DNA from: Cellvibrionaceae bacterium
GTDB lineage: Bacteria > Pseudomonadota > Gammaproteobacteria > Pseudomonadales > Cellvibrionaceae
Reading direction: 5' to 3'
Length of the DNA: 24,387 bases
Assembly (NCBI GenBank): GCA_035338675.1
Contig: DAOQGS010000002.1
Coordinates: forward strand, 1-24,387
Part shown: positions 1 through 24,387 of the stretch, piece after piece
How the letters are laid out: the number at the start of each line of letters is the position of its first letter
How positions within the stretch are numbered: the stretch's first letter is position 1
Program-made: the position numbers and the translations under genes
Notes under the pieces: model-generated
What the model was told of the DNA's origin: nothing
What the model saw: only the letters and a program-made list of their open reading frames with translations
Databases searched by the model: none

Positions 1-1
1 A

Positions 2-835
2 TTACACCGGCTGATCGCGGCGGCGCCGCAAATTCACTGGCTTAGCGATAGCCTGCAGGACCTTACGCGCGAGGGGGAGCTGTGCCTGCTGCACACCGCC
101 GCAGGGGCGACTATTCAAACGCCGCTCATTCTCGCCGCCGATGGCGCCCGCTCTGCCGTGCGCAGCCTGGCGGCCATCCCGGTGCGCCAGTGGTCCTATG
201 GCCATACGGCCTTGGTCTGCCGGGTACATACCGAGCGCCCCCATCGCCATACCGCCTACCAGCGCTTCACCCACCAGGGCCCCCTGGCGTTTTTGCCGTT
301 ATTCCCGGCCGGGCAGCAGGACAGCTCTATTGTCTGGTCCTTAGATAACACACTTGCCGAGCAGATGATGGCGCTGAGCGAGGACGAGTTTAAAACCGCC
401 CTGGCCGCCGCCCTTGAACATCGCCTGGGCGCCGTGTTGCAGTGTGATGCCCGCCTCGCCCTGCCCTTACATCAATGCCACGCCCGCCGCTACTGCGCAC
501 CGGGAGTCACTCTGCTGGGGGATGCGGCCCACGCCATTCACCCACTGGCCGGGCAGGGCGTTAACCTGGGCCTGGCCGATGTGGCCGCTTTAGTGGATGA
601 ACTGGCCCGCGCCCACCAGAGAGGCCTGCCCCTTGCCCACCCCAGCGTACAGGATCGCTACCAGCGCGCCCGTATGCCCCACAATTTGGCGGCCATGGCG
701 GCCATGGAATCCTTCAAGCGGCTGTTCGGCAACAGCAACCCCTATGTGGGCCTGGTGCGCAACCTGGGCCTTAAGCTTGCGGGGCAGCTGCCGGGGGTGA
801 AACAGCAGTTTATGCGCTTGGCGAGCGGCCGCTAA
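2..835 (+). CDS. FAD-dependent ubiquinone-biosynthesis hydroxylase, UbiI(VisC)/UbiH/UbiF family; 5' end lies outside the window
   Basis: Frame +2 is open from base 2 (LHRLIAAAPQIHWL...LILAADGARSAVR), upstream of the track start at 158. Motifs AADGxxS, YQRF...GPLAFLP and LLGDAAHAIHPLAGQGVNLG are typical of the family. I cannot tell the paralogs apart by eye. Confidence 0.9.
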   Translation, partial: LHRLIAAAPQIHWLSDSLQDLTREGELCLLHTAAGATIQTPLILAADGARSAVRSLAAIPVRQWSYGHTALVCRVHTERPHRHTAYQRFTHQGPLAFLPLFPAGQQDSSIVWSLDNTLAEQMMALSEDEFKTALAAALEHRLGAVLQCDARLALPLHQCHARRYCAPGVTLLGDAAHAIHPLAGQGVNLGLADVAALVDELARAHQRGLPLAHPSVQDRYQRARMPHNLAAMAAMESFKRLFGNSNPYVGLVRNLGLKLAGQLPGVKQQFMRLASGR

Positions 836-2124
836 TGGCACTCGGGCCAGCAAAGACCCTGGTCAGCCAGCAGACCTGGCAGATCTGCCCCCATTGCGGC
901 GAGTTGTTGCGCCGGGTGCCGGCCTGTGAAGAGCAGGCGCTCTTGTGCCCCAACTGCCAGCTGCCGCTACCGGCGGCCAAAACCGCCTGGGTGCAACCGG
1001 CCACGGCCCTGTCGGTGGCGGCGGTGGTGTTGTTTATTATCAGCAACAGTTTTGATTTTTTAAGCCTAAAACTGGTGAGCTTTGAGCAGAGCACCAGTAT
1101 TCTCGCGGGCGTGGGCGCCCTGCTAGCCCACCAACAGTGGCTGCTGGCGGCCCTGGTGTTCTCAACGATATTTTTATTCCCCCTGCTGGAAGTCGCCGCC
1201 CTGTTGTATCTGTTAGTGCCCTTTCAGCTCAAGCGCCGCCTGCCCGGCCAGGTGGCCGTGTTGCGCTGGCTGATCCGCGCCCAGCCCTGGAGCATGCTGG
1301 AGATTTTTCTGCTGGCGATCCTGGTCACCTCGGTGAAGCTTGGCGACATGGCAAGCCTTATCCCCGGCGTGAGCATGTACGCCTTTTTTGCCCTGGTGCC
1401 GATTCTGGCCATCGCCTATGGGGTTATCGACCGGCAGAGCCTGTGGAGTTATCTGCAGCCGGATAATTGTTATGTAGCCGAGCCTTCCGATCTGCTCTAC
1501 GCCTGCGGTGTATGTGAAGCCATGGTGGGGGAGACGCTGCTGAATCACAGCGCCCATTGCCCGCGCTGCCTAAGCCCCATGCACAAGCGCATTCCCAACA
1601 GCCTGCAAAAAACCACCGCGTTAATTGTGGCCTCGGTGATTTTATATATCCCCGCCAACCTCTTACCCTTTATGACCACCCGCACCCTCACCGGGGAGCG
1701 CGACGACACCCTGGTGAGCGGGGTCATCAGCCTGCTCAACCACGATATGTGGTTAATTGCCGCCGTGGTATTTATCGCGAGTATAGTGGTGCCCATGGCC
1801 AAACTGGGGGTGCTGATTTATTTACTGGCCAGCGCCCACTGGCAGCACTACCGCAACCAAGCCACCAAAATTCGCCTGTATCACTTAACCGAATTAATCG
1901 GCCGCTGGTCCATGGTGGATGTGTATGTGGTCACCCTGCTTACCGCCCTGGTGCAGTTTGGTTTTTTAGGCAATATCCAGCCGGGCAATGCCCTGGTGGC
2001 CTTTGCCGCCGTGGTGGTATTAACTATGCTCGCCGCTGAGACTTTCGACCCGCGTTTATTAGACACCCCCCAGGAACAGCCTGGGGATTTTCCGGCCCAT
2101 GCGTTTAAACATGAATCTACCTAA
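835..2124 (+). CDS. pqiA: Paraquat-inducible protein A (two fused PqiA domains), inner-membrane component of an MCE system
   Basis: Two CxxC...CxxC clusters (CPHC/CPNC and CGVC/CPRC), each followed by TM segments; PWSMLEIFLLAILV and GRWSMVDVYVV motifs; start overlaps the upstream stop (TAATG 833-837). Confidence 0.93.
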   Translation: MALGPAKTLVSQQTWQICPHCGELLRRVPACEEQALLCPNCQLPLPAAKTAWVQPATALSVAAVVLFIISNSFDFLSLKLVSFEQSTSILAGVGALLAHQQWLLAALVFSTIFLFPLLEVAALLYLLVPFQLKRRLPGQVAVLRWLIRAQPWSMLEIFLLAILVTSVKLGDMASLIPGVSMYAFFALVPILAIAYGVIDRQSLWSYLQPDNCYVAEPSDLLYACGVCEAMVGETLLNHSAHCPRCLSPMHKRIPNSLQKTTALIVASVILYIPANLLPFMTTRTLTGERDDTLVSGVISLLNHDMWLIAAVVFIASIVVPMAKLGVLIYLLASAHWQHYRNQATKIRLYHLTELIGRWSMVDVYVVTLLTALVQFGFLGNIQPGNALVAFAAVVVLTMLAAETFDPRLLDTPQEQPGDFPAHAFKHEST

Positions 2125-3736
2125 ACCGATGGTTACACCCTTCCAAAAACTCTCGCCGGTGTGGTTAATCCCCCTGGTAGCGCTGATCATTGCCCTGTGG
2201 CTGGCGATTAATTCCTGGCAGGAAAAAGGCCAGGAAATTGAAATCCTTTTAAACGCGGCGGCGGGCATCGAAGTGGGTAAAACCCAGGTGCGCCTAAAAG
2301 ATGTGCCGGTGGGCAAGGTCTCCAAAATGCAGCTCACCGCCGATTTAAGCAAAGTGCGTTTAAAAGTCACCCTAGAGCGGGAAATTGCCAAACACCTAAG
2401 TGTGAATACGCGTTTTTGGCTGGTGAGCCCGCGTATTAGTGTGGCGGGGGTTTCCAACCTCGGCACCCTAGTATCTGGTGTATATATCGTGATGGACCCT
2501 GGTGAACCCGGCGCCTTTTCCACCAATTTTGACGGCTTACCGGAGCCACCCGCCATAGAATCCAGCGTCAAAGGCACCACCTTTTTATTGCGCGCCGACA
2601 GCCTAGATTCGGTGGATATAGGCTCGCCGGTGTATTACCGGCAATTAAAAGTCGGCGAAGTCACCAGCTATAAACTGAGCGAAACTGGCGAAGCGGTGGA
2701 AATTCGCGTGTTTGTGCAGGCCCCCCACGATAAATTAATCACCAGCCACAGCCGTTTTTGGAATGTCAGCGGGTTTGATATCAACCTGGGGCCAGACGGT
2801 GTAAAGGCGCAAATGGCCTCGTTAGTGTCGTTTTTAGGCGGCGGTATTTCCTTTGAAAATATCAACGCCTATGAAAACGCGGAACCTGCCAAAGCCAATC
2901 AAACCTTTTTTCTCTACGCCGATAAAGAATCGGTACTGGAAGGCCGCTTTAGCGCCAAATTTTATTATCTGCTGAAATTCTCCCACTCCGTGCGCGGCTT
3001 AAAAGCCGGTGCGCCGGTGGAATTTCGCGGCATTAAAGTGGGCGAAGTGGTGGATGTGGTGTTATCCAGCATTGAAAACCAAGATAAATCCCTGCTGGTG
3101 TATATCACCTTAGAGCCTGAGCGTTTTAAAGCGGATTTAGAACCCAAGCGGGAAATTATCGACGGCATGGTGGCCAAAATGGTTGACCAGGGCCTGCGCG
3201 GCCAATTGCGCACCGACAGCCTATTAACCGGCAGCCTGTATGTGGATTTAGCCTTTGAAAACAAACAAAAACCCGGCAAATTAACCGTCACCGACAACCA
3301 TGCGGAAATTCCCACCCTCGATGACCCGCTGGATCAGCTCACCAAACAGTTAAGTGAAATTACCGATAAATTTAACCGTATTCCCAGCGATAAAATTGGC
3401 GCCGACCTGGCTAAATCCATGGCGAGCTTGGCCAATATAATGAATACCCTGGATAAGAATAATACCGCTGGCAAACTCGATGGCACCCTGGGCAATCTTG
3501 AAAAAGCCACCCACGACATGGACAAAACAGTAGCCGAGGCCACCCAAACCCTCAGCCAATTGCGGGTGACTTTAAAAAGCCTGGATGCCACTTTTGCGCC
3601 GGATTCCCAATTGCATTTTGAAGTAATTGAAATGCTCAATTCCGTTACCGAAGCGTCCGATTCGTTTGATCGCATTGCCGATGAATTAAAACGCTATCCC
3701 AACGCCTTAATATTCGGAGGCAAGAAAAAAGAATGA
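2111..3736 (+). CDS. pqiB: PqiB, three-MCE-domain intermembrane transport protein
   Basis: N-terminal SPVWLIPLVALII anchor; three MCE repeats (GIEVGKTQVRLKDVPVGKV, SVDIGSPVYYRQLKVGEV, GLKAGAPVEFRGIKVGEV); helical C-terminus ending YPNALIFG. Start may be 2099 or 2111. Confidence 0.93.
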   Translation: MNLPKPMVTPFQKLSPVWLIPLVALIIALWLAINSWQEKGQEIEILLNAAAGIEVGKTQVRLKDVPVGKVSKMQLTADLSKVRLKVTLEREIAKHLSVNTRFWLVSPRISVAGVSNLGTLVSGVYIVMDPGEPGAFSTNFDGLPEPPAIESSVKGTTFLLRADSLDSVDIGSPVYYRQLKVGEVTSYKLSETGEAVEIRVFVQAPHDKLITSHSRFWNVSGFDINLGPDGVKAQMASLVSFLGGGISFENINAYENAEPAKANQTFFLYADKESVLEGRFSAKFYYLLKFSHSVRGLKAGAPVEFRGIKVGEVVDVVLSSIENQDKSLLVYITLEPERFKADLEPKREIIDGMVAKMVDQGLRGQLRTDSLLTGSLYVDLAFENKQKPGKLTVTDNHAEIPTLDDPLDQLTKQLSEITDKFNRIPSDKIGADLAKSMASLANIMNTLDKNNTAGKLDGTLGNLEKATHDMDKTVAEATQTLSQLRVTLKSLDATFAPDSQLHFEVIEMLNSVTEASDSFDRIADELKRYPNALIFGGKKKE

Positions 3737-4308
3737 TCGCCCGCGGCCTGTTATTCAGTCTGTTGCTGTGGGGGCTATGTGCCTGCAGTCAGCAGACCCA
3801 TTATTACACCCTGCACCACACCAAGGGCCCCAAAGCGCCCCTGGGCAGCTACACATTTAGCTTGGGCATAGGCCCGGTATTCCTACCGGAAAGCCACAAC
3901 CAACCGGGGGTGGTGAGCCTGACCGAAGGCCAGGAAGTCACTGTGGCCCAGTACCATATTTGGGCCGGTTATTTAAATCAGTCGGTGACGCGGGTGCTGG
4001 CCGATAATTTATCCCTGCTGCTCGGCGCCGATACCGTCTGGCCCTTTCCCTGGGATAACCGCATGCGCCCTGTGCGCCAGGTGCGGGTAATTATTGAAGA
4101 AATGGCCGGGCAGCGAGGCAAAACAGTGGCCCTACAGGCTAAATATATTCTCACCGCCGACAACGGCGAGCGCACCCTGGCCGCCGAGCGCACCCGCATT
4201 GAAGTGCCCTGCGCTGGCGATTCCTACGAAGCCTATGTGGCGGCTATTAACCAGGCGCTCAATCAATTATCCGAACAGATGGCCAAAACCCTGATCGCCA
4301 AACAATAG
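3733..4308 (+). CDS. pqiC: PqiC-like outer-membrane lipoprotein
   Basis: ATGA overlap with pqiB; lipobox-like LCAC then S...YYTL; IGPVFLP and HIWAGYL...RVLADNLS pattern; position after pqiAB. Confidence 0.85.
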   Translation: MIARGLLFSLLLWGLCACSQQTHYYTLHHTKGPKAPLGSYTFSLGIGPVFLPESHNQPGVVSLTEGQEVTVAQYHIWAGYLNQSVTRVLADNLSLLLGADTVWPFPWDNRMRPVRQVRVIIEEMAGQRGKTVALQAKYILTADNGERTLAAERTRIEVPCAGDSYEAYVAAINQALNQLSEQMAKTLIAKQ

Positions 4309-4355
4309 GCTTTTAGCCGCCGTAACTTACAGGTATCTACCCCACTATTCCTATG

Positions 4356-4834
4356 TTATGTGAAATAGATGCATGAAGATTCTATATGTTGAAAACCATC
4401 CGTACTTCGGGAAAATTGTGAAAGACAAATTCCTTAGTGAATTTCATGTAACTATAGTGCCAAGCATTAAGTCCGCCACTGAAGCAGTAAATCAATCGAG
4501 TTTTGATATAGCGTTAGTGGATTACGACTTGGATGATGGCAAAGGGGATGAATTCATCGCCTACTTAATAAGAGCAGGTATTGATTTACCTTGTATAGCA
4601 GTTTCATCCCATGAAAATGGGAATTCAGCTCTAGTTAAAGCTGGAGCAGTAAGTGTTTGCAGTAAAATGCATTTCTCAAAAATTGCTTCTGTGGTGGGTA
4701 AAATTAATGTGTAAAGTAAAACAATCACATAACAAGCGTGTCCATTTGACACTTTGGCCTACGTTGCGCTTTGGGGTGGCTGCGCCACTTTACCCCAAAG
4801 CTCCACTACGGCCAAAGTGCAAATGACACGGGCG
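4356..4834 (+). mobile_element. Solitary integron gene cassette (479 bp) integrated at G^TT (4355/4356)
   Basis: Left core GTTATGTGA (4355-4363) is the exact reverse complement of TCACATAAC (4725-4733) at the start of the attC. The cassette holds one ORF, is AT-rich and ends in an attC. Confidence 0.9.
4373..4714 (+). CDS. Stand-alone response-regulator receiver (CheY-like) protein; cassette cargo
   Basis: KILYVEN (beta1), LVDYDL with Asp50, AVSS with Ser78, Lys98. Hand count gives about 37% GC over 4381-4710, clearly lower than the flanking genes. Confidence 0.85.
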   Translation: MKILYVENHPYFGKIVKDKFLSEFHVTIVPSIKSATEAVNQSSFDIALVDYDLDDGKGDEFIAYLIRAGIDLPCIAVSSHENGNSALVKAGAVSVCSKMHFSKIASVVGKINV

Positions 4835-4840
4835 TTAAAT
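4727..4840 (+). mobile_element. attC recombination site (114 bp)
   Basis: R'' ACATAAC 4727-4733; 5-nt spacer; L'' TGTCCATT 4739-4746; L' AATGACA 4822-4828; 5-nt spacer; R' GTTAAAT 4834-4840 (fits GTTRRRY). Arm GTGTC(C)ATTTG(A)CACTTTGGCC pairs with GGCCAAAGTGCAAATGACAC, leaving an unpaired C and A (G and T on the bottom strand). Inner stem CTTTGGGGT/ACCCCAAAG. Confidence 0.93.
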
Positions 4841-5050
4841 AGAATTTTAATTATCCCTCTGCTGCTTAGCGCCTATGGCTGCGACTCCAGATCCCAGCCC
4901 CAGAGAGAGCTGACTAGGCCCGCAGCGGAGGTGAAAGCGGTCATTCCCAGCGCCATAGACGCAGCCGCGCCGGGGGCGGCGCAAGCGGTGAGTGCCGAGG
5001 ATATTAAACAGGCCCAGGAGGCCGCCGCCGATAGCCCCCAGCACGAATAA
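4823..5050 (+). CDS. Small Ala/Gln-rich probable lipoprotein; original start displaced by the cassette, now starting from an ATG inside attC
   Basis: MTRALNRILIIPLLLSAYGC resembles a signal peptide II followed by a low-complexity tail. Removing the cassette gives ATG|TTA AAT AGA (MLNRIL...) in frame. Confidence 0.6.
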   Translation: MTRALNRILIIPLLLSAYGCDSRSQPQRELTRPAAEVKAVIPSAIDAAAPGAAQAVSAEDIKQAQEAAADSPQHE

Positions 5051-5141
5051 AAATCTGCCTCTGGGTTTGCCAGCGGCTTTTAGGATAAGATGCTTTTTTG
5101 TATCAATCGTTAATTAAATCAACCTGTTGAGGAGCGCAAAT

Positions 5142-5579
5142 ATGCGGTTAAAAAAATGTGTGATGGTGTTGGGTCTGGCGGCATTTTTACAGTCCACAAC
5201 CGGTTGCGGTTTACTCTTACACCCTGAGCGCCAGGGCTCCAAGGGCGGCAACCTGGACCCTGTCATAGTGCTGCTGGACGGTTTGGGTTTATTTTTCTTT
5301 TTAGTGCCCGGAATAGTCGCCTTTGCGGTGGATGTCTCCACCGGCTGTATTTACACCGGCGGCGGTGGTGGCGGTGGCAAGCGCCGTCATTTCTCCTCCA
5401 TCGAGCAAGGCCAGCCAATCAACGCCGATGAATTGGCGGGCATGAAAAAAATCGCTTTAAACGGCCCGGTGACTAAAGCCTCCATCGAAGCGGCCCTAGA
5501 GCGGGAACTGGGGCAAAAAGTAGATATCACCGCCGCCAATGTACAGGTGCAACCTATTTTGGAACCCGCCAAAATTTAA
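5142..5579 (+). CDS. Conserved hypothetical membrane lipoprotein
   Basis: RBS GAGGAG 7 nt before ATG 5142; signal ending TTGC; HPERQG...DPVIVLLDGLGLFFFLVPGIVAFAVD..TGCIY hydrophobic hairpin, a pattern I recognise from small proteobacterial proteins. Confidence 0.75.
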   Translation: MRLKKCVMVLGLAAFLQSTTGCGLLLHPERQGSKGGNLDPVIVLLDGLGLFFFLVPGIVAFAVDVSTGCIYTGGGGGGGKRRHFSSIEQGQPINADELAGMKKIALNGPVTKASIEAALERELGQKVDITAANVQVQPILEPAKI

Positions 5580-5584
5580 TACTT

Positions 5585-5609
5585 AACCCGGCTTTGGCCG
5601 GGTTTTTTT
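5585..5609 (+). terminator. Rho-independent terminator
   Basis: AACCCGGC-TTTG-GCCGGGTT followed by a T run, 5 nt after the stop at 5579. Confidence 0.85.
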
Positions 5610-5640
5610 ATTGCGACCCTTGTTATTAAAAAGTACGGTT

Positions 5641-6096
5641 ATGAAAAAATATGTTTTTCTTTTTGTCTTGGCCTGTACCGGGCTGTTAAGCGCCTGTAAT
5701 CCGCTGGCTAAATTTCAGCAACCGCAGGTACAGTTAAGCAATTTGGTGGTGCTGGAGCGGCACGGCTTCGAGCAGTTATTTTTGCTCAAACTCAAAGTCA
5801 CCAACCCCAATAAAATGGCCCTACCCATTGCGGGTTTGCAATACCAGGTGCGCTTAAACGGTTTTGATGTATTTACCGGTAACGCTGGAGATTTACCGCA
5901 ATTAAAAGCCTATAGTGATACCTACATTGAATTGCCGGTGAGCGCCAATTTAATTAGTGCCGGGGCCGTGTTGGCCAGTTTATTAGTCAGTGAACACCCC
6001 AGCATTAATTATCAATTAAACGCTACCTTCGATTTAACCGGTGTGCTGCCGGATTTTCGCGTGAGTGAAAAAGGCCTGGTCAATTTAGAACACTAA
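5641..6096 (+). CDS. LEA type 2 / WHy-domain lipoprotein
   Basis: MKKYVFLFVLACTGLLSAC lipobox; PQVQL, LKLKVTNPNKMALPIAGLQYQVRLNG and IELPV patterns typical of LEA_2. Confidence 0.85.
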   Translation: MKKYVFLFVLACTGLLSACNPLAKFQQPQVQLSNLVVLERHGFEQLFLLKLKVTNPNKMALPIAGLQYQVRLNGFDVFTGNAGDLPQLKAYSDTYIELPVSANLISAGAVLASLLVSEHPSINYQLNATFDLTGVLPDFRVSEKGLVNLEH

Positions 6097-6128
6097 TAAC
6101 CGCAGAGGTGAAATTCACCACAACCTGA

Positions 6129-6210
6129 CAGCCTGTTGCAATACAAGCGTGCCAGAGCGTCGTCGCCCAAGTATTTCAACAAGCTGCTAGGTATCTCAAC
6201 AGGCTGCTAA
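6129..6210. repeat. Three copies of a 16-bp motif (one inverted, two tandem); possible miniature element or IS-end relic
   Basis: CAGCCTGTTGCAATAC 6129-6144; inverted copies GTATTTCAACAAGCTG 6171-6186 (+CTAG) and GTATCTCAACAGGCTG 6191-6206 (+CTAA), 20-bp period. Confidence 0.6.
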
Positions 6211-6246
6211 AGAGCCGTCTTAGCTAAATTGCAGGAGGAATCCACC

Positions 6247-6621
6247 ATGAATACCCTGTTTGATTTTCCCTTTCGTTTGTTCGATCAAAGCATCAGCCCG
6301 GTTACCAGTTGGTTCTCGCCCAATTATGAAATTAATTTTGCGGGTGATAAAAACCTGGAACAAAAAATAATTGCCGACGTAGCCAGCTACGGCACCCAGT
6401 TAAACCGCATTACCGAGGCCTTGCTGGTGTTGGCAGAGGGCCGTGACGAACCTGCGATCCAGGAGCTGCGCAAGGTGCATGAGAACATTGAACAGGTGAA
6501 GACCCAGACTAAGGCTCAGCTGGTCAGCCGCATCGAGCGGGATCTTGCCAAGCTCAAAGCCCAGGATGCCAAAGCTTATCAGCAGCTTTTGGCTACACTT
6601 AAACCAGGCGACGCAGAATAA
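6247..6621 (+). CDS. Hypothetical protein with predicted C-terminal coiled coil
   Basis: Strong RBS AGGAGG before ATG 6247; 124-aa ORF with QSISPVTSWFSP...NFAGD...VASYGTQL segment and a helical, charged tail. Confidence 0.75.
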   Translation: MNTLFDFPFRLFDQSISPVTSWFSPNYEINFAGDKNLEQKIIADVASYGTQLNRITEALLVLAEGRDEPAIQELRKVHENIEQVKTQTKAQLVSRIERDLAKLKAQDAKAYQQLLATLKPGDAE

Positions 6622-6713
6622 GCACTCGCCCCAACCTTAAGCGCTAAAAGCGGCCCCGCCCTCGGTTGTTCCGGCAGGTACTGCCCGCTGTTCAGAGGCG
6701 TACAAGGTATGTG

Positions 6714-6735
6714 CTGCCACAAAAGTGTCATAAAA
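6714..6735 (+). promoter_or_regulatory. Probable Pho box (PhoB site) upstream of ppk
   Basis: CTGCCAC-AAAA-GTGTCAT-AAAA with 11-bp periodicity against consensus CTGTCAT-A(A/T)A(T/A); candidate -10 TATGAT at 6754-6759. Confidence 0.7.
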
Positions 6736-6795
6736 CTCAGGCAGCCTACGGCTTATGATGGCCTGAATTTCAGGCGCGCTTTATAGAGGTAAACC

Positions 6796-8895
6796 ATGTC
6801 CGAAATGCCCGATTTATCCCAGGAACCGGCCGGTCTAGAGTCCGAAGGGCACAATTTTGATGCGCCGCGTTATTATTTAAACCGCGAATTAAGCCATCTG
6901 TATTTTAATCAGCGGGTGCTGGCCCAAGCGTTGGATGAGAGCCACCCGTTGTTAGAGCGCCTCAATTTTTTATTAATATTTAGCTCCAATCTGGATGAGT
7001 TTTTTGAAATTCGCGTTGCAGGCCTAATTCAAAGTATTAAATATCAGCGGGAAATGTCCGGCCTTGACGGCATGCAGGCCAAAGAAAGCCTAAAACTCAT
7101 CAGCGAAATTTGCCACCGCATCGTCGATCACCAGTATCAAATTCTCAACGATGTATTAGTGCCGGAACTGCAAAAACAGGGCATTCGGTTTATCCGCCGC
7201 AACCAGTGGAGCGCCGAACACAGCGCCTGGGTGGAAGAATATTTTCAAAAAGAATTAGTGCCGGTGCTAAGCCCCATCGGCTTGGATTCAGCCCACCCCT
7301 TCCCCCGTTTGGTGAATAAAAGCCTTAATTTTATTGTTTCCCTTGCGGGCAAAGACGCCTTCGGGCGGGATTTGGGCCTGGCCATTGTGCCTGCACCGCG
7401 CTCCCTGCCGCGTTTTATTCCCCTGCCGCCACACTTAAATAGCGGCAATGATTTTGTTTTTTTATCCTCTATTATTCACGCCCACACCGGCAAATTATTC
7501 CCCGGCATGACGGTAAAAGGCTGTTATCAATTTCGTATCACCCGCAATGCGGATTTGGATGTGGATATTGAAGGCGCCGCCGATTTAGCCCGCGCCCTGC
7601 GCGGTGAGTTACATTCCCGCCGATTTGGTACGGCCGTGCGCATCGAAGTGGCCGATAACTGCCCGAAAGAAATTACCGATTATTTATTGCGGGAAACCGG
7701 CCTTACGGATGACGATTTATATCGCGTCAACGGCCCGGTAAATTTAAAACGCCTCATGCGTTTGCCTATGATGGTGAATCGCCCAGATCTGCGTTTTCCA
7801 CCGCTTATTCCCAGCATCCCCAAAGGGTTTCACCGCAAGGACAATATTTTTGAGGCTATCAGCAAAAAAGATTATTTATTGCTGCATCCTTTTGAATCCT
7901 TCGCACCGGTGGTGCAATTTTTACGGCAAGCGGCTAAAGACCCACAGGTGGTGGCGATCAAACAAACTCTGTACCGCACCGGCAACGATTCGGCCATAGT
8001 GGACGCCCTAGTGGATGCCGCCCGCAGCGGCACGGAAGTCACCGTGGTGGTGGAACTGCGGGCGCGTTTTGATGAAGAGGAAAATTTAGAACTAGCCAGC
8101 CGCCTGCAAGAGGCGGGCGCCGTGGTAGTGTATGGTGTGGTGGGTTATAAAACCCACGCCAAAATGATTTTGGTGGTGCGCAGGGAGCACAATCAGTACA
8201 AGCGCTACTGCCATTTAGGCACAGGTAATTACCACGCGGTTAATGCCCATTTATATACGGATTATTCGCTGTTAACCGCCGATGATATGATCGGTGAAGA
8301 TGTGCACCGCATTTTTCACCAGCTCACCGGCATGGGCAAAACCGAGCGCATGCAAAAGTTATTTCACGCGCCCTTCACCCTGAAGCGGCAGTTGGTTAAA
8401 TTCATCGACAACGAGATAAAAGCCGCCCAAGAGGGCAAGCCTGCGCGTATTATTTTTAAATGCAACGGTCTTACTGAACCGAAAATTATTCACAGCCTGT
8501 ACAAAGCCAGCCAAGCGGGCGTAAAAATAGACCTGATTGTGCGCGGTATGTGTTGTTTAAAATCCGGCATTGAAGGCATCTCGGATAATATCCACGTGTA
8601 TTCCATTGTCGGCCGCTTTTTAGAACACGCCCGCGTGTATTATTTTGCCAACAGCGGCGTATATTGTGCCAGCGCGGACTTAATGGAGCGCAATTTAAAT
8701 CGCCGGGTGGAGGTGTGTTTCCCCATCGAAGATCAAGCCCTGAGCGCCCGAGTGTTAGCTGAGCTTGCGCTGTATTTAAACGACGGCAAACAGCGTTGGG
8801 TGCAATTGGAGTCCGGCCAGTATCAGCGGGTGGAACAGGACGGCCCTGCCGCCCAAATGGAATTAATGCGACTGCTAACCAGCCCTTCAACCTAA
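6796..8895 (+). CDS. ppk: Polyphosphate kinase 1
   Basis: [86 protein letters not shown] motifs; RBS AGAGGT. Confidence 0.97.
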
Positions 8896-9070
8896 AAACC
8901 GCAGTTGAACTCTACTACGGTTTTTAGGTTCAAATTAACACTCAACTAGGGCGCGTAAAGCGCCCTTTTTTGTGCCGCTTGTTTGTGACACCTCAAACGA
9001 CAACCCCAAGGGTGAAAACAAATAGCAGAGTATTTGTGCAAAGCCGGGGTATTTAACCTAAAAACCGCAG
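8886..9070. repeat. Three copies of 19-bp motif TT(C/G/T)AACCTAAAAACCG(C/T)AG
   Basis: 8886-8904 (+), 8915-8933 (-), 9052-9070 (+). The first two form an inverted repeat with a perfect 13-bp core (8889-8901/8918-8930). Confidence 0.75.
8948..8971 (+). terminator. Rho-independent terminator after ppk
   Basis: AGGGCGC-GTAAA-GCGCCCT followed by TTTTT. Confidence 0.8.
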
Positions 9071-9335
9071 GGCTTAATCCCGCAACATCTTATGTACGCC
9101 GAACAATTTCGGTTTCCCCATCCAGGGCAAAGCGTGCACGGATCGCACTTTGCGAATAATACCCCTCTGAACATGTAAACCTCCCTTAGATTTACGCCAT
9201 ATTCAGAATTAGCGGCCTAGGATCGTCACTGGGGCCACAGCCAACCCTGAGCATTGGTTTTGTTCAGTAGATATTTAATCGATTGCTTCTTGTGCATGCT
9301 TAGGCGCCAACCACCATAAATCACAGGATTTGCTT

Positions 9336-9644
9336 ATGAAACGAGTATTAATGACGGGTGTAATTTTATTGGCCGCCAACAGCTATGCCGACACCCTGCG
9401 CTGCGGCGCTAAATTAATTTCTACTGGCGACTCAAAAGGCAGCGTTGAGAATATTTGCGGCGCACCTGCCGGTACAGATTCCTACTGTAAGCCCACTAAA
9501 TCAACCAACTCTACAAGTTCTAAAGAGCAAGACTGCGTGCGCGTGGATATTTGGCGCTATAACCGGGGCGCCGGGCAGTTGGGTGCAGAGGTGGAATTTC
9601 AAATGGGTGAGGTTACTGCCATTCGCAATACCGAGCGAGAATAA
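9336..9644 (+). CDS. DUF2845-family secreted protein
   Basis: Signal peptide ending SYA-DT; LRCG.KLISTGDSK..V..ICGAP and WRYNRG...F..GEV..I pattern; AGGA upstream of ATG 9336. Confidence 0.8.
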   Translation: MKRVLMTGVILLAANSYADTLRCGAKLISTGDSKGSVENICGAPAGTDSYCKPTKSTNSTSSKEQDCVRVDIWRYNRGAGQLGAEVEFQMGEVTAIRNTERE

Positions 9645-9748
9645 TACAATTGCGCCACAGGCTTGTACGGAGGTGAGGATTTAATCTTGGGACTTGGCGG
9701 AGCTTGCCCAGCTGCTTATCGATAATCCAGCAGCGAAAAGGCAGCGCC

Positions 9749-10654
9749 TTAAAAATTGCAAAAGTCCGAACTGCCAAGCCCCATCTCACCAATCAGGGCG
9801 GTAATATTTTCAAAGTCGTATTCGGTCAGGCCCACGTAAATTAAAATGGTCTGGCCGATGCGCGCCCACTCATAATCTTTATCTTGTTTGCCGACGGTTT
9901 TGTAGCTGGCACAAATGTGTTCAGCCATTTTTAAAATCGCCAGCAGGGTTTTTTTGCGACCGTCGGCCCGTTCATCGGCAAAGGTTTTTTCCGCCTGGTG
10001 GTGTTCGTGGATGGCCTCACATAAATAGCGCGGTAAATTCCAGCTTTTTCCCACGTAATAACCCACCACCGCATGGTTGGTGCGAATTAAATGGTTTTCT
10101 GTGGTGGTAATGGCCTGCTCTGGGTTGGCGTAGGCTTCAATTTGCACCTCTAAATAATTTTTAAAGCGCACCATTAACAGCGGTATACCGCAGTTGTGAA
10201 ATAACCCTAGGGTGTAGGCTTCATCCGGGTAGGGAAAACCTATGTGTTTGGCGATGGCGGCGGAGGTCATGGCTACATCCATGGCGCTGTCCCAAAAGCG
10301 GCCGAGGGCAATAATATCGTCGTCGGACAGGGCGCCGCGAATGGACTGGGCATTCACCAGGTTAACCACCGAATTAACCCCCAATAAATTCACCGCCTGA
10401 TGAATGGAGGTAATTTTATTGCTGTGTTTAAAAAAAGGTGAATTAACGGTTTTTAAAATACTGCCGGATAAACCCACATCCTGGCTGATGAGGTGTGCGA
10501 TGGTGTCGATGCTGCAATTGGGGGAGCACTGCTCCATTTGTAAATCCACCATTACCTGCGGCTGTGGCGGAATATTGATGCCCTGCAGTATCCGCGAAAT
10601 CTGCTCCGGGGTTAACTCAGCGTTCATGGCGAAGGGGTTCACGAAGGGGGTCAA
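9749..10654 (-). CDS. Stand-alone HDOD-domain protein
   Basis: IPPQP, ISQDVGLSGSILKTVNSPFF, ITSIHQAVNLLG, FWDSA, GLFHNCGIPLL, HAVVGYYVGKSWNLP..LCEAIHEHH. Start may be ATG 10627. Confidence 0.88.
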   Translation of the reverse strand: MTPFVNPFAMNAELTPEQISRILQGINIPPQPQVMVDLQMEQCSPNCSIDTIAHLISQDVGLSGSILKTVNSPFFKHSNKITSIHQAVNLLGVNSVVNLVNAQSIRGALSDDDIIALGRFWDSAMDVAMTSAAIAKHIGFPYPDEAYTLGLFHNCGIPLLMVRFKNYLEVQIEAYANPEQAITTTENHLIRTNHAVVGYYVGKSWNLPRYLCEAIHEHHQAEKTFADERADGRKKTLLAILKMAEHICASYKTVGKQDKDYEWARIGQTILIYVGLTEYDFENITALIGEMGLGSSDFCNF

Positions 10655-10748
10655 AAGGTACCTAGTTTGAGTGTAGCAGCCTTCTCCGTATTTGCCCCCT
10701 CCCTGGGTGATGCGGCTATACTCGCCGGTTTCTTGTTAAGGCGCTCCC

Positions 10749-11930
10749 ATGAACGATATTTTTTTAAATGCCCAGGCCGACCGCCGCATTAAACGGGGCC
10801 ATTTGTGGCTCTATTCCAACGAAATCGACGTGCACCGCTCCCCCCTTAAAGGCTTAACCGCCGGTCAAATCGTCAATGTATTTACCCATTCGGGCGCCCC
10901 CTTAGGCACCGCTTATGTCAACCCGCAAGCGCTGATTTGCGGCCGCCTGTTAAGCCGCCAAGTGGATGCCAAAATCGATCGCGCCTTTTTTGTCAAAGCC
11001 ATCGAGCGGGCGCTGCGCCTGCGCAGCCGCTGTTTTGCCCAACCCTATTACCGCTTGGTGTACGGCGATGCGGATTTTTTACCCGGCCTGGTAGTGGATC
11101 GCTACGGCGATTATTGCGTGGTGCAAATGGCTTCGGCTGGCATAGACCAGATGGCCGAGCCGATTCTGACCGCCCTAGAGCAGGTGTTAAAACCCAAGGG
11201 CATAGTGGTGCGCAATGATCATTCGGCGCGGGAATTGGAGGACTTGCCTGAGCAGTGCTCCACCCGTGGCGAGGTGCCGGAGATTTTGCGTTTAGAAGAA
11301 AATGGCGTGCCCTTTGAAATTCCCGCCCTCACTGGGCAAAAAACCGGTTGGTTTTACGACCACCGCATCAACCGGCAATTTTTGGCGCCTCTCTGCCAGG
11401 GCAAACGGGTGTTGGATGTATTTTGTTATTTAGGCAGTTGGGGCATTCAAGCGGCAGTGGCGGGCGCGGCCCAGGTGGCCCTGGTGGACGCCTCGGCCAG
11501 TGCACTGGAAGGCGCCCGCCGCAACGCCGAGCTCAATGGCGTGGCCCATAAAGTTACCTGCCACAAGGGCAAAGCCATCGAGGTGTTAAAAAACCTGCTG
11601 GCGGAAGGGGAAAAATTTGATGTGGTGGTGTTAGATCCGCCAGCATTTATTAAAAAACGCAAAGATCAAAAAGCCGGTGAAGCGGCCTACCGGCATATTA
11701 ATGAACTCGCCATTCGCCTGTTGGAAAAAGAAGGCCTATTAGTATCTGCCTCCTGCTCCATGCCGCTGGAAAATGCTGTGTTAACCGATTTAGTGCGCGG
11801 TGCCGCCAGGGCCAATGATCGCAACGCACAATTAATTTGGACGGGAGGACAGGGGCCGGATCATCCTATTCACCCGGCGATTATTGAAACGGCCTATTTA
11901 AAGGCGCAGTTTTTTGCCATTTCGAGTTAA
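10749..11930 (+). CDS. rlmI: RlmI-like class I SAM-dependent rRNA methyltransferase
   Basis: N-terminal PUA-like region (GHLWLYSNEI), YRLVYGDAD.LPGLVVDRY, GQKTGWFYDHR, VLDVFCY.G, FDVVVLDPPAF, SASCS. Confidence 0.85.
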   Translation: MNDIFLNAQADRRIKRGHLWLYSNEIDVHRSPLKGLTAGQIVNVFTHSGAPLGTAYVNPQALICGRLLSRQVDAKIDRAFFVKAIERALRLRSRCFAQPYYRLVYGDADFLPGLVVDRYGDYCVVQMASAGIDQMAEPILTALEQVLKPKGIVVRNDHSARELEDLPEQCSTRGEVPEILRLEENGVPFEIPALTGQKTGWFYDHRINRQFLAPLCQGKRVLDVFCYLGSWGIQAAVAGAAQVALVDASASALEGARRNAELNGVAHKVTCHKGKAIEVLKNLLAEGEKFDVVVLDPPAFIKKRKDQKAGEAAYRHINELAIRLLEKEGLLVSASCSMPLENAVLTDLVRGAARANDRNAQLIWTGGQGPDHPIHPAIIETAYLKAQFFAISS

Positions 11931-11936
11931 GGGCAC

Positions 11937-13607
11937 CTAAAACACCCGCACGCAATTGCGCCCATTATGTTTGGCGGCATATAAAGCGCGATCGGCGTGA
12001 GCTAATAACTGCTCCGCGCTTTCACCTGGTTGATAAAGGGCCATGCCGATGGAGCAGGTTTGGTTAAAAATGGCCTTTTCCACGGAAATACTGCTGGTTT
12101 CACACACGCTGCGAATGCGCTCGGCAATTTCTTCGGCCTGTGGCGCGGTAATGTCTATTAATAACACGGCAAATTCTTCACCGCCAATGCGGCCTAAAAT
12201 ATCGTAGGGCCGGATAGTATTTTTGCAAATACTGGCGAGGGCGCAAATGGCCTGGTCCCCAGCGGGGTGGCCGTGGGTGTCGTTGATGGTTTTAAAAAAA
12301 TCTATATCAATGGCCAATAGGGCCAGGGTGGTCTCTAGTTGAGTTTGCGAAGGTTCCGCGCGCCCGTGGCGGTCAATTTCTTCTTTTAAACGCCGAGTGA
12401 AAAAACGCCGATTGGCAATGCCGGTTAACACATCGGTGACTGAGAGAAAATACAATTCTTGGGAGGCCAGGGCCAGTGATTGATTGGCCGCCGAGAGGGC
12501 ATTTAAATGGGCCAGGCGGTGTTGGGTGTAATTAATATTGCGCTCAATTAATAGAATCACCAATAAACCCAACACAATAATAATGCCGCCAGTGGCCCAA
12601 TATTTTTGTTGGGCGAGAAAAAGCGGTTCGATGGGGTTGAAGACATAAACTAAAAAATCTCCCGCTGCCAGCGCTGAGCCGAATAATAAATAGCGTTTGC
12701 CGTCGAGCGCCACCAGTTTTAACTCCGGCCGAGGAGAGGCGATAAATTTTAGCGGCAAGATGCGCAAATTATCGCGCTGGAAAATCCGCTGTATATCGCT
12801 TTTACTCGGCAGCGCCTGGCCGTCAGCGGCAATTTGTTGAAATAACATGTCCTCGCGATTGCTGCTGAGTACTATGCCGTTTTTATCGGTGACGGCGACG
12901 CGCAAATTCTGTTGGGCGAGAAAGCGTACAATGTGCCCCACCTTTTGGCGCACCACAATTACGCCCGCAAAATCCTCCGCCTCTTTAATGGCGGTGGAAA
13001 AGAAAAATGACGGCGTAGGATACACGCGGCCGATGGCGAATTGGCGGCCGCTGCCCTGGGCTTTGGCGGCTTGAAAATAATCGCGGGTAAGATAATTAAC
13101 GCCAATACAGCCGTCTGCTTGATCAGCGCGACTGGAGCCAATGCAGTAGCCGGTTTTATTCAGGGCAAATAATTGCTCCATTTCAATGTGTTGTGCCAAC
13201 TGGGCAAATAAACTGTTTACCGCTGCGGCGCCGGGTAAATTCAGGGTAAATTGCGCCCGCGCCGCTTGATCGAGCGTGTTAAATTGGGCTGTGTGTTGGT
13301 TGGCGGTTTTTGCAAGGTCAATAATCGAGCGATCAAAGGAGAGGGTTTTGGATAGTTGTTCAGCCTGGTGCATGGTTTGCTCCAGGGTATTTAAGATGTG
13401 GCCGGTCTCTTTAATTAAGGATTTTTCTTCATTGGCTAGATCTGCGGCGAGGTTTTGCTCGGCCAAGTAGCGGGTGGTTAAGGCGGCGCCCAGCAGCCAA
13501 ACCAGGGCGCACAACAGGGCGCAGGCTTGTAGGCGGCGAAAGGCATTGAGTTTCGGCGCTTGAATGCCTGCGCTGGTGTCCGGGGCCGTTTGATACTCCT
13601 TGTCCAT
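11937..13607 (-). CDS. Membrane diguanylate cyclase with DctB-like dCache sensor
   Basis: RBS AGAGGA before ATG 13607; two TM segments flanking a Cache-like region; DVLTGIANRR, DIDFFKTINDTHGHPAGD, RPYD I-site, GGEEF, ADRALYAAK..GRN. Confidence 0.9.
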   Translation of the reverse strand: MDKEYQTAPDTSAGIQAPKLNAFRRLQACALLCALVWLLGAALTTRYLAEQNLAADLANEEKSLIKETGHILNTLEQTMHQAEQLSKTLSFDRSIIDLAKTANQHTAQFNTLDQAARAQFTLNLPGAAAVNSLFAQLAQHIEMEQLFALNKTGYCIGSSRADQADGCIGVNYLTRDYFQAAKAQGSGRQFAIGRVYPTPSFFFSTAIKEAEDFAGVIVVRQKVGHIVRFLAQQNLRVAVTDKNGIVLSSNREDMLFQQIAADGQALPSKSDIQRIFQRDNLRILPLKFIASPRPELKLVALDGKRYLLFGSALAAGDFLVYVFNPIEPLFLAQQKYWATGGIIIVLGLLVILLIERNINYTQHRLAHLNALSAANQSLALASQELYFLSVTDVLTGIANRRFFTRRLKEEIDRHGRAEPSQTQLETTLALLAIDIDFFKTINDTHGHPAGDQAICALASICKNTIRPYDILGRIGGEEFAVLLIDITAPQAEEIAERIRSVCETSSISVEKAIFNQTCSIGMALYQPGESAEQLLAHADRALYAAKHNGRNCVRVF

Positions 13608-13736
13608 TGCATAATCCTCTTGGGCTCGCAGGGAGGTAGTTTTGGCACATGCTGTAGCTGGCCGCAATAGGTGCTTTGTGTTCCCGTCGCCAACTTTATC
13701 GCCACCAGAGCTGGCTAGGCAGTATTCAACAAGCCG

Positions 13737-14030
13737 CTAGCCGTCTTTTTCGATGGCCAATATAGCCGGTATTAAACGCGGCGCCTTAATGTGCAGAGTT
13801 TTTTGGCGGGCCTGCTCACCGCTTAACAGCTGTACCTGGCTTTTGGCGACTTTAAATTGTTTGGCGATAAATTCAATTAATTGGCTGTTAGCCTGCCCCT
13901 CCACCGGTGGCGCGGTGAGGCGAATTTTTATGCGCCCCTCCACCCGCCCCACCCATTGATTAGCGGAGGCCTTCGGTTGCAGCAGCACCTGTAAAATTAA
14001 ATCCTCCCCCTGCCAGCGGTAAAACGTCAC
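13737..14030 (-). CDS. yggU: YggU (DUF167) family protein
   Basis: LQPKAS, IRLTAPPVEGQAN..LIEFIAKQFKV.KSQV.L.SGEQARQK; directly after yggT. Confidence 0.92.
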   Translation of the reverse strand: MTFYRWQGEDLILQVLLQPKASANQWVGRVEGRIKIRLTAPPVEGQANSQLIEFIAKQFKVAKSQVQLLSGEQARQKTLHIKAPRLIPAILAIEKDG

Positions 14031-14034
14031 GGCA

Positions 14035-14622
14035 TTAAAACCCTAACAACATACCCAAGGGCACACCGGAGCTGGCCGCGACTCCCTGCAGGGCCATGCG
14101 CACCACCATAATGACCAGGCCTGCAAATAACATGGAAAAATCAAAGCCGCCGGCTGGGGGAATTATTTTGCGAAAAGGTGCCAATACCGGCTCGACAATT
14201 TGATAACACAACACCAGGGCAGGGTTGCTGCTGTAGGGCGCTATAAAACTGGCAATCATCACCACAAAAAACAAAATTAAATAAATGTGGCTGACAAATA
14301 AAACCGTGCCGATCAGCGCCCAATAAAGCACGGCAAAGGGCATATACAACACGCCGTGTTGCACCAGGATCATCAGCTCCACCATCAGGGTGTGGAATAA
14401 CAGCGCCAGCACCACCGAGGCCATATCAATGCCCCACAGGCCGGGAATAATTTTGCGCAGGGGCAGCAGCAGGGGGTTGGTGAGTTTAACCACCAACTGG
14501 GAGAGCGGATTGTAAAAATCCGCCCGCGCCAATTGCATTAAAAACCGCAGGCAGATGGCTAATAAATACAAACTGCCGAGGGTGTTGAGTAAAAACTGGA
14601 TAATCGAAATAACTGTACTCAT
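14035..14622 (-). CDS. yggT: YggT family membrane protein
   Basis: ADFYNPLSQLVVKLTNPLL.PLRKIIP and EPVLAPFRKIIPP.GGFDFS repeats; follows proC. Confidence 0.92.
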   Translation of the reverse strand: MSTVISIIQFLLNTLGSLYLLAICLRFLMQLARADFYNPLSQLVVKLTNPLLLPLRKIIPGLWGIDMASVVLALLFHTLMVELMILVQHGVLYMPFAVLYWALIGTVLFVSHIYLILFFVVMIASFIAPYSSNPALVLCYQIVEPVLAPFRKIIPPAGGFDFSMLFAGLVIMVVRMALQGVAASSGVPLGMLLGF

Positions 14623-14666
14623 GGGGATCTCTTATTTTCCATCACGTTTATGGGGGGTGGGCGGCG

Positions 14667-15491
14667 TTACAGGCTAGGCGCGCCACCCAATTCATCGGCC
14701 AGGCTGTGGGCGCGGGCTTGGCAGGCGTCCATGGCGGTTTTTACCAGATCTTTTAGGCCGCCGGTTTCAAATTGGTGAATGGCCTGTTCGGTGGTGCCCT
14801 TCGGGGAGGTCACCCGGCGGCGCAGTTCAGCGGGCGCCACGCCGGTCTGAGAGGCGAGGCTTGCCGCCCCCAGGGCCGTTTGAATACACAGGGCCTGGGC
14901 GCTCGCAGGGCTTAGGCCTTGAGCCTCGGCCGCTGCAATCATGGCCTCCATGAATAAGAAAAAATAGGCCGGGCCAGAGCCTGATAGCGCCGTGACGCTG
15001 TCGATCAGGCGCTCCTCCTCCACCCACTGCACAAGCCCCGTGGCGGCCAGCAGCGTTTCCCCCCTCTGGCGCTGGTCAGCGCTTAGGGCGCTGGCGTACA
15101 CGCCGGTAGCCCCCAGGCCAATTTGCGCCGGAGTGTTGGGCATGGCGCGGGCGATGGCCCTATGGCCGCCCAGCCATTGGCTGAGGCTGGCCAGACGAAT
15201 CCCGGCAGCAACCGAAATCACCAGGCTGGTGGGTTTAAGGTGGCGAGCGATCTCCTTACAAACCGCCGCCATGATCTGCGGTTTTACACACAGCACGACT
15301 GTATCGGCCTGTTCCACCGCCGCCCGGTTATCGGTGCTGGTAACTACGCCTAACTCCCTAGCAATACCGCTTAAGTGCTCAGGCCTAGGGCCGGTCAGCA
15401 GCAGCTGTTGCGATGGGGTGCCGGTATTAATTAAGCCTTGGGCGATGGCGCGGGCCATATTGCCTGCGCCGATAAAACTAATCGAAGCCAC
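14667..15491 (-). CDS. proC: Pyrroline-5-carboxylate reductase
   Basis: FIGAGNMA, LCVKPQ, ISVAAG, RAMPNTP, TALSGSGPAY, VTSPKGTT; RBS GAGGA before GTG. Confidence 0.96.
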   Translation of the reverse strand: MASISFIGAGNMARAIAQGLINTGTPSQQLLLTGPRPEHLSGIARELGVVTSTDNRAAVEQADTVVLCVKPQIMAAVCKEIARHLKPTSLVISVAAGIRLASLSQWLGGHRAIARAMPNTPAQIGLGATGVYASALSADQRQRGETLLAATGLVQWVEEERLIDSVTALSGSGPAYFFLFMEAMIAAAEAQGLSPASAQALCIQTALGAASLASQTGVAPAELRRRVTSPKGTTEQAIHQFETGGLKDLVKTAMDACQARAHSLADELGGAPSL

Positions 15492-15511
15492 AGAGGGTTC
15501 CTCATAAGGGG

Positions 15512-16186
15512 TTAATGGCGGGGGCCGAAGATGGCGGTGCCCACACGCACGAGAGTGGAGCCTGCGGCGATGGCCAGATCAAGGTCATCGCTCATGCCCA
15601 TGCTCAGGGTATCCAGCTGCCAGCTGTAGCGCCGGTTGAGTTCGGCTTGCAGGGCGGCGAGGGCGGCAAAGGCGGGGGTGGGGTCGGCTGGGTTGGGAAT
15701 GGCCATCAGCCCGCGCAGGCGAAGATTTGGCAGGCGCTGCACCTGCTCGGCAAGGGCGGCCACTTCATCCAGTGCAACGCCCGCTTTACTCGCCTGTCCA
15801 TCGGCGTTCACTTGGATACACACATGCAATGGCCCGAGGGCGGCAGGCCGGGCGGCGTTGAGGCGCTGGGCGATGCTTGCGCGCGCTAGGCTGTGCACCC
15901 AGGCGAAGTGTTCGGCGATGGGGCGGGTTTTATTGCTTTGAATGGGGCCTAAAAAATGCCATTCGATATTAAGCGATTGCAGCTCGGCGATTTTTTCCAA
16001 GGCTTCCTGCAGGTAATTCTCGCCGAAGGCGCGCTGGCCTGCGGCATGGGCCTCACTAATTGCCGCGGCCGGTTGCGTCTTGCTCACGGCTAAAAGTGTG
16101 ATGTCCTGCGCCTTTCGCCCGCAGCCCTCGGCGGCGGCTTGTATGCGGTTTAATACTTGGGTTAGGTTGTGCGCGATCTTGTGCAT
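15512..16186 (-). CDS. yggS: YggS PLP-homeostasis protein
   Basis: LLAVSKT, FGENYLQE, WHFLGPIQSNK, LRGLMAIP, LSMGMSDD..AIAAGSTLVRVGTAIFG. Start 16186 preferred over 16207. Confidence 0.95.
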   Translation of the reverse strand: MHKIAHNLTQVLNRIQAAAEGCGRKAQDITLLAVSKTQPAAAISEAHAAGQRAFGENYLQEALEKIAELQSLNIEWHFLGPIQSNKTRPIAEHFAWVHSLARASIAQRLNAARPAALGPLHVCIQVNADGQASKAGVALDEVAALAEQVQRLPNLRLRGLMAIPNPADPTPAFAALAALQAELNRRYSWQLDTLSMGMSDDLDLAIAAGSTLVRVGTAIFGPRH

Positions 16187-16286
16187 ATACTTATCGAATT
16201 GATGCAAGCTTTGTTAATTGGCTTGCCGTTACAATCAGCCGCCGGCACCCATTTTTGTAGTTTAGGTTTCCAGTTAAGGTTTCTTT

Positions 16287-17321
16287 ATGGATATTACCGA
16301 GTTACTCGCTTTTTCCGCCAAACAACGCGCATCGGACCTCCACCTTTCAGCGGGCCTGCCGCCGATGATCCGTGTGGATGGCGATGTGCGACGCATTAAC
16401 CTGCCGCCCATGGACCACAAACAGGTGCACAGTCTGATCTACGAGATCATGAATGACAAGCAACGTAAGGACTACGAGGAATACCTGGAAACCGACTTCT
16501 CCTTTGAAGTGCCAGGAGTTGCGCGCTTTAGGGTAAACGCCTTTAACCAAAACCGCGGTGCCGGTGCGGTATTTCGTACCATTCCCTCCAAAGTGCTCTC
16601 TATGGAAGAGCTGGGAATGGGCCAGGTGTTTCGCGATATCAGCTCGGTGCCCAGGGGCTTGGTGCTGGTAACCGGGCCTACCGGTTCGGGTAAATCCACT
16701 ACCCTTGCGGCCATGATCGACTACATCAACGAAAACAAATACCACCATATTCTCACCATCGAAGATCCCATCGAATTCGTCCACGAAAGTAAAAAATGCC
16801 TGATTAACCAGCGCGAAGTGCACCGCGATACCCACGGCTTTGCCGAGGCCCTGCGCTCAGCCCTGCGGGAAGACCCGGATATTATCCTGGTGGGTGAGAT
16901 GCGGGACTTAGAAACCATCCGCCTAGCCCTCACCGCCGCTGAAACCGGCCACTTGGTGTTCGGCACATTGCACACCACCTCCGCCGCCAAAACCATCGAC
17001 CGGGTAGTGGATGTATTCCCCGCCCAGGAAAAATCCATGGTGCGCTCCATGCTGTCGGAATCTTTAGAGGCAGTAATTTCCCAAACCCTGCTCAAACGCA
17101 TCGGCGGCGGCCGGGTAGCGGCCCACGAAATTATGCGCGGCACCCCGGCCATTCGAAACCTCATTCGTGAAGATAAGGTGGCGCAGATGTACTCAGCCAT
17201 TCAAACCGGTGCCAATGTGGGCATGCAGACCATGGATCAGTGTTTGGCGGATTTATTGGAGCGCCGCATCATCACCCGCGAAAATGCGCGGGAAAAAGCC
17301 AAAATGCCCGACAAATTTTAA
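16287..17321 (+). CDS. pilT: Type IV pilus retraction ATPase PilT
   Basis: MDITELL, ASDLHLSAG, Walker A GPTGSGKST, LREDPD, GTLHT, AIRNLIRE. Confidence 0.98.
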   Translation: MDITELLAFSAKQRASDLHLSAGLPPMIRVDGDVRRINLPPMDHKQVHSLIYEIMNDKQRKDYEEYLETDFSFEVPGVARFRVNAFNQNRGAGAVFRTIPSKVLSMEELGMGQVFRDISSVPRGLVLVTGPTGSGKSTTLAAMIDYINENKYHHILTIEDPIEFVHESKKCLINQREVHRDTHGFAEALRSALREDPDIILVGEMRDLETIRLALTAAETGHLVFGTLHTTSAAKTIDRVVDVFPAQEKSMVRSMLSESLEAVISQTLLKRIGGGRVAAHEIMRGTPAIRNLIREDKVAQMYSAIQTGANVGMQTMDQCLADLLERRIITRENAREKAKMPDKF

Positions 17322-17333
17322 TTGGAGTAGGCC

Positions 17334-18476
17334 GTGGATATTGATCGTTTATTGCAACTGATGGTGGAAAAAGGCGCCTCCGACTTATTTATTACCGCCG
17401 GTGTGCCGCCCTCTATGAAATTACACGGCAAAATTGTGCCGGTCACCACAACGCCCCTATCGCCGGAAAAATCCCGCGAAACCGTGCTCTCCACCATGAA
17501 CGAAAAACAGCGGGCGGAATTTGTCGAGCGCAAAGAATTAAACTTTGCCATCAGCGTGCGCGGCGTCGGCCGCTTTCGCGCCAGTGCGTTTTACCAGCGC
17601 AACCTAGCGGGCATGGTGCTGCGCCGCATTGAAACCAATATTCCTAAAATTGACGATTTAGGCCTGCCGGAAATTATTAAAGATTTGGCCATGGCCAAGC
17701 GCGGCTTAATTATTTTTGTGGGCGCCACCGGTACCGGTAAATCCACCTCCCTCGCCTCCATGATTGGCCATCGCAACCGCAATTCCAAAGGCCATATTAT
17801 TTCCATCGAAGACCCTATTGAATTTATTCACCAGCACCAAGGCTGCGTGATTACCCAGCGGGAAGTGGGCATAGATACAGAGAGTTTTGAGGTGGCCTTA
17901 AAAAACACTCTGCGGCAAGCGCCGGATGTGATTTTAATTGGTGAGGTGCGCTCGCGGGAAACCATGGACCACGCCATCGCCTTTGCCGAAACCGGCCATT
18001 TGTGCCTGTGTACCCTGCACGCCAATAACGCCAACCAGGCGCTCGATCGCATCATCCACTTTTTCCCCGCCGATCGGCACTCCCAATTGTGGATGGATTT
18101 GTCCTTAAATTTAAAAGCCATAGTCGCTCAACAGTTAATTCCCACCCCCGATGGCAGTGGCCGCCGCGCCTGTTTAGAAGTTATGTTAAACACGCCCTTA
18201 GCCTCGGATTTAATCCGCAAAGGCCATGTGCATGAATTAAAAGAACTGATGAAAAAATCCACCGAACTGGGTATGCAGACCTTTGACCAGGCGCTGTTTG
18301 ATTTATACGAGGGCGGCAGCATCACCTACGAAGACGCCCTGGCCCACGCCGACTCTCCCAACGACCTGCGCTTAATGATTAAACTTAGATCGGAAACTGA
18401 TGCGGATTATTTAAAAAATGCCGCCGATGAGTTGTCGATTCAGGAAGATGAAAGCCATAGGGTGCGCAGGTTTTAA
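17334..18476 (+). CDS. pilU: Type IV pilus ATPase PilU
   Basis: ASDLFITAG, Walker A GATGTGKST, LRQAPDVILIGE, TLHANNANQALDRI; follows pilT. Confidence 0.97.
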   Translation: MDIDRLLQLMVEKGASDLFITAGVPPSMKLHGKIVPVTTTPLSPEKSRETVLSTMNEKQRAEFVERKELNFAISVRGVGRFRASAFYQRNLAGMVLRRIETNIPKIDDLGLPEIIKDLAMAKRGLIIFVGATGTGKSTSLASMIGHRNRNSKGHIISIEDPIEFIHQHQGCVITQREVGIDTESFEVALKNTLRQAPDVILIGEVRSRETMDHAIAFAETGHLCLCTLHANNANQALDRIIHFFPADRHSQLWMDLSLNLKAIVAQQLIPTPDGSGRRACLEVMLNTPLASDLIRKGHVHELKELMKKSTELGMQTFDQALFDLYEGGSITYEDALAHADSPNDLRLMIKLRSETDADYLKNAADELSIQEDESHRVRRF

Positions 18477-18485
18477 GCGAATTTC

Positions 18486-18529
18486 AGGCAATAAAAAAGC
18501 GCGGTTTTTACCGCGCTTTTTTATTGCCT
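18486..18529. terminator. Bidirectional Rho-independent terminator
   Basis: Perfect 19-bp arms AGGCAATAAAAAAGCGCGG / CCGCGCTTTTTTATTGCCT with loop TTTTTA, just after the pilU stop. Confidence 0.9.
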
Positions 18530-18544
18530 AAGGGTTAAGCAAAC

Positions 18545-18747
18545 GTAACTATTCAGCATCTTTTTGTGTGGCTGGAGGTAATTCCTGCACTGACTGGGAA
18601 CTAACGCGTGTGTGTTTTAGGGCTGTTACCCCGTAATAGAGCGCCCGCAGTGGTGACTACACCGCGAATCAATTATGCCGGATGGCTAAACCCTCCTGAA
18701 TTTGCCCCACGCGCGGAAGTGGGGAGTAAAGTGTGCTGAATAGTTAC
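18545..18747. mobile_element. 203-bp MITE, IS66-type ends
   Basis: Perfect 14-bp TIRs GTAACTATTCAGCA (18545-18558) / TGCTGAATAGTTAC (18734-18747); identical 8-bp flanks AAGCAAAC (18537-18544, 18748-18755); no transposase ORF. Confidence 0.88.
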
Positions 18748-18900
18748 AAGCAAACAATACTTCTACCCAAGATAAAATCTTGCCAAATCCCTTTAAATAA
18801 ACACTCCAACGCCTCCCTAGAACCACATCTTTGCAGTACGCCGCAGGCGGCGAAACGCCAGATAAAAATTAAATGTGCTGATCTCTTACCAAACATAAAT

Positions 18901-18927
18901 AGATCCTGCGACTGCGCGCAGGATGAC
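18901..18927. repeat. REP-like hairpin
   Basis: AG-ATCCTGCG-ACTGCG-CGCAGGAT-GAC; partial related copy GCATCCTGAGC near 18959. Confidence 0.45.
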
Positions 18928-18976
18928 GGTTGGGACGCAGGCGGCACTGCCTGGTAGAGCATCCTGAGCCGAGGTT

Positions 18977-20293
18977 CTATTGGTATTCCTTTAAATCCAC
19001 CAATGCCTGACTTGGTTTGTACTGCAAAAACGGTAATTTGCGGGCCAGGGGCGCAAAAATACTGCGCTCGTTCATGGCCAGGGCGTAGGCCACATAGGTG
19101 GGGTCGGAAGAGAGGTGGCGCTCTTCGGTGCGGGCTCTTAAAAAATACACGCCGTTGAGGGCTAAGAGTGCGGCGCAGTCGCGCATTACGGTTACATAGG
19201 TGGCTTTATCGTGTAGCACAAAAGGCACGGCAATTAACCACCAGCTTAGATTTTTACTGACATAGGCCGGGTGTTTACACCAGGCGTATACACCGTTGGT
19301 AATAATGCCGCGGTTAGTCAGGTTGGAAAAGCGCAGGCCAAAACCCACGCTCGCCAGCATATAAATAAACGTCAAGATTAAAATGGCGCCGCCCCAAATA
19401 CCCTGTAATACCAAATTGCCATCCAGCCACTGGTACCACTCAAAATTATCCGAGTTGTAATTAATATAAGAGGCGGCCACAAACGACCAAATGGGTTCAT
19501 AACACATTAGCGCCCACAACCATCCAGCGGCGGTGGGTTCGGCGGAGCGGATGTGGGAGTCAAAAATGCGCAGGGTGCACAAATAACCCACGGTTACGAT
19601 CACCACATCAATGCCGTAGAACAAATCGGTGGGCACAGTGGCGCCTTTGTTTTGCCAAAATTCCCAGTCGAATAAATTCCAGCCTTGCGCCTTTTCAAAA
19701 AAACTCAGGGCGTAAATAAACATCAAGGGTAAAAAGAAAAATTTAACCCCCCAGCCGGTGAGGTGTTGGCGCAATTTAGCGGTGTTTAAGCCGTTAGTTT
19801 TACCCAATAAAAAACGGCCTAATTGGTAGTAGCCGTCTTCAGGGTGGCGCATGCGGCGGTCTACCCAGGCAAAATACAGCACGGAGGCGGGCACAAATAC
19901 AATTGCCAGATCGGCAATAAACCGCCAGTAGCGGGTGTAAAAGCCGCCGATGTATTCAGGAATTAAACTGTAAAACAGCGCCATTAGGCCGAAGGTTGCG
20001 TACAAACCGAATAATTTGGTGGCCACCCGTGCGCTGTTGGCCGGTTTGGGGGGATTGATAAGGTCTAAACCGGAGGAGGGGCGCAGCTGGGGTTTTAGGT
20101 ATTTCCACTCCAAAATTGCGATGGGTACAACATAGCAGGCGAGGATTAAAACCACCTGATAACTCAGAGCCATAGTGGGCAAAAAGCGCAAGCTAAAAAC
20201 ACAGGCTAACATACACACAATGCCCACCCAGGTAATCGGTTGTGAGGTGCAGGAGGGCGGAAGCTTGGGAACTGGGGGTTTCGGCTGGGACAT
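18977..20293 (-). CDS. Multi-pass membrane methyltransferase, isoprenylcysteine carboxyl methyltransferase (ICMT)/PEMT-like
   Basis: Many TM segments; C-terminal RFSNLTNRGIITNGVY...KHPAY and RARTEERHL motifs. ATG 20293 preferred over the track start at 20341. Confidence 0.8.
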   Translation of the reverse strand: MSQPKPPVPKLPPSCTSQPITWVGIVCMLACVFSLRFLPTMALSYQVVLILACYVVPIAILEWKYLKPQLRPSSGLDLINPPKPANSARVATKLFGLYATFGLMALFYSLIPEYIGGFYTRYWRFIADLAIVFVPASVLYFAWVDRRMRHPEDGYYQLGRFLLGKTNGLNTAKLRQHLTGWGVKFFFLPLMFIYALSFFEKAQGWNLFDWEFWQNKGATVPTDLFYGIDVVIVTVGYLCTLRIFDSHIRSAEPTAAGWLWALMCYEPIWSFVAASYINYNSDNFEWYQWLDGNLVLQGIWGGAILILTFIYMLASVGFGLRFSNLTNRGIITNGVYAWCKHPAYVSKNLSWWLIAVPFVLHDKATYVTVMRDCAALLALNGVYFLRARTEERHLSSDPTYVAYALAMNERSIFAPLARKLPFLQYKPSQALVDLKEYQ

Positions 20294-20500
20294 AAGCAAA
20301 CTCTGGCGGCAGGATAAACGGCGGGCAGGATAAACGCGCAAGTGTAGCGACTTTGGCTATAAAAACCTTGACCTGTGGCCCAGCTTGGCGGTTTGTTCAT
20401 TCATTCAGGGCGGGCCTTGGCGTACACTTTCAACTCGGGTAAGCACCTGGTTTGCAGGCCTGTTGCTGATTTGCAGCGGTATTAATGGCCGGGTGTTGGG

Positions 20501-20516
20501 TGTTAATAATTTCACA
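20501..20516. promoter_or_regulatory. Candidate CRP/Vfr-type site
   Basis: TGTTA-N6-TCACA versus consensus TGTGA-N6-TCACA (9/10). Confidence 0.4.
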
Positions 20517-20533
20517 TGTGTTAATGGAGCGGT

Positions 20534-22060
20534 GTGCCGATGCGTCAAAACTTATTGAAGGAAGTGTTGCTATCAACGCTGTGTTTAGCCTTAATCCTGC
20601 TGGCAGGCTGCGGTGATACTAAGGTGACCACAAGAAGCCTCGACGGCCAATCCTCTGGGCCTACCTGGACTCAAAACCAATATGCATCGTTTAAGGATTA
20701 TTTAAACCTTTGTGCGGCGGCGCGCACGGGTATTGACCCTATGACCGGCAAACCCTTTCTAGACCGCGCAGGCAGTGCCAGTTTAGAAAAATTCGCCCTG
20801 CGCAGTTTCAGCCACCAAACCTATTTATGGGCCTCCCAATTGGAGGATAAAGACCCCACCACCAATTTAAATCCCCAGGCGTATTTTGAATTATTAAAAA
20901 TACCTGCCGACCGTTTTCATTTTTATGTGTCGTCGGAAGAAAACTACAAAGAATTTATTCTGGGCAAAGCCTTAAGTTACGGCATCACCTGGTTTCGCGA
21001 TGGCAACGGAGAAATTGTGGTGGCTTATGTCGAGCGCAATTCCCCCGCCGAAATAGCAGGTGTTGTGCGGGGCTATCGGGTGGTGCAGATGGATGGCTTT
21101 GCTCCAGCAGCCCTCAGCAATGAGCAGTTAATAGCGGCTGCGTACCCCACCGAGCAGTCCCCCGTCCACCGCTTTGTATTTAAAAATAGCCAGGGCGTGG
21201 AGCAGCCGGAGGTGCGTTTAAGCGCTGCTGAAGTGCAGGTTAATAGCGTGCAAAATCTGCAGTATTTCACCGCCGCCAACGAGCGCAAGGTAGCTTATTT
21301 TTCCTTCGGCAGTTTTAACGGCACCGGGGAAAAAGAATTAATTAATACGGTTAATGAGATCAACCAAACCGGCGTCCAAGAATTAATTTTGGATTTGCGT
21401 TTTAACGGCGGCGGTTATTTAGATTTAGCCTCTGAGCTTGCCTATATGGTGGGCGGCGATGGGGTTAAAAAAACCTCCGTGTTTTCCGCTTTGCGCTTTG
21501 CGCCGGGCAATACAGAGTACAGAGATGAAGTGATTCCATTTTGGCCCACCAGCCGGGCCCTAAGCAGCGATGTGGCCAAAGATCAGCCATTGCCAACGCT
21601 CAATTTAAAACGCCTGTATGTGTTGACCAGCGCCAGCACCTGTTCGGCCAGTGAATCCCTGATCAATGGCCTGCGGGGGGCGGATTTCCCGGTGGTGCAG
21701 GTGGGCACCACTACCTGCGGCAAACCCTACGGCATGGTCCCCCTCTCCAATTGCGGCTTTGATTATTACACCATTAATTTCCGCTACGAAAACGCCAAAG
21801 GCTTTAGCGAATTTGAAAGCGGCTTAGCGCCGCGCAATTCCGTGCAGACCCAGGGCAGCCCCCTAGGCTGTGAGGTGGCCGACCAGTACCGCGACCCCTT
21901 AGGCAGCGCCAATGAGTCCCTGCTGGCGGCGGCCTTAAAACATATCGACAGCGGCAGTTGCGGCTCTGCGGCGCTCGCCGCCCCGCGCGCGCAGGGCAGC
22001 TCCCTGCCACACCCCAACCCTGTCTTCTCCAACGCCATAGGCCCGCGGCTGAGTTTTTAG
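20534..22060 (+). CDS. S41-family (CtpA-like) lipoprotein peptidase with PDZ-like domain
   Basis: Lipobox LAGC; PDZ-like IVVAYVE.NSPA..AG..RG; LILDLRFNGGGY, CSASE (catalytic Ser), TCGKPYG (catalytic Lys). Start GTG 20534 or ATG 20540. Confidence 0.88.
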   Translation: MPMRQNLLKEVLLSTLCLALILLAGCGDTKVTTRSLDGQSSGPTWTQNQYASFKDYLNLCAAARTGIDPMTGKPFLDRAGSASLEKFALRSFSHQTYLWASQLEDKDPTTNLNPQAYFELLKIPADRFHFYVSSEENYKEFILGKALSYGITWFRDGNGEIVVAYVERNSPAEIAGVVRGYRVVQMDGFAPAALSNEQLIAAAYPTEQSPVHRFVFKNSQGVEQPEVRLSAAEVQVNSVQNLQYFTAANERKVAYFSFGSFNGTGEKELINTVNEINQTGVQELILDLRFNGGGYLDLASELAYMVGGDGVKKTSVFSALRFAPGNTEYRDEVIPFWPTSRALSSDVAKDQPLPTLNLKRLYVLTSASTCSASESLINGLRGADFPVVQVGTTTCGKPYGMVPLSNCGFDYYTINFRYENAKGFSEFESGLAPRNSVQTQGSPLGCEVADQYRDPLGSANESLLAAALKHIDSGSCGSAALAAPRAQGSSLPHPNPVFSNAIGPRLSF

Positions 22061-22129
22061 CCAATCCGGGCGCGGCACGCCTCAAAATTCCCGCCTAGGG
22101 CTTAAGGAAGTCCCAATTAGAAAGCAGCT

Positions 22130-22220
22130 GTAGGGGCGCCCCTCGTGGGTGCCCTCTGCCCAGTAAGCGCATGCTCCATGGCAGGGGGACTAACTGGGCA
22201 ACCACAAGGGTTGCCCCTAC
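22130..22220. repeat. GTAG-family REP doublet (REPIN), with a partial third end at 22266-22275
   Basis: GTAG-GGGCGCCC-CTCGT-GGGTGCCC (22130-22154, +) and GTAG-GGGCAACC-CTTGT-GGTTGCCC (22196-22220, -), inverted around a 41-nt spacer. Confidence 0.85.
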
Positions 22221-22336
22221 GATCCGGCTTAATTTAATAACACCCTTACTCATAACCCAATTAACGTGCCCCTACAGGGCCGATGGGCAAAAGCCGACTA
22301 TGCTTAAGGCAATGTTAAATCTGCTTAGGGCATTAG

Positions 22337-23644
22337 ATGTTGGGGCGGTATGCGTATTTGCGAATAGTACTGACGCGGCACGACAAGTGGCTGCTCGGCG
22401 CTATCGCTTTTAGCCTGCTGTGCCTGCCATTGCCCCACCTGTTACCCATGCGGGTGACCTCTCTGCTGCAGGCCCAGGTCAGCCTGCGCTCCTCCATTTA
22501 TGCCGATTCCAGCGATCAAGAGGTGCAGTGGCTGAACAAAGAAAAGCTGCACTGGATCTGCCGGGTGCGCGCCGAGTACAGCGCCAAGGCCTGCGGGTTT
22601 AGCCTGGCCTTTGACCCGAGCCTGGACTGGCAAGACGCCTATGGCCTGCGCATTGCCCTGGCGGCCCAGTCGAAGAACCAATTTTTCCGCCTTTATGTGC
22701 GCAACCATGTGCCGGGGGCGGCCGGTACGCTGCCGGAGGATGCCCAGTACAACCAAATGATGCTGCCGGCCCAGGATGCCAACCAGCCGGTGGATATAGC
22801 CTTCAGCGAATTCGCCCTGGCCGACTGGTGGCTGGCCAGCCACCCGGTGGCAAACGAGTACAACATCGCCCGCTTCGACCATGTCAGCAGCCTAGGGATT
22901 GACCTTGATAGCCCCGCCGCCCTCGGCGATCACGAATTGCAGCTGGCCCAATTGGCGCTGCTGCGCCCCTACATCAGCGTGCAAACCTGTTACCTAAGCC
23001 TCTTGGGCCTGTGGACGGCGCTGCTGCTGCTGTTGAGCCTGCAGCGCCTGTGGCTGCGGCGCCTGTTGCTGGCCCAGGCCCGGGCCAATATCGAGAGCCA
23101 GAAGCCTGCGGTGGTGGAATTTGAAGAGAGCGCGCCGGCCTTTTGCGAAATCCCCCAGGATGATCTCACCGGCATCTACAACCGGCAGGGCTTTATCGAT
23201 TATTGGAGCCAGGCCAGCCGCCTCTGGGCGGATAACGACAGCATGGGCCTGTTGGTGGTGAACCTGGATCAATACACCAGCATCGGCGAGAGTTTTGGCC
23301 GGGATGCAAAAGATCAAGCCCTGCTCGCCCTGGCGGACGCCCTCAAAAGCCATATGCGCCCCCAGGATAAATTGGCCCGCTGGCACGAGGGGCAGTTTAT
23401 TTTGCTCTGCCCCCTAACCGGCCACGCCCAGGCTCTGCAGCTGGCGGAAAAGCTGCGCCACCACATCAACCTGATCAGCTTTGACGAGCCTGCCCCCCTA
23501 TCCTTGAGTGCCTCCATCGGAGTGATTCTCTTCCCCGCCCAGGCCCTTTTAGAACAGGCCTATAACCGCTGCGAATTGGCCCTCAACACAACCGCCTCCA
23601 ACGGCAATCGGGTGATTGATTGCGGGGTACTCAACCTTGACTAA
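22337..23644 (+). CDS. Membrane sensor with periplasmic beta-rich domain and degenerate GGDEF domain
   Basis: TM1 WLLGAIAFSLLCLPLP; TM2 YLSLLGLWTALLLLL; DDLTGIYNR; GGDEF replaced by HEGQF (23384-23398); RPQD I-site kept (23357-23368). Confidence 0.85.
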   Translation: MLGRYAYLRIVLTRHDKWLLGAIAFSLLCLPLPHLLPMRVTSLLQAQVSLRSSIYADSSDQEVQWLNKEKLHWICRVRAEYSAKACGFSLAFDPSLDWQDAYGLRIALAAQSKNQFFRLYVRNHVPGAAGTLPEDAQYNQMMLPAQDANQPVDIAFSEFALADWWLASHPVANEYNIARFDHVSSLGIDLDSPAALGDHELQLAQLALLRPYISVQTCYLSLLGLWTALLLLLSLQRLWLRRLLLAQARANIESQKPAVVEFEESAPAFCEIPQDDLTGIYNRQGFIDYWSQASRLWADNDSMGLLVVNLDQYTSIGESFGRDAKDQALLALADALKSHMRPQDKLARWHEGQFILLCPLTGHAQALQLAEKLRHHINLISFDEPAPLSLSASIGVILFPAQALLEQAYNRCELALNTTASNGNRVIDCGVLNLD

Positions 23645-24387
23645 GCGGCCCTACTTTATCGCCGCCTGGTTACTAACTGCCATGGCGGTTATCGCCCTGG
23701 CCTGTTTCCCGCTGCTGCCCAAGCGGTACTGGAAGCTGGGCGAGGAGAGCCAGTTCAACCGGCTGTTGATCACCGATAAAAACAAAGGCGGCCAGACCGA
23801 GGCTAAGTGGCTCGGCGCGCGACGCTATCAATGTGTGATTCAGCCGCAGACTCAAGACCCCTTCTGCGCCATGCAGATCAGCCTTAAAGACGAGGCCGGC
23901 CGGGGCCGCGACCTAAGCCAGTTCGACCGCCTGCGCATCAAGGTGCGGCTGCAGGGGCCGGGCAGTGTGCTGCGGCTGCATATGCGGGTGTTCGACGGGC
24001 GCTTTTCCAAGCCGGGGCAGATGGATACCGCCAAATTCCAAGGCTATGTTTTTAGCCCCGGTGAGCAGGGCCAGGTGTTGGAGCTGCCCCTGGCGGGGTT
24101 TTCCGTGGCGGACTGGTGGGTGCGGGAATTCGCCCCCAAGCGGGAATATGCCCAGCTGGATTTTGCCAATGTGTTGATGATCGGCATCGATATTCCCGCC
24201 CCCACCCAAGCCGGCACCTACGATATTGAAGTGGAGGAGCTGGAATTTATCGGCAGCCGGGTACAGCTCGCCAGTGTTCTGGTGGTGTTTATCCTGCTCT
24301 GGTGCGCCCTGGTGGCCGTGTATCTGCTGGCGGGCATTTGGCAGGTGGCGCGGCAGTGGCAGCGGGAACTCCCCGCCTGGCGCGAGC
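23637..24387 (+). CDS. Paralogous membrane sensor, truncated by the window end and absent from the ORF track; C-terminal GGDEF domain probable but not visible
   Basis: My translation is open from TTG 23637 (or ATG 23682) to the end: MTKRPYFIAAWLLTAMAVIALACFPLLP...FCAMQISL...DLSQFDRLRI...LRLHMRVF...FSVADWWV...FANVLMIGID...GTYDIEVEELEFIG...LVVFILLWCALVAVYLL. The TTG lies just upstream of the previous stop (23642-23644), so the two genes overlap. Confidence 0.85.
   Translation, partial: MTKRPYFIAAWLLTAMAVIALACFPLLPKRYWKLGEESQFNRLLITDKNKGGQTEAKWLGARRYQCVIQPQTQDPFCAMQISLKDEAGRGRDLSQFDRLRIKVRLQGPGSVLRLHMRVFDGRFSKPGQMDTAKFQGYVFSPGEQGQVLELPLAGFSVADWWVREFAPKREYAQLDFANVLMIGIDIPAPTQAGTYDIEVEELEFIGSRVQLASVLVVFILLWCALVAVYLLAGIWQVARQWQRELPAWRE

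Follow-up and report, generated by a model that had tools for sequence, protein, structure and literature searches.

SALINs, which consist of one coding sequence and one attC, have been catalogued only recently; 3400 were counted in the complete genomes of RefSeq, and their route of formation, in which an integron integrase (IntI) recombines the attC of a cassette with a genomic attG site, was shown experimentally, mainly in E. coli assays (bioRxiv 10.1101/2022.09.11.507474). The attG consensus is 5'-GWT-3', cleaved after the G, and expression requires that the cassette be located downstream of a resident operon in the same orientation (bioRxiv 10.1101/2022.09.11.507474). That paper also cites the aadB cassette, which was found at secondary sites in RSF1010 and pRAY. 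In attI1, ORF-11 and ORF-18 aid the translation of cassettes that have no initiation region of their own (PMC8876359).

The locus described here was found in a metagenome-assembled genome (MAG) of Cellvibrionaceae from activated sludge or wastewater (GCA_035338675.1; 4.2 Mb, 917 contigs, 95% complete), in a 24,387-bp stretch of contig DAOQGS010000002.1 that was analysed as a whole and is termed the window. A single cassette encoding a stand-alone receiver (REC) domain is inserted between the pqiABC operon and a small lipoprotein gene, and it was very probably placed there by IntI-mediated attC × attG recombination, making the locus a SALIN. A sequence-only reading had already proposed a natural SALIN (single attC, no integrase), and this proposal is supported by an attC covariance model, by congeners lacking the cassette, and by a G|TT target. 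The phenomenon is already known, and the locus is a clean further case that leaves the current model unchanged; the rewiring of gene starts predicted at the two junctions is a modest additional point.

The locus shares with published SALIN and attG cases the presence of one coding sequence and one attC, the absence of any other att site or intI nearby, the G|WT crossover, and a position downstream of a resident operon in the same orientation. Unlike them, it has its insertion point in a start codon, with both genes still having plausible starts, and no intI is detectable in its host, an uncultured Cellvibrionaceae MAG; in addition, the right-hand motif of published attG hotspots (CRGM, +6 to +9) is not evident in the window sequence (TTAAATAGA). 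The attC belongs to the same family as those of the cassettes in Cellvibrionaceae chromosomal integrons (the arrays of genomes G023 and G001), being 75-88% identical and sharing a common structure, but those cassettes are located beside intI and attI, whereas the window cassette is alone among core genes. As with aadB in RSF1010 and pRAY, as cited in the paper above, one whole cassette is found outside any att site, a position just downstream of a promoter being the further shared feature; aadB is described there as plasmid-borne and conferring resistance, whereas the window cassette is chromosomal and carries a receiver-domain gene. The locus would be a tidy natural attG case in an uncultured environmental lineage, with both junctions intact, a target that can be reconstructed to the base, an attC family that leads back to chromosomal integrons of the Cellvibrionaceae, and an insertion that looks fixed in populations from wastewater whose sampling extended over several years. 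It also offers a substrate (the attC, an 18-bp target of 9+9 bp and the IntI of a congener) for the study of attG recombination beyond the class 1-3 integrases, and is suited to asking whether cassettes at start codons are expressed by translational coupling.

Layout of the locus and limits of the cassette

The features of the locus are listed in Table 1. The cassette, pqiABC and the lipoprotein gene all point in one direction, and 46 nt separate the pqiC stop (4308) from G4355, as had been reported from the sequence alone. The GC content drops from ~0.58-0.61 in pqiC to 0.38-0.41 over 4300-4800 and then rises again; it is 40% for the cassette (4356-4834) and 37% for its ORF, compared with 53% for the window.

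Table 1. Features of the window and attC-like sites on other contigs (C149, C232 and C546) of the same MAG.
Feature	Position	Strand	Remarks
pqiA	835-2124	+	Pfam; upstream of pqiC
pqiB	2099-3736	+	Pfam; upstream of pqiC
pqiC (ABC_trans_aux lipoprotein)	3733-4308	+	PF03886, 127 bits; last gene of pqiABC, upstream host flank
Former ATG start of host lipoprotein gene	4353-4355	+	G4355 = host half of crossover G|TT
7-codon leader ORF, MLCEIDA*	4353-4376	+	made by the insertion; TGA overlaps ATG of cassette gene (ATGA)
Integron cassette, 479 bp	4356-4834	+	T4356 to G4834; ends set by 9-nt match of core and inverse core
Cassette ORF, 113-aa stand-alone REC domain	4373-4714	+	PF00072
attC, 113 bp	4728-4840	+	bases 4835-4840 are host sequence
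attC R'' (ACATAAC)	4728-4734	+	6/7 to consensus RYYYAAC
attC spacer AAGCG, 5 nt	4735-4739	+	read from sequence
attC L'' arm	from 4740	+	extra C at 4743/4744, extra A at 4750
attC L' arm	ends 4828	+	read from sequence
attC spacer CGGGC, 5 nt	4829-4833	+	read from sequence
attC R' (GTTAAAT)	4834-4840	+	7/7 to consensus GTTRRRY
Small host lipoprotein gene, present form	4823-5050	+	new in-frame ATG within attC L' arm, then lipobox Cys
attC-like site, clear (L077)	C149:4304-4420	-	52.8 bits, E ~9e-15
attC-like site, weaker (L078)	C232:4729-4838	-	31.1 bits
attC-like site, weaker (L078)	C232:5724-5789	-	16.3 bits
attC-like site, weaker (L079)	C546:942-1062	+	31.5 bits

The left core of the cassette, GTTATGTGA (4355-4363), is the reverse complement of TCACATAAC (4726-4734) at nine of nine positions, in agreement with the 9-nt match to its own R'' noted in the sequence-only reading. 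The 64 nt that separate the pqiC stop from the start of the ORF contain a single GTT, so that the probability of the six further bases matching by chance is ~2e-4. A complete match of the core would be expected if the segment T4356...G4834 had once been circular, with GTTATGTGA as its R'. The same complementarity between the 5' end and R'' was found in a homologous REC cassette on another contig (L048). The segment 4356-4834 is one complete integron cassette, and its ends match what an integrase would be expected to produce.

The attC site and its relatives

The imperfect palindrome spans 4726-4840, and its long stem ends in a branched tip. The R'', L'', L' and R' boxes, the 5-nt spacers and the two extra bases described earlier were all located at the positions given in Table 1. 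Counted from the first base of R'' and numbered after PMC5027507, the extrahelical bases (EHBs) of the bottom strand are G16 and T23, with a 6-bp stem (CATTTG) between them. According to PMC5027507, attC sites have spacers of 5-6 nt, usually G16 and a conserved T23/24, a 6-bp stem, and a length of 57-141 bp; the window attC has the same two-EHB arrangement, and its length of 113 bp is within this range. Folded as single-stranded DNA, the bottom strand reaches -35.5 kcal/mol (z = -8.0), a value equalled by none of 200 shuffled sequences.

When the region was compared by BLAST with 40 related genomes, matches with 75-88% identity that cover precisely the attC stretch were obtained in eight of them, which belong to the same family or order. 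In G023, the matching attC sites form an array (G023:C1:1853423-1871746, plus strand) that adjoins intI (1850514-1851455, minus strand); in the congener G001, intI precedes at least 15 model matches, which are on the cassette strand and continue to the end of the contig; and contig C24 of G012 contains intI with attC sites ~9-10 kb downstream. In an alignment of 16 attC sites (A1), 35 base pairs were recognized, 96% of the cells were paired, and 20 of the pairs showed compensatory changes, whereas none of 500 column shuffles reached the observed values and slid controls paired in 38-51% of the cells.

Two covariance models were used, both of which are specific to this attC family and distinct from the general IntegronFinder model: R1 was built including the window's own attC, and R2 is a leave-one-out model for which 15 attC sites were taken from seven other genomes, including an intI-adjacent array. 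R2 matched the window attC with 129.2 bits (E ~1e-39) and with all 35 pairs standard, a strong match that bears out the earlier identification of the element as an attC. No second attC was detected in the 24,387-bp window at E<=1 by R1 or R2 with filters off, except for a mirror match of the same palindrome on the opposite strand. A home-made whole-genome scan for AAC...GTT hairpins returned 38 matches, compared with 26 in the reversed genome, and most of these matches are a REP-like repeat; because the scan does not discriminate, the covariance models were relied on instead. The attC of the window is genuine.

A repeat of ~170 nt occurs on more than 50 contigs of the MAG (e.g. C105:3877-3923, C158:4023-4072, C177:3163-3212, and C443:384-433) and also in the congeners G001, G002 and G004; no copies were found in the window. 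It contains a near-perfect palindromic core of ~37 nt, GGCGGCAAAATAGATC...GATCTATTTTGCCGCC, flanked by TTAAC/GTTAA, lacks bulges of the attC type, and looks REP- or MITE-like.

Target site, distribution and origin of the insertion

In the congeners G001, G002 and G004, the orthologous lipoprotein gene is immediately 3' of pqiC; a cassette is lacking between the two genes, and the downstream synteny is conserved. The lipoprotein of the window and its orthologues in these three genomes share a signal peptide, the lipobox Cys and an IP(S/T)AIEAA motif. The sequence-only reading would have been contradicted by relatives carrying the receiver gene at this position without the core and attC boundaries; none of the three congeners carries the receiver gene here. 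As for an empty site in relatives, the absence of the cassette from G001, G002 and G004 was established, but no same-species empty allele was obtained at the nucleotide level. The intergenic regions and N-termini of the congeners are too diverged to be aligned with the window, and the pre-insertion sequence given below is a reconstruction. The pqiBC genes are ~89% identical to those of G001 at the nucleotide level, and the insertion is younger than the split from G001.

The left junction reads ...CCTATG|TTATGTGA... and the right junction ...GGGCG|TTAAATAG..., implying the target CCTATG|TTAAAT. In-silico deletion of 4356-4834 yields ...CCTATG|TTAAAT..., continuing TTAAATAGA; the product reads MLNRILIIPLLLSAYGC..., and its ATG is the sole in-frame start of the lipoprotein gene. 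The reconstructed empty-site junction is CCTATGTTAAAT, and the junction reconstructed after precise removal of the cassette is ATGTTAAAT. The junctions together with the restored start codon thus place the crossover at G|TT, which fits the GWT consensus. The lipoprotein orthologue of G004 (L013:1460) also starts with ATGTTA, that is, with the same G|TT target at its start codon, and is unoccupied.

Eight contigs encoding an identical PqiC were retrieved from ENA, NCBI (including two further MAGs) and Logan, seven of which reach into or across the cassette, the eighth ending 45 nt past pqiC. MAGs of this species include GCA_035333545.1 and GCA_035328205.1. All eight are identical to the window locus over their overlap, apart from one mismatch in 2457 nt (L033), and one or both junctions are spanned at 100% identity by contigs from runs of at least four studies. 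Every same-species contig reaching the site carries the identical cassette, and the insertion looks fixed in the species. The exact REC protein was found only in contigs of this species. Among Logan contigs of four runs covering 3733-5600, the cassette-less form was not found; contigs cannot show rare variants. In the JGI metagenome contigs there was no match to the reconstructed junction and none to the right flank alone, which is common to both forms, indicating that this collection does not contain the locus. In the 90% protein cluster of the lipoprotein, all members are calls of 75 aa or 98 aa that derive from the occupied form, and no empty allele is represented.

The absence of an integrase near the cassette, noted earlier for the window, extends to the entire contig, on which no tyrosine recombinase was detected; the PF00589 matches of the MAG are all on other contigs. 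In the whole MAG, no match to the IntI model TIGR02249 exceeded 30 bits (cut-off, 265), and tblastn searches with the IntI sequences of the congeners G001 and G002 and of G023 identified only an Xer-like gene with 27-29% identity. IntI scored over the cut-off in 27 of 41 genomes (40 relatives and this MAG, itself without it), including G001, G002 and G004, and three of four congeners possess intI. Two close IntI homologues from sludge metagenomes (P0124 and P0125) belong to other species: locus L080 is 95-97% identical to G001, and for L083 the flanks reach only 73-80% identity to this genome. The flank bordering intI in G001 (G001:C5:724676-727459, comprising a gene for a Nitro_FeMo-Co-domain protein and its neighbours) is located on contig C210 (L086) of this MAG, where it is joined to DNA that is on another contig in G001 and where intI is absent. 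From this one flank that could be followed, the integron platform may have been lost from, or moved within, this genome.

The earlier statement that there is no second attC holds for the 24-kb window but not for the genome, in which one clear and three weaker attC-like sites were found on other contigs (Table 1). The clear site, on C149, is located directly 3' of a 332-aa ORF without a Pfam match and is 86-89% identical to attC sites of G001 (C1:749027-749130 and C12:78879-78987). The two sites on C232 flank a 286-aa ORF for an Mrr-like nuclease, near an ORF for a STAND-type NTPase and gltB; this pair may be a small CALIN with defence-like genes. Past integrase activity in this lineage is plausible, and the most likely source of the integrase is a chromosomal integron of the Cellvibrionaceae, either the lineage's own (lost or unassembled) or a transient one.

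In the proposed mechanism, IntI would have recombined the folded bottom strand of the attC of a circular cassette with a double-stranded attG, 5'-G|TT-3', 46 nt downstream of pqiC, with the crossover falling between the G of the lipoprotein gene's ATG and the TT of the codon that follows. The outcome would be a lone REC ORF with its attC and with no integrase, attI or further attC nearby. It is improbable that the insertion by IntI took place in another strain or species and that the occupied locus was then acquired by homologous recombination of the flanks, a history in which this lineage would need no integrase of its own. The lack of intI in the assembly and the joining of the intI-bordering flank of G001 to unrelated DNA in this genome would suit such a transfer; however, all same-species contigs have flanks of 100% identity, no cassette-bearing donor is known, the restriction of the exact REC protein to this species argues against it, and the same attC × attG event would still be required. 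The cassette could also be all that remains of an array or integron that once occupied the interval from pqiC to the lipoprotein gene and decayed (a CALIN reduced to a single cassette), as might be suspected of a genome with other attC-like sites and without intI. This is highly improbable in view of the three congeners in which pqiC directly precedes the lipoprotein gene, the restoration of the host start codon by deletion of exactly one cassette, and the absence from the window of any attI-like remnant, intI pseudogene or second attC.

The resemblance to attC could be that of a REP-like or terminator-like palindrome located downstream of a native orphan response-regulator gene, in a genome rich in palindromic repeats flanked by TTAAC/GTTAA and in which the crude hairpin scan gave no separation (38 in the real and 26 in the reversed sequence). 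Such an origin is hardly credible, given that the palindrome has attC homologues in intI-adjacent arrays, that the R2 match also contradicts it, that the asymmetric G16/T23 bulges are missing from REP palindromes, and that the REC gene is absent from the congeners and compositionally foreign. A chimera of assembly or binning, conceivable in a MAG of 917 contigs, can be given almost no weight, since the eight contigs from ENA, NCBI and Logan agree except for the one L033 mismatch, seven of them reach into or across the cassette, and the junctions, left, right or both, are spanned by contigs in runs from four studies.

The cassette gene and predicted expression across the junctions

The product of the cassette ORF matches PF00072 with 37.4 bits (cut-off, 30.2). 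It has 306 homologues, short REC-only proteins mostly of ~113-130 aa, and those aligned (A2) are 47-58% identical. The aligned family shares the invariant motifs VENH, DYDLDDGKGDE, SSHxxGN and CSKM and the invariant residues H9, Y51, H80, N84 and C96. D50 aligns with the phospho-acceptor Asp of solved receivers, the acidic pair is E7-N8, the E-N pair of the family being in place of D-D, and the conserved Lys is followed by Met, not Pro. The protein is most likely a single-domain response regulator or a phosphate sink. A homologue with 56% identity (P0010) is encoded between two attC sites on an array-like contig (L048) that also carries a transposase of the IS110 family; its layout is that of the window cassette, with a short 5' leader lacking a Shine-Dalgarno sequence and an ORF that stops at the edge of R''. 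Among the contexts of the homologues, L048 is the only clear cassette, those on L046, L049 and L051/52 not being clearly cassettes.

The REC gene of the window has no clear Shine-Dalgarno sequence. In a consensus scan, the plus-strand interval from the pqiC stop to the cassette contained nothing resembling a terminator; the only promoter-like match (4389-4416) is inside the REC ORF, and none was detected upstream of that gene. No RNA run was found to contain the locus. Transcription of the cassette would occur by read-through from pqiABC or from the promoter of the lipoprotein gene, the former being the simplest route. The retained host ATG is predicted to drive the 7-codon leader, whose stop codon overlaps the ATG of the REC gene and may couple the translation of the two. 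The leader resembles ORF-11/ORF-18 of attI1 in being a short ORF that runs from the recipient site across the recombination point, ends at the 5' end of the cassette, and terminates beside a start codon without its own Shine-Dalgarno sequence. It differs in that its start is the captured start of a host gene with no evident Shine-Dalgarno sequence, and its role in coupling is putative.

At the other junction, the lipoprotein gene now has an in-frame ATG at 4823 in the L' arm, from which it would be translated, and MTRA replaces the original M; the gene callers of other assemblies give the 75-aa product. This ATG is within a motif, CAAATGACA, that is common to some related attC sites (G012_a and G013_a) and therefore predates the insertion.

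That the position of the insertion was selected rather than accidental is rather doubtful. If it was, an ATG|TT start would double as a G|WT attG and would give a cassette lacking a Shine-Dalgarno sequence the initiation region of the host gene through the ATGA leader, and the L' ATG carried by this attC subfamily (CAAATGACA) would restart the interrupted host gene in frame. If such events were general, the 5' ends of genes would be preferred low-cost sites for the landing and expression of cassettes outside integrons, and some attC families would carry 'repair' start codons. A rough estimate of the probability by chance is ~0.1 for the overlapping ATGA and ~0.06 for the presence of an ATG within four codons, and either of them could be a coincidence filtered by selection.

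Follow-up and report, generated by a model that had tools for sequence, protein, structure and literature searches.

Gene cassettes can be inserted well outside integrons by integron integrases, and the rules of this process have been worked out on a large scale. From more than 5 × 10^5 integrase-catalysed insertions outside att sites, Loot et al. derived the consensus 5'-GWT-3' for the target, called attG; they also counted 3400 SALINs in RefSeq, a SALIN being a single attC lacking an integron-integrase, and reported that cassettes at attG are expressed from resident promoters (10.1101/2022.09.11.507474). Among natural cassettes lying within a resident gene, the nearest precedent is the dfrA14 cassette, found at a secondary site inside strA in pCERC1-type plasmids (PMC4500777). 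Two further elements bear on how such cassettes and their neighbours are translated. According to the passages of PMC8876359 that cite Hanau-Bercot et al. 2002, ORF-11 and ORF-18 of attI1 boost the expression of SD-less cassettes, and according to those that cite Jacquier et al. 2009, attC stem-loops are translational barriers which short ORFs within the attC relieve.

Here we describe a cassette in a resident gene of an environmental member of the Cellvibrionaceae. The window, by which we mean the whole stretch of DNA that was analysed, is one complete contig of 24,387 bp; the draft genome from which it comes has 917 contigs and is 95% complete. Like a SALIN, the locus consists of a lone cassette with its attC, without an integrase or attI in the vicinity, and it has a G|TT target that fits GWT and an orientation that suits the resident promoter. 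It differs from the experimental insertions in being natural, apparently fixed and chromosomal, and in that its crossover falls between codons 1 and 2 of the resident gene, leaving the initiation site to the cargo and an attC-borne ATG to the host gene. With dfrA14 in strA it shares a lone cassette at a non-att site in a resident gene, a resident promoter, stable inheritance and wide spread; however, that insertion is mid-gene and leaves two strA fragments, whereas in the window the start codon is split off and a near-full-length ORF is kept.

The likeness extends to translation. As with ORF-11 and ORF-18 in the portrayal of PMC8876359 that we draw on, a short ORF runs over the point of recombination, finds its stop codon within the cassette and ends at or near the start of an SD-less cassette gene, a layout that in attI1 gives translational coupling; ORF-11, however, is preceded at about 8 nt by a canonical GGAG SD of its own and belongs to an integron platform, while the leader in the window begins with a host ATG that has no SD. 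Likewise, a gene downstream of the attC depends on the contest between ribosome and hairpin, and an open frame crosses the attC, but the downstream genes described in those parts of PMC8876359 start outside the attC, whereas the only starts left to the gene in the window lie inside the stem.

The original prediction for this locus, which was made from the sequence alone, regarded the arrangement as undescribed. Cassette insertion at non-att sites as such has been described (10.1101/2022.09.11.507474); of the geometry itself, with a crossover between codons 1 and 2, a donated initiation site and an attC-borne ATG, we found no published description. Chance will sometimes yield this geometry, since every ATG that precedes TTN or ATN could serve as an attG.

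Results

Insertion site and cassette boundaries

The starting point was the claim that deleting 4356-4834 joins an ATG to TTA AAT AGA ATT and so produces a 72-aa ORF, MLNRILIIPLLLSAYGC..., a junction that we reproduced from the sequence. The features that define the insertion are these.

4353-4355, forward strand: captured host start codon ATG, read directly from the sequence
4355-4357, forward strand: left junction, the former attG core G|TT, from junction logic and the 7/7 complementarity of R'' with G+TTATGT
4356-4834, forward strand: integron gene cassette of 479 bp, from a drop in GC, its absence at this site in 6/6 relatives and its identity in 8 independent contigs

The attG core G|TT is made of the G of the ATG and the TT of codon 2, with the crossover between 4355 and 4356, and the junctions read G4355|TTATGT on the left and G4834|TTAAAT on the right. 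The reconstructed empty site is ATG|TTAAAT, and neither junction, on inspection, carries a target duplication. The site thus has what characterises an attG, namely a 5'-GWT-3' core, a crossover after the G and no duplication. Since the target G|TT matches the GWT consensus, we take this to be a natural SALIN insertion of a known kind.

The GC content of the cassette is 0.38-0.41, against 0.58-0.61 in both flanks, a drop that reveals its foreign origin. Its first six bases, TTATGT, placed after its last base, G, give GTTATGT, which is the perfect reverse complement of R''. The R' that is now in place, GTTAAAT, matches R'' at only 5/7 positions, as one would expect if TTAAAT belongs to the target.

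The attC site

The recombination site of the cassette has the following parts.

4727-4840, forward strand: attC site of 114 nt, from its folds and inverted repeat; the last 6 nt are host DNA
4727-4733 (R''), about 4737-4760 (L''), about 4809-4832 (L') and 4834-4840 (R'), forward strand: attC boxes, from the folds

R'', ACATAAC (4727-4733), departs once from RYYYAAC, and R', GTTAAAT (4834-4840), is of the GTTRRRY type; in the circular form of the cassette, where R' is G+TTATGT, the two are complementary at 7/7 positions. The bottom strand folds with an energy of -35.5 kcal/mol (z = -6.7, with 0/200 shuffles as good), and in this fold the L'' arm carries two single-base bulges, T and G. The site ranks first among the inverted repeats of the 24-kb window, and the inverted-repeat list holds no other comparable palindrome in the contig. 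We took the ranking from that list, having dropped a home-made attC scanner that was too permissive in GC-rich coding DNA. The attC is genuine.

Sequence searches with this site returned little. Rfam, which is without any attC model, gave 0 hits; no second copy of the attC was found in the draft genome; and BLAST against the integron regions of four congeners (G001-G004) and of the metagenomic contig L034 produced chance-level words only. The second strongest inverted repeat of the contig, at 22130-22220, is a GC-rich intergenic imperfect palindrome of 91 nt, with 25-nt arms that are 84% complementary and a spacer of 41 nt.

The split lipoprotein gene and its relatives

The gene into which the cassette was inserted lies directly behind pqiABC.

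835-2124, forward strand: pqiA
2099-3736, forward strand: pqiB
3733-4308, forward strand: pqiC, ABC-transport auxiliary lipoprotein (PF03886, E = 6.5e-37), last gene of pqiABC and directly upstream of the target gene
4309-4352, forward strand: native leader of the lipoprotein gene, unstructured and with no anti-SD pairing, colinear with the corresponding spacers (44-50 nt) in L019 and L029
4835-5050, forward strand: codons 2-72 and stop of the lipoprotein gene, with the lipobox Cys codon at 4880-4882, from the orthologues P0002, P0003 and those of G001-G004

In 6/6 relatives pqiC is followed directly by a small lipoprotein gene without interruption, namely in four congeners (81 aa in G001, 86 aa in G002, 70 aa in G003; G004 also carries the gene) and in two metagenomic sister taxa, L019 (P0002, 73 aa) and L029 (P0003, 70 aa), which in the flanking DNA share 90% and 92% identity with the window, respectively. 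In these two nearest relatives the start can be aligned base by base: the window reads CTATG-TTA-AAT-AGA once the cassette is removed, L019 reads CTATG-CTA-AAT-AAA and L029 reads CTATG-GTA-CAT-AGC, and the proteins accordingly begin MLNK (P0002) and MVHS (L029), next to MLNR as inferred for the window. The view that a cassette splits a host lipoprotein gene exactly after codon 1 is therefore borne out by uninterrupted genes in 6/6 relatives and aligned starts in the two nearest. Relatives that lack the ORF or start it elsewhere had been named as the outcome that would count against the original prediction; all six carry the gene, with a colinear start in the two nearest. The sequence and these comparisons establish that a cassette was inserted, where exactly it begins and ends, where the gene originally started and that the gene is conserved.

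The lipobox Cys is kept in 6/6 orthologues, and a C-terminal block, IP(S/T)AI(D/E)AA...SA(E/Q)(D/E), is common to five. Pairwise dN/dS of the gene lies between 0.18 and 0.44, the lowest value, 0.18, being that of the window against L019, and by these ratios purifying selection acts on it within the clade. No paralogue was found in the draft genome, where the best second match has E = 0.45. In G001 (L005:1489-1734) the start-aligned position reads AGG and the ORF begins 11 codons upstream, a shift that is natural start-codon turnover in the same gene.

We also considered that the relatives had once carried the cassette and lost it by excision, but excision would leave GTT, and the sites of the two nearest relatives read GCT and GGT, which rules this out. 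GTT at the crossover is limited to the lineage of the window, and therefore the cassette was gained here and not lost elsewhere.

A start codon inside the attC

In the occupied state the host gene has lost its ATG to the cassette, and the candidate replacement lies in the attC.

4823-4825, forward strand: in-frame ATG in the L' arm, candidate replacement start, from the ORF list; GTG 4817 and TTG 4754 are also in frame

The ATG lies 12 nt before the crossover and opens a 75-aa frame, MTRALNRIL..., only 3 residues longer than the 72-aa form, as the original prediction had it. The frame is open through the attC from 4733, and gene callers report either the 75-aa form (P0001, from ATG 4823) or a 98-aa form (P0004, from TTG 4754). 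We judged the lipoprotein signal by a PROSITE PS51257-type rule, checked by hand. The 75-aa form has R3 and R7, then ILIIPLLL and SAYG-C20, so that h-region and lipobox are unchanged with respect to the 72-aa form, whose Cys is C17; both forms conform to the type II signal peptide rule (a positively charged n-region, a hydrophobic core and a lipobox [LVI..][AS..][GAS]C whose Cys lies at position 15-35), and the claim that the lipoprotein signal is preserved thus stands. TTG 4754 was rejected as the start, as the 98-aa form would place the Cys at position 43 with no K/R in its first 7 residues, a non-canonical signal, and the codon is buried in the stem.

The initiation signals around ATG 4823 are poor. 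Its best anti-SD pairing is -1.7 kcal/mol, compared to -8.5 and -9.5 for neighbouring genes, and its mean probability of being unpaired over positions -15 to +12 is 0.07-0.15, the lowest of the 17 starts tested, with 0.01 for the start codon itself. Most other gene starts tested in the window have means of 0.4-0.6, and the native ATG 4353, which also has no SD, has the highest of the 17, at 0.61. The suspicion that a codon with no obvious SD may be poorly translated is thus supported on both counts, pairing and accessibility.

How surprising is an in-frame ATG at such a place? Among dinucleotide shuffles of 4715-4834, 27% contain an ATG that is in frame and open as far as the junction, 12% contain one within 10 codons, and 72% contain some ATG, GTG or TTG, so the idea that the ATG is statistically remarkable can be set aside on the 27% alone. 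The codon forms part of the L-box palindrome CATTTG/CAAATG, and a related attC, that of the contig L054, likewise carries CAAATG, in frame and 12 nt from its crossover, with no gene using it. The proposal that the insertion repairs itself finds no support as a designed or selected property, given the 27% expected by chance, the missing SD and the position of the ATG in the hairpin. ATG 4823 is probably a lucky and poorly usable by-product of the attC, not a repair device or a switch. On these computed signals translation of the lipoprotein is probably much reduced, and its rescue is unproven.

The cargo and an improvised leader

The cassette holds a single ORF with a 5' UTR of 17 nt, in the same orientation as the attC.

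4373-4714, forward strand: cassette cargo, a stand-alone receiver (REC) domain protein of 113 aa, no SD (PF00072, 37.4 bits)
4353-4376, forward strand: leader ORF MLCEIDA*, 7 codons, read from the sequence

The PF00072 score of 37.4 bits compares with a gathering cut-off of 30.2. The family to which the cargo belongs consists of orphan receivers of 110-130 aa, with more than 300 homologues at about 50-59% identity. Some of these are themselves found in cassette surroundings: one in L034, 56% identical, has an attC site on either side within an array of several cassettes, and in L054 (272-2130) a 51%-identical receiver lies directly 3' of a group II intron reverse-transcriptase/maturase gene, with a short attC that has TAACAAG...CCATTTGAC and GCAAATG in common with that of the window. 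All of the cassette-context homologues inspected have leaders of 10-17 nt and no SD.

Read by eye, the receiver retains the acceptor Asp (in ALVDYD), the Ser/Thr position and the Lys position, and its N-terminal acidic pair is Glu-Asn, not Asp-Asp. Given this pair, the receiver may be atypical or independent of phosphorylation.

Across the left junction the host ATG now opens a short frame that reads ATG TTA TGT GAA ATA GAT GCA TGA, the TGA (4374-4376) overlapping the ATG of the cargo (4373-4375); in the other two frames the first stops are at 4361 and 4366. The leader has the layout of ORF-11 in that it crosses the crossover point, takes its stop from the cassette and overlaps the cargo start. 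The canonical SD that ORF-11 has was sought upstream of ATG 4353, where no anti-SD pairing was found. Inside the cargo ORF there is one promoter-like match, a weak one, and shuffles give more. By analogy with ORF-11, we infer that the cargo is placed for cotranscription with pqiABC and for translation by termination-reinitiation.

The occupied allele and the integrase

The occupied locus is present at 99.98-100% identity in 8 contigs, which were assembled from several samples and come from ENA, Logan and NCBI, and the stretch or part of it occurs in runs from ten activated-sludge or wastewater studies. The original prediction had suggested that excision and integration act as a reversible switch, and had proposed the empty junction as a check. 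Contigs of 4 runs from 4 studies, in which both junctions are covered, hold no joint that skips the cassette; at a depth of 3-8x, and with contigs dropping rare variants, this has no power against rare excision. In a search of 5.8 billion clusters (about 15 billion proteins) the 72-aa protein of the empty site does not appear, and only the 75-aa and 98-aa forms do. An exact scan of JGI metagenome contigs gave neither the empty nor the occupied junction, so this collection is apparently without the organism, and among RNA runs none contains the stretch.

The draft genome, which is 95% complete, yielded no integron integrase over the cut-off, the best TIGR02249 hit having 30 bits against the required 265. 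Full-length integron integrases are present in 3/4 congeners, with 447, 444 and 396 bits over the same cut-off.

G001:C5:727971-728918 (L046): congener integron integrase
G002:C52:38762-39715 (L045): congener integron integrase
G004:C178:8570-9430 (L047): congener integron integrase

In G003 there is an integrase fragment at a contig end, and in G001 (L049) attC-like sites flank the integrase gene. Given the integrases of the congeners and the attC-like sites of G001, a source of integrase within the genus is plausible. The genus seems to have chromosomal integrons that were poorly assembled or lost in the genome of the window, and integrase activity, either in the past of the lineage or in the unassembled part of the genome, is plausible. 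In keeping with a SALIN, the 917-contig draft has no integrase over the cut-off and no second copy of this attC, and the 24-kb contig has no other palindrome of comparable strength. The reversible switch finds no backing in these results, with no integrase over the cut-off in the draft and no empty allele among the proteins searched or the contigs of the 4 runs; it is unlikely without a resident integrase, and rare excision is compatible with the data.

Discussion

Our analysis suggests the following course of events. At some point an integron integrase would have joined a circular cassette, through its folded attC, to a non-canonical attG of core G|TT, which chance had placed at the ATG|TTA with which a small conserved lipoprotein gene begins behind pqiABC; the outcome is a lone cassette, a SALIN, fixed in the sampled population. 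[quoted passage not shown] From the anatomy of the site, and with no integrase found in the draft, we infer that an integrase made the insertion and, likewise from the sequence, that translation of the cargo is coupled and that of the lipoprotein reduced. Taken as a whole, this account of an integrase-made SALIN, capture of the leader by the cargo and reduced lipoprotein translation is in our judgement the probable one, with appreciable room for doubt.

Several points tell against it, besides the lack of an integrase hit in the draft. The intact ORF and the dN/dS of 0.18 between the window and L019 fit continued function as well as they fit a recent insertion. A fixed and identical allele in several studies could mean a harmless insertion, with the gene still working. 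Moreover, ORF-11 possesses a canonical SD and the host ATG none, so that recruitment of ribosomes by the leader need not match that by ORF-11.

For the lipoprotein itself we consider three states, and production at a much reduced level appears, from the modelled initiation signals, the most likely of them, ahead both of adequate expression and of a dead gene. Could adequate lipoprotein be made from ATG 4823 or GTG 4817, leaving the insertion near neutral and hence fixable? The N-terminus, MTRA joined to LNRIL..., has Arg in its n-region, an unchanged h-region and lipobox and its Cys at position 20, and the family tolerates changes of N-terminal length, as the start 11 codons upstream in G001 testifies. 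The ORF is intact and has not accumulated an excess of non-synonymous changes, four studies yielded the occupied allele and no other, and since the native start is also without an SD the gene may never have needed one. Yet the start codon has a pairing probability of 0.99 within a stem of some -35 kcal/mol (computed as DNA), none of the 17 starts tested is less accessible (mean 0.07-0.15), and attC stem-loops are documented, in the passages of PMC8876359 cited above, to block downstream translation; chance alone would provide such an ATG in 27% of cases, and the sampled alleles, at about 100% identity, have had no time for decay to show. We therefore hold functional repair to be unlikely, though deserving of attention. 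The converse, that the gene is inactivated and the ORF is a young pseudogene still open for lack of time, we judge improbable to the same degree. The computed initiation signals are poor at all three in-frame starts, the unameliorated GC of the cassette and the lack of polymorphism among samples point to a recent event, and the dfrA14 cassette that disrupts strA from a secondary site provides a precedent (PMC4500777); against this, a gene conserved beside pqiC in 6/6 relatives and under purifying selection would probably be costly to lose, and no paralogue compensates, the best second match having E = 0.45.

A broader reading would treat the locus as a swap of start codons, in which one event gives the ribosome-entry site of the host to the cargo and a hairpin-gated ATG of the attC to the host gene, and this we regard as doubtful, somewhat more so than either of the two fates just weighed. 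If the attC-borne ATG is used, such attCs would make insertions at ATG|TTN or ATG|ATN near-neutral, and the output of the downstream gene would depend on the folding of the attC. Far less credible is an integrase that toggles between a state with the lipoprotein on and the cassette absent and one with the cassette on and the lipoprotein low. It is true that congeners have integron integrases and that excision would restore ATG|TTA exactly, but the best integrase hit in a 95%-complete draft has 30 bits and is below the cut-off, no 72-aa protein of an empty allele occurs among about 15 billion proteins, and no contig skips the cassette in 4 runs of 4 studies (at 3-8x depth, where contigs drop rare variants). 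In addition, excision would have to pair the attC with a hybrid site, and it is probably rare because the left junction has no folded attC partner.

Returning to the integrase-made SALIN with a captured leader, no new mechanism is revealed by it, and self-repair is unnecessary to explain the sequence. Its value is of a different kind. Insertion outside integrons was shown experimentally, in E. coli, only recently; the work of Loot et al. is said to have appeared later in Nature Microbiology. It is useful to have natural cases that allow one to reconstruct the original site, the exact crossover and what the insertion meant for the resident gene, and the present one indicates that a single event can capture the initiation site of a host for a cassette gene while the host gene remains nominally intact. 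The locus also lends itself to a simple three-construct test of the degree to which an attC hairpin represses a start codon lying within it.

Finally, the surroundings of the split gene are themselves conserved. In all relatives the order is pqiC, the small lipoprotein gene and then the same two downstream lipoprotein genes, which in the window (5142-6096) encode a Gly-rich predicted lipoprotein of 145 aa without a Pfam family, followed by a LEA_2 (PF03168) one. The three lipoprotein genes after pqiC may form an envelope module linked to PqiABC.

Follow-up and report, generated by a model that had tools for sequence, protein, structure and literature searches.

Does a host start codon, caught at the edge of an inserted gene cassette, drive translation of the cassette gene, or is the short ORF that joins the two an accident of the insertion? 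The question is raised by a locus in the window analysed here, which is a stretch of 24,387 nucleotides from a Cellvibrionaceae bacterium (contig DAOQGS010000002.1, positions 1 to 24,387 of the forward strand). At this locus, an ATG in the host DNA opens a seven-codon ORF that runs into a cassette and terminates on the start codon of the cassette gene. The initial annotation regarded the ATG as a captured host start and proposed that cassette 5' ends may be built in such a way that, on insertion at an ATG^TT site, they become coupled to such a start.

Structure of the locus and of the junction

The locus lies downstream of pqiA, pqiB and pqiC and comprises the following features.

3733..4308, plus strand: pqiC-type lipoprotein gene (ABC_trans_aux), the last gene of pqiABC (Pfam PF03886, E 6.5e-37)
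4353..4355, plus strand: ancestral ATG of the host small lipoprotein gene, split from codon 2 (MLNK orthologue; conserved gene after pqiC)
4353..4376, plus strand: junction mini-ORF, MLCEIDA and stop (host ATG, six cassette codons and TGA; direct reading, no SD upstream)
4356..4834, plus strand: integron gene cassette of 479 bp, a lone cassette or SALIN (core complementarity, attC model and GC profile; single copy in the genome)
4373..4714, plus strand: single-domain receiver (CheY-like) gene, 113 aa (Pfam PF00072 Response_reg, E 3e-9)
4725..4840, no strand given: attC recombination site (R'' ACATAAC ... R' GTTAAAT; crossover after G4834)
4823..5050, plus strand: host lipoprotein ORF as now read (MTRALNRIL..., 75 aa), from an in-frame ATG inside attC; called in this form (P0121) in several assemblies

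Read directly from 4350, the junction is cct ATG TTA TGT GAA ATA GAT GCA TGA AGA. The mini-ORF starts in host DNA (ATG 4353), spans the crossover between 4355 and 4356, and ends at an in-phase stop that is supplied by the cassette near its start. The stop, TGA 4374-4376, overlaps the ATG of the receiver gene (4373-4375) as ATGA, and the seven-codon ORF described earlier was therefore confirmed by direct reading in both its extent and its overlap. The 5'UTR of the cassette is 17 nt long, and none of the three frames stays open beyond the receiver start (stops TGA 4361, TAG 4366 and TGA 4374). There are four ATGs within 23 nt around the junction. One ATG in the UTR forms an ATG-TGA start-stop at 4358-4363, inside the core site, and a second, at 4369, opens another 7-codon ORF (4369-4392) in a different frame.

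Identification of the element as a lone cassette

The left boundary of the cassette falls between G4355 and T4356, and the right junction reads GGGCG^TTAAAT at 4834/4835. The 5' core of the cassette, GTTATGTGA, is complementary over 9 nt to the R'' sequence, TCACATAAC, at 4725-4733, as expected of a cassette once circular. The GC content of the cassette is about 38-41%, compared with 58-61% in the neighbourhood; along the profile, values of about 0.59-0.61 give way to 0.375-0.41 over the stretch from roughly 4300 to 4800. An attC is recognised as an imperfect hairpin with extrahelical bases and with cores of the form RYYYAAC (R'') and GTTRRRY (R'), for which the window site has ACATAAC and GTTAAAT. 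When folded as DNA, the bottom strand of attC reaches -35.5 kcal/mol (z = -7.2 versus shuffled sequences) and carries two single-base bulges. A covariance model that we built ourselves from 25 attC copies in the arrays of related genomes scores the window attC at 134 bits and has no other match in the window. In an Rfam scan of the window, no family reached its gathering score and attC was not matched.

BLAST found numerous copies of the attC sequence in further genomes of the bacterial family, and the model matches 123 of the 151 genomes of this family. In one of them (G023), a full intI, which scores 444 bits to TIGR02249 and is over the cut-off, lies about 500 bp from where a cassette array starts; an integrase is also present in one genome of the same genus. 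The possibility that attC is a REP- or MITE-like repeat was rejected, because its array copies occur at cassette spacing with R''/R' cores, and one array is located beside intI. In five complete genomes of the family (G156, G069, G092, G113 and G164; loci L045-L065), this attC family is found in many separate chromosomal regions. Nearly every 8-kb attC region sampled in these genomes is itself an array, which indicates multiple or very large arrays, and G156 contains two full integrase genes.

The window genome is a MAG of 917 contigs with 95% completeness. Within these contigs, no IntI was found over the family cut-off, and no second attC was detected by BLAST. A tblastn search of the same genome with the IntI of a relative yielded only a tyrosine recombinase with 27% identity. 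As to a donor array, the cassette pattern had 0 matches in genome contigs, and the pattern of the cassette 5' end had 0 matches in metagenome contigs. The element is a SALIN, a lone cassette sitting at a G^TT site of the genome. Insertion at G^TT fits the 5'-GWT-3' consensus reported for genomic insertion sites (10.1101/2022.09.11.507474).

Capture of a host start codon

In three genomes of the same genus (G001, G002 and G004), a small lipoprotein gene lies directly 3' of pqiC, and the C-terminal half of its product is conserved. A protein search with the part located 3' of the cassette retrieved the window's own 75-aa protein (P0121) and the orthologues P0122 and P0123. The closest orthologue, P0122 (DNA locus L038; 73 aa, 64% identity), reads MLNKMVV...FGC, and its DNA starts with ATG CTA AAT AAA. 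If ATG 4353 is joined to position 4835 onward, the result is ATG TTA AAT AGA (MLNR), that is, MLNRILIIPLLLSAYGC, a lipoprotein signal peptide. Because this reconstructed N-terminus agrees with that of P0122, the insertion point can be placed precisely at the boundary of codons 1 and 2, which is a G^TT site. ATG 4353 is thus a genuine host start codon captured by cassette insertion at ATG^TT, and this part of the initial annotation is confirmed by both the MLNK orthologue and the presence of the small lipoprotein gene after pqiC in the genus. We also considered whether the 14 nt preceding ATG 4353 might be foreign DNA. This was rejected, because the intergenic lengths are similar (44 versus 49 nt) and the sequence is merely diverged.

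The split lipoprotein gene can now be read from ATG 4823 within attC, which has a weak SD (-1.7 kcal/mol). This ATG sits in the 3' arm of the hairpin stem, and most gene callers take it as the start. Among 131 attCs of the family, an ATG in the lipoprotein frame that is open to the crossover is present in 39; the corresponding numbers are 0 for frame 1 and 8 for frame 2. Therefore, the baseline for such a replacement start is roughly 30%.

The receiver gene and its start

In an alignment with seven homologues, the N-terminus of the receiver, MKIL(Y/L/F)(V/L)ENH, is invariant, which identifies 4373 as the true start of the gene. GTG 4418, from which one assembly calls a protein of 98 aa, was rejected as the start on the same grounds, namely the conserved MKIL N-terminus. 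The final A of the ATGA belongs to the conserved Lys codon, and the Met-Lys start thus dictates the TGA.

We found 306 homologues of the receiver, the best of which (excluding itself) shows 59% identity; most of them sit in operons and not in cassettes. The family motif is MKILxxENH ... DYDLDDGKGDEF ... SSH.xGN ... CSKM, with E-N in place of the acidic pair usual in the receiver pocket. Its members (loci L015 and L119-L190) are distributed over Verrucomicrobiota, Myxococcota, Planctomycetota, Armatimonadota and Gammaproteobacteria and are mostly non-cassette genes; at L015, the receiver-family gene and a 2OG-Fe(II) oxygenase gene share 4 nt.

One homologous receiver cassette was found, in a Thiotrichaceae MAG (L144; 47% identity, attC-flanked). 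Its UTR is 20 nt long, and frame 0, the frame that a host ATG^TT would impose, is closed 8 nt before the ATG. This UTR differs from that of the window cassette, so the overlap layout is not conserved with the cargo. In the same cassette (contig JADGDF010000022.1, 1120-1210), an ATG in the upstream attC opens a 10-codon ORF, MVGVTFLSE and stop, that spans the crossover and ends with a TAA immediately before the receiver ATG. The layout is attC-borne and ORF-11-like; attC-borne upstream ORFs that end at the start in this way are rare (4 cases among 131 cassettes).

Initiation signals and transcription context

The SD:anti-SD duplex was calculated at +0.9 kcal/mol for the start at 4353 and +0.4 kcal/mol for that at 4373, compared with -9.5 for pqiC and -7.1 for ppk. 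The latter of the two junction values confirms the earlier remark that the cassette gene has no clear SD. The sequence upstream of ATG 4353 is tctaccccactattcct, in which a canonical SD about 8 nt upstream is absent. The initial annotation had cautioned that the SD upstream of 4353 is weak, which was right but understated, as there is no SD at all at this position.

Between the stop of pqiC and 4353, no promoter- or terminator-like motif was found, which makes co-transcription with pqiABC the likely source of the mRNA. Of the RNA runs searched, none contains the locus. By prediction, the RNA around the starts shows no significant masking structure (z = -0.5). In bacteria, termination of ribosomes at or overlapping a start codon generally permits reinitiation. 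From these features, termination-reinitiation at the window locus appears mechanistically possible and would most likely be incidental. Since the host start has no SD, the contribution of coupling is probably modest and limited by how far the host start is used.

5' ends of cassettes in related arrays

The 5' ends were surveyed in 131 non-redundant cassettes from the arrays of related genomes (loci L020-L084), which were collected with the attC model; an earlier sample contained 50. Frame 0 was defined as the frame read from the cassette-initial TT, as imposed by a host ATG^TT. The start codons in the counts below are our own simple calls, and the cassettes, coming from related genomes, are not independent.

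The 5'UTR has a median length of 18 nt (quartiles 12 and 25), and 86 of the 131 cassettes (66%) have NTGA starts. The first stop overlaps the start as ATGA in 13, 12 and 26 of the 131 cassettes for frames 0, 1 and 2, respectively. When TRRTG overlaps and abutting stops are added, the numbers for frames 0, 1 and 2 become 17, 20 and 29, respectively. Start offsets modulo 3 are distributed as 49/47/35. In 35 of the 131 cassettes, frame 0 is the cargo's own frame, and insertion at ATG^TT would give a fusion. As in the window cassette, no frame is still open at the start in 14 of the 131.

The overlap layout itself is not improbable: given insertion at a codon boundary, about 10-13% (roughly one in eight) of comparable cassettes would have it, because the UTR is short and the start reads ATGA. 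Measured against chance, as had been proposed beforehand for this claim, the overlap is not enriched in frame 0 among the array cassettes. The general part of the initial annotation, that cassette 5' ends are arranged for coupling at ATG^TT, was therefore not upheld: frame 0 accounts for 13 of 131 cassettes against 12 and 26 in the other frames, the Met-Lys start forces the TGA, and the receiver cassette of the Thiotrichaceae MAG differs.

An SD-like 4-mer is present upstream of 13 of the 50 cassettes of the earlier sample only. This indicates that SD-independent initiation is normal for these cassettes and that the receiver gene may not need the leader. Over the three frames together, a stop that overlaps or abuts the start with the frame open from the boundary occurs in 66 of 131, a number uncorrected for composition and start-calling error. 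As far as such sequence features can tell, cassettes may generally be prone to termination-reinitiation from upstream translation.

Insertion sites of other lone cassettes

Eight left junctions (non-attC ends) of lone cassettes were compared, namely those of the window, L074, L078, L033, L105, L089, L092 and L094. The junctions were defined by an 8/8 match to the complement of R'' (7/8 for L074). The dispersed high-scoring attC copies in complete genomes were rejected as a further set of many SALINs, because most of them are inside arrays. No integrase was found in the sampled flanks of the eight junctions.

All eight junctions read NTG^TT, with CTG in five, ATG in two and TTG in one. This suggests a preference for TG^TT targets, resembling the TGWT reported for IntI2. 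With such a preference, an ATG immediately before the crossover would be a 1-in-4 event and not a 1-in-16 event. Three of the junctions also share the context CAC(T/A)(A/T)T(T/A)-N3-NTG^TT, for example cCACTATTcctATG in the window and gCACTATTgaaCTG in L105, which may mean that these chromosomal integron integrases prefer a longer target sequence.

The other ATG junction (L074) is not a gene start, as its reconstructed empty site contains a frame of 7 residues only. The survey of SALIN insertion sites that had been suggested as a check of the coupling idea yielded no second case: none of the seven other junctions is on a gene start, and only the window junction coincides with a conserved start codon. 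In a crude count for the window genome, 196 long ORFs start with ATG^TT as their first codon boundary, among 127,280 GTT sites. By the same crude count, a start-codon landing corresponds to about 0.15% of GTT sites and 0.6% of TGTT sites.

Persistence of the occupied allele

The occupied site is identical, letter for letter, in contigs from at least three independent studies conducted between 2015 and 2021 (activated-sludge and wastewater runs), and it is also present in further ENA, NCBI and Logan assemblies. The pattern of the empty-site junction had 0 matches in metagenome contigs. Likewise, the cassette-less joint was found in none of the contigs of 4 runs, where contigs hide minority alleles. 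The uninterrupted gene was seen only in the diverged orthologue P0122 (64% identity). The contig evidence is evidence for the presence of the occupied allele, not for its fixation.

Origin and possible function of the mini-ORF

We consider it probable that the mini-ORF is an incidental junction ORF, which may pass some ribosomes to the receiver gene. An integron integrase would have inserted the 479-bp cassette, consisting of the receiver gene and attC, at a genomic G^TT site of the attG type, and this site would by chance have been the boundary between codons 1 and 2 of the small lipoprotein gene downstream of pqiABC. From then on, the host ATG would read six cassette codons and stop on the TGA embedded in ATGA. 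The overlap at this locus results from the very short 5'UTR (17 nt), the Met-Lys start that spells ATGA and the lack of an earlier stop in the frame. Lacking a promoter, the cassette would share the transcript of pqiABC and the lipoprotein gene. Where initiation at the old lipoprotein start still occurs, ribosomes would terminate at the UGA, with the receiver AUG one base behind them, and could reinitiate there. Ribosomes may also enter directly at the receiver start, whose leader is A/U-rich and SD-less, as must happen for most cassettes in related arrays. The layout is not pre-designed in the cassette.

The converse of this last point, that cassette 5' ends are in general arranged so that ATG^TT insertion couples the cargo to a host start, is scarcely tenable. 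In its favour are the window locus and one array cassette (L021, 114), whose 5' end, TTATGTGAAATATGA, is very similar and has the same frame-0 overlap; however, the frame 0 counts and start offsets of the array cassettes (13/131 versus 12 and 26; 49/47/35) show no enrichment, the conserved Met-Lys start imposes the TGA, the homologous receiver cassette L144 is laid out differently, and cassettes exist behind attC sites, not behind host ATGs. It is also possible, though we lean against it, that the junction ORF is irrelevant or inhibitory and that translation of the receiver relies solely on ribosomes initiating directly, independently of an SD, at AUG 4373, a start with which AUG 4353 (20 nt upstream), the start-stop at 4358-4363 or ATG 4369 would compete. 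The presence of SD-like motifs at only 13 of 50 array cassettes, which means that direct SD-less initiation must be common, is consistent with this, as are the four ATGs within 23 nt and the absence of a stable structure that an upstream ribosome would need to unfold. However, termination beside a start codon generally allows reinitiation in bacteria. Moreover, ORF-11 and ORF-18 show reinitiation for TIR-deficient cassettes (PMC8876359).

Another explanation is that the start-codon capture was selected, that is, the insertion persisted because the host start and the junction ORF feed the receiver gene while the ATG in attC keeps the lipoprotein gene readable. Coupling would then be functionally important, but it would have been chosen after insertion and not built into cassettes. 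We regard this as unlikely, although several observations point in its direction. They include the conjunction of a start hit (about 0.15%), a frame-0 stop overlapping or abutting the start (13%, 17/131) and an in-frame ATG in attC (30%), the closure of all three frames within a 17-nt UTR, in which only 14 of 131 cassettes are alike, and the finding that the occupied allele is identical over several studies and years with no empty allele seen. The rare start hit, the in-frame replacement ATG and the sole allele seen are hints that selection filtered the insertion and that coupling might matter beyond the incidental. On the other hand, the host ATG has no SD (+0.9 kcal/mol), so that few ribosomes may be on hand, and this is a single locus picked post hoc, while seven other lone cassettes are inserted at NTG^TT sites that are not starts. 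In addition, rare alleles are hidden by contigs, which leaves fixation unproven, and the same picture would be expected if a dispensable gene had been hit by a neutral insertion. A broader form of the idea, which we find very doubtful, is that start-codon capture is a selected route to seamless operon insertion, in which ATG^TT landings in expressed genes would survive preferentially, the mini-ORF would drive the SD-less cargo, and the ATG in attC would restart the split gene. If this were true, the cassette would become a new member of the operon with the resident gene kept, and the mini-ORF would be a chromosomal analogue of ORF-11/18.

Significance

If the coupling proves functional and selected, the locus would provide a concrete route by which promoterless, SD-less cassettes reach expression outside integrons. 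It would also widen the principle of ORF-11/ORF-18 from attI to ordinary chromosomal sites and bear on the domestication of cassettes. On present evidence, the locus is of more limited value, as a clean case in nature of an attC x attG insertion that hit a start codon exactly. Our survey further provides a quantitative baseline, with short UTRs, 66% NTGA starts and 10-20% stop/start overlap per frame. Given this baseline, 'leaders' of this kind easily come about by accident, and design should not be read into them.

Comparison with known systems

Genome-inserted cassettes near resident promoters are expressed, with higher rates when the cassette has its own RBS, according to the part of the study by Loot et al. 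considered here (10.1101/2022.09.11.507474). Like the SALINs (attC x attG) described in that part, the window element has a single attC, one ORF, no integrase or attI nearby and a 5'-GWT-3' site, and expression from a resident promoter is expected. A point of difference is that its insertion site is precisely the boundary of codons 1 and 2 in a conserved gene; start-codon capture and coupling through a junction ORF are not among the subjects of the part considered.

The junction also resembles the ATGA/TGATG translational coupling found in operons, in that an upstream stop overlaps a downstream start and the downstream gene has no SD. It differs in that the upstream 'gene' is a 7-codon recombination accident with a weak initiation site and not a co-evolved partner.

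The closest parallels come from class 1 integrons (Hanau-Bercot et al. 2002, in the summary given by PMC8876359). ORF-11 is a small ORF that spans the attI1 crossover, takes its stop from the cassette core and feeds TIR-deficient cassettes by termination-reinitiation, and ORF-18 is a variant with its stop in the cassette 5'UTR (PMC8876359). In contrast to both, the recipient in the window is the start of a chromosomal lipoprotein gene downstream of pqiC (attG-type G^TT) and not attI1. ORF-11 has a GGAG 8 bp upstream and its stop within the core, at T^TAG (frame 1), whereas the window mini-ORF lacks a canonical SD and uses frame 0. Like ORF-11 as well as ORF-18, the window mini-ORF is located just 5' of a TIR-less cassette gene. 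The likeness to ORF-11 drawn in the initial annotation is apt in architecture, because the ORF begins in the recipient, spans the crossover and ends at a stop supplied by the cassette (PMC8876359).
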